Positions 1 through 60,218 of a DNA stretch of 60,218 bases are shown here, one piece after another (position 1 is the stretch's first letter; each line of letters begins with the position of its first letter). The translations under genes were made by a program, and so were the position numbers. Location: contig JANYDN010000371.1 in NCBI GenBank assembly GCA_025363585.1, positions 1 through 60,218 of the forward strand. The letters are read 5' to 3'. The DNA comes from Verrucomicrobiota bacterium. Its GTDB lineage: Bacteria > Verrucomicrobiota > Verrucomicrobiia > Limisphaerales > UBA9464. The notes under the pieces were generated by a model that had not been told where the DNA came from, searched no databases, and saw nothing but the letters and a program-made list of their open reading frames with translations.

Positions 1-3000
1 CACGAACGCGATCGCCGGGCTCGCCACCGTCAGCGTGAACGCGTTGCCCTCGGTCTTCGTCGCGTGCGCCCCCGCCTCGAACGGCAGGTCCAGCACCGCC
101 AGCGCCAGCATCATCTCGGTGAAGTTGCGATGCGCCTCGGCGACGTGCGCCGACAGGAACGGCGCCTTGCCGTCCCACGCGGCGAAGTCGCGCCAGAACG
201 CGTTGATCGTCACCAACTCGGGTCCCTGCGCCTCGATCGGCAGCCGGTAATAGTTGTTCTCGGCCCACTCCTTCGTCGGACCCAACAGCCGGTAATACGC
301 GGAGACGGCCGCCAGCGTGCGGTTACCGGTCATCGCGGCGGCGTCGAAATCCACGCCGAGCGACAGCGAATCGAGTCGCGATTCCTTTGCGGCCGCGAGC
401 CCGTAGCGCGCCATCAGCCTGGCGCCCGACGGGGCGTTCGCCGCCGTCACCATCCGCACGGTCCGTCCGGCGGAACGCCCGCCTCCCCCGATCCCGCCGG
501 CGGCCTCGAAGAACGCCTGGCCGTTCGTCGCCAATGCCGTCGGTTTGTCCTCTTCGCCCAATCGGTCGGACAACTCCAGGCGCTGGCCGCGGAGCCGGTT
601 CGACGTCGACCCCGCCTTCGTCCCGGCGGGCGTCAGCGCCGCGGTTTCCAGCTCCCGTCCGCGCAGCGCGGTCTCGAACAGTCGGTCGTCCTCGTCGGAA
701 TTCGACGGCAACAACTCCCACAACTCGCGCAGGTGCCTCGCCGCGTTCGCCGCCTCGCCCGGCAACCGACGCGCCAACAACGCGCGTTCCACCAGGTTCA
801 ACCGCGCGTACGCCCACGGCTCGAGGTGTCGCTTCAGATCCGACTCCAAGAGATATTCGTCGAGGAACGTCTTGTCCTTCTTGTTCGCCAGATACGGACG
901 AATGACGGACGTGAAAAATGCCGGGTCTTTCCGGCTCAGGAAAAAGCTGAGCTCGTGGCACGCGAACTCGCTGTACTTCGCGCGTTTCTCCTCGTCCTTG
1001 AGCGACGGCCACCGCGTCACCCACTCGAACTTCGCGAGGTTCATGTCCTGGTTCAACGCCCGGAACAACGCGTGGACCGACGCGACCGTGTCGTAGGTTT
1101 CCAACTCGCCCGTCTGGAGGTCCGGCAACGCCACCGTGCCGCCCTTGTCCAGGACGACGATGTCCTTGGTCTCGGAGGACACTTGTGCCGGGTCGAGATT
1201 CCGCGCCAAACGCAGGTCGCGGAAACGCGTGGGACGCTCGCCCACCGCGAAGGTTTCCCACACGGCGTTGAACGGATCCTCGGCGTAGATTTGCACGTGC
1301 TGCCGGTCGCCCAGCGCCTCGGCGGGAACCTTCACGACGCCGTTCGTGTCGGGCACGAGGTTGAAGGTCACCGGCGCGGAGGTCGCGAGGAAATCGACGC
1401 TCGTCCCGGGCTGCGGCGGCGCGATGGAATTCATCGCCCTGGACATCGTGTCGGCCAACATCGCCATTGCGGGCGCCATCCCGGGCGTCGCCGCGGCATC
1501 CTGCTTCTCGCGCGTCGCGAACGTCCCCGCGTCGGTCGACCGCTTTTCCCAGGGATTCAGGATCAAGGGCGGCCGCACCAACATGTTGCCCGGGAATTTC
1601 GCCGCGTAGCGACGATCGAGGATGTACCGGTACTCGTCGCCGATCTCGCGCCCCGTCGAATAAAGGTTCGGCAGCCGGCCCGGGGTCGCCCACGCGGGAG
1701 CGAATCGCGTGAATCCACCGAGCCCGGCGAAGATCCCGCCCTCCGGCATGAAGCGGGTCGCGGCCACGTGCACCCGCGTGAACCGCGTCCAGTTGCGCAA
1801 TTGGATCGAGATGCCGTTGGTGGACACCGAGGCCGTTTCGATCTGCAACGGCGCGGGTTCCCGCACTTCCAACGACCGGTTCGTGGACACCATCCAGTTC
1901 CCGACCACCGCGCCGTCCGTGATGCGGATGGCGATCGTGTGGTCCGCGTCGTCGCGGAGCCGCAGCGAGTAGTCGCCGGGCGGAAGTCCCGTCAACTCGA
2001 CGAACGGTCCCGCTTGTTTCGCCATCGCGACGCGGTCCGCGACGAACTCGCCGCCGCGGGTCTCGAGCAACGAGACCGCGTCCACCCGGTTGTTCGCGAT
2101 CCACGGCACCTCGATCGCGTCGCCCGCATGCGCGTGCATCACCGTCGCCCACGTCCGCGTGGCGTCGTCCAGCATCCACGATCCGACGCGCCCGTTCGGG
2201 ATCCTCGCGCGCACCACGGAGATTCCCTCCAGCTTGCCCAACGTCACGCGCCCCTTCTCGTCCGTCCGCAGCGCGATGTTCTCCGGTCGCGCGTAGCCGT
2301 TGCGCTCGAGGTCGAACACCACCTGCTGGTCCGGGATGGGCTCCCCGTTCTTTCCCAACAACTCGAACACGTAGTCGTCCGCGAAACGGCTCAGGTGCCC
2401 GTCGTTGGTCGCGTCGGTCGTGTCGATCCCGTTCACGTCCCACCCGCGGCTGGCCGTCAATTCCTGCTTCTCCCCACCCTTGGCCAACTGCTCGATCTTC
2501 GCGCGCAGGGTCGCCGTCACGTGCGCCAACCGGTCCGGCACCGTGAACGTGTTCGTCCACACGCGTCCCGCCGTCAGCCCGGTGACCTTTGTTTCCGTCG
2601 TGGTCGTGATGCCGTCGAGCGTGGTGGTGGACAACGTCAACGTCGGTTCCAGCAACACCTCCGGCGCGACGGGCACGTCGCCCGCCAACACCGACACGCG
2701 AACCGCCAGCGTCGCGTCGCGTCGCGTCACCCATTGCTCGCGCTCGACGTGGAACTGCGCGTCCAGGCGGTACGCCTCCGCGTGGTGCTCGAACTCCGTC
2801 AGGCTCGCGAAAGTTCCGGCCGCGTTCGCCAGAACGATCGTGCGCCGTCCCGGTTGCGCGGTGAACGGCACGCGGATCTTCCCGTCCTTTGCGTCCGCCT
2901 CGAGTTTCCTTCCGTCGAGCCACGCCACCGCGTCCCGCGCGGGCTTGCTCGACTCGTCGAGGATCGTCAGTTCGTCGCCGGCCGCGCTTTGCTTCTGCAC

Positions 3001-4599
3001 GAGCGTGTAAGCGCCCTTCCGCACCAGCGAGCGCGACGAGCGCCCGCCGCCGATGAACTCGATCACCCACGCCCCGCGCTTTCCTTTCAACTCCGGGAAC
3101 TTGAACGTCCGCGCCGCCCGCTTGAACGGCGACGACTCGCCGTCGTGCGTCTGCTCCGAGTTCGCCACCAACCCGTCGAGGTTCAGGTCCGTGTTCAACT
3201 GCCGTCCCTGCGAACGGTAGAAGCCCAGCGTGTTGATCTCGTAGATCCGCACCAAAATCTTCGGCGCGTGCTTGAGCACCACGTCGACCGACACCTCCGC
3301 GTCCACCGGGAACGTCGCGGGATTCGTCGCCGGGAACTCGATGTCGACCCGTTCCTTGAGGGCCTGGTAGGCCGACGGCGACAGCAACGACGCCCATTTT
3401 TCCGGATCACCCACGCCCGCCGTGATCTTTGCCTCCGCGAACACCGGCTTTGCCCACGAGTCCCGCAGCCATTCCGTCCACGGTTCCCACGCCGCGTCGT
3501 CCACCGAGAAATGCAGCACGAATTCCCGCACGAGCGCCTCGTCGTTTCCGATCGGCGGCTGGCCGATGCGGGTGTCGTCGAACGCCGCGTTCAGGTCCAC
3601 CGCGTGGCGCGCCACGTCCGCCGACTCGAGGTACCGCGGGTTCATGTAACCGACGGGCCGCGGCAGCTTCAGGTATTCGACGAAGCGTTCCCGGTCATAC
3701 ACGCCGCGCGTCCGGTCGTGGGACAGGCGCGCGTAGAGCACGTGCGCCTTCAGCGAGTTGAAAGCGGACGACAACGTTTTGGCGTAGTCCCAGACGCGTC
3801 CCAGCCACGCCTCGCGTTCCACGGGATCGTTCGCGGCATCCGCGTCCGCCGACGGCGCGAGCTTGCGGATCCGCGCGAACACATAGGCCTGTTGGTTCGT
3901 CACCGCCGGGAACAACTGCCCCAACCGCACCAACTGCTCCGGCAGGAGCGCGCGGTGGATGGGGAACTCGCCGAAGCCGCGGCTCTCGGGCGTCTTCAGG
4001 TCCGCCGCCACCAACTCCACGAGTTCGGGAACGTCGGGACGGACCAGCCTCGAAAGCACCGTGCGGCGTTGGGCGGGACGCAACGCCGCCTTCTCCCGCA
4101 CCAATTCCTCCATCCCCGTTTCCGACAAGCCGTCCAACCCGTCTTGTCCCATCACCCCCGCGAGGTACACGCCGCGCGCGATCCGGGCCTGATCCAACGT
4201 CGTCGGCAGGTCCGGCTTGCGGTCGTGCAGTTCCTGGACGTGGTCAAGGCGCGGGCCGAGATGCTCGCGCAGGTATTTCAACGTGCGCTGCGGATCCGCG
4301 TCGTAGGCGAGCAACGCCTCGCGGTTCTCGATGACCCGTCGCTGCTCGGAATTCGGGAAACGCTTGCCCCAGGCCTCCAGCGTCGAGGCCAGCTTCTCCT
4401 TCTGGCCGGTGGACTGGTAGTGGAGCGAATGGAAGAAGTAATACTCCTCGGTTCCCGGCACCAACTGCGCGAGCACCGCCTCGCGGTCCGGCGCCAGCGC
4501 GAACTTCTCCACGAAGCCCACCTCGCCCTCGCCACGCAGCGGCGATGCAACCAATACGACTCCGGTCATCAGGGCAAAAAGGACTTTGGGCGTGTTCAT
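1..4599 (-). CDS. Very large secreted hypothetical protein (>1533 aa, runs off the left edge; absent from the ORF track)
   Basis: ATG at 4599 gives MNTPKVLFALMTGVVLVASPLRG (signal-peptide-like), then EVGFVEKFALAPDREAVLAQLVPGTEEYYFFHSLHYQ. The frame is open where spot-checked and at base 1 (..EGNAFTLTVASPAIAFV). The + strand ORF 64..7545 is its codon-aligned shadow. Confidence 0.85.
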   Translation of the reverse strand, partial: MNTPKVLFALMTGVVLVASPLRGEGEVGFVEKFALAPDREAVLAQLVPGTEEYYFFHSLHYQSTGQKEKLASTLEAWGKRFPNSEQRRVIENREALLAYDADPQRTLKYLREHLGPRLDHVQELHDRKPDLPTTLDQARIARGVYLAGVMGQDGLDGLSETGMEELVREKAALRPAQRRTVLSRLVRPDVPELVELVAADLKTPESRGFGEFPIHRALLPEQLVRLGQLFPAVTNQQAYVFARIRKLAPSADADAANDPVEREAWLGRVWDYAKTLSSAFNSLKAHVLYARLSHDRTRGVYDRERFVEYLKLPRPVGYMNPRYLESADVARHAVDLNAAFDDTRIGQPPIGNDEALVREFVLHFSVDDAAWEPWTEWLRDSWAKPVFAEAKITAGVGDPEKWASLLSPSAYQALKERVDIEFPATNPATFPVDAEVSVDVVLKHAPKILVRIYEINTLGFYRSQGRQLNTDLNLDGLVANSEQTHDGESSPFKRAARTFKFPELKGKRGAWVIEFIGGGRSSRSLVRKGAYTLVQKQSAAGDELTILDESSKPARDAVAWLDGRKLEADAKDGKIRVPFTAQPGRRTIVLANAAGTFASLTEFEHHAEAYRLDAQFHVEREQWVTRRDATLAVRVSVLAGDVPVAPEVLLEPTLTLSTTTLDGITTTTETKVTGLTAGRVWTNTFTVPDRLAHVTATLRAKIEQLAKGGEKQELTASRGWDVNGIDTTDATNDGHLSRFADDYVFELLGKNGEPIPDQQVVFDLERNGYARPENIALRTDEKGRVTLGKLEGISVVRARIPNGRVGSWMLDDATRTWATVMHAHAGDAIEVPWIANNRVDAVSLLETRGGEFVADRVAMAKQAGPFVELTGLPPGDYSLRLRDDADHTIAIRITDGAVVGNWMVSTNRSLEVREPAPLQIETASVSTNGISIQLRNWTRFTRVHVAATRFMPEGGIFAGLGGFTRFAPAWATPGRLPNLYSTGREIGDEYRYILDRRYAAKFPGNMLVRPPLILNPWEKRSTDAGTFATREKQDAAATPGMAPAMAMLADTMSRAMNSIAPPQPGTSVDFLATSAPVTFNLVPDTNGVVKVPAEALGDRQHVQIYAEDPFNAVWETFAVGERPTRFRDLRLARNLDPAQVSSETKDIVVLDKGGTVALPDLQTGELETYDTVASVHALFRALNQDMNLAKFEWVTRWPSLKDEEKRAKYSEFACHELSFFLSRKDPAFFTSVIRPYLANKKDKTFLDEYLLESDLKRHLEPWAYARLNLVERALLARRLPGEAANAARHLRELWELLPSNSDEDDRLFETALRGRELETAALTPAGTKAGSTSNRLRGQRLELSDRLGEEDKPTALATNGQAFFEAAGGIGGGGRSAGRTVRMVTAANAPSGARLMARYGLAAAKESRLDSLSLGVDFDAAAMTGNRTLAAVSAYYRLLGPTKEWAENNYYRLPIEAQGPELVTINAFWRDFAAWDGKAPFLSAHVAEAHRNFTEMMLALAVLDLPFEAGAHATKTEGNAFTLTVASPAIAFV

Positions 4600-4728
4600 G
4601 GCGATGCGGGGAGTTCGATCTCCCATTGGAACGACGCACCCGATCAAGCATCGTTAGGGGAAATCATTCCAGCCGCGATCCACGCCTTCTTCGGTCCCGG
4701 AACGGGCGCGAACCATGCGGTGAACCGT

Positions 4729-4823
4729 GTGACGGCGACCCTGCCGTCACCGGAGACAAGGCAGGATCGCGGCACACCCCGCGCGGGCTCGCCATGGAAG
4801 TGGCACCCGAGCCGGTGCCACCC
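4729..4823. repeat. REP-like doublet, family A (copy 1, reverse orientation)
   Basis: Palindromes GTGACGGCgaccctGCCGTCAC and GTGGCACCcgagccGGTGCCAC; the same pair recurs at 7483, 19124 and 26692. Confidence 0.8.
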
Positions 4824-4848
4824 GCGGTTTCCACCGCATGATTCCGTG

Positions 4849-7419
4849 TCAGTCGTCGTCGTCCCCGACCACCACGAAGGCCGCGCGGCGCGGAGCGGGC
4901 ATCGCGCTCGACGGACCCTTCACCGAACGCCAGATGACCTCGTTCAACACCAGGTCGTCCGCCGCGTCTTCCTTCGTGAAATCCATCGCCGCCGATGCGT
5001 CGGCACCCCACGCCGCCGCGAGGTTCTTCTCGCCGAGATCCGACGTCACCGGCCGGCAATGGTACGGCGAACGGTCGGCCGAGGCCTGGAAGGAGTGGAA
5101 CATCGGCACCGCTGCGGCATCGAACTGGGACATCGGCTTGAGGCCGAGCACCAACTCCATCGTGCGGAGCATGCTGCAGGTCGAATACATGGTGGAGTCG
5201 CGAAAACGGCGCTTGGTGTACGGACTGATCACGAAGGCGATGCTGCGGTGCGCGTCCACGTGGTCGGGCCCGTTCTGCGCGTCGTCCTCGAGCACGAAGA
5301 TCGCCGTGTCCTTCCAGAATTTCGACCGGGTCACGCCCTCGACCAACCGGCCGAACGCGAGGTCGTTGTCCGCGAGCATCGCCCGCGGCGTCGGCTTGCC
5401 CACCGCGGTGCCGTAGGTGTGGTCGTTCGGCAACCGCACGATCTGCAACCGGGGCATCTCGCCCTCGCGCTCGAACCGATGGAGTTCCTCGAGGAACCGG
5501 TCCGCGCGTTTCGTGTCCGGGAACATGAGGTCGTACGGATGAAAGCCGGGATCGAAATGTCCCTCGAGCGACGCCACCCGCGCGCGCGCCGCGCCGTTGG
5601 TGCCCGTCGTGCCGATCCATTCGCCGTAGCTCCGGTAGGTCACGCCGGCCGCGCTGGCACGATCCCAGAGGTAACCGTTCGCCGGGCGCGCGACGGGCAG
5701 CGTTCCCTCGGCCGGGTAAGGGAACTTTCCCTTCGCGTTGTGCCCGTAGCTCAGCGGCCAGTTCTTCTCCACGAAATCCGTCGCGTACGCGCCCATGCTC
5801 CATTCGTGGCCGTCGGCACTGACCTCGCTGTCGACGTAGAAGTTGTCGAGCAACACGAACTCGCGCGCGATCGCGTGGTGGTTCGGCGTGACCGACTCCG
5901 GGAACAGGCACAACGCGGCGTCGCCGTTGCCCTCGGTCATGTCGCCCAGCACCTGGTCGTAGGTCCGGTTCTCCTTGATGATGTAGATGACGTGGCGGAT
6001 CGGGGACGCGCCGCCCACGCGCGAGGGGATCGGGTTGCCGCGCGGACGCGACGACGTCGCCACCTCGGGACGCGGCGCCGCCGGCGAGCATTTGCGGACC
6101 TTGTCCGTTTGCTCGGCGAAATATTCGGGCGCCTTTTCTTTCGACGGCAATTTCACGATCCCGAGCGTGCCCTGGAAAAGTCCCCCGATGTATTCGCGAA
6201 GGCCGCCAGGCAACTCGCGTCCCGGCTGCGGGCCGTGGCGGTTGGCTTTCGAGGTCACGCCCTTGCCGTTCGCCACCAAAAGGTATTGGCCGTCGGGCGT
6301 GACGCGCACCGACGTCGGGTACCATCCGACCGGGATCAACCCGAGCGAACGGCTCTTGCCGGGTTTGCCGAGCTCGAAAGCGGCGATCGCGTTGTTGCCC
6401 GCGTTCGCGACGAAGAGCCACTGCTCGTCCGGCGACAACGCCAGGGAATTGGGCGTCGAACCCGGCGGGTCGTCCGCGTTCAGCGCCGCGGACAGCGTCT
6501 CGATCGGATGCCCCGATGCCGTGTCGAAGACGCTCACGGTATTGCGGTTCGCGTTCGCCACGAACAACAGCGAGCCGGCGCGGTTGAGGATCAGTTCGTT
6601 CGGATGTTCCTCCGTGGCCCATCGCCCCAACTCGCGCCCCGTCGCGGCATCGAGGACGACCACTTGGGCGCGGGCCCACAACGACACGAAGAGGCGGTTC
6701 GACGCGGGTTCGAGCACGCACCCGTAGGGGTACGGCGCGTCGGGCGATTGCGGGTCCTTCTGCGCCGCCGCGCGCTTCTCCGCCGCGGCGGTGTCGAAAT
6801 CGCGCGAGACTTGGGTTGCATCGAGGTTCGCCGAGCCCAGGACGCCGACGGCCGTCGCCCAGAGCGGATGTCCATCGACGCCGTCGAGCGCGACCACGCG
6901 GCCGCCGTACAATTCCGTGGCGAAGACCCGGTCGCCGGACGGCGACGACGCGACGCCGGAGACGATTCCGCGCTCCTTGACCGGACGGACGGGCCATTCG
7001 GATACGGGCGAAAGCACTCCGTCGCGAAACCCGAGGATCCGCACCACCTCGTCGCCGGCGCCGGACACGAGGAGGCGGCTTCCGTCGGTGGAAAACACCA
7101 CGCCGTAGAACGCCTCGTCGAGCGACGCGCGAGAGACGAGTTTGCCGTCGGGGAGCGAGACCACGACGACCTCGTGTTGTCCGAAGCCCGCGTGGAGGAT
7201 CGCGGCGTGCCTGCCGGACGGATGGACCGCGATGTTCACGGGAAAATCCCCGAGCCCGATTTGTTTGCCGGCGGGTCGCAGCGACCATTGGTTCGGCAAC
7301 AAGACGGAGCCGTCGGCACGGACGCCGGGCAAGTTGGGCGCGACGCGATCGGGGGCCGGTTTGGCGAGGGCGGGCAAGGACGCGGCGAGGCACAACGCCA
7401 TGACGCGGGGGAGATTCAT
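4849..7419 (-). CDS. YVTN/YncE beta-propeller fused to a phosphoesterase (alkaline phosphatase superfamily) domain
   Basis: Signal peptide MNLPRVMALCLAASLPALA; YVTN-like repeats (LFVANANRNTVSVFD, IPVGWYPTSV); HVIYIIKENRTYDQVLGD and EDDAQNGPDHVDAHRS motifs. Confidence 0.88.
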   Translation of the reverse strand: MNLPRVMALCLAASLPALAKPAPDRVAPNLPGVRADGSVLLPNQWSLRPAGKQIGLGDFPVNIAVHPSGRHAAILHAGFGQHEVVVVSLPDGKLVSRASLDEAFYGVVFSTDGSRLLVSGAGDEVVRILGFRDGVLSPVSEWPVRPVKERGIVSGVASSPSGDRVFATELYGGRVVALDGVDGHPLWATAVGVLGSANLDATQVSRDFDTAAAEKRAAAQKDPQSPDAPYPYGCVLEPASNRLFVSLWARAQVVVLDAATGRELGRWATEEHPNELILNRAGSLLFVANANRNTVSVFDTASGHPIETLSAALNADDPPGSTPNSLALSPDEQWLFVANAGNNAIAAFELGKPGKSRSLGLIPVGWYPTSVRVTPDGQYLLVANGKGVTSKANRHGPQPGRELPGGLREYIGGLFQGTLGIVKLPSKEKAPEYFAEQTDKVRKCSPAAPRPEVATSSRPRGNPIPSRVGGASPIRHVIYIIKENRTYDQVLGDMTEGNGDAALCLFPESVTPNHHAIAREFVLLDNFYVDSEVSADGHEWSMGAYATDFVEKNWPLSYGHNAKGKFPYPAEGTLPVARPANGYLWDRASAAGVTYRSYGEWIGTTGTNGAARARVASLEGHFDPGFHPYDLMFPDTKRADRFLEELHRFEREGEMPRLQIVRLPNDHTYGTAVGKPTPRAMLADNDLAFGRLVEGVTRSKFWKDTAIFVLEDDAQNGPDHVDAHRSIAFVISPYTKRRFRDSTMYSTCSMLRTMELVLGLKPMSQFDAAAVPMFHSFQASADRSPYHCRPVTSDLGEKNLAAAWGADASAAMDFTKEDAADDLVLNEVIWRSVKGPSSAMPAPRRAAFVVVGDDDD

Positions 7420-7482
7420 GGACGGAGCGTACCGATCCACCCGGCTCCCGCCAGCCGGCAAGCGTGGCGCGCCTTCGCCAAC

Positions 7483-7574
7483 GTGGGTGGCACCGGCTCG
7501 GGTGCCACCTTCACTCCAAGGCGAGGGGGACCAAGTCTCCCGTGACGGCAGGGCCGCCGTCACCCACCCATGCT
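7483..7574. repeat. REP-like doublet, family A (copy 2)
   Basis: GGTGGCACCggctcgGGTGCCACC ... GTGACGGCagggccGCCGTCACccacccatgct. Confidence 0.8.
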
Positions 7575-7580
7575 TGGGCG

Positions 7581-7925
7581 CTACAAGCCCGGCACCGCCA
7601 CGTGTCCGCTCAGCGCGACCTTGATCGACTCGATCAATTCCGGATGGCCATAAGGATGTTCGTCCGTGATGCGCAGGCAGACGACGCGTTTGCCCGAAAG
7701 CTCTTCCGGAAACCTCGCGCGCAGTTTGTCGACGTGCGCGCGTTCCATGCAGAAAATCCAGTCGGCCCAACCGATGAGCCCGGCCGTGACCCGGATTCGC
7801 GCCCCCGCTTCGGTGCCGGCCGACCGCGCCTCATGGCCGGGAAAACCGCGGTAGAGATCCTCCGCGGTGGGACTTCGCCAGCGATTCAGGCTGCAGACGA
7901 ACAACAGTTTCACGGCCCCTGCCAT
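7581..7925 (-). CDS. Low-molecular-weight protein tyrosine phosphatase-like protein
   Basis: KLLFVCSLNRWRSPTAE (C-x5-R P-loop), SAGT and WADWIFCME motifs. Confidence 0.85.
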   Translation of the reverse strand: MAGAVKLLFVCSLNRWRSPTAEDLYRGFPGHEARSAGTEAGARIRVTAGLIGWADWIFCMERAHVDKLRARFPEELSGKRVVCLRITDEHPYGHPELIESIKVALSGHVAVPGL

Positions 7926-7958
7926 GGCATTCCCTTCACCCTTCGACCGCGAACCCAC

Positions 7959-7987
7959 TTCAAACTTGAATCTTGAATCTTGAAACT
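7959..7987 (-). repeat. 7-nt tandem tract (4 units) just after the kup stop
   Basis: Minus strand AGTTTCAAGATTCAAGATTCAAGTTTGAA. Confidence 0.75.
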
Positions 7988-7994
7988 CGGGATC

Positions 7995-9893
7995 TCAGAT
8001 CTCGACCTGCATTCCCAATTCGACGACGCGGTTCGCGGGCAACCGGAAGAACGCCGTGGCGCTCGTGGCGTTGCGGGCCATGATCGCGAACAATCGCTCG
8101 CGCCACAGCGCCATTCCCGCGCGACGCGACGGGATGATCGTCTCCCGGCTCAGGAAGAAGGTCGTTTCGGATTCCCTGAATTCCAGCCCGTGCGCGGCCG
8201 CCAGCTCGAGCAATCGCGGCACGCTGGGATCCTCGAAGAACCCGAAGCGCGCGCGCACCCTCCAGAACCCGTGGTCGAGATCCTCCACCTCGACGCGCTC
8301 CGTGTCCGGGACGCGCGGGTCCTCGGCGACCTGGAGCGTGAGGAACACGACGCGCCGGTGCAGCACCTTGTTGTGTTTGAGATTGTGCAGCAGCGCCAGC
8401 GGCGTGCCATCCGACGACCCGGCCATGTAGACGGCGGTCCCGTCGACGCGGGCCGGTTGGCGGCGCTGGACGCTTTCTATGAATTGCGCCACCGGCAACG
8501 ACGCGCTCCGCATGCGTTGCCAAAGCAGGAAGCGGCCGCGTTTCCACGTGGCCATGAGCGTGAACAGGATGGCCCCGACCACGAGCGGGAACCACCCGCC
8601 ATTCGCGACCTTCAACGCGTTGGCGCCGAAGAACGCCATCTCGATGATGAACGCGGGGACGCAGACCAGCAGCACCTGCCAGGTCTTCCAGCCCCACAGG
8701 CGCTTGGCCGCGTGGTGGAACAGCAGAGTCGTCACCGCCATCGTCAGCGTCACCGCGATGCCGTAAGCGGCGGCGAGGTTCGAGGACGTCTTGAAGCCGA
8801 CGACCAATCCGAGGCACGCCGCCATCAGCGCCCAGTTCACGTGCGGCATGTAGATCTGCCCGCGCTCGCTCTCGCTGGTGTGCTCGATCGACAGCCTTGG
8901 GATGTAGCCGAGCTGGATGCCCTGCATGGTCAACGAGAAGGCACCGCTGATCAGCGCCTGCGACGCGATCACGGCGGCGGCGGTCGCAAGGATCACCAGC
9001 GGAACGAGCGCCCAGGTCGGCGCGAGGTTGAAGAACGGGTTCTCGTTCTTGGTCGGGGAATCGATCAACAACGCGCCTTGGCCGAGGTAATTAAGGATCA
9101 ATGCCGGCAGCACCATCGCGAACCACGCGATGCGGATCGGCCTGCGCCCGAAATGTCCCATGTCCGCGTAGAGCGCCTCGCCGCCGGTCACCACCAGGAA
9201 CACCGAGCCGAGGATCTTGAATCCGACGAATCCGCCCGTGGCCAGGAAATGCAGCCCGTGCCACGGATTGATGGCCTGCAACACCGAGGGCTCGACGATG
9301 ATCCCGCGGATGCCCAGCACGGAGATCTCGGCGAACCATGCCACCATGATCGGGCCGAACACTTTCCCCACCGCGCCCGTGCCGGCGCGCTGCGCGATGA
9401 ACAATGCCGAGATCACCCCCAGCGTGATCGGGACGACGTAGTCGTGCAGTTTGGGCGTGACGACGTCGAGTCCCTCGACCGCGCCGAGGACCGACACCGC
9501 GGGCGTGATCATGCCGTCGCCGTACAGCAGCGCGGCGCCGAACAAACCCAGGGCGAGCATGGTGCGCTTGCCCCGCGAATGGGACGAGGGATCGCCCTTG
9601 TCGGGAAACGCGAGCGACAACAGCGCGAGGATGCCGCCCTCGCCCTTGTTGTCGGCGCGCAGCACGAAGCTGATGTACTTCACGCCGACGATCAGGATCA
9701 GCGACCAAATGAAGAGCGAGAGGATCCCGAGGACGTTCGGGGGCGTGACCTCCAGCGCGTGCGGCCCGTAAAAACACTCGCGCAACGCGTACAGGGGACT
9801 GGTGCCGATGTCCCCATACACGACGCCGAGGGCGGCGAGGGTGAGGCCCGCGAGACGGGAACGGCACGGTGGATTGGACTTATATGTACTCAT
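7995..9893 (-). CDS. kup: Potassium transporter Kup (KUP/HAK/KT)
   Basis: LGVVYGDIGTSPLYA, ADNKGEGGILAL, GGEALYADMGHFG and HNLKHNKVLH motifs. An in-frame TTG at 9902 is an alternative start. Confidence 0.96.
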   Translation of the reverse strand: MSTYKSNPPCRSRLAGLTLAALGVVYGDIGTSPLYALRECFYGPHALEVTPPNVLGILSLFIWSLILIVGVKYISFVLRADNKGEGGILALLSLAFPDKGDPSSHSRGKRTMLALGLFGAALLYGDGMITPAVSVLGAVEGLDVVTPKLHDYVVPITLGVISALFIAQRAGTGAVGKVFGPIMVAWFAEISVLGIRGIIVEPSVLQAINPWHGLHFLATGGFVGFKILGSVFLVVTGGEALYADMGHFGRRPIRIAWFAMVLPALILNYLGQGALLIDSPTKNENPFFNLAPTWALVPLVILATAAAVIASQALISGAFSLTMQGIQLGYIPRLSIEHTSESERGQIYMPHVNWALMAACLGLVVGFKTSSNLAAAYGIAVTLTMAVTTLLFHHAAKRLWGWKTWQVLLVCVPAFIIEMAFFGANALKVANGGWFPLVVGAILFTLMATWKRGRFLLWQRMRSASLPVAQFIESVQRRQPARVDGTAVYMAGSSDGTPLALLHNLKHNKVLHRRVVFLTLQVAEDPRVPDTERVEVEDLDHGFWRVRARFGFFEDPSVPRLLELAAAHGLEFRESETTFFLSRETIIPSRRAGMALWRERLFAIMARNATSATAFFRLPANRVVELGMQVEI

Positions 9894-9961
9894 TTCGCGC
9901 AAACCGACCTTGCCTCCGACAAAGGGCAACGTCGGTCCGCGCCACCGCGGGACCTCCACCA

Positions 9962-10125
9962 CCCCTTCCAATGCCTTCGAGGTTAGCTGACGGGCTCGGG
10001 CTGAAAGGTGCCCTCGTTCGTGGTCGCCCACGTTCGTACGCCCCGTCCCGGAAATCATCGGATCCCCGGGAATTGGTTCCCCCGCGCCCGGCCTTTTGGA
10101 TGCAGCCGGGCTTCGGCGAGCGCCG
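9962..10125 (-). promoter_or_regulatory. c-di-AMP riboswitch (ydaO-yuaA class)
   Basis: Minus strand CGCCGAAGCC...GGCGCGGGGGAACCA...GGGG...CCTTTCAGCCCGAGCCCGTCAGCTAACCTCGAAGGC..GGAAGGGG matches the conserved CCCGnCAGCUAACnnCGnAGGC core. It lies 5' of a K+ transporter, with TTGACA at 10156-10151 upstream. Confidence 0.88.
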
Positions 10126-10271
10126 GACGTATCGCAAAGCGCGCCCAAAGTGTCAAACATTGGACCGACGCCAATGCACTGATCCCGTTCGCCGGGAGCC
10201 AGTTGCCCTGTTTCCAACCGCGGCCCCAACCCGCGATTGGTCCGCCCGACTTCCAATGGTACGATCCGCGC

Positions 10272-11801
10272 ATGGCGTTCGATTCCTTCAGGGACTGGGT
10301 CCTCGGCCTCGAGCGCGCCGGCGAACTCCGGCGCGTCAAGGTGCCCGTGGCCACGGAACTCGAGATCACCGCGTTGGCGGACGCCGAGATGAAATCGCCC
10401 GGCGGCGGCCGCGCGCTCCTGATCGAGCAACCCACCGTCGAGGGACGCGTCTCCCCCTTTCCCGTCGCGATCAACACCATGGGCTCCTGGAAGCGCATGG
10501 CCCTCGCCCTCGGCGGCGAATCCGTCGAGGCCGTCTCGCGGGAACTCGGAGAATTGCTCCACGCCAAACCGCCGACCGGGATCCGCGACGCGCTAAGACT
10601 TCTCGGACAGGCCATGGAACTCCGCCACGCGCGCCCCCGCACGGTGCGCGAGGGCGCCTGCCAGGAAGTCGTCCATCGATTCGATCCTCTTCCCACCCGC
10701 ACCACGCCTTGGCCGGCCGCGCCCGATATCCTTCGCGGCGAGACCACCGCGCCGTTCCCGCCGACGTTGCTCGATCTCCCCATCCTGAAATGTTGGCCGC
10801 TCGATGGCGGACGCTTCCTCACCCTGCCCTGCGTGGTCACCCAGGATCCGGATACCGGCGACCGCAACGTCGGCATGTACCGCGTACAGATCTACGATCC
10901 GCGGACGACGGGCGTTCACTGGCAATTGCAGAAGGTGGCGGCGCGCCATGGCCGTCGGTATTACGAAACCGGCCGCCGCATGCCGGTCGCCATCTTTCTT
11001 GGCGGTGATCCCGCGTTTCCTTTCGCCGCCACCGCGCCGTTGCCCGATGGTCTCGACGAGTTTCTTCTCGCTGGCTATCTGCGCCGCAAATCCGTCGATC
11101 TCGTCAAATGCCTGACGGTCGACCTCCAGGTGCCGGCCGACGCGGATTTCGTGATCGAGGGTTATGTCGATCCCACCGAACCGACCCGCATGGAAGGTCC
11201 GTTCGGCGACCACACCGGGTTCTATACGTTGCCAGAGCCGTATCCCGTGTTCCACGTGACCGCCGTCACTCACCGGCGCGACGCGGTGTATCCGGCCACG
11301 ATCGTCGGCGTTCCGCCGATGGAGGATTTCTATATTGGGAGCGCCTCGGTGAAATTGTTCCTGCCGGTGTTCCGGATGAATTTTCCCGAGATCGTCGACA
11401 TCGCGCTGCCCGCCGAGGGCGTGTTCCACAACCTGGTCGTGGTCAGCATCCGCAAGACGTACCCGATGCAGGCCTACAAGATCATGCACGGCCTGTGGGG
11501 CATGGGTCAGATGATGTTCACCAAATACCTCGTGGTGGTGGACGACGACGTCGACGTGCACGACACGCGCGACGTGTTGTTCCGCATGTGCGCGAACACG
11601 GACCCGCAGCGCGACACGCTCCTGACGCGCGGCCCGGCGGACGTGCTGGACCACGCGACGCCCGAGGTCGGCGCCGGCGGCAAACTAGGCATCGACGCCA
11701 CGCGCAAGCTACCGGGCGAGGGTTTCAAGCGGCCTTGGCCTCCATTGATCAAGATGGACCCCGCGGTCCGCGAGAAGATGTCGAAGCTGTTCAATATCTA
11801 A
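10272..11801 (+). CDS. ubiD: UbiD-family decarboxylase (menaquinone/futalosine-pathway type likely)
   Basis: RNVGMYRVQ, EGPFGDHTGFY, YPATIVGVPPMED and GGKLGIDATRK motifs. Confidence 0.93.
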   Translation: MAFDSFRDWVLGLERAGELRRVKVPVATELEITALADAEMKSPGGGRALLIEQPTVEGRVSPFPVAINTMGSWKRMALALGGESVEAVSRELGELLHAKPPTGIRDALRLLGQAMELRHARPRTVREGACQEVVHRFDPLPTRTTPWPAAPDILRGETTAPFPPTLLDLPILKCWPLDGGRFLTLPCVVTQDPDTGDRNVGMYRVQIYDPRTTGVHWQLQKVAARHGRRYYETGRRMPVAIFLGGDPAFPFAATAPLPDGLDEFLLAGYLRRKSVDLVKCLTVDLQVPADADFVIEGYVDPTEPTRMEGPFGDHTGFYTLPEPYPVFHVTAVTHRRDAVYPATIVGVPPMEDFYIGSASVKLFLPVFRMNFPEIVDIALPAEGVFHNLVVVSIRKTYPMQAYKIMHGLWGMGQMMFTKYLVVVDDDVDVHDTRDVLFRMCANTDPQRDTLLTRGPADVLDHATPEVGAGGKLGIDATRKLPGEGFKRPWPPLIKMDPAVREKMSKLFNI

Positions 11802-11897
11802 TATGAGCCGGCGAGCTTTGCCTTTGTTGATACCACGACGAAGGACGATGAAACCGGCACGGGCCGCATTCCGATTGGCCCATTATCCGTCGCCCCG

Positions 11898-12815
11898 TTG
11901 ACCTTGCTCGTCACTCTTGTTGCCGCTCGCGCCGTCTTCGGCGTGTCGGCGAACGCGCTCCAGAAGCGACTCGTCGATGGCGGCGTTTCCGTCCGACGCC
12001 TCTGGATGGCGACTTATCTCTGGATGCTGCTTCCGGCCGCGCTGATCGCCGCATTTCAGGTTATGCCACAGACCCCGGCGTTCTGGCGCGATGCCGCTTT
12101 GGCCGGCCTGTTCGACGCGCTCGGCAATCTCGCGATGGTCGCCGCCCTGCGCTCCACGGACCTCTCGTTGTTCGGGCCGCTGAACGCATTGCGCCCGCTG
12201 CTGGCACTGGTCTTCGGCTGGGTGTTCCTCGGCGAGCATCCGACGGTCATCGGTCTGGCCGGAATCGGCGTCACCGCAATGGGTGCCGCGTGGCTGCTGG
12301 CCGGCGACGGCGGGACCGGGAAGAAACTCGCTCCGCGCAGAACGGCTGAGATCCTTGGGTTGCGGTTTGGCGGATTGGCGTTGTCGTCGGTTGGCGCCGT
12401 GTTCCTGAAACGCGCGGCGGACCAAGGCGGAAGCGGCTGGACCCTGGCGATCTGGGTCGCGGCCGGCAGCGCGCTTCTGGCGATCGCCGCCTTCAACCGC
12501 GGGAACTCCAAGGAATCGACCGAGGCAAGCGACGCGTCCGACCGGGATATCAATTCCGGCGGACAAGGCTCCCCGCGTTTCCCGAGCGCGGCCGTGATCG
12601 CGCTGCACGCGGCGCTGTTCCTTGCGATGCAATGGGCGACGGTCGTGATTTTCCGCGGCGCGCTGCTGGCCTACTCGTTCGTCTTCTTCCAACTCGGCAT
12701 GATCCTGCAGGTCATCGTGGGCCGCGTGGTCTTCGGCGAACCGGCATTCGCAAAACGTCTGGCCGCATGCCTAATCATGGCCGCCGGCGCGGGACTTATA
12801 CTTTGGAAGGGCTGA
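11898..12815 (+). CDS. EamA/DMT-family membrane transporter
   Basis: About 10 hydrophobic segments; LALVFGWVFLGE and VGRVVFGE repeats. Confidence 0.8.
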   Translation: MTLLVTLVAARAVFGVSANALQKRLVDGGVSVRRLWMATYLWMLLPAALIAAFQVMPQTPAFWRDAALAGLFDALGNLAMVAALRSTDLSLFGPLNALRPLLALVFGWVFLGEHPTVIGLAGIGVTAMGAAWLLAGDGGTGKKLAPRRTAEILGLRFGGLALSSVGAVFLKRAADQGGSGWTLAIWVAAGSALLAIAAFNRGNSKESTEASDASDRDINSGGQGSPRFPSAAVIALHAALFLAMQWATVVIFRGALLAYSFVFFQLGMILQVIVGRVVFGEPAFAKRLAACLIMAAGAGLILWKG

Positions 12816-12932
12816 ACCACGGATCCGGGCCTGGTTGCACGGCCTATTCCCACGGGAAGGGATTGACCACGGACCACACGGAACGAAACCAAACGAGGCA
12901 CCTCCTTCCGTTGGGCTCCGTGCTGGGCGGCA

Positions 12933-13208
12933 TCATTCCAGTCTCCTCGGAACAAGCGCATCGCACTGCGCCTTGCATCCGGCCTCGACCAATCGACGCA
13001 GGATCTCGGGCTCGGTGCCGCAATAGCGATATGCCGCAATACATGAGCCTACCACCACCTCGATCATCCGGCTGATCTCCTCTGGTGTCTCGGGCGCAGT
13101 CTCGACCGGCAAGGAGCACGTGATGCACCGATCCTTCTCAACATGAAAAGGACCGGGCGCATTCTCTGGTTCCCGCTCGTAATGCGGCGTGACCATCTTG
13201 TCAGTCAT
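12933..13208 (-). CDS. Ferredoxin-like small protein in a gene cassette, possibly with an internal deletion
   Basis: NAPGPFHVEKDRCITCSLPVETAPE..TPEE..GSCIAAYRY; follows the attC at 13222. Confidence 0.6.
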   Translation of the reverse strand: MTDKMVTPHYEREPENAPGPFHVEKDRCITCSLPVETAPETPEEISRMIEVVVGSCIAAYRYCGTEPEILRRLVEAGCKAQCDALVPRRLE

Positions 13209-13221
13209 GGCGTGCGTGGCG

Positions 13222-13311
13222 GCCTAATGATCGGCCCGGGGACGCCGGGTCCCGAGCGTGGGAATGGAATGAGAACATAATCCCGGCATTGCCTGGCGCG
13301 ACCCGTTCGCC
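13222..13311 (-). mobile_element. attC site 2 (degenerate)
   Basis: Begins GGCGAAC (R'') 1 nt after the toxin stop, has an inner stem ATGCCGGG/CCCGGCGT, and ends ATTAGGC (GTTAGGC with G>A). R'' is the exact complement of the GTTCGCC that opens this cassette. Confidence 0.7.
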
Positions 13312-13312
13312 C

Positions 13313-13612
13313 TCAACTGGCCTCCGTCCTCCGCTTCGAACGGACAGGATCTCGCCGTAGATCAACTACGCCCGCCACCGTGACATCCGTACCATCGTGC
13401 GAATAGATGACAGCATACGGAAACCTGCGGAACAGGCAGCGCCTATGCCTGACACCAACCCGCGCCCATGCCTCGGGAAACCGATCCACCCTCGCCATCG
13501 TGGCCACGAACTCGTCGAGAAACTCGCCCCCAAGGCCGGGTGCCTGCGCCTCATACCACGCCGCAGCCTCTGCCAACTCCGATTCCGCGACACTGAGCAA
13601 CCGGTAGCTCAT
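13313..13612 (-). CDS. parE: RelE/ParE-family type II toxin
   Basis: AESELAEAAAWYEAQAPGLGGEF and RRCLFRRFPYAVIY; ATGA overlap with the antitoxin. Confidence 0.92.
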   Translation of the reverse strand: MSYRLLSVAESELAEAAAWYEAQAPGLGGEFLDEFVATMARVDRFPEAWARVGVRHRRCLFRRFPYAVIYSHDGTDVTVAGVVDLRRDPVRSKRRTEAS

Positions 13613-13830
13613 CGCAGCCGTCGCCGAATCGCGTCGATCGCCGACGGCCCATCGACCACGGACATCTCGCCCCGCTCGAAAGCCTCCAACCGGCGATCCG
13701 CCTCGCGTCCCCAGCGCTCCATGCGCTCGCCGTCTTCAAGCCCCAAAGTGAGCAGCAGGCGGTCCGCCAACAGCGCGCGCTCGGCAACCGTCAATCCGAG
13801 CGCCTCTCGTTCGATCGTGGCAGCGTCCAT
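13609..13830 (-). CDS. Addiction module antitoxin (TIGR02574-like)
   Basis: ALGLTVAERALLADRLLLTL..W..EADRRLEAFERG; coupled upstream of the ParE toxin. Confidence 0.9.
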   Translation of the reverse strand: MDAATIEREALGLTVAERALLADRLLLTLGLEDGERMERWGREADRRLEAFERGEMSVVDGPSAIDAIRRRLR

Positions 13831-13839
13831 GGTGCGGAA

Positions 13840-13868
13840 AGCCTACCCGACACCCCATCTCCCGGCAA
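13840..13868 (-). promoter_or_regulatory. sigma70-like promoter inside the TA cassette
   Basis: TTGCCG-N17-TAGGCT, ending 9 nt before the antitoxin ATG. Confidence 0.55.
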
Positions 13869-13886
13869 CCCGCATCAGGCGCATCA

Positions 13887-13981
13887 GGCGAACGAAACAA
13901 GCTCAGCGAGCCGGCGCACGGGACGCAGTGATTGCAATCCCGCGGCCGCGGGACCGGGTTCGCTGCAGCGCATGGTTGAAC
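13887..13981 (-). mobile_element. attC site 1
   Basis: GTTCAAC(R'')-CATGC-GCTGCAGC(L'', extra G)-GAACCCGG...CCGGCTC-GCTGAGC(L')-TTGTTTC-GTTCGCC(R'); 95 bp. Confidence 0.85.
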
Positions 13982-14061
13982 GAAGCCGCTGCGCCGGGGG
14001 GGGTCGCCGTAGTGGACGACGATGGTGTCCCGGGGCACATGCTCCGGGTGTATGAAAGTGT

Positions 14062-14364
14062 ATGAAAGCCACCACGCCACTACGGCAGACATTCATCGAT
14101 CATTCCCTCCAGTCCGCCGAAGCCCCGGGCGAAGGCGGATCACCCTCCGCCCGAACCGTCGGGACTTATATCACGTGGGTCACGGGTTTCGCCGGGTTTC
14201 ACGGGCGATCTCCCGATGCCCTCGGGCGTCCGGAGATCGCCTCGTGGTTACTCCACCCAATCCAACGGCGCAAGCACTCCGATTCCACCGTCACCCTCGC
14301 AAACACATCTCGGCAATGCTACCGGTTTACCCGGAAGGGGTCCGAGGGATTCTACAGGAGATAA
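14062..14364 (+). pseudogene. Tyrosine recombinase remnant (N-terminal SAM-like domain only; resembles the IS91-associated integrases)
   Basis: TPLRQTFID..SARTVGTYITWV..FHGRSPDALGRPEIASWLLH..RKHSDSTV. No catalytic domain follows, and a palindrome is inserted at 14113-14139. Confidence 0.75.
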
Positions 14365-14475
14365 GGGAGGGTGTGTTTTGGTAGATTGGTTGGATGACCC
14401 GAGCCTTCCGATCGCCGCCTCACCACGTTTCGATCCACAGAAGGGCCGCGGGCGGTCGAGTCTGTTGGGGCATTG

Positions 14476-14660
14476 AAACCACAGATTAGAGCCGATTTGT
14501 ACGGATTACCGCCGGACGTTGGAATTGACCACGGAGCACACGGAATGAGACCGTGCAAGGGCCTTCTTTCCGTGTGCTCCGTGTGCTCCGTGTGTTCCGT
14601 GTGCTCCGTGGTCCGAATATGAATCGGCACGCCAGCGCCCCAATCCGTGGTTTCCGTGGT
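14476..14660. repeat. 9-nt-period inverted repeat nest (ACCACGGAGCACACGGA / TCCGTGTGCTCCGTGGT)
   Basis: Left arm 14528-14545; right arm of four TCCGTGTG(C/T) units at about 14569-14612; further arm 14643-14660. Confidence 0.8.
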
Positions 14661-14667
14661 CCCGGTA

Positions 14668-16137
14668 CTACTTCTCTCGGAACGCCCAGAGGTGGCGGCC
14701 GGATCTAATATATAGCGTGTCGTCCGCGACCACCGGCGTCGCCGCGATCGGTTCGCCAAAATCGGTCTTCGACAAAACCTCGGGTTTGTCGCCCGGCTTC
14801 AGCGTCACGACCACGCCGCTCTGGGCCGCGATCAGGATCTTGTCCCCCACCGCCACGGGCGAGGCATAGTAGTCGCCCGGGACCCCGATGCGTTCCTTGT
14901 CCGCCAAAACCTTTCCCGTCGCCGCCTCGTAGATGGTCAGCAACCCGCCGTCCTTGATTAGGTAGACCCGACCGTCATGCACCAACGGCGACGCCACATA
15001 GGGCGCGCCCTTGTCGTTCGACCACCGCACGTGCGTGTCGGTGATGTCGCCCTTGCCGCCGGGCTTGATCGAGACCACCGCGTTCTTGCCGCGCGCCATG
15101 TAGCTAAGGCTGTCTTCCCACTCCTCGGGATCGATGAAGCCGTTCTTGTTCTTGTCGAACAACACGAAGAAGTCCGCCATGAACGTGCCCTCCGAATCGG
15201 CCTTGGACAATTTGCCGTCCTTGTCCTTGTCCATCATCGCGAGGAATTCCGGCCACGCCGGCATGTTGCGCTCGTTGCTGGAGCCATTGCTCCACGTGGC
15301 TATATATAAATTGCCGTCCGCACCCGGCGTGGGCGACGTGCAGGGATACGCGGCGAGCCCGCGCACCGACCAACGGTCCGCGCCGGTCTTGGGATCGTAA
15401 GCCTTGACCCGGAGATCGCCGAGGGCGACCAGATTGCCATCCCAGATCAACGGCGTGCCGAAGCTCACCCGGAACCCGTCACGATCCCGTCGCCAGACCT
15501 GCTTGCCGGACTTGAGATCGAAGGCATAGAGCCCCTTGCCTGGACCGTCCTCGTCGCGGAGCAGATAGACCAAACCGTCGTGGACGATGGGCGATGTCCC
15601 CGAGCCAAACCCGTCCTTGGTCTGCGGGAGCGGGAGTGCCACGCGCCATTGCTCGGTGCCCGCGAGATCGTGGCATATAAGTCCGAACGACCCGAAATAA
15701 CTCACGACGCGCCGCCCTTCGCTGGCGCAGGTGGAGGCGGCGGGCGAGCCCAGCTTCACGAAATACGGCTCGAGCTTTTCCGGCGTGATCGTCCGGCGCC
15801 ACGCCACGGAACCGTCCGCGCGCTTGATGGCCAGTGTCTCCAGCGTCTTGTCGCCGTCGAACCCGGTAAGGTAAATGCGGTCGCCGACGATGCAGGGCGT
15901 GCTCTGTCCGGACGAGATCTCGGCTTTCCAAAAGACGTTTTTGTCCGGGCCAAATTCCTTGGGCGCGTGTTGGCCGGCGAAGACGTTGTCGCAACGCGTG
16001 CCGCGGAACTGGGGCCATGAAGCGGGTGCGGCGGACAATCCGGCGGCGGCGGCAACGGCCATGGCGAGGGCGATCGTCCACGGTTGCGGTGTCGGCCGGA
16101 GGTCGCCCCGCCTTCCCGCACCAAACGTCGGATTCAT
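14668..16137 (-). CDS. PQQ-like (BamB-like) beta-propeller protein with EF-hand insert
   Basis: WPQFRG, GSGTSPIV and YYASPV repeats; DKDKDGKLSKAD and DKNKNGFIDPEE loops. Confidence 0.88.
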   Translation of the reverse strand: MNPTFGAGRRGDLRPTPQPWTIALAMAVAAAAGLSAAPASWPQFRGTRCDNVFAGQHAPKEFGPDKNVFWKAEISSGQSTPCIVGDRIYLTGFDGDKTLETLAIKRADGSVAWRRTITPEKLEPYFVKLGSPAASTCASEGRRVVSYFGSFGLICHDLAGTEQWRVALPLPQTKDGFGSGTSPIVHDGLVYLLRDEDGPGKGLYAFDLKSGKQVWRRDRDGFRVSFGTPLIWDGNLVALGDLRVKAYDPKTGADRWSVRGLAAYPCTSPTPGADGNLYIATWSNGSSNERNMPAWPEFLAMMDKDKDGKLSKADSEGTFMADFFVLFDKNKNGFIDPEEWEDSLSYMARGKNAVVSIKPGGKGDITDTHVRWSNDKGAPYVASPLVHDGRVYLIKDGGLLTIYEAATGKVLADKERIGVPGDYYASPVAVGDKILIAAQSGVVVTLKPGDKPEVLSKTDFGEPIAATPVVADDTLYIRSGRHLWAFREK

Positions 16138-16193
16138 GCGCGGTTGATGCGGGGATTTGGCCGAAGAAGCAAATGGGTTCTTGGGGGCGCAAC

Positions 16194-16705
16194 TTCCCAC
16201 TGTCGCCCGGATCGCCAGGAAAGAGACCCCGGAATGATTTTGCGGGAGGTAACGGAGCTGGGGGCCGTGACTCCGGCAGATGATCCACATTCCTTCTGCG
16301 CCTCCGCGCCTCTGCGGGAAGATCTCAACACGGGTTTTATTCCCGCGGCCGGATCGTTGTTCATGTGCCAGCCGCGGAAGACGTCCGCAGATGCCGCAGA
16401 TGGCGCAGATAGTTGTCGGTGCTGAAGATCTGCGTTATCTGCGCCATCTGCGGACCAAAAGGGATGCCACGTTGCCGGCCGCCGCGGGAGTATTGCGGAG
16501 AAGGGTATGGAGACATGATCTTCGCGTCCCTCGCGGCTTCGCGTGAGTCTTCCTCGATCCGTGACACATCGTCCTTTCGCGGTTTGCCTTCGCGCGAAAA
16601 GGAACGAGGCGAGTCGTGCCCGCAAGCAAGACGAAGCCCCTGTTTTCTCCGTCACCTCCTGTCGAAAGTCCCGGTCCCGTTCGGGGTGGTTGGGGCAGTG
16701 GCAAG
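16194..16705. repeat. Composite nested palindromic repeat region
   Basis: GGAGGTAACGGAG (16244) / CTCCGTCACCTCC (16647); CCGCAGATGGCGCAGAT / ATCTGCGCCATCTGCGG; solo arms TCTGCGCCTCCGCGCCTCTGCG and CTTCGCGTCCCTCGCGGCTTCGCGTGA. Confidence 0.7.
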
Positions 16706-16760
16706 GTGTGCCCGGTTCTTCCTTGATCCTGTCGCCGTTCGGCCGCCCAACTCATCGCCG

Positions 16761-17573
16761 ATGAACGTTCGCACGCGCCTTCCCGTCGCGCTCACCATCG
16801 CCGGATCCGATTCCGGCGGCGGCGCGGGCATCCAGGCCGATCTCAAGACGTTCGCCGCCCTTGGCGTCCACGGCACCACTGCGATCACCTGTCTCACGGC
16901 GCAAAATCCGAAAACCGTCACCGCGGTGCACGCGGCGCCGGCGGCATTCGTCCGCGCGCAGATCGACGCCGTGTTCGCGGAGCTGCCGCCGCGCGCGGCG
17001 AAGAGCGGAATGCTCTTCGACACGGCGATCATCCGCGAGGTCGCCCGCGCGTGGCGCGAACCGCGCCGTCCGATGCTCGTCGTGGATCCAGTGATGCTCT
17101 CCACCAGCGGCGCGGCGTTGCTGAAAAACTCCGCGCAAAAGGCGCTCCGCGACGAACTCCTGCCGCTCGCCTCCCTCGTCACGCCGAATCTCGACGAGGC
17201 AGCCGCGTTGCTCGGGCGCGCGCTGGAGTCGGTCGACGATCTCAGGCAGGCCGCGCGCGATCTCCACTCGCGGTTCGGCGTGGCGTTCCTCGTGAAGGGC
17301 GGCCACCTGCGCGGACTACGCGACGCGGTGGATGTCTATTGGGACGGCACGGAGGAGTTGTTGCTGTCGGCACCGTTCGTCCGGGGTGTCGCCACGCACG
17401 GCACCGGTTGCACCTATGCGGCGGCGATCACGGCTGACCTGGCGCGGGGACTAAAGTTGCCGCGCGCGGTCGAACTGGCGAAACACCACGTCACGCAGGC
17501 CATCGATCGATCGACGCGGGTTGGAAAACACACGGCGTTGAATCCGTTCTGGGACCAAGAGCGGCGGGGCTAA
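16761..17573 (+). CDS. thiD: Hydroxymethylpyrimidine/phosphomethylpyrimidine kinase
   Basis: LTIAGSDSGGGAGIQADLKT, TPNLDEA, KGGH and THGTGCT motifs. Confidence 0.96.
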   Translation: MNVRTRLPVALTIAGSDSGGGAGIQADLKTFAALGVHGTTAITCLTAQNPKTVTAVHAAPAAFVRAQIDAVFAELPPRAAKSGMLFDTAIIREVARAWREPRRPMLVVDPVMLSTSGAALLKNSAQKALRDELLPLASLVTPNLDEAAALLGRALESVDDLRQAARDLHSRFGVAFLVKGGHLRGLRDAVDVYWDGTEELLLSAPFVRGVATHGTGCTYAAAITADLARGLKLPRAVELAKHHVTQAIDRSTRVGKHTALNPFWDQERRG

Positions 17574-17750
17574 GCCGGCTCCATGCGGTCGCGGCAGGGG
17601 AAATATTTCACGCCAAGCCGGACCAAGGCCATCCAAGGGGACAAAGACAGCCGCGGTGTCGTTTCACCGAACCGTGGACTTCGGTGAGCGCATCCCAATC
17701 CGCTCGAGTTAAGCTTTGGCCGGCCTTGGTCCTCCTTGGCGTGAGAAAAT
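17574..17750. repeat. MITE/REPIN-like element, family B
   Basis: Left arm ATTTCACGCCAAGCCGGACCAAGGCC and right arm GGCCTTGGTCCTCCTTGGCGTGAGAAAAT; homologous to 46264-46491. Confidence 0.7.
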
Positions 17751-17804
17751 CCGGTCATCCCAAAGAATCGTTCCGGCCAAGGACCGAGGAAGGGCGCGAG
17801 GTCA

Positions 17805-17895
17805 GCGATCTCACGATCACTGCCACGACACAATTCCAGGGAACCGTGATTGGCGTGGTGCCTGGTTGCGTCCGCGATCTCACGATCGCTGCCAC
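17805..17895. repeat. Two direct copies of GCGATCTCACGATC(A/G)CTGCCAC (REP-like)
   Basis: Copies at about 17805 and 17875; reverse copy at 29091-29114. Confidence 0.7.
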
Positions 17896-17939
17896 GCAGT
17901 CGTTGCGTCGTCGCCGCGGTGGAATCGCCAGGAGGCCGG

Positions 17940-19022
17940 TCAGTACACGCCCTCGACGATGTTCTTCTCCATCGCGCCGAACGGGCGCACGTCGCCGACG
18001 CCGTCCCACGCATAGGGAGGGCGCGGCGCGCGCCGGACCGCCTCGTCGCGCTCCAGGAACCGCGGCATGAAAAACTCGCGGGTCAACGTCGTGAGTTCGA
18101 CGCGCCCGAGCTCGCCGTACGGAATCGTCTCGTCGGTCTGGTTCGGATTCACCACGCGCAGGATCGCGCGCGGCTGCGGCGCGTAATAAGTGACGCTGAA
18201 ATTGTCCTCGGGCTGCAGCGGTACGCTCGCGGCGAGTCCCATCAGGGTGTTGCCATACGTGGGATAGAACCCGATGCGGTTCTCGAGCAACTCCTCGACC
18301 AGGAACCGGACTTCCTGCGGCTTCATCGAGGTGCCGCCGCAGAAAACCCCGCGGATGCCCGCGTCCCACAGGTTGGTCTTCTCCGCCAGGGCCTCGAGCA
18401 GCTTGGGCGTCGTGAACAGTCCCGACACCTTGCGGTGCTTGAGGATCGTGATCGCCTGGTCAACGACGTGGACCATGTACGCCTTCGCCTGGTCGTACTT
18501 CTTGTCGGCCAGGATTTTCTTAACCCAGCGCGGGTCGAGGTCGATGAAGTAGCACGAACTGCCGCGGACGTGGGCGAGGTGCTCGATCGCGAGACGCAGC
18601 CGGCGCGGGCCCGTCGGACCCATCATCAGCCACGCGCCGCCGCGGGGAAAATGGGCGTCGGAGATTTTCTCCGAGAACTCCGAGTAGTCGACCTTGTAGT
18701 CGTTCCACCCGATGCGTTGCTTCGGCATGCCGGTCGTGCCACCGGTCTCGAAAATATTGAATGGTTTGCCGCGGTATTCGGCGGGCACCCACACCTCGGG
18801 CTGGAGATCGCGGAGCGATTCGTCCTGGAAATGCGGAAAGCGCAGGAGGTCGGCCGACGTCTTCACGACGGGACGCGGGTCGAAATTCTTCCCGGCCCAG
18901 TCAAGCCAGAACGGACACCCGGTGTTCGGGTTGAAGTGCCACTCGATGATCTCGCGGAGATGGGCGTCGAGTGTCGCCAGCGCGGCGGCCACGGCTTCGG
19001 GTGCAACGGTCGGAATCGGCAT
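17940..19022 (-). CDS. EhpF/GriC-like adenylate-forming (ANL-like) enzyme
   Basis: WHFNPNTGCPFW, FETGGTTGMPK, GPTGP, YGNTLMG and ERD motifs. Confidence 0.75.
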   Translation of the reverse strand: MPIPTVAPEAVAAALATLDAHLREIIEWHFNPNTGCPFWLDWAGKNFDPRPVVKTSADLLRFPHFQDESLRDLQPEVWVPAEYRGKPFNIFETGGTTGMPKQRIGWNDYKVDYSEFSEKISDAHFPRGGAWLMMGPTGPRRLRLAIEHLAHVRGSSCYFIDLDPRWVKKILADKKYDQAKAYMVHVVDQAITILKHRKVSGLFTTPKLLEALAEKTNLWDAGIRGVFCGGTSMKPQEVRFLVEELLENRIGFYPTYGNTLMGLAASVPLQPEDNFSVTYYAPQPRAILRVVNPNQTDETIPYGELGRVELTTLTREFFMPRFLERDEAVRRAPRPPYAWDGVGDVRPFGAMEKNIVEGVY

Positions 19023-19123
19023 AACGCGTTTGATACGTGTGCGGACAGACTACCGGTCGGTCCGGTTTTGGGAACAGCGGAGTTCGGGGGCGGCGCACAA
19101 TGGGCGTGTCCCATGCGGCATGG

Positions 19124-19217
19124 CGTGGCTGGCACCGGCCCGGTGCCAATTCCCGACCGGCTCCCCAACGCAGTTGCTGCACCGAGTGACGGCGAGCCGC
19201 CGCCACCCACCCATGCT
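19124..19217. repeat. REP-like doublet, family A (copy 3)
   Basis: TGGCACCGGCCCGGTGCCA...GTGACGGCGAGCCGCCGCCACCCACCCATGCT; the spacer also resembles copy 4. Confidence 0.8.
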
Positions 19218-19322
19218 CAACCCCATGCCGCCTTTGGTTGAAGCGCATCCGCTCGGTAGAGCGGCGGGCAAAGCTCCCGGTGCGTCCCGCCGATTTCCTG
19301 TCTCCTTTCGCATCCAGCGGCC

Positions 19323-20600
19323 ATGAATGGGTGGATGAGGATCGACGAGAATGGCGGAAACCAAGGCACCGAGCCCGACATGGCGTTGGTGAGGGCCTAC
19401 GCCGTCGATCATTCCGACGAAGCCTTCTCCGCGTTGGTCTCGCGCCATCTGGACTTCGTCTACTCGGCCGCGCTCCGTCAGGTAGGGAATCCGGCGCATG
19501 CGGAGGAAGTCGCCCAGGCGGTTTTCCTCGTCCTCTCGCGCAAGGCCGCCTCCCTGGATTCCCACACGATCCTGCCCGGATGGCTGCATCGCACCACGAG
19601 GTTTGTCTCGCTCGACCACTTGAAAACGGAACGCCGACGACTGGATCGCGAACGGGAAGCCCACCTGCAGTCCGATGCCCGCGCGGCGGAATCCAACGGG
19701 CCCGCGGACACCGATCCGGATCGGGTCTGGGAACAGTTGTCGCCGTTGTTGGACGATGCCATGTCGCGGCTTCGCGACGCCGATCGCGACGCGCTCATCC
19801 TCCGTTATTTCGAAAACAAGAGCCTCGTTGAAGTCGGCGCGGCGCTCGGATTGAAGGAACGCGCCGCGCAGAAACGCGTCGCCCGCGGCCTGGAAAAACT
19901 CCGCGTCCACTTCGAGAAGCGCGGGACACGGGTGTCGACCGGCTCGCTGGCGAGCGTCCTCGCCCTGCATTCCGTCCACGCCGCCCCGTCCGGATTGGCC
20001 GTCGCGATCGCGAGCGGCGTCGCGTTGAAAACAGTTTCCTTCCCAACACTCGCACTCGCAAAAGGAGCATTGAACATCATGGCATGGACCAAGACAAAAA
20101 CCGCGGTCGTCGTCGGCATCGGCATCATCCTCGTCGGCGTCCCCGTGGCGCTGGTCGTCCCCAAAGTCGTCGCCTTCGTGATGCTGCATCACGGCCACGG
20201 CATGCGCAGGCAGGCCGCCAACCCATCGGCGACCCTCGACACCCCGACGCAAGCCGCGCTGGCGTTCGTCCAGGCGGTCACGGAAGGGCGGCGCGATGAA
20301 TTCGACGACTTGGTCCGCTTTCCCGATGGCGTTGCCGACGCCCAGGCCGCGGCGTTGCACGGCGACCTTTTCCGGCGCTGGACCTCCCAGTACGCGCGCC
20401 GCGAATTCCGCGCGGTCCGTGATTTTCAGCAACCGGCCGAGGATGGCTTGCATCGGCTGCACCTTCACACCCGTGACATGGACACCGGCGGCGAGGATGA
20501 CCTGTTGATGCTCCTGAAAAAATATCCCGCCGGCTGGCGGGTCTACGTGAACGACGTCCCGGCCGGCGCGCCGTCCACCAGCGCCGCGAGCAACCCGTAG
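19323..20600 (+). CDS. ECF sigma-70 factor with C-terminal TM and extracytoplasmic extension
   Basis: AFSALVSRHLDFVYSAALRQV, AEEVAQAVFLVL and sigma4 AAQKRVARGLEKLR; hydrophobic VVVGIGIILVGVPVALVV segment. Confidence 0.9.
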   Translation: MNGWMRIDENGGNQGTEPDMALVRAYAVDHSDEAFSALVSRHLDFVYSAALRQVGNPAHAEEVAQAVFLVLSRKAASLDSHTILPGWLHRTTRFVSLDHLKTERRRLDREREAHLQSDARAAESNGPADTDPDRVWEQLSPLLDDAMSRLRDADRDALILRYFENKSLVEVGAALGLKERAAQKRVARGLEKLRVHFEKRGTRVSTGSLASVLALHSVHAAPSGLAVAIASGVALKTVSFPTLALAKGALNIMAWTKTKTAVVVGIGIILVGVPVALVVPKVVAFVMLHHGHGMRRQAANPSATLDTPTQAALAFVQAVTEGRRDEFDDLVRFPDGVADAQAAALHGDLFRRWTSQYARREFRAVRDFQQPAEDGLHRLHLHTRDMDTGGEDDLLMLLKKYPAGWRVYVNDVPAGAPSTSAASNP

Positions 20601-20654
20601 CGGAGACGTGCCGAGGCCGCGGCACGCGTCCACGTATTGGGTCCGGACTCTCCG

Positions 20655-20678
20655 ACTGAACACTGATCACTGAACACT
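20655..20678. repeat. 7-nt tandem tract ACTGAAC/ACTGATC
   Basis: actgaacactgatcactgaacact. Confidence 0.65.
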
Positions 20679-20749
20679 CCGTCCCCACTGTCGCCAACCG
20701 CCCTCTTTCTAGGATCGTCGCCCCCCGCGATTTCCGGTTCGCTTCGCGG

Positions 20750-23743
20750 ATGCCGTCCCGACGAACCGTCGCCCTCCACGCGGCCCTCGCCTTGCTCACG
20801 GGTTTTCCCGCGTTGGCCGTTGAACCCACGGCGCGGACCGGCGACATGCCCCGCGTCCCGGCCACGCCCGCCGACCACGCCGCCGCGACGTTCCGCGTCC
20901 GGCCCGGATTCGAGGCGCAACTCGTCGCCGCCGAACCACTCGTCCAGAGCCCCGTCGCGCTCGCCTTCGACGAATCCCGCCGCGTCTATGTCGTCGAGAT
21001 GCGCGACTACTCCGAACGTCGTCCCGAGCGGCTCGGACGCGTCCGGTTGCTCCGCGACTCCGACGGCGACGGCCGCCTCGATGCCGCGGACGTGTTCCTC
21101 GAAGGGCTCGCATGGCCGACCGCGGTGACGTGCTGGGAGGGCGGCGTGTTTGTCGGCGCCACGCCCGACCTGATCTTCGCGAAAGACACCGACGGCGACG
21201 GGAAGGCGGACGTGCGGGAAGTGATCTTCACCGGCTTCGCGAGCGACTTCGCGCCGTACGCGACGAACAAACTCAACGTGCAGGCGCTGATGAATTCCCT
21301 GCACTGGGGACTCGACCAACGCATCCATGGTTCCGCGAGCATGAGCGGCGGGACCGTGCAATTGGTCGACTCGCCGTTCACCCGCGCGTGGCGCGCCAAG
21401 GTCGGACTCACCAATTTCCCCGCGCCCGTCCGCCTTCGCGGCTGCGACTTTTCCTTCGACCCGCGCACCCTCGATCTCCGCGCGGAAACCGGCGGCGGGC
21501 AACATGGGATGTCGTTCGACGATGTCGGCCGGAAATTCGTCTGCAGCAATTCCGACCATCTCCAGCAGGTGCTCTACGACGACACGACGTTGCCGTCGAA
21601 TCCCGCGCACGACGCGCCGGCCGCGCGCGCGAGCATCGCGGCGGATGGTCCCGCGGCGACCGTGTATCGCGCGAGTCCCGACGAGCCGTGGCGCGTGTTG
21701 CGGACGCGCTGGCGCGTGGCGGGATTGGTGCCGGGACCGGTCGAGGGCGGCGGTCGGCCGAGCGGTTACTTCACCGGCGCGACCGGCGCGACGATCTATC
21801 GGGGCAGCGCCTACGGGCCGAATTTCGCGGGCGACGCGTTCATCGCGGACTGCGGAAGCAATCTCGTCCATCGCAAGAAACTCCGGCCCGGACCCGACGG
21901 CATCGTGCTCGTCGGCGAACGCGATCCGTCGGAAGCGACGAGCGAATTCCTGGCGAGCACCGACAACTGGTTTCGTCCCGTGCAGTTCGCGAACGCGCCG
22001 GACGGTTGCCTGTGGGTCATCGACATGTACCGCGAGACGATCGAGCACCCGTGGTCGTTGCCGGACGGGTTGAAGCAGCATCTCGATTTGAATTCCGGCA
22101 GCGATCGCGGGCGGCTGTGGCGCCTCGCACCGACGGGATTCGACGCGCGCGGCACATTGACGCGTTCCGTTGGCATCCGCCCGAAATCGACGGGCGAATG
22201 GGTCCGCGATCTGGAAAGTGCGGACGGATGGGTGCGCGACACGGCGTCGCGGAAGTTGCATGAACTGCAGTCGCGCGACGCCGTCCCCGCGTTGAGCGCC
22301 CTGTTGCGTCCGACGACTCCCGTCGCGACTCGGTTGCACGCGCTGAACATTCTGCGCGGGCTCGGCACGTTGACGCCGGCGACGTTGGACCGAGCCGCCA
22401 GGGATCCCGCGCCGGCCGTGCGCGCCGAAGCCGCCCTCCTTGCGCCCGACGCGGGCTTTGCATCCGAATCGATCTGGCCGGAACTCGCCAAGGACGCCTG
22501 GCCCACGGTGCGATTCGCGGTCGCGCGCGTCGCGTCCAAGGTTCCGGCTGCGTCCCGGGAGGACGTGCTGGCGACGTTGGTGGCGAAGGGTCCACCGCTG
22601 GCGAGCGGCCTCGCGCTCCATTCGGCGGCCGGCCACGAGGTGGCGCTCTGGGAGAGACTCCGTTGGATGAGGACGGCCGACGACCCGGCGTTCGCCGAGA
22701 TCGCGCGCATGGTCGGGCGGACCGCGTCGGCTCCCGATCTTCAACGTCTCGCCGCCCCGACCCAGTCACCGCTTCACTCGGAATTCGTGGAGTTGGCCGC
22801 GCTCGCCGATGGAATCGAATCGTCGGGGCGGAGTCTCGAAAAAGTCGGGTTGACCGATCGGTATGCGCCCGCGTTCGCGAAAGCCCGCGACGCGGCGCGA
22901 ACGGGTTTCGACACCAAGACACGCAGCGCGGCGATCGCTCTCCTCGCACACGCGTCGGCCGCGGACGCGTTGCCCGCGTTGTCGTTGGTCCTTGCGAACG
23001 GTTCGACCGAGGAACGCGGCGCCGCATTGCAATCGTTGGCCCGGTTCCAGGGTCGCGAATGGGCCGACGCGCTCGTCGCGGGCGCCAACCGCGCCGGCGG
23101 ACTTCGCCCCCGCGTCTACGGCCTTTTGCTTCGACGTCCCGAGGGACAGGCGGCACTCGTCGCGGCGCTCGGCACCGGGACGCTACGCGTCGCGGACCTG
23201 ACCACCGAGACCGTCCAGGCCTTGCGGCAATCGTCCGACGCCACGGCGCGTCGCGAGGCGCGTCGCCTGCTGGGCGAACCACCGGCGGATCGGCACGTCG
23301 TCGTCGAATCGCGCCTCGCGGTGTTGAACGCGGTCGGCGACGCGTCGAAAGGCGCGCCGGTGTTCGCGGAACGCTGCGCGGGTTGCCACCAATTCCGCGG
23401 CGTCGGCCAAACGCTCGGGCCCGACCTCGCGTCCGTCGCGTCGAACGGCCCGGAGAAACTCCTCGTGGCGATCCTGGACCCGAACCGCGAGGTCGCGCCG
23501 AACTTCACCGCGTGGCTCGCCGAGACGGCCGGCGGCGAATCGCTGGCGGGAATCCTCGCGCGGGAATCGGACGGCCGCGTGACGTTGCTGCAGGCGGGCG
23601 GCACGACGACGACGCTGGAGCGCGCGAAACTGAAGCGCTGGGAGAACACGGGGAGATCGTTGATGCCCGAGGGACTGGAAGAAGGCCTGGACGACCAACG
23701 CCTCGCCGATCTCCTCTCGTACCTGACCACGGAGAAACGCTGA
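20750..23743 (+). CDS. PVC-type membrane-bound dehydrogenase / heme-binding CxxCH protein
   Basis: LVAAEPLVQSPVALAFD, STDNWFRPV, HEAT-like middle region, CAGCH heme motif, SLMPEGLE. Confidence 0.92.
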   Translation: MPSRRTVALHAALALLTGFPALAVEPTARTGDMPRVPATPADHAAATFRVRPGFEAQLVAAEPLVQSPVALAFDESRRVYVVEMRDYSERRPERLGRVRLLRDSDGDGRLDAADVFLEGLAWPTAVTCWEGGVFVGATPDLIFAKDTDGDGKADVREVIFTGFASDFAPYATNKLNVQALMNSLHWGLDQRIHGSASMSGGTVQLVDSPFTRAWRAKVGLTNFPAPVRLRGCDFSFDPRTLDLRAETGGGQHGMSFDDVGRKFVCSNSDHLQQVLYDDTTLPSNPAHDAPAARASIAADGPAATVYRASPDEPWRVLRTRWRVAGLVPGPVEGGGRPSGYFTGATGATIYRGSAYGPNFAGDAFIADCGSNLVHRKKLRPGPDGIVLVGERDPSEATSEFLASTDNWFRPVQFANAPDGCLWVIDMYRETIEHPWSLPDGLKQHLDLNSGSDRGRLWRLAPTGFDARGTLTRSVGIRPKSTGEWVRDLESADGWVRDTASRKLHELQSRDAVPALSALLRPTTPVATRLHALNILRGLGTLTPATLDRAARDPAPAVRAEAALLAPDAGFASESIWPELAKDAWPTVRFAVARVASKVPAASREDVLATLVAKGPPLASGLALHSAAGHEVALWERLRWMRTADDPAFAEIARMVGRTASAPDLQRLAAPTQSPLHSEFVELAALADGIESSGRSLEKVGLTDRYAPAFAKARDAARTGFDTKTRSAAIALLAHASAADALPALSLVLANGSTEERGAALQSLARFQGREWADALVAGANRAGGLRPRVYGLLLRRPEGQAALVAALGTGTLRVADLTTETVQALRQSSDATARREARRLLGEPPADRHVVVESRLAVLNAVGDASKGAPVFAERCAGCHQFRGVGQTLGPDLASVASNGPEKLLVAILDPNREVAPNFTAWLAETAGGESLAGILARESDGRVTLLQAGGTTTTLERAKLKRWENTGRSLMPEGLEEGLDDQRLADLLSYLTTEKR

Positions 23744-24012
23744 CCGACGGGAATCACGGAACCGGGGGCTTCGGGATTTTTAACCACGGAGCACACGGAG
23801 CACACGGAAGTGTGGAAGCGAAGAGACCGTCCGTTTTTTACCACGGAAATCACGGAATCGGACGGCATACAGGATTCGGACTGCTTCTTGTGATTACCTG
23901 TTTTTCCTTTCCGTGATTTCCGTGGTTTCCGTGGTAAAAATATAGGTTCCACGGCTCTTTCGAGCTCCGTGTGCTCCGTGGTAAAAATTCCCGGCATCCG
24001 CGTCCGTGGTCT
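23744..24012. repeat. Nested 9-nt-period inverted repeats
   Basis: Outer arms 23772-23809 / 23965-23994; inner arms 23834-23857 / 23909-23940. Confidence 0.85.
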
Positions 24013-24060
24013 GTGCGTGGACTTGAATGTTCCGTGGCACGGCAGGACGCTCGCCGCGAA

Positions 24061-24861
24061 GTGAAGTTGCTGTTTTCCGAGACCACGCCGGACTACGCGC
24101 ACTACCTTTACCCGTACGTGGTCTGGGGATTCCTCGAGTCCGGCGAGACGCCCGCCGACGCCTTCGACTCCGGCTTTCTTCCCGGCCTTCCCTCGCTCGA
24201 ACGCTTCTACCTCGTCCGCCATCTCCGCATCCCGTTGGCCGGCTGGAAACCCACTTCCGAGAACCGTCGCATCCTTCGCAAGGGCGAGGGTTGGGACTGC
24301 GCGCTCGTTGCCAGGGAGTCCTTTGATTACGCGGGCGAGCGACGCGACCGCTGGCTGGCCTATGCGAACGAACGCTTCGGCGAGGGCGTGATGCCCGGCG
24401 AACGCCTCGACCGCGTGATGGGCGGCCGCGTGATCTCGCACGTCCTCCATTTCACGGAGACGGCGACCGGACGCGAGCTCGGCTCGGCGGTGATGTACTT
24501 GGAGGCGCCGCGCGTCGCTTATTACTACTACGCGTTCTACGACCTCACGCTCTCCGATCGAAATCTCGGCATGTTCATGATGACGCGGTCCGCCGAGCAC
24601 CTCGCGTCGCTCGGGTACGAGCATCTCTACATCGGCACGTGCGTGACGCCCAAGGCGCTGTACAAGGCGCAGTTCGAGCCGCTGGAATATTTCGACGGCA
24701 ACCGGTGGTCGCGCGACCCCGCGGGCCTGCGGCATCTGGTGCAAACGGAATGCCCGCCGGGAAAGCATCGGTTGGAAACGCCGGAGTTCATGGTGTTCCA
24801 GCCGGACGGGTTGGCGGGCTTGGTCGCGCAAGCGCGGGCGAGGATTCCGCGGGGAAAGTAG
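24061..24861 (+). CDS. Arginyl-tRNA-protein transferase (ATE/Bpt)-like GNAT-fold protein
   Basis: YYYAFYDLTLSDRNLGMFMM and GYEHLYIGTC..KALYKAQFEPLE resemble the ATE C-terminal domain; SENRRILRK; GTG start. Confidence 0.7.
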   Translation: MKLLFSETTPDYAHYLYPYVVWGFLESGETPADAFDSGFLPGLPSLERFYLVRHLRIPLAGWKPTSENRRILRKGEGWDCALVARESFDYAGERRDRWLAYANERFGEGVMPGERLDRVMGGRVISHVLHFTETATGRELGSAVMYLEAPRVAYYYYAFYDLTLSDRNLGMFMMTRSAEHLASLGYEHLYIGTCVTPKALYKAQFEPLEYFDGNRWSRDPAGLRHLVQTECPPGKHRLETPEFMVFQPDGLAGLVAQARARIPRGK

Positions 24862-24864
24862 GCG

Positions 24865-24893
24865 GTGTTCAGTTTTCAGTTTTCAGTGGTCAG
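24865..24893 (+). repeat. 7-nt tandem tract after a stop codon
   Basis: GTGTTCAGTTTTCAGTTTTCAGTGGTCAG, 3 nt after TAG. Confidence 0.75.
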
Positions 24894-24976
24894 AGATGAG
24901 AGCGTCGGCCCCCGCGCGAAGCGTCCCGCCGTCGCGGTAGACGCACGCCGGCCGCGTGCGCTACGGTGCCCGACCT

Positions 24977-26665
24977 GTGACGAACAAAGGGAAGTCCCCG
25001 CTCCGCGTCGGCCTCATCTCGCTCGGCTGCGCCAAGAACCTTGTCGATGCCGAGATCATGCTCGGATCGCTGCTCCGCGACGGCGTCGAGATCACCAACG
25101 ACGCCACGCAGGCGGACGCCGTGATCGTGAACACCTGCTCGTTCATCGACGCGGCGCAGGAGGAGAGCGTCGACGCCATCCTCGAGTCGACCGCCGTGCG
25201 CGACGCCAACCACCGCGGCCAGGCCATCATCGTGTCCGGTTGCATGCCGCAGCGCTTCCGAGAGGAACTCCCGAAGCTCCTGCCCGAGGTCGACGCGTTC
25301 ATGGGCATCGACCAAGTCGCGGAGGTTGGGACGATCGTCCGGAAGGCGGTCGAGGCGCGGTCCGTCAAACTTTCCACGGAGTCCGTGACGAGGGCCAAGG
25401 GGAAGGCAAAGCCCGGCGACGTGAAGTCGCGCGTGGCGAAACTCGCGGACGGCAACGGACATTCGCACGACCACGACCACGATGAATCGATGCGCGGCAC
25501 GGGGGAGTTCGGGAAGACCCGTCGCGTGCTGTCCGCGCCGGCGGACCCCGCGGTTCCTTCGGTCGACGTCGCGTTGCGTCCCGACTACATCCCGAACCAC
25601 GAGACGCCGCGCTTCCGCCTCACGCCCCGGCACTTCGCCTACCTGAAGATCGCGGAGGGCTGCAACCATCCGTGCAGCTTTTGCACGATCCCGCGCATGC
25701 GCGGCTCGCACCGCAGCCGCGTGCAGTCCGACGTCGTGGCCGAGGCCAAGCGGCTGATCTCGGAAGGCGTGCGCGAGCTCAACCTGATCTCGCAGGACTC
25801 CACCTACTACGGGCTCGACCTCCGTCCGAACCACTCCCGCGCGATCTCGTCGCCCGAGAAATTCACCGCCGCGACGCGCGCGCTGGCCGCGGACGCGACG
25901 ACGCTGAGCACGCTCCTTCGCGAGTTGAATGCCCTTCGCGGCGACTTCTGGATCCGCCTTCTCTACACGCATCCGGCGCACTGGACCGACGAGTTGATCG
26001 CGACCATCGCCGGGTGCAGGAAGGTGGCGCGGTACGTGGACATGCCGTTGCAGCACGTGGAGGACGACATGCTTCGTCGCATGCGGCGCGAGACGAGCGG
26101 GCAATACATCCGCGAGCTCATCGCGCGGATCCGCGCGGGAATCCCGGGCATCGCGATCCGCACGACGCTCATCGTCGGGTTCCCGGGCGAGACGGAAAAG
26201 CAGTTCGGCACCCTGTTGGATTTCATCGAGGAGACGCGGTTCGAGCGCCTGGGAGTGTTCGCGTATTCGCGTGAAGTGGGAACCATCGCCGGGAAGATGG
26301 AACGGCAAACAACGCCCAAGACGCGGCAGGGACGCCGCGAGCGCGCGATGGCCACGCAGCACGCGATCGCCCGGGAAATCTCGGGCGCGGCCGTGGGCAC
26401 GACGATCCGGGTGTTGGTCGAGGGCGAGGCGAGCGCGCGCGAGTTGCAGAAAGCCAACGTCAGCTCGTGGGAACACGGGCTGATCCGCGACGGGGATCCG
26501 GGGCTGGGCGCGTTGCGCGGCCGTTACCTCGTCGCGCGCGGCGAGGCGGACGCGCCGGACATCGACGGACGCGTCTACATCCGGGGCAAGCTGCCGGTCG
26601 GCGAATTCGCGAAGGTCAAGGTGGTCGGGCACACCGACTACGACCTGATCGCCGAGCCGGCGTAG
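24977..26665 (+). CDS. rimO: Ribosomal protein S12 methylthiotransferase
   Basis: SLGCAKNLVDAE, NTCSFIDAAQEES, CNHPCSFC radical SAM motif, APDIDG TRAM motif; start uncertain. Confidence 0.95.
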   Translation: MTNKGKSPLRVGLISLGCAKNLVDAEIMLGSLLRDGVEITNDATQADAVIVNTCSFIDAAQEESVDAILESTAVRDANHRGQAIIVSGCMPQRFREELPKLLPEVDAFMGIDQVAEVGTIVRKAVEARSVKLSTESVTRAKGKAKPGDVKSRVAKLADGNGHSHDHDHDESMRGTGEFGKTRRVLSAPADPAVPSVDVALRPDYIPNHETPRFRLTPRHFAYLKIAEGCNHPCSFCTIPRMRGSHRSRVQSDVVAEAKRLISEGVRELNLISQDSTYYGLDLRPNHSRAISSPEKFTAATRALAADATTLSTLLRELNALRGDFWIRLLYTHPAHWTDELIATIAGCRKVARYVDMPLQHVEDDMLRRMRRETSGQYIRELIARIRAGIPGIAIRTTLIVGFPGETEKQFGTLLDFIEETRFERLGVFAYSREVGTIAGKMERQTTPKTRQGRRERAMATQHAIAREISGAAVGTTIRVLVEGEASARELQKANVSSWEHGLIRDGDPGLGALRGRYLVARGEADAPDIDGRVYIRGKLPVGEFAKVKVVGHTDYDLIAEPA

Positions 26666-26691
26666 AGCCGAGGCATCCCGCGCGGTATGCC

Positions 26692-26845
26692 GTGGGTGGC
26701 ACCGGCCCGGTGCCACTTCCCGACTGGTTTCCCAACGCTATTTTCAGCACCGAGTGGCGGCGGGCCGCCGCCACCCACTCATGCTGGTCTGGTGGTTGAG
26801 GGCGTGAAATATTTCCCCGATCGCAACCGCATGCGGCCTGCCGAG
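26692..26845. repeat. REP family A (copy 4) plus a solo family B arm
   Basis: A doublet at 26692-26785; GGCGTGAAATATTTCCCC..CGCAACCGCATG at 26801 matches the reverse complement of about 17582-17613. Confidence 0.75.
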
Positions 26846-26923
26846 CGACGCTTCGCGCCACATACCGCGCGTTCCCGAACATTGGGGCTTGCCCCGAGTC
26901 CAGCTTAAGATTTCATCCGCCCC

Positions 26924-27709
26924 ATGTCCGAATGGCTTCAGATCGCGATCCTCGGCTTGATCGAGGGGATCACGGAGTTCCTGCCGGTGTCGTCGACCGG
27001 CCACCTGCTCCTCGCCGAGCATTGGCTCGGGGGACGCACGGATCTTTTCAACGTGGTCGTGCAGACCGGCGCGGTCCTCGCGGTGTTGGTGGTTTTCATG
27101 CGCCGGGTGGTGGATCTGGTGGTGCGGTTCAACGTGCCCGAGAACCGCGACTACGTGGCCAAGCTTTTCGTGGCCTTCGTCATCACCGGCGTCTGCGGGC
27201 TCGCGATGAAGAAGCTCGGCCTCAAGCTTCCCAAGGATCCGCAACCCGTCGCCATCGCCACGCTCGTCGGCGGCGTCCTGTTCTTGCTCGCGGAATTCTG
27301 GCTGCGCGGACGCAAGACCACCGATCTGGTGACGTGGCCGATCGCGCTCGCCATGGCGGCGGGCCAACTCCTCGCGGTTGCATATCCGGGCACGTCGCGT
27401 TCCGGCGCGACGATCCTGTTCGCGCTCGTGCTCGGGTTGAGCCGGCCCGCCGCGGCGGAGTTCTCGTTCCTTCTCGGCATCCCCACGCTGCTGGCCGCGG
27501 GTGCCAAGGAAACCCTCGACGCGCTGAAGGACCACACGCCGCACGAGCCGTGGCTGATGATCTTGTTCGGGACCCTGGTCGCCGGGGTGTCGGCATTCGT
27601 CGTCGTGAAGTGGTTCCTTGGTTACCTCCGCACGCATTCGTTCGCGGTGTTCGGTTGGTACCGCATCGCGCTGGGCATCGGCATCCTCGTGTTGTTGAAA
27701 CAAGCCTGA
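26924..27709 (+). CDS. uppP: Undecaprenyl-diphosphate phosphatase
   Basis: EGITEFLPVSSTGH, PGTSRSGAT and AAEFSFLL motifs. Confidence 0.96.
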   Translation: MSEWLQIAILGLIEGITEFLPVSSTGHLLLAEHWLGGRTDLFNVVVQTGAVLAVLVVFMRRVVDLVVRFNVPENRDYVAKLFVAFVITGVCGLAMKKLGLKLPKDPQPVAIATLVGGVLFLLAEFWLRGRKTTDLVTWPIALAMAAGQLLAVAYPGTSRSGATILFALVLGLSRPAAAEFSFLLGIPTLLAAGAKETLDALKDHTPHEPWLMILFGTLVAGVSAFVVVKWFLGYLRTHSFAVFGWYRIALGIGILVLLKQA

Positions 27710-27712
27710 GCC

Positions 27713-28483
27713 ATGGATCTCGCCGGGAAAGTCATCCTGATCACCGGGGCCTCGTCGGGCTTCGGCGCCGCCGCCGCGTTGGCTTTCGCCCGGACGCGTT
27801 GCCATCTCCTGCTCGGTGCCCGGCGCGTCACCCGGCTCAACGAGGTCGCCACGGCCGCCCGCGAGGCCGGCGCCGCGTCGGTCGGCATCCATGTGCTCGA
27901 CGTCGCCAGCACGCGGAGCGTCGACGCCTATGCGGCGTGGGCGCGCGACCAACACCCGTCCGTCGACGTGCTCGTCAACAATGCCGGCGGCGCGCATGGC
28001 CTCGACCCGGTGGCGCTGGGCAAGGACGAGGATTGGGAGGCGATGGTGCAGAGCAATTTCCTCGGCCTCCTGCGCATGACGCGCGCGACGCTGCCGATGT
28101 TGCCGCAGCACGCGGGGGCGTGGGTGCTGAACATCGGGTCGATCGCCGGGCATTCGGCGTACGAGGGTGGCGCGGCGTATTGCGGAGTGAAGGCCGGCGA
28201 ACGGCTGGTGACCCAGGCGCTGCGGTTGGAACTCAACGGCACCGGCATCCGCGTCGGCACGCTCGATCCCGGGATGGCGGAGAGCGAGTTCTCCTTGGTG
28301 CGGTTCAAGGGCGACGCGGCGCGCGCGGCGAAAATTTATGAAGGAGCGCGGCCGTTGACTCCCGCGGATGTCGCGGATGCGATGGTCTGGATGGTCAGTC
28401 GGCCGCCGCATGTCTGCGTCGACGAGTTGATTCTCAAACCGACGGACCAGGCAGCGTTCCACAAGGTCTATCGGCGGAAGTAA
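27713..28483 (+). CDS. SDR oxidoreductase (YdfG-like)
   Basis: TGASSGFG, NNAG and YCGVK motifs. Confidence 0.92.
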   Translation: MDLAGKVILITGASSGFGAAAALAFARTRCHLLLGARRVTRLNEVATAAREAGAASVGIHVLDVASTRSVDAYAAWARDQHPSVDVLVNNAGGAHGLDPVALGKDEDWEAMVQSNFLGLLRMTRATLPMLPQHAGAWVLNIGSIAGHSAYEGGAAYCGVKAGERLVTQALRLELNGTGIRVGTLDPGMAESEFSLVRFKGDAARAAKIYEGARPLTPADVADAMVWMVSRPPHVCVDELILKPTDQAAFHKVYRRK

Positions 28484-28489
28484 GGGGGG

Positions 28490-28519
28490 AGTTTCAAGTT
28501 TCAAGTTTTCGGTTTCAAG
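28490..28519 (+). repeat. 7-nt tandem tract after a stop codon
   Basis: AGTTTCAAGTTTCAAGTTTTCGGTTTCAAG. Confidence 0.75.
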
Positions 28520-28636
28520 GGGCTGCGCCACTCCCGGTGGGCCGCTGTGGAAATCGCGCTTTCGGATTCCCGGAATCCGGCGGAGGGTCCGGCTTCCAAC
28601 GGCGCGGTTGGCGCGCTCCTAAAACCGTTTCTCCCC

Positions 28637-29062
28637 ATGTCGAATCCCGTTGTTCAACCGTATCTCACCTTCGGCGGCCGCTGCGAAGAAGCCCTCGCGT
28701 TCTACCACGCCGCGATCGGCGCCGAGGTCGAGCTCCTGATGTACTACCGACAAAGCCCGGAACCCATGCCCGAAGGAATGCTATCGCCCGGTTGGGAAAA
28801 CAAGGTCATGCACACCACGTTCCGGATCGGCGGCTCCACGCTGATGGGGTCGGATGGGTGCGATGCGACGTCCAAGTTCGATGGCTTTTCGCTGTCGCTG
28901 TCCGTGACGACGCCCGAGGAGGCCGGCAAGGCGTTCGCGGCGTTGAGCGAGGGCGGAGAGGTGAAGATGCCGCTGGCGAAAACGTTTTGGTCGCCGTGTT
29001 TCGGCATGCTCACCGACAAATTCGGTATGGGCTGGATGGTGAGCGTGCCGGGGCAGATGTAG
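28637..29062 (+). CDS. phnB: VOC/PhnB-family protein
   Basis: PYLTFGGRCEEALAFY and TFWSPCFGMLTDKFGMGWMV. Confidence 0.9.
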   Translation: MSNPVVQPYLTFGGRCEEALAFYHAAIGAEVELLMYYRQSPEPMPEGMLSPGWENKVMHTTFRIGGSTLMGSDGCDATSKFDGFSLSLSVTTPEEAGKAFAALSEGGEVKMPLAKTFWSPCFGMLTDKFGMGWMVSVPGQM

Positions 29063-29209
29063 GCATGGCGCGGGCGTGGCGGCGCTGCAGGGTGGCGGCG
29101 ATCGTAAGATCGCGGATCGAGGCGAGCCCGACGAAGCAGGACCGCCGAACCGTGGTGGCTCCCTGCTCCCTGCCTCAAAGTGGCACCGGGCCGGTGCCAC
29201 CCACGCATG

Positions 29210-30799
29210 TTAGGCCGCGGCGAACGCCGCCTGCGTGCCCGCGCCGCCGGTGACCTTCACGCCGCGGCCATTCGCCGCGAGTCGCGTGAGGATCTTGAAC
29301 AGCGGTTCGGCTTGGTCGGCCGCGCCTAACGCTCCGGCAAGCGCGTCCGCGGTGAACGACTTGCCGGCGTTCGCACGCAGGAATTCGATTCCGCGCGATT
29401 GCAGCGACAGGACGCCCGCCGCCGCCTTCTTGCCGGCCTCCACGCCGGGTTGGTGGTACGCGTTGATGCGCACGAGCGACGCGTAGAATCCCACCGCGCG
29501 TTCGAACAATGCGATCAACACGCCGACGCTCGAGGGGGAAACGTCGCGCACCGTGAGCGTCACGCTCTGGCGTCCCTTCTCGTACAACGCGTCGCGCGTG
29601 CCCAACAAAAATCCCCCGAGGAAATCGCCCGACGTCGCGCCCGGCTCGACCTCGATGCTGGGTCCGGTCCGTTCCTGCAAAACCTCGACGAGCACCGCGA
29701 AGAAATTCGGCACGCCCTCGCGGAGTTGCTGCAGGTACGCGTGTTGGTCGGTCGATCCCTTGTTGCCGTACACCGCGATGCCCTGGTTCACGACGCGTCC
29801 GTCGAGGTCGAGTTCCTTGCCCAGCGATTCCATGACGAGTTGCTGGAGGTACTTTGAAAAGAGTTCGAGGCGATCCTTGTACGGCAACACGACCATGTCG
29901 CGCGCGCCGCGGCCTTCGGTCAGGAAATACCAGGCCAAGGCGAGGCGCATCGCGGGATTCTTCGCGGCGTCGGCGACGCGCGTGACCTCGTCGCAAGCCT
30001 TCGCGCCCGCGAGAAAACCGTCGATGTCGATCCCCTGCAACGCGGCCGGCAACAGTCCCACCGCGCTGGTCTCGCTCGTTCGGCCCCCGACCCAATCCCA
30101 CATGGGGAAACGTTTGAGCCAACCGTTCTGGATCGCGTATTGGTCCATCTTCGAGCCGACGCCGGTGACCGCGACCGCGTGGGCGCCGAAGGAGAGTCCG
30201 GCGCGTTCGTACGCCGCCTTGGCCTCGAGCATTCCGTTGCGCGTCTCGGGCGTGCCGCCCGACTTCGAGATCACCACGACGAGCGTCCGTCCCAATTGTC
30301 CGTCCAACCGCGCGAGCGTCCGGTCGATCCCATCGGGATCGGTGTTGTCGAAAAAGTACGGGGTGATTTTGTCGGCCTTCGGTTGGCCGAGGGCGTTGGC
30401 CACGAACTGCGGGCCGAGCGCGCTGCCGCCGATGCCGATGACCAGCACGTTGCGGAACGTCCCGTCCGCGCCGTGGATCGTGCCCGCGTGGACGTCGGCC
30501 GCGAACGCCTTCAACGCGGCGTTGGTCTCCTCGATCTCGGCGCGCAACGCGGGCGTCGGCGCGAGCGCGGGATTGCGAAGCCAGTAGTGGCCGACCATGC
30601 GGTTCTCGTCGGGATTCGCGATCGCGCCTTTTTCGAGGGCTTCCATCGCGGCGAACGCACGGCCGGCGGGAACGGCCATCGTCGCCAGGAACCCGTCCGG
30701 GAAATCAACGCGGGAGAGGTCGAGCGCGAGCCCGATGGACGGGTGCTCGACATAGGATTGCTGGAAGCGGGCCCAGAGTGCGGTCTTGGAAAGTGCCAT
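29210..30799 (-). CDS. pgi: Glucose-6-phosphate isomerase
   Basis: [33 protein letters not shown] and QPGVEAGK motifs. Confidence 0.97.
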
Positions 30800-30951
30800 G
30801 GTACGGGGTTGGTGACGGCAGCGGGAGTGTCTGCCGTAGGGACGCTAGACGCGCGCGGGCCCCGAAGAAAAGCCGCGAATGGGAGGCGGGGAGCATGCCG
30901 CCCAGGAGCATGCCGCCCAGGAGCGTGCCGCCTCAGCGAACCAGCGCGCCC

Positions 30952-30981
30952 CTGAAAACTTGAATCTTGAAGCTGAAAACT
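30952..30981 (-). repeat. 7-nt tandem tract after the Lrp stop
   Basis: Minus strand AGTTTTCAGCTTCAAGATTCAAGTTTTCAG. Confidence 0.75.
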
Positions 30982-30990
30982 CGCGCCCCC

Positions 30991-31470
30991 TCAGGGCGCC
31001 ACCGCGAGGCGTTCCTCGGTCGCGGCCACCTTCATCAGGACGCCCTGCTCCTTGTAGGCGCGCAGGACGAAATGCGTCGCGGTCGAAAGCACGCCCTGCA
31101 ACGTCGAGAGCTTCTCGGACACGAAGCTCGCCACTTGGCGCAGGCTCGTGCCCTCGACCTCCACCATGAGGTCGTAGCCGCCGGACATCAGGTAGCACGA
31201 GCGGACCTCGTCGTGGCGCGCGATGCGTTCGGCAAGCTTGTCGAAGCCGCCGCCGCGTTCGGGCGTGATCCGCACCTCGATGACCGCCCGGACGATCTCG
31301 CGTCCGAGTTTGTCCTCGTTGAGCACCGCGCGATACCCGAGCAACACGCCGGAGTCGGCGAGCGCGGCGAGGCGCGAACGGACCTCCGCCTCGGAGAGGT
31401 CCAGCATCGCGGCCAACTGTGCGGGCGTGAGCGAGGCGTCCTGACGCAGCAACTTCAGCAATGAATCCAC
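30991..31470 (-). CDS. Lrp/AsnC-family regulator
   Basis: N-terminal HTH; YLMSGGYDL and STATHFVL motifs. Confidence 0.92.
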   Translation of the reverse strand: MDSLLKLLRQDASLTPAQLAAMLDLSEAEVRSRLAALADSGVLLGYRAVLNEDKLGREIVRAVIEVRITPERGGGFDKLAERIARHDEVRSCYLMSGGYDLMVEVEGTSLRQVASFVSEKLSTLQGVLSTATHFVLRAYKEQGVLMKVAATEERLAVAP

Positions 31471-31545
31471 GCCCGCAGCAAACCGGAACACCGCAGCGGG
31501 CGGAAGCAGATTCCTGCGGTGCGTGGAGAGGGCGCGCCGGGAAAT

Positions 31546-31917
31546 CTACTTCTTCGTCTCGGCGGGCTTGTCCTTGGCTTCCGTCGCCTTCGCGTCCTGC
31601 TCCTTCTTCGCGACCTTCTTCGGCTTGATGGCGGCGATCTCGTTGTCGTCGAGCTTGCCGTTGCCGTCCTTGTCGTAGCGTTCCAACTGCTTCTTCCACT
31701 TGCCGGCAAAGGCCTTCCTCAACGCCTCGGCCTCCGCGCCCGTGATCTTGCCGTCGCCGTTCGAGTCGAATTTCTCGAGCACCTTCTTCGGGCCCAGCTT
31801 TTCCACCTTGGCCTCGACGGGTTTCGGTGCCTCGGGTTTGGCATCCTCCGCACGGACCGTTCCAGCCACCAACGCGACGCCCAGAAGCGCCGCCCTCCAA
31901 CCAATGTTAAGTTTCAT
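31546..31917 (-). CDS. Secreted EF-hand protein
   Basis: Signal peptide; FDSNGDGKITGAE and YDKDGNGKLDDNE loops. Confidence 0.88.
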   Translation of the reverse strand: MKLNIGWRAALLGVALVAGTVRAEDAKPEAPKPVEAKVEKLGPKKVLEKFDSNGDGKITGAEAEALRKAFAGKWKKQLERYDKDGNGKLDDNEIAAIKPKKVAKKEQDAKATEAKDKPAETKK

Positions 31918-32026
31918 CGTATGATTCCGGGGATATCTCCCGGGAGCAGACGCAACCCTACCTCCGGACGTTCAATCGGTGCGAGCCCGGGTTGGCACAA
32001 CCATCGGGTCGGAATCCCGCGAGTGT

Positions 32027-32057
32027 AACGCCGCGTGGGGGCACGCGGCCTACAGGC
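32027..32057. repeat. GTAG-type REP, identical (31 bp) to 59421-59451 in reverse
   Basis: aacgccgcgtgggggcacgcggcctacaggc. Confidence 0.85.
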
Positions 32058-32623
32058 AGGTTCTCGGGGGTTACCACGCGTTCCCCCAGGCATTCACCAA
32101 CAGCCTCTTCCTCACCGACCGCAAGTACGCCCTCTTCGCCCCGTATCTCGCGACGCGCCAGACCTACCAGTGCCCCTCGGACAAGACGACGATCGTCACC
32201 GACCACGGCAAACCCATCCCGCAGGTCCGTAGCTACGCGATGAACCTCTACATAGGGAACGACGGGTCCATCAACGACCGGATCTCCAACCAATATCGGA
32301 TCTATCGCAAGGCCACGGATTTCGATTCCCCCTCGGATGTTTTCCTTTTCCAGGACACGACCCCGCAGAGCCTTTGCACACCGGCGTTCATCGTCCTGAT
32401 GCCCGGAGTGATGGGCGGCGACCAGATCTTCCACATTCCGGCGACGCACCACAACCGGGGCGGCGTGGTTTCATTTGCCGACGGCCATTCGGCGGCGCGC
32501 CGATGGTTCGATCACAAACTGTTCGCGAACTCGCCGGTCGGCACGCGGATCCAGCACAACCTTTCGTCGCCCGGCAGCGCGGATCTCAAATGGCTGCGGG
32601 ACCACACGACGACGAAAAAGTGA
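32058..32623 (+). pseudogene. 5'-truncated prepilin-type H-X9-DG domain gene
   Basis: YQCPSD, VRSYAMN, HNRGGVVSFADGH and DLKWL are present; the FTLIELL N-terminus is missing. Confidence 0.75.
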
Positions 32624-32737
32624 CGCGGGAATGGAAGGGTCGGGAGCAGTGAAGCCGCGCGGGACGGGTCCAGCGGACATGTCTTATTACATCCGGTCGA
32701 CCGCGTGCCTAATTAGGCGATGCGTCGGGCGCGAGGC

Positions 32738-33724
32738 TCACCGCTCCTGGTCCATCGCCTCGGGCGAGCCGGGTTCGTCGAGCAATTGGATCGACGTCGC
32801 GGGTCCGAGGTCCGGATTGTCCCACGAGGACAATGCCCAAACGGTCTTCTTGGCGGGGGTCACCTCGAGCACCTGCACGCTGCCGGCCCACTGCTGGGTG
32901 TCCTTGATGCCGGCGATCCACGTGCAGATGACGGTGTTGCCGTTCGCCAGGCGGTTCGCGGTCTGGAAATTGCCAAGCCTGTAACCCGGGGCATCGTCGG
33001 GAGTGAATTCCCACACGGTTTCCCCCTTCGGGTTCACCTCGCGGGCATAACGCGCGGAATCGCCCGCGATCAGGGTGTTCCCGTTCTTGAGGCGAATTGC
33101 CGACCACGCGGACTTCGCCGGCACCGACCAGACCTCTTTCCCTTCCAAATCATATTCCACGACCTTTCCCTCGCCCATGTGCGGGACCAGGATCGTGTTC
33201 GCGCGGGTCATCCGGATGTGGCGGAACTGCCCGTGCGTGCCCTTCACCGTCGTGGGGATGGGGATGGTTTTCTCGAGCGTGTTGCTCGTCGTGTTGAAGA
33301 TCATGGCCTGCGCCGGATTCCCGTTGCGCATCACCAGGACACGGTCGGGCCCGATGGATTGGACCGAATGGATCTCGGTCCCCGGCGGGGCGGGACATTG
33401 CCACACGATGTCTTTCTCCGGGGAAATCATCGCCGCGCCGGACATATGGGAGAAGATGATGTTGCCGTTGGATAGCATCGTGGCGTCGTCGAATTCCTGG
33501 ACCCCGCCGGCGGCATTGCGCAACGGGATCGAGTACTGCCAGGCGACCTTCCCGTCGCGGACCACGAACATCGATTGCTTGCGGGGTTTGCGGACGTCCC
33601 ATTCCCCGGCATATAGGAACGGATGCTGGCCGACGCCCTTGCCGGGCAACACCGGGCCATCGGCGGCGAGCCCGCGGACGACGACAAGCACCATCGCGGC
33701 CAACCCATACCAGAATGCATTCAT
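32738..33724 (-). CDS. Secreted beta-propeller hypothetical protein
   Basis: Signal peptide; repeated LSNGNI/LKNGNTL/LANGNTV and GxxVW units. Confidence 0.8.
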   Translation of the reverse strand: MNAFWYGLAAMVLVVVRGLAADGPVLPGKGVGQHPFLYAGEWDVRKPRKQSMFVVRDGKVAWQYSIPLRNAAGGVQEFDDATMLSNGNIIFSHMSGAAMISPEKDIVWQCPAPPGTEIHSVQSIGPDRVLVMRNGNPAQAMIFNTTSNTLEKTIPIPTTVKGTHGQFRHIRMTRANTILVPHMGEGKVVEYDLEGKEVWSVPAKSAWSAIRLKNGNTLIAGDSARYAREVNPKGETVWEFTPDDAPGYRLGNFQTANRLANGNTVICTWIAGIKDTQQWAGSVQVLEVTPAKKTVWALSSWDNPDLGPATSIQLLDEPGSPEAMDQER

Positions 33725-33798
33725 GGAATGCGGGGTTGATAGCGAAGGGCCGGACATCGCGCCAGCGTGGATGTGGGGCCGAAGGCGACATTCCGGGG

Positions 33799-35580
33799 TC
33801 ACGGTGCAACGACGGCGCGATAAAAGAAATCACCCGACGGCGGCGTGCCGGGATCCTCGAGCGAGATCGTGGCCCGCAGCGGCACGGTGTTGGTGGCCAG
33901 CGGTTGCCAAACCAAGAGGTCGGCGCTTCGTTGCAGGATATAAGTCCGCCTTGATGTCTCGGTGAGTTGGAGTCCCTTCAGACCGTTCGCCGTATAGGCG
34001 AGGGCGAGCGGTTCGAAGGCGAGTTTTCCGGGCGACAACACCGGCAACGACGCGACCTGCAATGCCTCGAATCCCGGCAGGACCGGCGTTCGCTCCATCA
34101 CCACTGCCTTCAGCAAAAACGGATCCAAGCCCAGCAGTTGCAGGAGGGTGGGCGCCACCTGCGTCGTGCTCACGGGCGTGCGGACGATGAGCGGCGAGAT
34201 CCTGGGATTGGAGATCAGTAGGCCGACGTGCGTGTCGTCCTCGGCGCCGCCGCCGTGCTCGGCGATCTTCTTGGAAGACGACGTGAACACCGTTCCCGGC
34301 CGCGGGAACACGATGATGTCGGGCACGCGGGAATCCGTCGCCGGATCCGCCCAGAGTTCCTTCAACGCGGCGCCGGCGAAGATCTCCTCGGCATAGTTGC
34401 TTCCCGCTCCCGCCCGCAAAACGGCGACCGCGGCGGGAGCCTGCGCCGGATCCTGCAGCCAGATCAGGACACCGTCGTCCGCGGTGACCTTGGCCGTCGG
34501 GATTTCGGATGCCGCGAGTAGACCCGGATAGTCAACGCCGATGGCTTGGTTGAGTCGCGCGGGATCCATGGGAGAGTTCCCGTGCTTGCCCGTGAGCACG
34601 ATATAAGTCGAATCCAGCAAACCTTGTTGCCCCAGTGCGGACAGAATGTTGCCAATCGAAGCGTCCGTGTGCGCGAGTGCCTCGGCAACCAATGGGCCCG
34701 GGGTTCCGAAGCCATCGGCATATCCACCGGCTCCCGCGATGGACTTTCCCTTGATGTCCGAGGTCGACTTCGCCTTCTGCGCGACGCTCAGCGCCTGGAA
34801 ATTCATCGCGAAAAGGGTCGGCACGGGGAAGGTGCCGGTGCCCGTGTGGTCGTGCCCGCCGATTTGCGAGATCACGGCGGACACCTTTAGATCGTCGTAG
34901 GCCTCGGTGGCCGCGAGGCTCTTGGTAAGGCTGGTGCCATAGACATTATACGAGGCGATTTCCGGCGTGTAGAGATCGTCGACGCCCTGGCCGGAAGGTC
35001 CGTTGGCGATCTCGTAGGAGAGGTGTTTCTCGCAAAGCGCGGTGCGTCCTCCGGCGGCGCGGACCACCTCGAACGCCGTGTTGACCCGTACGAAATCATG
35101 CGGCCAAACCGGTGCCCCGCCACGTTTGGGATCGCGCGGGAGCGCGTCCACGCTGATGCCACCGCCGCCGTCGAGCGTGCCGAAGTTGATGTCCACCAGC
35201 TCGGTGAACACCACCTCGGTCCCGACCGGGCCCTCGGTGATTCCGGGCGGCCACAGCGATCGGTCGTACGAGTCGTCGTAGTACACGCCCGTCGACGCCG
35301 GCGAGCCACCGGTGAACAGCGCAAGGAACGTCGGGAATGAATCCGAAGGCCGGACGGTGCTGGCGGAGGTATAACGAACGGCGGTCGATGCGAGTCGCGC
35401 GAGCGCGGAATCCGGATGGGCCGCGAGATGGTTCGCGAGATCCACGTCGTGCAGGCCGTCGATCGAAATCACCAGGACCCGCGCGGACGGTGGCGCGCCA
35501 AGGACGGTCGACGCGGCGACCAAGGCGGATACCAGACAGGATGGGACGACGCGCGGGAACGAACGGACGGATCGGGGCAT
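33799..35580 (-). CDS. Alkaline phosphatase-superfamily / type I phosphodiesterase
   Basis: VLVISIDGLH, PSDSFP, TGKHG and AEHGG motifs; extra C-terminal domain ending FFYRA. Confidence 0.88.
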   Translation of the reverse strand: MPRSVRSFPRVVPSCLVSALVAASTVLGAPPSARVLVISIDGLHDVDLANHLAAHPDSALARLASTAVRYTSASTVRPSDSFPTFLALFTGGSPASTGVYYDDSYDRSLWPPGITEGPVGTEVVFTELVDINFGTLDGGGGISVDALPRDPKRGGAPVWPHDFVRVNTAFEVVRAAGGRTALCEKHLSYEIANGPSGQGVDDLYTPEIASYNVYGTSLTKSLAATEAYDDLKVSAVISQIGGHDHTGTGTFPVPTLFAMNFQALSVAQKAKSTSDIKGKSIAGAGGYADGFGTPGPLVAEALAHTDASIGNILSALGQQGLLDSTYIVLTGKHGNSPMDPARLNQAIGVDYPGLLAASEIPTAKVTADDGVLIWLQDPAQAPAAVAVLRAGAGSNYAEEIFAGAALKELWADPATDSRVPDIIVFPRPGTVFTSSSKKIAEHGGGAEDDTHVGLLISNPRISPLIVRTPVSTTQVAPTLLQLLGLDPFLLKAVVMERTPVLPGFEALQVASLPVLSPGKLAFEPLALAYTANGLKGLQLTETSRRTYILQRSADLLVWQPLATNTVPLRATISLEDPGTPPSGDFFYRAVVAP

Positions 35581-35690
35581 GGACGGCAATAGCACGAACA
35601 TTGCCACGGCGCGAATGCACGTTCGGGCGGCAACAGCCCACGCGGGCGGGACGGCCGCACCACCACACGGGCCTGCTGAAACAGGTCGGG

Positions 35691-35728
35691 CAAAAGAGAA
35701 GGGGCGCGGCCCTTGCGGACCACGCCCC
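35691..35728 (-). terminator. Intrinsic terminator after GSIII
   Basis: GGGGCGTGGTCC-GCAA-GGGCCGCGCCCC followed by TTCTCTTTT. Confidence 0.75.
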
Positions 35729-35748
35729 GTGAAAGCCGGAGAAACGGC

Positions 35749-37920
<2,172 letters not shown>

Positions 37921-38002
37921 GATAGGATTTCTGTGATGCGTCCCTGCAACGGGACGCGGGGTTCTAAGGATTCAGTGGAATGATTTCAAACGCTACTTGT
38001 TC

Positions 38003-38036
38003 ACAAAGCCGCGCCCGGTGGTTGCCGGGCGCGGCT
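38003..38036 (-). terminator. Hairpin (terminator or stabiliser) between amtB and GSIII
   Basis: AGCCGCGCCCGG-CAACCA-CCGGGCGCGGCT followed by TTGT. Confidence 0.6.
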
Positions 38037-38053
38037 CATGGGTTGGATTCGAA

Positions 38054-39502
38054 TCAGCCGTGGTAGGCTTCCTCGCCGTGCTCGGTTTGGTCGAGACCCT
38101 GGGTCTCCACGTCTTCCGTCGGCCGCAGTCCCACCACTGCCTTCACGATGTAGGCGATCACCAGCGTGCCCACGACCGACAGCACGATCGTCACCCCCAT
38201 CGCCTTGGCCTGCTCCAGCCAGAGCCCGCCACCGGACACCAGCTTCTCAAGCCCATTGTCCTTCGCCGCCGCGTTCGCCGCCGTCAGGTTCGAGTTCACG
38301 TCCGCCGTGGCCAGGATACCCGTGATGAACGCCCCCAAGGTCCCGCCCACCGCGTGCACCCCGAAGGTGTCCAGCGCGTCGTCGTACTTCAGCATCGGCT
38401 TCAGGAACGCGCACGCCAGGTACGGCACCACGCCCGCCAGCACGCCGATGACCAACGCGCCCTTGGCCGACACGAAGCCCGCCGCCGGCGTGATCACCAC
38501 CAGCCCGGCCACCGCACCGGAGCAGAAACCCAGGATCGAGGGCTTGCCGCCCCGGATCCACTCGATCACCGGCCACACGAAGGACGCCACCGCCGCCGCG
38601 ATCGTCGTCGCCATGAACGCGCTCGCCGCGATCCCGTCGGCCGCCCCGGCCGAGCCGGCGTTGAAGCCGTACCAGCCCACCCACAGCATGCCCGTGCCGA
38701 TCGCGCACAGCGCCATGCTGTGCGGCTGCATCGGTTGTTTGCCGAACCCGAGGCGCGGCCCCAGGATCAGGCACAGGATCAACGCGCTCCAGCCCGAGCT
38801 CATGTGCACCACCGTGCCGCCGGCGAAGTCGATCGACTTGATCTTCGCCGTGCCGTTCCACACCCCGTTCATCAGCCCGTCGATGCCCCACACCATGTGC
38901 GCCAGCGGGAAGTAGACGACCACCATCCAAAGGCCCACGAAGAGCATGATCGCGGAGAACTTCATCCGCTCGGCGATCGCCCCGATGATCAGGGCCGGCG
39001 TGATGATCGCGAACATGAGCTGGTACATCGCGAACACGCTGTGCGACACCCAGCCGGTGTAGTCCGTGTTCGGAGCCGCGCCCACGTCCTTCAGGAAGGA
39101 GAACTTCGTGAAGCTGCCGATGTAGGGACTCCCGCCCGAGAACACCGCGCTGTAGCCGAAGGCGATCCAGAGGATGGTCACCAGGCCGGCGATGCCGAAG
39201 CACTGGGCGACCACCGAGAGCAGGTTCTTGCGGCGGACCAATCCGCCGTAGAAAAGGAACAGTCCGGGCAGGGTCATGAAGAGGACCAATGCCGAGCTGG
39301 TCATCAGCCAGGCGTTGTGGCCGGGACCGGGCGAGGTTGCCAGCGCGGTCAACGAATTGGTCTGGCGGGCGCCGTTGGTGACGTAGGCCTCGAGGTCGGC
39401 CAGACGGTCGTCGACCGTGGGTTTCTTGTCCTCGGCGCGCAGGCTGGCGGAGGCCAGGAAGAGCGAGGAAAGGAAAGTCAGGAGCAGGAAGAACTTTTTC
39501 AT
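38054..39502 (-). CDS. amtB: Ammonium transporter
   Basis: FAIITPALI, DFAGGTVVH, GWYGFNAGS and DDALDTFGVH motifs. Confidence 0.97.
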   Translation of the reverse strand: MKKFFLLLTFLSSLFLASASLRAEDKKPTVDDRLADLEAYVTNGARQTNSLTALATSPGPGHNAWLMTSSALVLFMTLPGLFLFYGGLVRRKNLLSVVAQCFGIAGLVTILWIAFGYSAVFSGGSPYIGSFTKFSFLKDVGAAPNTDYTGWVSHSVFAMYQLMFAIITPALIIGAIAERMKFSAIMLFVGLWMVVVYFPLAHMVWGIDGLMNGVWNGTAKIKSIDFAGGTVVHMSSGWSALILCLILGPRLGFGKQPMQPHSMALCAIGTGMLWVGWYGFNAGSAGAADGIAASAFMATTIAAAVASFVWPVIEWIRGGKPSILGFCSGAVAGLVVITPAAGFVSAKGALVIGVLAGVVPYLACAFLKPMLKYDDALDTFGVHAVGGTLGAFITGILATADVNSNLTAANAAAKDNGLEKLVSGGGLWLEQAKAMGVTIVLSVVGTLVIAYIVKAVVGLRPTEDVETQGLDQTEHGEEAYHG

Positions 39503-39537
39503 GGATTGTGTCTGTGTTGGGAGTGTGGTTTCCGGGC

Positions 39538-40021
<484 letters not shown>

Positions 40022-40308
40022 ATAAACATATTACACGTTCATCTTTTCCATGAAACCCAATACTGAACATCTGGAACTGGCTTTTTTTGGACAGGCATAT
40101 CGATTCGAAACAGGCGCGCCGATTCCACGGGGGGATCCCTCGGAGCGACCATTGAGTGGAGCTCCGGAAAGGAGGTACCGCGACGGCAAACGGGGATGCG
40201 TGAGATTCGCGCGCATCACGCGGGGAACCGCGCGGGCAAAAGAGTGGTCCGGGGGTTTTCGTCCACAACCCGTTGATAAAGAGAATGGCAGCGAGGGAAC
40301 GCGACGGA

Positions 40309-40373
40309 TGGCATCATCAGTGCTTTGAACGAGGGGAAAGGCGTTGACACTCGGAAAGTGAGATCACTAGAGT
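40309..40373 (+). promoter_or_regulatory. Tandem sigma54-like and sigma70-like promoters
   Basis: TGGCATCATCAGTGCT (GG-N10-GC) at 40309-40324; TTGACA-N18-TAGAGT at 40344-40373. Confidence 0.55.
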
Positions 40374-40410
40374 GCGCGCCGCGTTAAGCCCGCTACATCA
40401 CACAAAACCT

Positions 40411-41178
40411 ATGAATCGTCTCAGTTTCCAGCGTCGCAGCGCGTTCACGCTGATCGAGCTGCTCGTGGTGATCGCGATCATCGCGATCCTTGCCGGAATG
40501 CTGCTCCCCGCTTTGGCCAAGGCCAAGCAGAAGGCGCAACGCATCAAGTGCGTCAACAACCTCAAAAACGTCGGTCTTGGTTTCCGTATCTTCTCGACCG
40601 ACAACAACGGCAGTTTCCCGTGGAACGTTGATGCCAGCCAAGGTGGCAGCCAGACCAACGGTGCGCTGACGTGGCAGCACTTCGCCGCCGTCTCGAACGA
40701 ACTCTCGACCCCGAAGATCGTTGTTTGCCCGTCGGATGGCCAATTGGTCACCAGCGATCCCGCCCGTCTTGATGCGACCAACTGGACCGCCATCGTCAAG
40801 GCGGGAACCCCCCTCCCGGGACCCAACGGCAACAAGTACATCGGCTACTTCGTCGGCCTCGGCGCTTCCGAAGAGAATCCCCAGACGATTCTCGGCGGTG
40901 ATCGTAACCTGAGCGAGGACACCACCGCCGCCACCGTCGTCCTGCTCAAGAGCACGGGCGCCGTCGGCCCCGCGGCGTACGTGATGACTGCGGCCAAAGC
41001 CCAGTCGTTGCCGACCTCGAAGACCTTCGGCTTCACCAGCCGCACGCACCAGGACGCCGGTCAGTTCCTGCTCGGCGACGGTTCCGTACAGCAAGTTACG
41101 TCTGCCCGCTCCCGCGAGGCGATCCGTGACGAAGCCTCCAGCACCGGCAACGGCATCACTTGGTCGCTCCCGAACTGA
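40411..41178 (+). CDS. Prepilin-type N-terminal cleavage/methylation protein with H-X9-DG motif
   Basis: [29 protein letters not shown] and [12 protein letters not shown]. Confidence 0.92.
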
Positions 41179-41212
41179 TCCTCCGACCAAAAGACCCGGT
41201 CTTTTACGCATC

Positions 41213-41242
41213 AAAGGGCACCCTTCACCGGGTGCCCTTTTT
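41213..41242 (+). terminator. Intrinsic (possibly bidirectional) terminator
   Basis: AAAGGGCACCC-TTCACC-GGGTGCCCTTTTT. Confidence 0.85.
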
Positions 41243-41276
41243 GTTGTCCGAGTGGTTGGGAGCGCGTGGCTACCGA

Positions 41277-42239
41277 TCAATTCCCGGACGCCACCAGACG
41301 CACGACCTCTGCAATCCCTGCACTCGGACGGAAGCCGACCAACCGTTCCAGCTTCCGGACGTCCGGGCGGCGGCGCGGCATGTCTTGAAACCCGGGTCGG
41401 TACGCAAGCTGGTACGGCACCCGTTCAATCTCTGCGGCGGTTCCCACCGTGCGTTTCACCAACTCGGCGAGCGCCAGCATCGTCACCTCGTCGTCGTGAC
41501 CGATATTGATCACTTCCCCGCGCGCGGCGTCGCATGCACGGATCCGGACCAGCGACTCGACGCAATCGCGGACATGGCAAAAACAACGGGTTTGGCTCCC
41601 GTCTCCAAACACCCGGATGGGACCGCCCCGCCGTGCCGCCTCCAAAAAACGAGGTAGCACCATTCCGTATTGCCCGGTTTGCCGAGCACCGACGATGTTG
41701 AACAACCGCGCGACCGTGACGGGGACCCCTCTCTCGCGGAAAAACGCCAATGCCAGGAATTCGTCGAGCAACTTGCTGCACGCATAGCTCCACCGACTCA
41801 GCGACGGGGATCCGATCACCAGATCGTCTTCCTCGGCAAACCATGGCTTGTCGCTACGACCATAGACTTCGGACGTCGAGGTGATCAGGACGGGAGTCTT
41901 CCGCAACTCGGCAGCCGCAAGCACGACCTCCGTCTCGCGTAGGTTCGTCTGGATCGTCCGGATCGGCGCATCCAGGACCAACTCGACGCCGACCGCAGCG
42001 GCAAGATGGAAGACATACGAGGCTTCGGCGACCAACGCGGCAAAACCCGCACAGCCCGACACGGTCGCCTCGATGATGCGCAATCGTGGGTGGTCCGCGA
42101 CGTCTGCAAGGTTGGAACGACGGCCCGTCGAGAAATCGTCGACGACGACGACCGATTCGCCGTCGGCGAGCAATCGTTCGACCAAATGCGAACCGATGAA
42201 ACCGGCACCGCCGGTCACCACGACAGGTCCTTGCTGCAC
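41277..42239 (-). CDS. NAD-dependent nucleotide-sugar epimerase/dehydratase
   Basis: TGGAGFIGSH, STSEVYG and YACSK motifs. Confidence 0.92.
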   Translation of the reverse strand: MQQGPVVVTGGAGFIGSHLVERLLADGESVVVVDDFSTGRRSNLADVADHPRLRIIEATVSGCAGFAALVAEASYVFHLAAAVGVELVLDAPIRTIQTNLRETEVVLAAAELRKTPVLITSTSEVYGRSDKPWFAEEDDLVIGSPSLSRWSYACSKLLDEFLALAFFRERGVPVTVARLFNIVGARQTGQYGMVLPRFLEAARRGGPIRVFGDGSQTRCFCHVRDCVESLVRIRACDAARGEVINIGHDDEVTMLALAELVKRTVGTAAEIERVPYQLAYRPGFQDMPRRRPDVRKLERLVGFRPSAGIAEVVRLVASGN

Positions 42240-42328
42240 GGGGCAAGGATGCCCGGTCCCTCCTGCGGCACCACAACGGAATCAACGCGGCATGACCGCG
42301 ACCCGATTGCCCGGTGCACCGTCACGAA

Positions 42329-43495
42329 TCACCGGAAGGCCGCGGCGACGCCTTCTGCCAACCGTTGCCGAAATTCCGGATTTTGGATGCGTCGCGCTTC
42401 GTCTGGATTGGAAAGATAACCGCCTTCCACCAGGACCGCCGGACGGTTCTGCCAACGGAGCACGTCCATGAAACGCGCGTGCCGGACCCCGCGATCCTCG
42501 ATTCCCGACGAGGCGATCACGTCGCGGTGGATCTCCACGGCGAGACGAAGGTTCGCGGCATCGTGGGCATTGTTCGGGAACACGCGTCCGACGTCGTCGG
42601 GAAACTCGCGCACGACATGCGAGGCCATTCCGTGCGGTGTCAGGCAATAAGTCTCCAGACCTGCCGCGTGCTGGCTCGGAAACGACGAGTTGAAATGCAG
42701 GCTGAGGAACACCTCCGCCCCGGTCGCTTCCGCGATGTCCACCCGCTCCGCCAGCGTCAGGTCGACATCGTTGGTGCGCGTCAGCGTCACTTTCCATCCG
42801 CGCGACTCCAGGAGTCCCCGAAGACGGAACGCCCAATCGAGCGTGAAATCCTTTTCGAACTGGTTGCCAAGGATGCTCCGCGTTCCGGGCTGCCGGCCGC
42901 CATGGCCCGGATCGATCACGATCGTCCGCACTTCGGGTCGCCATGGTCCCCCAACGACCAGCGGCGCGAGGTGCGCCTCGATGTCCAGCGGATGCATCCA
43001 CAGTTTGCCCGCGACCATCCTGGGCTCGAATCCAAGCAACATCTTGCGCCCGTTCCACTCCGCGTCCTTTTGCCCAACCAGTACGGAAAGCCGTCCCGAA
43101 GGGCCTTCGGATTCATAGTGAAGCTCGCGTCCCCGCGCGACCGGGTGCGGGGTGGACCATCCCTGGTCGCGAAGCCACGCCGAGACATCGTTGGTTAGGG
43201 CCGTCACGCCGGGGAGATGGAGGGCGGCCCCCGATACGGCGGGGGGCGGTACGATGGGAAGCGGCACGGCGGGAAGCACCGGCACAACGACGGGTTCGGG
43301 AATTGCAGCCACTTCGGCGACGACCGGCGCGGGAACGCGAGCACCGGATGGCGCGGCGGAAATCCGATTCGTCGGCTGGTTGATGACGATCCCGCTGGGG
43401 GGGATCACCGGGCCGGTGGGACGATCGGAAGCGCATCCGCACGCCAGGAAAAACGCGACGAGTATCGTCCCCGAAAGCCAAGCCGCTGGAAACAT
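42329..43495 (-). CDS. N-acetylmuramoyl-L-alanine amidase (Amidase_3), possible lipoprotein
   Basis: IDPGHGG, EK, SLHFN and VLVEGGYLSN motifs; LACGC lipobox-like. Confidence 0.92.
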   Translation of the reverse strand: MFPAAWLSGTILVAFFLACGCASDRPTGPVIPPSGIVINQPTNRISAAPSGARVPAPVVAEVAAIPEPVVVPVLPAVPLPIVPPPAVSGAALHLPGVTALTNDVSAWLRDQGWSTPHPVARGRELHYESEGPSGRLSVLVGQKDAEWNGRKMLLGFEPRMVAGKLWMHPLDIEAHLAPLVVGGPWRPEVRTIVIDPGHGGRQPGTRSILGNQFEKDFTLDWAFRLRGLLESRGWKVTLTRTNDVDLTLAERVDIAEATGAEVFLSLHFNSSFPSQHAAGLETYCLTPHGMASHVVREFPDDVGRVFPNNAHDAANLRLAVEIHRDVIASSGIEDRGVRHARFMDVLRWQNRPAVLVEGGYLSNPDEARRIQNPEFRQRLAEGVAAAFR

Positions 43496-43589
43496 TGGAT
43501 GGCCTCTACGCGCGACGCGACACCGAGACAAGCGGGAACGGGATTGCGGTCGAGAAATCGAACGGGGCCGCCGCGGCAAGGCGAAGAAT

Positions 43590-43994
43590 GGTTCCGGAAG
43601 AGCTGTAAGCCGAATTCTGTCTTCCCCGTCCGAAGACGGGGGAGAAGGTCATTTGTCTGAGCGACCGATACCCGGGATCGTCGTGACTTGCGCCACGAAT
43701 GGAACGGGCCGCTCCGCGATCCCCTATTTGGTCTTGCTCCCGGGAAGGTTTTCCATGCCCCGCCGTTTGCACGTCGGGCGGTGGGCTCTTACCCCGCCTT
43801 TTCACCCTTACCGGATTCCGCGAACGGAACCCGGCGGTTTGTTTTCTGTGGCACTGTCTGTGAACCCGCCCTTACGGACGGACTCCCCGCGTGTATCCCC
43901 GGCCTGACCGGGGTTACGCGGTCCCGCGCCCCACGGAGTTCGGACTTTCCTCCCGCGACCGAAGCCGCGAGCGACCTTCCGCCCTTCCGGAACC
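43590..43994 (-). ncRNA. rnpB: RNase P RNA (type A)
   Basis: GAGGAAAGTCCGAACTCC near the 5' end, ACAGAATTCGGCTTAC at the 3' end, terminal stem GGTTCCGGAAG/CTTCCGGAACC. Confidence 0.97.
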
Positions 43995-44090
43995 GCCCGG
44001 AAGTTAAGGACCCAAACCTTCGTTGCACAGCGGCAATTCCGCCGGCACGCCGATTGTCGTGCCCTCGCCGTCGCGCAATCCGCGCGCCGC

Positions 44091-45188
44091 TCAAGCGACG
44101 ACAAACGGCACTCCCACGATCCGCGCGCGCAATTCCGGCCTGCCCTCGACGGCCACCGTCAACTCGGTCCCAATCCGGAAGCACTCGCGTCGCACGTACG
44201 CCAGCGCGATGGCGCCGCCCGCGCGATCCGACCAAGCCACGCTCGTCAATTGGCCGACATCGCGGCCCTCATTGCGCACTTTGGCGCCGCGAACGGGGAG
44301 GTTTTCCGCGGTGCATTCCAGTCGCAAGCCGCGCAACGCCCGCGCGACTTGGCCGTACGTCCGAAGGCGCGCGAGGATTTCCTGACCAATATAGCAACCC
44401 TTGTCGAGACTCACCGCCCTACCCTCGATCCCGGCTTCGGGCGGCAGGTTCGATTCGTCCATGTCGGCACCGAACCGCGGAATCCCGGCCTCGATCCGCG
44501 CCAACTCGCAAGCCCGCCAACCCGCACCCCGTCCTCCGACTGCCTTGGCCGCCGTCACCAATCGGTCCAGGACCATTCCCAGCGCATCGGTCGGCACGAA
44601 CATCTCGAAACCCGGCAGCCCGACCCGCGGTTGGTTCACGAGATAGATGTCGCCCAGACCCGGGGGCGAGGCGGTCGCTAAACCCAGCAAACCGGTCGGT
44701 GATTCGACACCGAGCTCGAGCGCCGCCACGACTTCCGCCGCGCGGGGTCCCTGGACCGAGAGCAGTCCGTAATACGGCGCGGCATCCACCACTTGCACGT
44801 CGTCCGCGATGACGTGGTGCTCGAGTCTCTGGCGCAGCGCGGCGGAAACGCCGGGTTCCACGTCGAGCAACAATTCCTGCGGCAACGCGTACACGAATGC
44901 GTCGCATTGCATCCGCCCCTTGTTGCTCACCACCGCGGTGTAGCAGCCCTTCCCCTCGCGAAGCCCCTGGATGTCGTTGGTCACCTGCCCGTGCAACAGG
45001 CGCACACGATCCGCGCCCGTCAGGCAGGATCGCCCGCGAAAACCCAGATCGAACACCGCCGCCGATTCCCGCAGGCCCCGGTGCTCCGCCGCGGGGTCGC
45101 CGTAATGTTCGACCACCTCGGCTCCGTTGACCGTGGCAAACACCGCGCCGAGCGATGCATGCAGTTCGTGAAGCGACAGCGAATCCAT
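44091..45188 (-). CDS. ygfZ: Folate-binding YgfZ/GcvT-family protein
   Basis: KGCYIGQE signature; LHGQVTNDI. Confidence 0.9.
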   Translation of the reverse strand: MDSLSLHELHASLGAVFATVNGAEVVEHYGDPAAEHRGLRESAAVFDLGFRGRSCLTGADRVRLLHGQVTNDIQGLREGKGCYTAVVSNKGRMQCDAFVYALPQELLLDVEPGVSAALRQRLEHHVIADDVQVVDAAPYYGLLSVQGPRAAEVVAALELGVESPTGLLGLATASPPGLGDIYLVNQPRVGLPGFEMFVPTDALGMVLDRLVTAAKAVGGRGAGWRACELARIEAGIPRFGADMDESNLPPEAGIEGRAVSLDKGCYIGQEILARLRTYGQVARALRGLRLECTAENLPVRGAKVRNEGRDVGQLTSVAWSDRAGGAIALAYVRRECFRIGTELTVAVEGRPELRARIVGVPFVVA

Positions 45189-45329
45189 CGGTGGAACGTA
45201 TCGCCGCTTCCGACCGACGCCAACACGGGCCCTCGCCGATTCGCGGACGCGCGGGCCGACCGCCAACCACCGGTTGACTCCGCGCCGCCGCGGCTGGTTG
45301 CCTTGACGCCGCCAATACGCGGCATCGCC

Positions 45330-46265
45330 ATGGACCGAATCGAACCCACGAGTAGCGCCACGCGCCCGCCGCGCCGACCGATCCTTGCAATCGCGGTCCT
45401 TGTTCTCGCGCTCCTTGCCGACGCCGCGTGCCGGGTTCGGCCGGCCGTCGACGACCACGCCGCGTGGAAAGCCGCGCGCGCGGAATCCATTGGCGGGCCC
45501 GAAGGGTGGACCACTCTTGCGGGTCTTCATTGGCTTTCCGAAGGGACGCAAACCATCGGCAGCGGGCCGGCATGCGGCGTGAAGCTGCCGGTGGGAAGCG
45601 CGCCCGAAATCGTCGGAACGCTCGTCCGTTCCGGGACCCGCGTGCGATTCGAACCCGCCCCCGGCGTCGATGTCCGGCTTCGCGGCATTGCCGTGGGTGG
45701 AATCGATCTCAAATCCGACGCGCCCGGAAAACCGGACGAACTCGTGGTGGGACGCGTGCGCTTCTGGATGCTCGCGCGCGGGGAGCGACGCGCGATCCGC
45801 GTCCGGGATCCGGAGACGCCGGAGCGACGTGCATTCCATGGAATCCCGACGCACGCCCACGATGCGTGTTGGGTATTCCCGGCACGATGGGAACCGGCGG
45901 TGCCGCCACGTCAAATCCGCATCGCGGATGTCACCGGCGGCAGCGCCATGGAGAACGTGGCCGGGACCTTGGTCTTTGAAATCGAAGGACGAAGCATGCG
46001 GCTCGAGGCGCTCGAAGACCCCGAGACGCATGACTTGTGGGTGTTGTTCGGCGACACGACATCGGGCCGTACCACGTACGGTTCGGGAAGGTTTCTGCAT
46101 GTGCAGATGCCCGGGCAGGACGGACGGACGAAAATAGATTTCAACCGCGCCTACAACCCGCCTTGCGCTTTCACGCGGCACGCCACCTGTCCGCTGCCTC
46201 CGCGTGAAAACTGGTTGCCCATCGCCGTGAACGCGGGGGAACTCGCGCCGGCGGGCCACCCTTAG
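45330..46265 (+). CDS. DUF1684-family protein
   Basis: GWTTLAGLHWL, FGDTTSGRTTYGSGRFL and DFNRAYNPPCAFT..CPLPP. Confidence 0.9.
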   Translation: MDRIEPTSSATRPPRRPILAIAVLVLALLADAACRVRPAVDDHAAWKAARAESIGGPEGWTTLAGLHWLSEGTQTIGSGPACGVKLPVGSAPEIVGTLVRSGTRVRFEPAPGVDVRLRGIAVGGIDLKSDAPGKPDELVVGRVRFWMLARGERRAIRVRDPETPERRAFHGIPTHAHDACWVFPARWEPAVPPRQIRIADVTGGSAMENVAGTLVFEIEGRSMRLEALEDPETHDLWVLFGDTTSGRTTYGSGRFLHVQMPGQDGRTKIDFNRAYNPPCAFTRHATCPLPPRENWLPIAVNAGELAPAGHP

Positions 46266-46491
46266 CCGTATCCATGCAGTAGCGGCCGAGGAATTATCTC
46301 ACGCCAAGCCGGGCCAAGGCCATCCAAGGGGGAACCAAGGCCGGCCAAAGCGCCATGATGGTTGATTGGGAGGGCCTCATCGAATCCCACCGTTCGGTGA
46401 GAGGTTACCCTGACGGATTCGGCCCCCTTTGATCGCCTTGGTCCGCCTTGGCGTGAAATAATTCCTCTGCCGCGACGACATGCGTCCGGCT
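46264..46491. mobile_element. MITE/REPIN-like element with ~60-bp imperfect terminal inverted repeats (family B)
   Basis: Left arm 46264-46324 is the reverse complement of right arm 46431-46491 with scattered mismatches. Confidence 0.7.
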
Positions 46492-46497
46492 GAGGCC

Positions 46498-47012
46498 TCA
46501 CGGTCGCTGGCCCCGGAATCCCGCGATGCCGTGGAACGTGATGTAGTTGGCGTCATGCTGGCTGCGCGCCCCGCCTTCGTCATCGTCGCCCGCGGTCCGT
46601 GCCAACGGGATGAGATCAACCCCGTCGAATTGCCAATCGGCGTATTGGAACGCGTGGCGTCCGGGATCGTCGTGATGCAGCACCACGCGCCGGGATTCCC
46701 AATGGCGAAGGTCCGGGGAATGCAGCAACGACACTTTGTTTCGCGTGCGCTCGGCATCGCGCCGCGCGTCCGCGGGCAACACTTCGTTCGCAAGCGCCCA
46801 GTACGATCCGTCCCGCGGGTCGCGACATACCCGCCACCCGGAAGGATCGCGATCGAAGGCGAACCCAGGAAGACGCCGGTGGACGCGGGCGAATGGGCGA
46901 CGACGACACCGGGAGGGCGTTCGGCCGTGGCCAAAATCGGAAACGCCGCACCCAAAGCGAGGAGCCAACGTCCCAGACGCGCGACCGTGCGGAAGCGAAT
47001 ATCGCGGGGCAT
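46498..47012 (-). pseudogene. Internally deleted, frameshifted sialidase/BNR-like gene
   Basis: N-terminal PPGVVVAHSPASTGVFLGSPSIAILPGGGYVA joins out of frame to C-terminal SPDLRHW..AFQYADWQFDG..HDANYITFH. Confidence 0.75.
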
Positions 47013-47100
47013 TTGGGAACAGTGGTTGGTTTGGATCACGCCGACAAGCGGGGCAAAGGGACTCGCCAAGCGACAGGCCGTTGCGCACGGTCGCGGGCCA

Positions 47101-47847
47101 ATGCTGCCCGATTTGTCGCCATTCGAATGGGCGTTGGCACTGCTCGCCGCCATGGGCATCGGCATTTCCAAAAGCGGCTTGCCGGGCGTGAGTCTCCTCC
47201 ACGTCGTCATTTTCGCGCGGTTGTTCGGGGCGCGTGCATCGACCGGCGTGGTGTTGCCGATGTTGATCGCCGGGGACGTGGGCGCGGTGTTGTTGTTTAG
47301 GCGCCACGCGCAATGGCCCCACGTGTTCCGCACGTTGCCGCCGGCTCTGCTGGGCGTCGGGGTCGGATGGTGGTTGATGGGGAGTTATCCCGCCGCCCAT
47401 TGGAACCTCGTGATCGGCGCGATCGTTTTCGGGTTGGCGGTGCTGCAGATCCTGCGCAACTGGCGCCCCGGACTCTTCGACCGGTTCCCGCACACGCGCG
47501 GATTCGCATGGACCATCGGATTCGTCGCCGGCGTGGTGACAATGCTCGCCAACGCGGCGGGCCCGGTGATGGCTCTTTATCTGGTCGCGGTCGCGTTGCC
47601 GAAGGACGCGTTTGTCGGAACGGCCGCCTGGTTTTTCCTTTTGATCAACGTTTTCAAGGTGCCGTTCAGCGCCCAACTCGGGCTGATCAACGCGCCTTCC
47701 CTGGCGTTCAACGCGATTTTGGTTCCTGCGATCGCGATCGGATTGTTCGCGGGGAAAGCGCTGGTGGCACGGATACCGCAGCGGGCCTTCGACACGCTCG
47801 TGCTGGCGTTTGCCATCATCGCCGCGCTGAAACTAACGCTGTCTTGA
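47101..47847 (+). CDS. Sulfite exporter TauE/SafE-family protein
   Basis: GISKSGLPG, STGVVLPMLIAGD and TMLANAAGP; multiple TM segments. Confidence 0.88.
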   Translation: MLPDLSPFEWALALLAAMGIGISKSGLPGVSLLHVVIFARLFGARASTGVVLPMLIAGDVGAVLLFRRHAQWPHVFRTLPPALLGVGVGWWLMGSYPAAHWNLVIGAIVFGLAVLQILRNWRPGLFDRFPHTRGFAWTIGFVAGVVTMLANAAGPVMALYLVAVALPKDAFVGTAAWFFLLINVFKVPFSAQLGLINAPSLAFNAILVPAIAIGLFAGKALVARIPQRAFDTLVLAFAIIAALKLTLS

Positions 47848-47894
47848 AACCGCCATGCCCGGCCGCCGCATTTCGCGTCGTGCCGGTCGGAACA

Positions 47895-49151
47895 CTAGTT
47901 CCGGAACGCGTACAGCCCCTTCTCCGTGCGCAGGTAGACAGCGCCACCGACGAAAGTCGGCGTGCTCAATGTCGTCTCGTCGAGATCGTTTCGACCCAGC
48001 ACCTCGAGCGTGTCGCCCGCGCGCACGACCACGCAGTTGGCGCGGCCGCTGGTGAAGTACACCTTTCCGTCCCCGGCGACGGGCGAGACTTTGACGTCGG
48101 CCGAAAACAAGCGTTCCTGCCACTTGACCTCGCCGGTCGACGCGTCGATGCACGAAGCATTGCCGTCGTCGCGGATCGTGTAGACGCGTCCGCCGTAAAC
48201 AACGGGCGTCGGGCAATCGGGAGCGTAGCGGGTGATCGTCCACGCCCGGTCGCTTTCCGCGAGCTTGCCGCTCTTGCCCGAGGCCACCGCCACCATGTAC
48301 CCCCGGTTTTGGAATCCGGACGCCACGGCAACGACGCGTCCGTCGCCGGCGGCCGGACCGGCGATCGTGCGGCCATAGGGATGCGGCGCCTGGATGCCAC
48401 CCAGCGACCAAATGGCGGCGCCCGTCGACGGATCATACGCCGTCAATGCCTCGGCACCGGCCACGACAAGATCGGTCCGGTCCGCGCCGCGGACGAGCAA
48501 GGGGCTCGAATAGGAATCCTGGCCTTCCTCGCGCGCCCCGAGGGTCCGGTCGATTTTCCAGACATTGGTCCCCGTGGCCGCATCGAGCGCGATCACGTAG
48601 GACGGCCCTTGGTGCATCCACGGCACATAGAGTTTGCCACCCGACAACAAGGGCGACGAACCGAACCCATGGTTCGCGTGGTAGGCCCCGTATTCGCGGC
48701 CAAGCTCGCGGTGCCAGACGATTTTGCCGTCGGCGTCCAGACAAGCCACGTCGCCCGTCCCGAAAAGAACCCACGAATTCTTGCCGTCGGTCGACGGGGT
48801 GGGCGTCGCCATGTTGTGCAATTGATGGGACTTGGCCTGTCCCTTGGCGAGGGTCTGGTCCCAGATCACGCTTCCGTCCTTTTGCGAATAAGCGATCACG
48901 TGCATCGCCGTGTCCGGGGTTTGGGCGGTGATCCAGATGCGTCCGCCGGCCACGATGGGGGAAGAGGCACCGCGACCCGGCGGGACCGTCGTCCATGCCA
49001 AGCCATTGGTGCGGGACCAATGGACCGGCAGGTTGCGCTCGATGCTGACGCCGAGACCGTCGTTGCCCCGCCACCCCGTCCAATCGCCCCGTGCGATGCC
49101 GGCAGACGCGCCTGCGAGAAGCATCGCGCCCAATATTTTTCCGGTGCTCAT
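47895..49151 (-). CDS. PQQ-like beta-propeller protein
   Basis: DWTGWRG, GASSPIV and GFGSSPLL repeats. Confidence 0.9.
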   Translation of the reverse strand: MSTGKILGAMLLAGASAGIARGDWTGWRGNDGLGVSIERNLPVHWSRTNGLAWTTVPPGRGASSPIVAGGRIWITAQTPDTAMHVIAYSQKDGSVIWDQTLAKGQAKSHQLHNMATPTPSTDGKNSWVLFGTGDVACLDADGKIVWHRELGREYGAYHANHGFGSSPLLSGGKLYVPWMHQGPSYVIALDAATGTNVWKIDRTLGAREEGQDSYSSPLLVRGADRTDLVVAGAEALTAYDPSTGAAIWSLGGIQAPHPYGRTIAGPAAGDGRVVAVASGFQNRGYMVAVASGKSGKLAESDRAWTITRYAPDCPTPVVYGGRVYTIRDDGNASCIDASTGEVKWQERLFSADVKVSPVAGDGKVYFTSGRANCVVVRAGDTLEVLGRNDLDETTLSTPTFVGGAVYLRTEKGLYAFRN

Positions 49152-49176
49152 GGTGGCGATGCCGATCCCCGCGGTT

Positions 49177-51372
49177 TTAGGAGCCTGATTGCGGCCCGGG
49201 TCCGGCAGACGGGGGAGGAACGGCCCCGCCCGTACCGTAGGTTCCCTCGTCGGGAGTCAACGGCCGATGGTAATACGACGCGTAGTAATACGTCGTGTAG
49301 TAGTAGTACGGATTGTCGATGGGCACGCCGTTGACGATGAGTCCGATGATGGGCGCGCCGCGTTGCTGGACGGTGTTGATGCCCATCTTGGCGAAACGCA
49401 TCGACGTCTTGCCGGCGCGGACGACGAAGAACAAACCGTCGAGAAACGCCGCGATGGAGAAGGTGTCGTCGATCGCGGTGAGCGGCGGGCAATCGAAGAT
49501 GATGTAGTCGAACTGCCGCCGGAGTTCCATGACGAGGTCCTTGGTGGCGGCACCGATGAGCAACTCGGAAGGGTTGCTGGGCCGCGCGCCGGCGGACATG
49601 AGGGTCAGGTTCTTGATGGGCGTCTCGCGGAGCGCCTCGGCGATCCCGAGGGTGCCGTGCAGCACCTCGGCAAGGCCGCGTTCGAGCGGTTGTTCGAAAT
49701 AGCCGTGGATGTTGCCGCGACGAAGATCGGCGTCGACGAGGAGCGTCTTGTGTCCGGCGTTCGCGAGGGTGATCGCGAAGTTGGCGGTGAAGGTGGTCTT
49801 GCCGTCGCCGGGCACGGCGGACGTCACGGCGAGGAGCCGTTTGCTGGTACCTTCAGGGCTGAGCAGCAGCGCGGAACGAATGCCACGGAGCGACTCCGCG
49901 AACATCGTGTGCGCCTTCATGCGGTGCAGCAGCAGGTAGCCCTCCTTGTAGTGCTTCTTGTCCACCTCCGGCAACTGCCCGAGGATCGGCTCGCCCAATG
50001 CCTCCTCGATGCGTTCGGGATCGTCCAGACGATCGTCCAGCTTGTGGAGCAGGAGGAGAGCGCCCAGACCTAGGATGAACCCGATGCCGACCCCGGTGAG
50101 CACCATCTGCGGCCGGAACGGCCCCACGGCAACCGGATCGCCGCCGCCGGACTCGATCACGTTGAACTGCTCGTCCTCGACCGCGAGGCGCGAGGTCGAT
50201 GCCAAGGCGCGGTTCTGGCTCTCCAACTGTTCCTTCTCCCGCGCTTCCCTGATTTTCAGGCGTTCGTATTCCTGCTCGTTCAGGTTCTTCTCGAAGACCT
50301 CTTCCTCGAGCGTCTTGATCAGGGCGGGATAGGCTTCCTCGCGCTTCCGAAGTTGGCGGATCGTGGCCCGGCGCGTGTCGTCGGCCATGCGCAACGCCTC
50401 GTCGATCTCGATCTGTTTGAAGGCGATCTCGCGCGAGAGATCCACCATGGATGGATGGTTCGTGCGGAGAGTGTTGGTTTTCTCGGCGTACTGGGTGCGG
50501 AATCGAACCAAGTCGAACTTCAATTGGGGAAAGGCGGCAGTGCGTATTCCCTCCTCGTCCGGGTCGTCGGAGGTCCGATCGCGCGTGGGTCGCGTCCGGG
50601 GCGCGCGCTTGGGGTCGACGCTGCCGGCGGCGACTTCCTCGGCGGTGGCGGACTCGTAGAGGGTTCGTTCGGTCTGCAAGGCGAAGTACTCGCTCTTGGC
50701 CTTCTCCAGGCGCTCGCGGGAACGCGCGCCGGCATCGGCGACATTGGCGATGTTCCACTTGCGCGTGAACTGGTCGAGCTCGTCGCGGACATTCTCAAGC
50801 TGGCGTTCGCTGGCCAGGATCTCGCGGTGAAGCGACGCCTCGGCGCTGCTCTTGAGGTTCACCAGGACCTGTTTCTTGTAGTCGATGAACTCCTGGGCCC
50901 ACACGACCGCGAATTTCTGGCAGTAGTCGAAATTCGTGCCGCGCACCGTCAGGATGTACTGGCCGCCGCGCGCGGGCAGCGCGTCGTAGTCGGGACGTGC
51001 CATGCGGTTCGTGTTGCCGCCGCTTTCCTGGAGACGCTGCAGGACGCGGTTCACCACGGCCGCGCTTTTCATCATCGAGATCTGGGTCTCGACCACCCTC
51101 GAATCCTCCTCGATCTGCACGCCCTGCATGATTTGCATCATCTTGACCTTGGGCGGCACCGACAGCACCGAACGCGACTGGAACTGATCGGGCTTCGACC
51201 ACGCCTGCCAGAGCCCAAGGCCCAATCCTGCCGCGGAACACACCAGCAACAGGAGCCAGCGTTCCGCGAGGATTTTGAAATAGCGCCGGAAATGGAGGTA
51301 CAGGTTGATCCTGTCGACCATCGATGTGCCATACCCGGGCAGCGGCGTGTTGTACGACGAATAGGGTTTCAT
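49177..51372 (-). CDS. wzc: Polysaccharide co-polymerase / BY-kinase
   Basis: Two TMs, coiled coil, Walker A SAVPGDGKT, LLVDADLR, IIFDCPP and a C-terminal Tyr cluster YYYYTTYYYASYY. Confidence 0.93.
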   Translation of the reverse strand: MKPYSSYNTPLPGYGTSMVDRINLYLHFRRYFKILAERWLLLLVCSAAGLGLGLWQAWSKPDQFQSRSVLSVPPKVKMMQIMQGVQIEEDSRVVETQISMMKSAAVVNRVLQRLQESGGNTNRMARPDYDALPARGGQYILTVRGTNFDYCQKFAVVWAQEFIDYKKQVLVNLKSSAEASLHREILASERQLENVRDELDQFTRKWNIANVADAGARSRERLEKAKSEYFALQTERTLYESATAEEVAAGSVDPKRAPRTRPTRDRTSDDPDEEGIRTAAFPQLKFDLVRFRTQYAEKTNTLRTNHPSMVDLSREIAFKQIEIDEALRMADDTRRATIRQLRKREEAYPALIKTLEEEVFEKNLNEQEYERLKIREAREKEQLESQNRALASTSRLAVEDEQFNVIESGGGDPVAVGPFRPQMVLTGVGIGFILGLGALLLLHKLDDRLDDPERIEEALGEPILGQLPEVDKKHYKEGYLLLHRMKAHTMFAESLRGIRSALLLSPEGTSKRLLAVTSAVPGDGKTTFTANFAITLANAGHKTLLVDADLRRGNIHGYFEQPLERGLAEVLHGTLGIAEALRETPIKNLTLMSAGARPSNPSELLIGAATKDLVMELRRQFDYIIFDCPPLTAIDDTFSIAAFLDGLFFVVRAGKTSMRFAKMGINTVQQRGAPIIGLIVNGVPIDNPYYYYTTYYYASYYHRPLTPDEGTYGTGGAVPPPSAGPGPQSGS

Positions 51373-51384
51373 TGGGAACGTCGC

Positions 51385-52164
51385 TCAGAGACCGAGGATG
51401 AGTTTCCGCGGCACATGGATCCGGTCGCCTTCCTTCAATTCGAAGTCGGCCGAGCGATCGTTTTTGTTGAGCACTTTGTTGATGTCGACGATGTGGGTCT
51501 CGGGTTTGCCATCGGCGTCCACGCGAAACACCTTGATCTTGCTGAGGTTCGCATAGTCGTTTTTGGGATACGCGAGGATCACGTCCGAAAGCCAAAGCGG
51601 GGTTCCCTGGGTGACCGGATAATTTCCCATGAGTTCGCCGAAAATCTGGACCTTCGCCATGTTCGCCGCCAATCCGGGACCAGAGCCGTTCGGATTCGCG
51701 GGGTTGTACACGGAGTCGAGGTCGAGATTGAGGGTCGAATCGATGTAATATTCCGCGTCCAGCTTCTCCTTCAATTCCTTGCGCACGTCCGCGATGCGGC
51801 GTCCGGCGGCTTTCACCGTCACGTAGGTGGAATGGGCCCGGCTGACGTTGAAATGGGCCTCCCCCGAATCCGTGATGCTCACCCGCATCGCTTCGGCGCC
51901 GGAATTCGGATCCTGGGCGATGCGGTACCGGAACGTGTCGTGCGGCTTGAGTTCCCGCGTCTCGGCATCGACCACCCCGCCGAAGACGACGGGCGAGTTG
52001 GTCCCACCCGCGGGAGCATTGGTGCCCGTGATTGGCGGCGCGTTGGTCGCGACCCGGGTCGAGGGGGACACCTTGGGTGCGGGCTCTGCCGCCCCTCCGG
52101 ATCCCATGCCGGCAATGCCAAGCACGAACCCCAAGAGGGCGCCATGAACGATTCCACTGCGCAT
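51385..52164 (-). CDS. Polysaccharide export (Wza/SLBB-like) protein
   Basis: Poly_export-like LKPHDTF..VKAAGR; SLBB ANLSKIKVFR..DFELKEGDRIHVP. Confidence 0.8.
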   Translation of the reverse strand: MRSGIVHGALLGFVLGIAGMGSGGAAEPAPKVSPSTRVATNAPPITGTNAPAGGTNSPVVFGGVVDAETRELKPHDTFRYRIAQDPNSGAEAMRVSITDSGEAHFNVSRAHSTYVTVKAAGRRIADVRKELKEKLDAEYYIDSTLNLDLDSVYNPANPNGSGPGLAANMAKVQIFGELMGNYPVTQGTPLWLSDVILAYPKNDYANLSKIKVFRVDADGKPETHIVDINKVLNKNDRSADFELKEGDRIHVPRKLILGL

Positions 52165-52168
52165 ATGT

Positions 52169-53599
52169 TTAGAAGGAAAAACCGACACCCAGCGACACCG
52201 TGTTCGAATGGTAGCTCCGCGAGGTGGAGGTGGAGTCACGCAACCGATACGAATAGGACAGGCTGGCCCTGATGTTCGGCGTGAATTGGTACCCCGTCCC
52301 GATGTGTGCGTCGTAGGAAGCCGCGGAGTCGTTGGTCGTGATGCTCGCGGGTACCAAGCTGATGGTACCGTCGGGGTTGAAGTAGATCTGGACCCCATTC
52401 AACTTTCCCGACTGCTTCATGTCGGCATACGAGACGCCGCCGCTCAGACCGATGGCCTTCATGAACTGCCACGAGATTTGGTACCCCACCGCGAAGGTCT
52501 CGGTGAAATTGCTTCCCAATCCGGACTGGACCCCGGAACTCACGCTGATCGAATGCGAAATGTTCCGCGTCAGGACTTGGCTGGCGGCAACGTTCCACGT
52601 CACGCCGCCGAAATTTCGTTGGTCCGCGACCGTGCCCGTCGACGACGAGTCGATGACTTGGTAACGCACCGACGCCGTGATCGAGATGTAGGCGTTTGGA
52701 GTGAAGGAAATCATCGGACCCGCACCGTAACTGGTGGAGTCGTTCTGGAATCGCTCGACATAGCTCGTGGCGGACCAACTGGCAGAAAGACCCACCGTCC
52801 AATAGGGCGACAGGCGCTCGTACACGCCTGCGTAGAGCGAGTGGATGTTCGAATCCAGGATCGAGAACTTGTCGCCCAACCCGCGTTCGATGGCGAACGA
52901 GTACCCGACCGAGACGCTCATGTCCTGGGTGGGTTGCCATGACGCGGTGAGTCCCGTCGAATTCGAAATCCGGTTCAGGCTCACGGCCGCCGCATTGCCG
53001 TTGCCGGCGATCTCCCCGCGACTGTTCGCGGCGGACGAAGACCGGTTATAGAAATCCAGCAGGACCGGCCCGACGAGCAATTTGTACGAGATATAGCTGT
53101 CGGGAACGATGTTGAACCGGGTGAACGCCCCGTAGTTCATGCTGTACCGGTACGAAACCCCGATGCTGAGATCTAGCGAGCTGTGTTCGTTGATCCCGTA
53201 GGACAAACGGACGCCGGCGGTGCTCGTCACCGTGAGATCGTCACGACTCACCACACCGGGTCCCGCCGCGGTCTGAAGCGCGTTGTCCGTGTACGATGTG
53301 TCCACCGCGGCATACAGGCCGTAGGTCAATCCCGCGGCACGGTGTTGGCCGCCACCGCCGCCGATCGGCCCCTGGAACGCTTGTCCCGGCATTCCCGAGA
53401 AAGCCCTGGCGGGATCGCCGGTCGCCGGCGCGCGGGGCGTCGCGGGCGCGTCGTCGATCTTTGGCGGCGCTATCAAAAAATCCGGGACGCGAAGATCGCC
53501 CGGGGTTTGTCCACGCGCGACCGGTGCGATCAGCCCGCCCAGAACGCAGGCGCCGACAACCCGGCCGATCCAACAACGGGGCTTTCGATCTTGATTCAT
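52169..53599 (-). CDS. Outer-membrane beta-barrel protein (EPS-associated type)
   Basis: Signal peptide, amphipathic Ser/Tyr/Gly-rich strands, YTDN motif, C-terminal SLGVGFSF. Confidence 0.8.
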   Translation of the reverse strand: MNQDRKPRCWIGRVVGACVLGGLIAPVARGQTPGDLRVPDFLIAPPKIDDAPATPRAPATGDPARAFSGMPGQAFQGPIGGGGGQHRAAGLTYGLYAAVDTSYTDNALQTAAGPGVVSRDDLTVTSTAGVRLSYGINEHSSLDLSIGVSYRYSMNYGAFTRFNIVPDSYISYKLLVGPVLLDFYNRSSSAANSRGEIAGNGNAAAVSLNRISNSTGLTASWQPTQDMSVSVGYSFAIERGLGDKFSILDSNIHSLYAGVYERLSPYWTVGLSASWSATSYVERFQNDSTSYGAGPMISFTPNAYISITASVRYQVIDSSSTGTVADQRNFGGVTWNVAASQVLTRNISHSISVSSGVQSGLGSNFTETFAVGYQISWQFMKAIGLSGGVSYADMKQSGKLNGVQIYFNPDGTISLVPASITTNDSAASYDAHIGTGYQFTPNIRASLSYSYRLRDSTSTSRSYHSNTVSLGVGFSF

Positions 53600-53718
53600 G
53601 TTTGCTTGCAGTCGCTTCCGATTTGGTTCGTGACTCCCGAGGACACCGTTGTTGGGCACGACAATCCGCTTGTTTAACAATTCCCGTTTCGTGCCCACAA
53701 GCTCTTTAGCCCGCTGAA

Positions 53719-55521
53719 TCACGGCGCGTCCTGCACGCGATAGAGGCGTATCTGTTCCGTAGGTCGCGGATCAACCGTTGAAACGGTCACCCCGCCCGCG
53801 ACGACTGCCCCACCGACCTTCACCCAGTTCCCCACACCCAGTGCTTCCCGACTCCAAAGCTGATACTTCCGACCCGCCGCACTTTCCCAAGTCACCGTCG
53901 TCCCCGACCCGGTCAATCGAACCGAGACAATTTGGTATCCATGAGACGCGGAATTTGTCGGATCAGAACCGCGCGAGGCTTCCCGACGATTCGTGAATCC
54001 ATCGCCGTCCGGATCCGCCTCCGGCGCGGCTTCCGGACGCGTAAAGGGGTGAAAGAAATGCCGCTGAAATCCATCGTCCAACCCGTCGAAATTGAAATCC
54101 ATGGAGGCAGCCCTGATATCGACGAAACCGCTGGCCCACGCGGTGAAACCGTTCGCCGTCACCTGCACGCTCCGCATCCCGGGACTCGCATCGGTCTTCA
54201 CCGTTACGGGGATTTGCACCAAAGTCAATTGACGCAGCGATGGGCGCACAACGTCGGTCGCGCCGAATTCCAGCCCGTCGCCCGTGATCTTCATGACGGT
54301 GTTCGCGGGCAAAACCGAAGGAATGTAGACACCGACCCAGACGTTGCTCTGCCCTTGAACCAAACCCACGGGTTGATCGGCGCTCTGTCGGTCACCTCGG
54401 CCCAGCCCAACCCGCATCTCGGTGATTCGAAAAGCCGGACTTCCGGCCGCCGGAGCCAAATTGCGTTCGACCACGGCACCCGCACCCAGGGAAAAATCCG
54501 CGTCGACCAACCCAACGAACGTCGTGGATCCGTTCGAGTAGACTCGCGCGTCCGAGACATCGAGGTCGAATCCCCGCACCAGAAACGCATCGTTGCCAGA
54601 GTTCGGGTCCAAGGGTTGCACTCGCAGCCGATACGTTCCCGGAGGCAATCCAGGCAATCGAAACGACCCGTCGGCCGCGGTCACCGTTCCCGATTCCACG
54701 ATCCCGCCGTTGCCCCGTTCCGCGAAGACCATCGCGCCCAGGACGCCGGCGCCCCCCACCTTCACGGTGCCTTTCACCGTGCCCGTGGCCGACAACGTCG
54801 CGGGCAATGCGTAGGTTGACCTGGCCCACGCCGTCTCGTCGCCCGATAGACCCGCGGCCGGCCCGATCCCACCGCCCTGGTACCACCAGAGGGTCGCGGC
54901 ACCCACCGGGGAGTGGTTCAAGCCCAGAAGATGTCCGATCTCGTGCAACGCGACGCTCTCCAAAAACGGACTGTTCGCGCTGCTGCCATCGATATCGGTC
55001 AGGTACATCAGGTCGCGATTGATCAGGATGTCGCTCTCGACAATCGCACCGGATGTCGCACTCCCCGGCTCGGCGTCCAGCGAAAGTACGGTGAGGGCAA
55101 TGGTTCCCGAGCCGAAAGAAATCTTTTCGTTCAGGCCGGCATCGCCATAGGTCCCCTTGGAAAGCCATGCGATGTCATTGTGTCCGTCCAACGCGCTCAC
55201 CGTGGTCGGCGCCGTGCGGGGCGCGGCTTCCTCGAACTGGATCTTCGTTCCGGGAATCGCCTGCCACTGCCCGAACGCCGCACGCACCGCGTTCCATTCG
55301 TTCGATTGGACGCCGCTCGTCGATACGGTCGTTCCCAAATGAAACCGGATCGCCCGCGTCGAAGGATTTTGGTCCGGCTGGAAGTCCGAAAGGTAGGTAT
55401 CGAAGTTCCATTTCAAGGGCGCCGACCCCGACTCGCTTCGGGAAACCGCGGCCTCCGTCACCGAAAGCCAGAACGCGAGCGCCCCGCCGAGACCCAATCC
55501 GATTTTACGGCGCGAAGTCAT
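53719..55521 (-). CDS. Matrixin (M10-like) metzincin with carboxypeptidase-regulatory-like, DxDxDG and C-terminal domains
   Basis: HEIGHLLGLNH; DGSFRLPGLPPGTY; DPDGDGFTN. Confidence 0.88.
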   Translation of the reverse strand: MTSRRKIGLGLGGALAFWLSVTEAAVSRSESGSAPLKWNFDTYLSDFQPDQNPSTRAIRFHLGTTVSTSGVQSNEWNAVRAAFGQWQAIPGTKIQFEEAAPRTAPTTVSALDGHNDIAWLSKGTYGDAGLNEKISFGSGTIALTVLSLDAEPGSATSGAIVESDILINRDLMYLTDIDGSSANSPFLESVALHEIGHLLGLNHSPVGAATLWWYQGGGIGPAAGLSGDETAWARSTYALPATLSATGTVKGTVKVGGAGVLGAMVFAERGNGGIVESGTVTAADGSFRLPGLPPGTYRLRVQPLDPNSGNDAFLVRGFDLDVSDARVYSNGSTTFVGLVDADFSLGAGAVVERNLAPAAGSPAFRITEMRVGLGRGDRQSADQPVGLVQGQSNVWVGVYIPSVLPANTVMKITGDGLEFGATDVVRPSLRQLTLVQIPVTVKTDASPGMRSVQVTANGFTAWASGFVDIRAASMDFNFDGLDDGFQRHFFHPFTRPEAAPEADPDGDGFTNRREASRGSDPTNSASHGYQIVSVRLTGSGTTVTWESAAGRKYQLWSREALGVGNWVKVGGAVVAGGVTVSTVDPRPTEQIRLYRVQDAP

Positions 55522-56051
55522 CGGACGCCTCCTTTCACGCGGGCTTCGAATGCCTCGAGCGTCAATGGCAATCGATTGGAAGGCCGCGCGACGGGGCCCG
55601 CGGGGTCTCCGCCAAAAAACACCCCGTGCACCCAGGGTGTGCCGGAACCGGGACGTTCGACTTGGAATCGGCCTTGCCCAAGTTCCAGCGTAAGCCATTC
55701 GCCCGCCTTGTTCCGAACGGCAAATACGACCACTTCCTCGCCGCGCCGATACACCGCGTCGCCCGTAACGACGACTTTCCGTGTTCCCAAAGTCCCGCCC
55801 GGCTGGGTCAACACGAGGCGGTTGGTCACGGCGCCTTTCCAAACGTCGCGCACGTCCAATTCGACGTGGGTTACCATTCCCTTGGTCCCTTCCCGCACCG
55901 TCTCGATGGCATCCACTTTCGCTACGACCACCATTTCGGCCCGTGCCGCCAAGTCTTCCGGCACAACCGGGCGCAGTTGCGCGGCGGACGCCGTCCAACC
56001 GCAGGCGACAGCGACCGCACCCAAAACCGAAAGCCATCCGTGTTCTCGCAT
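55518..56051 (-). CDS. Secreted hypothetical protein, possibly TIMP-like OB fold, coupled to the matrixin
   Basis: EDLAARAEMVVVAKV..VRDVWKG..QPGG..GEEVVVF..GQGRF; ATGA overlap with the protease gene. Confidence 0.75.
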   Translation of the reverse strand: MREHGWLSVLGAVAVACGWTASAAQLRPVVPEDLAARAEMVVVAKVDAIETVREGTKGMVTHVELDVRDVWKGAVTNRLVLTQPGGTLGTRKVVVTGDAVYRRGEEVVVFAVRNKAGEWLTLELGQGRFQVERPGSGTPWVHGVFFGGDPAGPVARPSNRLPLTLEAFEARVKGGVR

Positions 56052-56092
56052 CGAACAATTTTCCGCGGGACGTTTGTCGTCTTCGCCCAAAT

Positions 56093-57841
56093 TCATCCCT
56101 GATTCTCGCGCATCCGCGCGAACCAACCACCGGAATGCAACAGTTGTGCCGGCGCTCCGACCTCCACGAGACGCCCGGCGTTCAAGACCGCGATACGGTC
56201 GGCCGTTTCCATCGTGCGCAGACGGTGCGCCACCATGATGGTGGTCCGGCCCCGACGCAGTTCGAGAAGGGCCTGCAACACCGCGAGTTCGCTTTCCGCG
56301 TCCAACGCGCTGGTCGGCTCGTCCAGCAGGAGGATCGGCGCGTCCTTCAAAAACGCCCGGGCCAATCCGATCCGCTGTCGTTCGCCCGTGCTCAACCGCA
56401 CCGCGCCGTCACCCACCACGGTATCGTAACCCGCGTGCAAACGCTCGATGAACGAATGCGCCTGCGCGCGCCGGGCGGCTTCCTCCAACTCCTCCCGCGT
56501 CGCCGACTCCCGGCCGAGACGCAGGTTGTCCGCGATCGTTCCCGCCAGCAGGGGCGATTCCTGCGGCATCACCGCCACGCCCCGGCGCAATGCCTTCGGA
56601 TCCACCGTCCGCAGGTCCACGCCATCGATCCTCACCGTGCCGGAATCGGGATCGAGAAACCGCGGGATCATTTGCAGCAAGGTGGTCTTCCCGGCGCCGC
56701 TCGGCCCCACCAACGCCAGGCATTCGCCGGGCCGGATTTCCAGATCGATCCCGGTCAACGCCGGATGCCCGGGCCCGTACCGAAACTCCACCGACTCGAA
56801 TCGAATCGTCCGCCCAGCCTTCGTCGCGGGCAAGGCGACCGGACGCGGGACGACCGGGAGTTCGTCGGGAGATTCCAGCAGTTCCAACACGCGCGCGGCG
56901 CCGGCCCGCGCCTGGCTGACGGTTCCCCCCACGTTCGAAAGTTGGTTCAGGGGATCGTAGAACTGCGCGAGATACGCCAGAAACACGAGGAATTCCCCGA
57001 CCGAGATCCGCCCGCTCCGCACCGCGTCCGCTCCGAACCACACGATGCCCGCCGTGCCCAACGCGAAAATGGCGCCGACGGCCGCGAGGTAAGCCAACTC
57101 GTGGCGATGCTGTCGGCGACGCGTCTTGTATGCCGCATCCGAATCTCGGGCGAACCGACCGGCCTCGGCCGATTCGCCGGTGAAACTCTGCAGCACCGGA
57201 AGAAACGCCACCGCCTGCTGCAATCGCGACGCCAGCCTTCCGTCCGCACTCTGCGCCTCGGCGGCCCGCGACGACATCCCGCGCCCGAACCAACGCATCG
57301 TCACGAGCAACGGCGGGACGGTCGCCAATGCGACGCCCGTCAGCATCGGGTCCAACCGCCACATCACCACGGCCATCGCCACCAACGACCCGGTCGCGGT
57401 GAGAAAGGCGAACGCGCCCTGCTGGAACAACGTCTGGAACGCGAACGTGTCCCACGTGGCGCGATACAGGATCTCGCCCGCCTCGCTGATCCAGAGCCGG
57501 CGCATCGACAATCCCAGGATCCAGTCGAACACCGCGGCGCGTATGCGTCGCAGGCCCCGGAGACCGGTGTCGATGAGCACCAGGTTCAGGAGCGCGTTGA
57601 TCGCGGCGTGCGCGACGGAGATGCCGGCCAGCAACGCGACAAGCGCCACGAATTGGCCGGGACCCTCGAACAGGCGGAACCGCGGCGTCGCGGCGTCACC
57701 GCGAAGGCGGTCCACGACGAGTGCGACCGGCCACGGCTTGAGCAGGCCAAGGACGGTCGAAAACGCCGCGAACGCGAGCGCCACCACCAACCGTGGCCAA
57801 TCGGCCCGGTACCACCGAAAGACCGCGCGCAACAGCTTCAC
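56093..57841 (-). CDS. ABC exporter, fused permease/ATPase
   Basis: GPSGAGKT, LSTGERQR, LLLDEPTSALD and AHRL motifs; N-terminal TM domain. Confidence 0.93.
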   Translation of the reverse strand: MKLLRAVFRWYRADWPRLVVALAFAAFSTVLGLLKPWPVALVVDRLRGDAATPRFRLFEGPGQFVALVALLAGISVAHAAINALLNLVLIDTGLRGLRRIRAAVFDWILGLSMRRLWISEAGEILYRATWDTFAFQTLFQQGAFAFLTATGSLVAMAVVMWRLDPMLTGVALATVPPLLVTMRWFGRGMSSRAAEAQSADGRLASRLQQAVAFLPVLQSFTGESAEAGRFARDSDAAYKTRRRQHRHELAYLAAVGAIFALGTAGIVWFGADAVRSGRISVGEFLVFLAYLAQFYDPLNQLSNVGGTVSQARAGAARVLELLESPDELPVVPRPVALPATKAGRTIRFESVEFRYGPGHPALTGIDLEIRPGECLALVGPSGAGKTTLLQMIPRFLDPDSGTVRIDGVDLRTVDPKALRRGVAVMPQESPLLAGTIADNLRLGRESATREELEEAARRAQAHSFIERLHAGYDTVVGDGAVRLSTGERQRIGLARAFLKDAPILLLDEPTSALDAESELAVLQALLELRRGRTTIMVAHRLRTMETADRIAVLNAGRLVEVGAPAQLLHSGGWFARMRENQG

Positions 57842-57853
57842 GCGGCCGTCCGG

Positions 57854-59326
57854 CTAGGCGTTGTAGGTGCTCGAACTCACCCGGCCGCCCGCGCCGGTCC
57901 AATTCGTGTGGAAGAACTGGCCCCGCTCCTTGTCCACGCGCTCGTAGGTGTGCGCGCCGAAGTAGTCGCGTTGCGCCTGGAGCAGGTTCGCCGGCAATCG
58001 CGCGGTCCGGTAACCGTCGAAAAACGACAGCGCCGTCGAAAACGCGGGCACCGGAATGCCCTTCTTCACCGCGAGCGACACCACGTTGCGCCAGCCCTTC
58101 TGGCTCTTCTTGATCTCGCCGCGGAAGTAGTCGTCGAGCATCAGGTTGTTGAGCTTCGGATTCTTGTCGAAGGCTTCCTTGATCTTGCCCAGGAACCGCG
58201 AGCGGATGATGCAGCCGCCGCGCCACATCAACGCAATGCCGCCGTAGTTGAGGGCCCAGTTGTTCTCCTTCGCCGCCGCGCGCATCAGCATGTAGCCCTG
58301 CGCGTAGCTGACGATCTTCGACGCGTACAACGCGCTCTTGATGTCCTCGATCAATGCCGCCTTCGCCGCCTCTTTCTTCGCCTGTGCGAACGCCGGCCGC
58401 GGGCCCTTCAACTTCCGCGAAGCCTTCACGCGCTCGTCCTTCATCGCGCTCACGCACCGCGCGAACACCGCCTCGGCGATCAGCGTCACCGGTTGCGCCA
58501 GGTTCGCCGAGTCGATCACCGTCCACTTGCCCGTGCCCTTCTGGCCGGCGGTGTCCAGGATCTTGTCGACCAACGGCGTCCCGTCCTCGTCCTTGAATCC
58601 AAGGATGTTTCCCGTGATCTCGATCAGGAAGCTGTCGAGGTCCCCCGTGTTCCACGTCTTGAAGACCGACGCGATCTCGTCCGCGCCCATCCCGAGGCCG
58701 TCGCGCATCAGGTTGTAGGCCTCGCAGATCAACTGCATGTCGCCGTACTCGATGCCGTTGTGGACCATCTTCACGTAATGGCCCGAGCCGCCGTTGCCGA
58801 CCCAATCGCAACACGGGGTGTCGCCATCGACCTTCGCGGCGATCGACTGGAAGATCGGTTTGACGTGTTCCCATGCGGCCGTCGATCCGCCGGGCATGAT
58901 GCTCGGGCCGAACCGCGCGCCTTCCTCGCCGCCGGAAACACCCGTGCCCACGTACAACAGTCCCTTTGCCTCGAGTTCCTTCACGCGGCGATCGGTGTCG
59001 CCATAGAGCGAATTGCCGCCGTCGATGATGATGTCCCCGGGTTCGAGGTGCGGGAGAAGCTGGGCGATGAATTCGTCGACCGCCGCGCCGGCCTTGACCA
59101 TCAGCATGACGCGCCGGGGTCGCTTGAGTTTCGACACGACCTCCTCGATCGAATGGGCGCCGAGGATCCGGGTTCCCTTCGCCTCGTTCGCGAGGAAATC
59201 GTCGACCTTCGAGGTCGTCCGGTTGTACGCCACGACGGTGAAGCCGTGGTCGTTCATGTTGAGGATCAGGTTCTGTCCCATCACGGCCAGTCCGATCAGG
59301 GCGATGTCGCCAGAGGGAGTACTCAT
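57854..59326 (-). CDS. gnd: 6-phosphogluconate dehydrogenase, decarboxylating
   Basis: GLAVMG, VKMVHNGIEY and QAQRDYFGAHTY motifs. Confidence 0.97.
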   Translation of the reverse strand: MSTPSGDIALIGLAVMGQNLILNMNDHGFTVVAYNRTTSKVDDFLANEAKGTRILGAHSIEEVVSKLKRPRRVMLMVKAGAAVDEFIAQLLPHLEPGDIIIDGGNSLYGDTDRRVKELEAKGLLYVGTGVSGGEEGARFGPSIMPGGSTAAWEHVKPIFQSIAAKVDGDTPCCDWVGNGGSGHYVKMVHNGIEYGDMQLICEAYNLMRDGLGMGADEIASVFKTWNTGDLDSFLIEITGNILGFKDEDGTPLVDKILDTAGQKGTGKWTVIDSANLAQPVTLIAEAVFARCVSAMKDERVKASRKLKGPRPAFAQAKKEAAKAALIEDIKSALYASKIVSYAQGYMLMRAAAKENNWALNYGGIALMWRGGCIIRSRFLGKIKEAFDKNPKLNNLMLDDYFRGEIKKSQKGWRNVVSLAVKKGIPVPAFSTALSFFDGYRTARLPANLLQAQRDYFGAHTYERVDKERGQFFHTNWTGAGGRVSSSTYNA

Positions 59327-59420
59327 CACGTAAACAAAATCGGGGGTTACCCTAGGCGGAGACCCCATTTAGGCGAGCGTAATTCCGTGACGCGGACGTT
59401 CCCTGTAGCGTAGGCGCCCC

Positions 59421-59699
59421 GCCTGTAGGCCGCGTGCCCCCACGCGGCGTTCCTCGCGGATTTCCTAACCACGCCCTGCAGTTCGTTTCGGCGCCGGGTC
59501 GGGGGACCCGGCCTACAGACTCGCGATGCCGCTTTCGGGCGGGGCGGCGGTGGCGAAGAAAGCGGTGTCGCGTCGCTCCGCTCCTTCCCACCGCACTCCC
59601 AAGGCGCTTCGCGCGGGGCCTTGCCACGGTCCACCGTCTCACGACGTCGGCCACGCCCCGTCCGGCCGGCTTCAAACTTGAAACTGAAAACTTGAAACT
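59421..59699. repeat. Stack of REP-like repeats plus a 7-nt tract
   Basis: GTAG REP pair 59421-59451 / about 59491-59516; AAAGCGGTGTCGCG..CCACCGCACTCCCAA; ttcaaacttgaaactgaaaacttgaaact at 59671-59699. Confidence 0.8.
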
Positions 59700-60031
59700 C
59701 AGTTGACGGCCAACAACTCCACATCGAACACCAGCGTGGAATTCGGCGGGATCGCGCCCGGATAACCGGCGCGTCCGTACGCCAACTCGGGCGGGATGGT
59801 CAGCTTGACCTTGTCGCCGACCTTCATCGTCGAAACGCCGATGTCCCATCCCGCGATCACCTGCCCGGCGCCGAGGGTGAACTGGAACGGTTCGTCGCGA
59901 TCCACCGAGCTGTCGAACTTCCCGCCGGTCGTGAACCACCCGGTGTAGTGGACGGTGACGGTTTTTCCCTTGGCGGCAGGAGCCCCGGTTCCCTCGACGA
60001 GCTTCTCGATCTTCAAGTCGGTATTGGACAT
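59699..60031 (-). CDS. FKBP-type peptidyl-prolyl isomerase
   Basis: VHYTG, FDSS, VIAGWD and IPPNSTLVFDVEL motifs. Confidence 0.96.
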   Translation of the reverse strand: MSNTDLKIEKLVEGTGAPAAKGKTVTVHYTGWFTTGGKFDSSVDRDEPFQFTLGAGQVIAGWDIGVSTMKVGDKVKLTIPPELAYGRAGYPGAIPPNSTLVFDVELLAVN

Positions 60032-60134
60032 CCGCGAGTGTTTGCCGCGCGCGAAGGGCGCGTCAACCCGCGCGACCCACCGCGGCTTCCCTTCGAGTCG
60101 TGGCCGCCGCGGTGACGCGGTGGATCAAGAAGCC

Positions 60135-60218
60135 GTAGCGCGGGCGTCCCCGCCTGCGCGAAGCCTCGGGAAGCAAACGCAGGCGAGACGCCTGCGAATA
60201 CCGCAGGCGGGGACGCCC
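60135..60218. repeat. GTAG-type REP cluster (cut by the window edge)
   Basis: GTAGCGCGGGCGTCCCCGCCTGCG ... CGCAGGCGAGACGCCTGCG ... CGCAGGCGGGGACGCCC. Confidence 0.8.

Follow-up and report, generated by a model that had tools for sequence, protein, structure and literature searches.

A cassette cluster probably hit by an attC-targeting IS91-type element in a Verrucomicrobiota bacterium

Mobile elements that home to attC sites are known in two kinds, the IS1111-attC group of insertion sequences (ISPa21 and ISPst6, of the IS110 family), which have a DEDD transposase, and the group IIC-attC introns, which are retroelements with a ribozyme and a reverse transcriptase. The insertion sequences of the IS91/ISCR family (IS91, IS801, IS1294; ISShvi3) share a Y2_Tnp plus Zn_Tnp_IS91 transposase and subterminal palindromes; according to PMC13181058 they make no target duplication and have a GTTC/CTTG-type tetranucleotide flanking oriIS, with a similar one at terIS. 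Classical members lack a recombinase and have no known attC preference. Recombinases of IS91 elements have been described as the closest IntI homologues without the IntI-specific insertion, an "integron-like subgroup" (bioRxiv 10.1101/542381). For attC targeting by this IS91 lineage we found only one anecdote in print: in an integron of Shewanella, ISShvi3 is noted once as lying "adjacent to an attC site" (PMC9229058).

The window, i.e., the whole stretch of 60,218 nucleotides analysed here, comes from a Verrucomicrobiota bacterium and contains a locus that we consider, with a probability of roughly 80%, to be a small cassette cluster without an integrase of its own that was hit by an attC-targeting IS91-type element. 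Such clusters of attC sites without an integron integrase are termed CALINs, following the definition in PMC4889954. The element occupies the same place and orientation as the attC-specific IS1111-attC insertion sequences, from which it differs by a Y2/HUH IS91 transposase and an IntI-like tyrosine recombinase; neither a ribozyme nor a reverse transcriptase is present, and Pfam, NCBIfam and Rfam scans place it in neither of the two groups, so that it works alike without being a member. Like IS91/ISCR elements it makes no target duplication and has similar tetranucleotides at its ends, whereas its left terminus is fixed at the R″ box of attC. Decayed as it is, the relic exposes a third kind of attC-homing mobile element, and one that carries the nearest known relative of IntI.

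attC sites and cassettes of the cluster

The cluster is bordered by an EamA transporter gene on one side and by a PQQ-repeat gene (14668–16290, minus strand) on the other, and its features are as follows.

12865–12922, strand not assigned: copy of the CACGGAGCACACGGA hairpin repeat, holding GTTGGGC (12910–12916, plus strand) and a GAACGAAAC stretch that resembles the 5′ part of an attC bottom strand
12933–13208, minus strand: cassette ORF of 91 aa, from a family of 117–121-aa hypothetical proteins; 27 internal residues, rich in Cys, are missing from the window copy
13222–13311, plus strand (bottom strand = window plus strand): attC site closing the toxin-antitoxin (TA) cassette, with the R′ box at left and the R″ box GTTCGCC at right, from alignment and covariation
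13313–13612, minus strand: ParE-family toxin gene, 99 aa; PF05016 (ParE_toxin), 23.2 bits, cut-off 23
13609–13830, minus strand: antitoxin gene, 73 aa; PF09720 (Unstab_antitox), 35.7 bits; 4-nt overlap with the toxin gene
13887–13981, plus strand (bottom strand on plus): attC site with the TA-cassette boundary box GGCGAAC at left; homologues on contig C169
13975–14370, plus strand: truncated left end of an IS91-family element, with the terminus GTTGAACGAAGCCGCTGCGC, an 84-nt leader and a recombinase pseudogene; no transposase and no right end
14062–14364, plus strand: recombinase fragment, 100-aa ORF, Phage_int_SAM_4; residues 1 to ~88 are homologous to the SAM-like domain at the N-terminus of the IntI-like tyrosine recombinases that accompany IS91
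14521–14661, strand not assigned: further copies of the dispersed CACGG hairpin repeat, with the element remnant on one side and the end of the PQQ-repeat gene on the other; the repeat occurs on many contigs

Read along the minus strand, the top strand of the cassettes, the order is a dead IS fragment, attC (13981–13887), the antitoxin/ParE cassette, attC (13311–13222), the 91-aa ORF cassette and a degenerate end.

We scored attC sites with our own model rather than that of IntegronFinder, namely R1, a covariance model built from six attC sites of the same genome, to which the alignment A4 was fitted. The six sites align as an AAC/GTT box and a 15-bp stem, the 3′ arm of which carries two bulges; four pairs covary. 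Among 55 distinct R1 matches, 98.3% of cells pair and 14 of the 15 stem pairs show compensatory changes; the observed covariation was reached by none of 500 shuffles, and slid controls gave at most 0.042 compared with 0.507. The preliminary description of this DNA had staked its proposal of integron-like attC cassettes on matches to an attC model, and R1 matches both window sites (80.4 bits at 13222–13311 and 77.3 bits at 13887–13981), which bracket the ParE/antitoxin cassette. Both have the expected architecture, an imperfect palindrome with AAC...GTT boxes, an unpaired spacer and extrahelical bases on one arm, here two bulges on the 3′ arm of the plus strand, and the site at 13222–13311 has a 77% identical homologue after a ParE gene on contig C169. 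Single-sequence fold energies of the window sites were no better than those of shuffles (z −0.4 to +0.5); the attC case therefore stands on covariation, homology and context, not on stability. An Rfam scan of 12700–14800 gave nothing but a sub-threshold miRNA match. R1 arrays occur in 114 of 151 genomes of the host order, and in all three integrons with an IntI above the cut-off (G051, G061, G116) the R1 matches lie upstream of intI and on its strand, a polarity that makes the window plus strand the bottom strand. All cassette ORFs lie on the minus strand, in agreement with this assignment. Judged by these comparisons, 13222–13311 and 13887–13981 are real attC sites, of the family that serves canonical IntI integrons in the host order. 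A reading of the plus strand as the attC top strand, with the remnant as an ordinary cassette start, was ruled out by the IntI calibration, the ORF orientation and the position of the bulges.

The two R1 matches are 576 nt apart, within the spacing (at least two attC sites less than 4 kb apart) that defines a CALIN. In a TIGR02249 search of the whole genome, the window contig (C141) gave no match and the sole match above the cut-off of 265 bits lay on contig C154, an intact canonical IntI of 324 aa (445 bits); the fragment that adjoins the array scores 14.6 bits, and no intI with the IntI-specific domain stands beside the array as in a complete integron. Because its contig is without IntI, we class the cluster as a small CALIN; with at least two attC sites, no intI nearby and an IntI elsewhere in the genome, it shows no substantive difference from described CALINs and is of minimum size. 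The IntI from C154 could still act in trans on the window sites.

The antitoxin and ParE genes that had been read from the sequence were borne out by the PF09720 and PF05016 matches, and their adjacency suggests a toxin-antitoxin pair of the ParDE type, with the toxin only just at the cut-off. The ends given for this cassette, GTTCGCC (13305–13311) and GGCGAAC (13887–13893, both plus strand), are complementary at seven of seven positions, and in a paralogous TA cassette, on contig C169, the corresponding boxes form a compensating pair, GTTCGGC/GCCGAAC. The cassette had also been credited with its own promoter; a sigma-70 scan of 12800–14700 returned no sites, whether for this cassette or for the Pc promoter of an integron. 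Similarly, the label "ferredoxin-like" for the 91-aa ORF was not upheld by any Pfam or NCBIfam match, and the named ones among its 66 homologues are hypothetical or conserved hypothetical proteins, except for one distant protein named ferredoxin by its source. For this second cassette, the preliminary description was right that (A)TTAGGC (13228–13222) and GCCCAAC (12916–12910) are present; the part that did not hold is GCCCAAC as the R″-like box of a third attC site, since R1 at E≤1 gave no match over it. This motif sits within the CACGGAGCACACGGA hairpin repeat, which is dispersed over dozens of contigs, and 12865–12922 is possibly, at most, a hairpin-deleted, degenerate attC relic.

The recombinase remnant and its intact relatives

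The recombinase remnant had been likened to integrases encoded upstream of IS91-like transposases, and not to IntI; its relatives are indeed encoded directly upstream of IS91 transposases. By homology, the remnant represents the leftmost ~400 nt of an insertion sequence of the IS91 family, not IntI. The homology of the window copy to other copies ends at ~14328–14370, and within the recombinase fragment (14062–14364) the homologous part carries a 9-aa insert and the ORF is out of homology beyond residue ~88. Alignment scores for an element right end in 14330–14530 fell within the shuffle range, and we therefore regard the right end as absent from the window copy, which also has no match to the Y2/HUH transposase models PF04986, PF14319 and NF033538 found in intact relatives. 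At a later time the window copy lost everything past codon ~88, and it is inert. Neither a word-index search for longer homologues of the remnant nor a peptide-pattern scan of the genome contigs with it gave a confirmed match.

Three further copies of the element are present in the genome, two on contig C169 and one on contig C184. Those on C169 join the recombinase N-terminus to the C-terminal tail of the transposase through internal deletions, a fusion also seen in one database protein. The assembly, 90% complete and in 405 contigs, contains no intact element and no IS91 transposase. A 43-nt left-end pattern, allowed up to 3 mismatches, gave no matches in 400 other genomes of the order; this pattern is too strict, because it matched just two of the four copies in its own genome.

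Intact elements of ~2.6–2.9 kb encode an IntI-like tyrosine recombinase followed by the adjoining IS91 Y2/HUH transposase (NF033538, 375 bits). The recombinases of intact relatives (285–295 aa, PF00589 plus PF13495) score 164–178 bits on TIGR02249, in two stretches and below the cut-off of 265, and have no IntI-specific insertion; they thus show neither the additional helix nor the score of an IntI. The nearest recombinase family is still IntI, given that TIGR02249 is the best NCBIfam match of the element recombinase, that both have a SAM-like N domain and that identity to the IntI of this genome is 34–36%, whereas the element recombinase gene adjoins a transposase, not attI. The preliminary description had proposed these very checks on intact copies, and with the insertion missing and the transposase present they are not ordinary IntI. 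When genomes are annotated, a recombinase fragment next to an attC array should be counted as an intI pseudogene only after such a check.

A fixed junction with attC bottom strands

In all four copies in the genome, the left end is joined, antisense to the cassettes, to the GTT at the 3′ end of the bottom strand of an attC, with GTT running directly into GAACGAAGCC; in the window the right box of the attC site at 13887–13981 reads GTTGAAC because the element joined there. The element side of the junction is 94% identical among copies A, B and that on C184, compared with 48–58% for the attC side. In metagenomes, an R1 site ends 59–186 nt before the recombinase gene in 38 of 80 loci, and all 38 have the same junction of GTT with GAACGAAGCC, always on the strand of the gene. 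Among the 52 metagenome loci with at least 260 nt upstream, 36 have an R1 site and 16 have no R1 match nearby; in at least six of these 16, other attC-like hairpins could be recognized by eye. In genomes, R1 abuts the 22-nt left terminus exactly in 17 of 80 loci, and this terminus is unchanged in Verrucomicrobia, Vibrionaceae, Acidobacteria, Deltaproteobacteria, Planctomycetes and other groups. At the other side, the right end abuts GTTRRRY, with flanks of this type in seven of eight aligned ends.

Among the intact relatives from the order, the two most distant (L020, L022) lack an adjoining R1 site. An energy test forced to close AAC..GTT was not discriminating (6 of 71 genome loci below the control 5th percentile), and a generic test for terminal hairpins gave a modest enrichment, with a long hairpin in 29 of 76 genome loci and in 43 of 195 controls. 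At one Vibrio locus the adjoining hairpin is perfect and terminator-like; at one there is none.

The enrichment of homologues beside attC sites that the preliminary description had led one to expect is strong and lies at one fixed junction. That description had offered two readings, and the attC junctions together with the antisense placement fit the second, a CALIN hit by an attC-targeting element, here one with an IS91-linked recombinase without the IntI insertion. The first, in which a different recombinase clade runs a new cassette-capture platform, with the IntI-like recombinase as the resident integrase of the arrays and the neighbouring site as the equivalent of attI, would account for the integron-like geometry, since the recombinase gene, like intI, has the array sites upstream and on its own strand; the family is the closest relative of IntI, and arrays lie upstream in many loci. 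We nevertheless hold it to be highly improbable: the gene is followed by an IS91 transposase within conserved insertion sequence termini, the unit exists in several copies, internal-deletion derivatives among them, arrays continue past it (on C169 and in 5 of the 27 loci long enough to test), the adjoining attC is inconstant and unrelated from copy to copy at the identities given above, the junction lies at R″ and not at the cassette crossover box, and the genome has a canonical IntI.

The element could also be an integron cassette itself, moved by the host IntI, with the right-end hairpin flanked by GTCCAAC...GTT as its attC. Right end and flank do form an attC-like unit whose R boxes are complementary at 6–7 of 7 positions, and GTT is common to both junctions. 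This is very unlikely, however, since in 38 of 38 loci the element runs opposite to the cassettes and sits at the R″ end of its host site, which is not expected as a rule from IntI bottom-strand recombination, since its termini and flanking tetranucleotides obey the IS91 rules (PMC13181058), and since R1 does not recognize its right end. The fold energy of this right end did not differ significantly from shuffles.

Arrival of the cluster and a possible insertion mechanism

The hit on a resident CALIN is to be weighed against an arrival of the cluster together with the element, either by a one-ended IS91-type transposition that ran past terIS into the neighbouring cassettes or through recombination of IS copies with one another. 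In its favour, the cassettes are found on the terIS side of the element, where one-ended transposition would carry them, such events are frequent in IS91 (PMC13181058), insertion sequences are common beside CALINs (PMC4889954), and the stretch from EamA to PQQ has no DNA-level counterpart among five relatives. The missing right end makes the insertion junction of the window copy unreadable, an empty site was not found, and the left border resembles a decayed attC together with a dispersed repeat. On balance, such an arrival seems unlikely, and we retain the insertion of the element into the cluster as the preferred reading.

The element family inserts antisense to the cassettes and at one fixed position in the attC bottom strand, where the hairpin is followed by the 3′ GTTRRRY box (R″), and separates the two. 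The GTTGAAC left terminus of the element then abuts the attC hairpin, and its hairpin-bearing right end the displaced GTTRRRY. The aligned ends show no target duplication, a left end beginning with GTTG and GTTR in the right flank in seven of eight cases. As this matches the published IS91 rules, we infer that the Y2 transposase inserts the element beside GTTR by a single-strand process of the rolling-circle type; attC specificity would come from the recombinase or from the extruded attC hairpin, as a putative step.

One may speculate, though we would bet against it, that a phylum-spanning IS91 lineage recruited the closest IntI relative as a homing device. The recombinase would recognize the folded attC and direct or perform insertion at R″, and the elements could then carry neighbouring cassettes, since read-through of the terIS end is frequent in IS91 elements, thereby seeding CALINs and moving cassettes between genomes independently of IntI. 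If the recombinase does read attC structure without the IntI insertion, it would be a natural comparison for the gain of single-strand specificity by IntI; if the element mobilizes adjoining cassettes, this would be a route to the making of CALINs, whose origin is described as an open question in PMC4889954.

As a separate observation on the junctions, the GTT that they have in common would also fit a tyrosine-recombinase crossover.

Cassettes and attC sites of the locus

Between an EamA-family transporter gene and a PQQ/beta-propeller gene, the locus holds three small ORFs on the minus strand and one on the plus strand:

11898-12815, plus strand, EamA-family transporter gene, left border of the locus
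12933-13208, minus strand, 91-aa cassette ORF, no match in a Pfam search
13313-13612, minus strand, ParE_toxin (Pfam, 23.2 bits against a cut-off of 23)
13609-13830, minus strand, Unstab_antitox (Pfam)
14062-14364, plus strand, Phage_int_SAM_4 (Pfam), recombinase fragment
14668-16290, minus strand, PQQ/beta-propeller gene, right border of the locus

Homologues of the 91-aa ORF form a family of hypothetical proteins of 117-121 aa; compared with these it lacks 27 internal residues, a CxxC-containing stretch among them. For the 100-aa recombinase fragment, integron-integrase models were the top, if weak, NCBIfam matches. A search of the locus for sigma-70-like promoters found none, and the promoter that the preliminary description had given the ParE toxin/antitoxin (TA) cassette was thus not recovered. 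This cassette starts with GTTCGCC (13893-13887) and ends with GGCGAAC (13311-13305), the complementary ends described for it, and its paralogue on C169, another contig of the same genome (G000; 405 contigs, 90% complete), carries a compensating change (GTTCGGC/GCCGAAC). The second cassette does start with (A)TTAGGC; the GCCCAAC proposed as its closing box (12916-12910) did not hold up, as it sits within a dispersed hairpin repeat and was not called by R1, our covariance model for attC, and it is possibly a hairpin-deleted relic at most. The repeat, tandem 9-mers (TCCGTGTGC) with hairpins of motif CACGGAGCACACGGA, lies at 12865-12922, 14527-14661 and 23782-23983 (seven matches in the window against 0.06 expected) and occurs on dozens of contigs, at one place just downstream of intI on contig C154.

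A BLAST search of the region against G000 found counterparts of 13239-13309 and 13889-13977, 77-79% identical, on C169 around a diverged ParE/antitoxin pair, so that conservation is greater in the flanks than in the genes. Six aligned sites (two from the window, three from C169 and one from contig C184) share a common plan of AAC box, 5-7 nt spacer, 15-bp stem with two bulged bases, both on the 3' arm, variable loop and GTT box, and four pairs covary between two sequence types. R1, built from these six sites and distinct from IntegronFinder's model, gave few matches beyond the known sites in the fragmented G000 assembly, and matches in 114 of 151 genomes of the order (G000 counted), often in arrays spaced 300-900 nt. 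Among 55 distinct R1 hits, in an alignment fitted to R1, standard pairs made up 98.3% of pair cells, compensatory changes occurred at 14 of the 15 stem pairs, and the covariation score was 0.507 against at most 0.042 for slid partners, a value reached by none of 500 shuffles. In this GC-rich DNA, single-sequence folds of candidate sites did not exceed shuffles in stability. Judged from the homologous flanks, shared stem plan, covariation and R1 matches across the order, the attC sites claimed for the window are genuine.

Since the AAC/GTT boxes and the complementarity of the cassette ends are symmetric, the strand is not readable from them. We therefore calibrated R1 on the integrons of five genomes, three of which have an IntI above cut-off (G051, G061 and G116). 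In all three, R1 matches lie upstream of intI on its coding strand, and they are placed likewise beside a partial intI on G061:C231. The plus strand of the window is thus the attC bottom strand and its cassettes read on the minus strand, in agreement with the minus-strand ORFs both here and on C169, and with bulges being on the 3' arm; the preliminary description was right about integron geometry.

The contig of the window has no significant match to the integron-integrase model TIGR02249. A 324-aa IntI (445 bits, cut-off 265; IntI insertion present) is encoded at the extreme end of C154 (C154:11940-12914, locus L019), so attI and the array are not assembled with intI. Two attC sites with no intI on their contig make a CALIN as defined in a passage of PMC4889954, and we conclude that the locus is a genuine, minimal, decaying CALIN. 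A cassette array with at least six attC-type sites occupies C169:34686-41634 (positions 4687-11635 of locus L017). Its ORFs, mostly orphans, lie on a single strand throughout, the toxin of its ParE/antitoxin cassette is frameshifted, and it contains two tandem internally deleted IS91-recombinase elements, 90% identical to each other. The array runs off the contig end in an orientation matching intI on C154, and could be the continuation of that integron.

The recombinase fragment and its intact relatives

Three further copies of the fragment occur in G000, two in the tandem units on C169 and one at the end of C184, and homology among all four ends at about codon 88. The three copies outside the window (L017 7035-7200 and 8902-9070; end of L018, the C184 locus) share a 35-nt tandem duplication and an 11-nt insert, which disrupt their frame; neither is present in the window copy, which retains a single open frame. 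Neither an intact recombinase of this type nor an IS91 transposase was found in the G000 assembly. In 200 other genomes of the order, the nearest intact genes encode 289-aa recombinases (37-41% identity) directly upstream of IS91-type transposases. An exhaustive phmmer search returned 60 hits, the top one 61% identical; in another (59%), the same N-terminus is joined to a CPRCG...GRLDAHG...DTS tail, which both C169 units also encode and with which the IS91 transposase of intact elements ends. The C169 units, with recombinase N-terminus and transposase C-terminus, are therefore internal-deletion derivatives retaining both ends, and the window copy retains the left ~400 nt alone. Two database proteins, P0005 and P0007, consist of two tandem copies of the N-terminal recombinase domain (MTPLRAKYIRDL...), suggesting that stumps of such elements are tandemly repeated elsewhere.

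A metagenome scan for relatives yielded 80 loci. Intact forms have a gene for a 285-295-aa recombinase (PF00589+PF13495), then one for a ~400-aa transposase (NF033538, 375 bits; Y2_Tnp and Zn_Tnp_IS91). TIGR02249 is the first or second NCBIfam match of these recombinases (164-178 bits in two stretches, under cut-off), and alignment with the G000 IntI shows that they lack the IntI-specific insertion. A passage in bioRxiv 10.1101/542381 assigns the recombinases carried by IS91 and IS3 elements to an 'integron-like subgroup', the closest IntI homologues without its insertion. The proposed resemblance to integrases upstream of IS91-like transposases, rather than to IntI, is borne out by these homologs, with their downstream Y2 transposase, missing insertion and adjacent attC sites. 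A cassette-capture platform run by a different recombinase clade, the other reading offered, is rejected: the neighbouring 'recombinase' is what is left of an IS91 element that homes to attC and carries an IntI-like recombinase. L030, L031, L038 and L039, from metagenomes, have an internal deletion through which the recombinase continues in frame into the HUH part of the IS91 transposase (open frames of 506-532 aa).

Junctions of the element with attC sites

All four G000 copies share the left junction ...GTT|GAACGAAGCCGCTGCGC; their left partners are clear attC sites of two different types in three copies and a truncated attC in one. Among three of the copies (A, B and the one on C184), identity is 94% over the element's first 130 nt, as against 48-58% for the 98 nt on the attC side, which places the element/target boundary at the junction. 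Across the 80 loci from metagenomes, R1 had 86 hits, all but one independent hit being on the strand of the recombinase gene. An R1 site ends 59-186 nt ahead of the start codon in 38 loci, and precedes the gene in 36 of the 52 with at least 260 nt upstream; in all 38 it ends GTTGAAC, and the same terminus comes next. A single metagenome contributed eight copies, with a median identity of 92% on the element side against 59% on the attC side. The terminus is also present in 13 of 16 testable loci without an R1 hit: by eye, at least six adjoin other attC-like hairpins (two bulges, 3' arm), four adjoin no more of an attC than its final ~20 nt, and three are ambiguous.

Eight aligned right ends terminate ...CTAYYYCGC(N6-7), with GTTRRRY-like flanks in seven (GTTAGGC and GTTGGAC twice each, GTTGGGC, GTTGGCA, GTTACTG) and GTAACGT in the eighth; the flanks represent the R'' box of the attC that was interrupted, displaced by the element. 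On C169 the array goes on past the element; of the 27 loci that offer 2.6 kb or more downstream of the start, 5 show such a continuation too. With a fixed GTT junction in 4/4 copies and 38/38 metagenome sites, we infer that the element homes to attC, as in the suggestion of a CALIN hit by an attC-targeting element.

The exact 22-nt terminus occurs in at least 122 stretches of a species-representative genome collection, among the matches listed in Verrucomicrobia, Vibrio, Photobacterium, Psychromonas, Moritella, Holophagaceae, Desulfobacteraceae, Myxococcales, Planctomycetaceae and Spirochaetaceae. An R1 site exactly abuts it in 17 of 80 loci taken from these stretches, and generic fold-based tests on terminus-bearing loci gave a weak signal. 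Among 14 loci whose flanks were inspected individually, several from Photobacterium, Vibrio and Psychromonas fold like attC bottom strands and one has no hairpin beside the terminus. In L133, the Vibrio thalassae record among them, the left end is bordered by a terminator-like hairpin with a perfect 15-bp stem instead of an attC-like site, which hints that the minimal target may be a hairpin followed by GTT. The generality of attC targeting beyond R1-type sites is thus only partly shown. One Limisphaerales chromosome record (L176-L178) has three left termini inside 8 kb, each abutted by an R1 attC site.

Mechanism of insertion and origin of the cluster

As described in passages of PMC13181058, IS91-family elements carry subterminal palindromes, move via a single-stranded circle and insert, with no target duplication, next to a CTTG, GTTC or GTCC tetranucleotide flanking oriIS; at the terIS cleavage site they have a similar tetranucleotide, and frequent read-through of terIS gives one-ended transposition. 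The element is alike, with a GTTG left terminus, a hairpin before the right end and a GTTR right flank. This fit favours insertion by the Y2 transposase, which would place the element 5' of GTTR in the R'' box of attC; a crossover made by the recombinase within the shared GTT is a possible alternative. The extruded hairpin or the IntI-like recombinase, or the two together, could provide the attC specificity. Passages of PMC3001079 describe the IS1111-attC group and group IIC-attC introns as lying close to the 5' end of attC and running antisense to the cassettes, and the element matches both in place and orientation. In openly searchable full texts, attC targeting by an IS91-type element came up in a single remark, in a passage of PMC9229058, that the IS91-like ISShvi3 lay 'adjacent to an attC site' in an integron of Shewanella; provisionally, such targeting is absent from print.

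The cluster may have arrived by any of three routes: one-ended transposition could have delivered it, IS copies could have recombined, or IntI could have inserted it at a secondary site. At the DNA level, window positions 11000-17500 (6.5 kb) share with five relatives genes at the two ends alone, on separate contigs there, and the stretch from EamA to PQQ was not found in them. In the same-genus genome, pieces of the attC sites and of the left end of the element are present at other locations.
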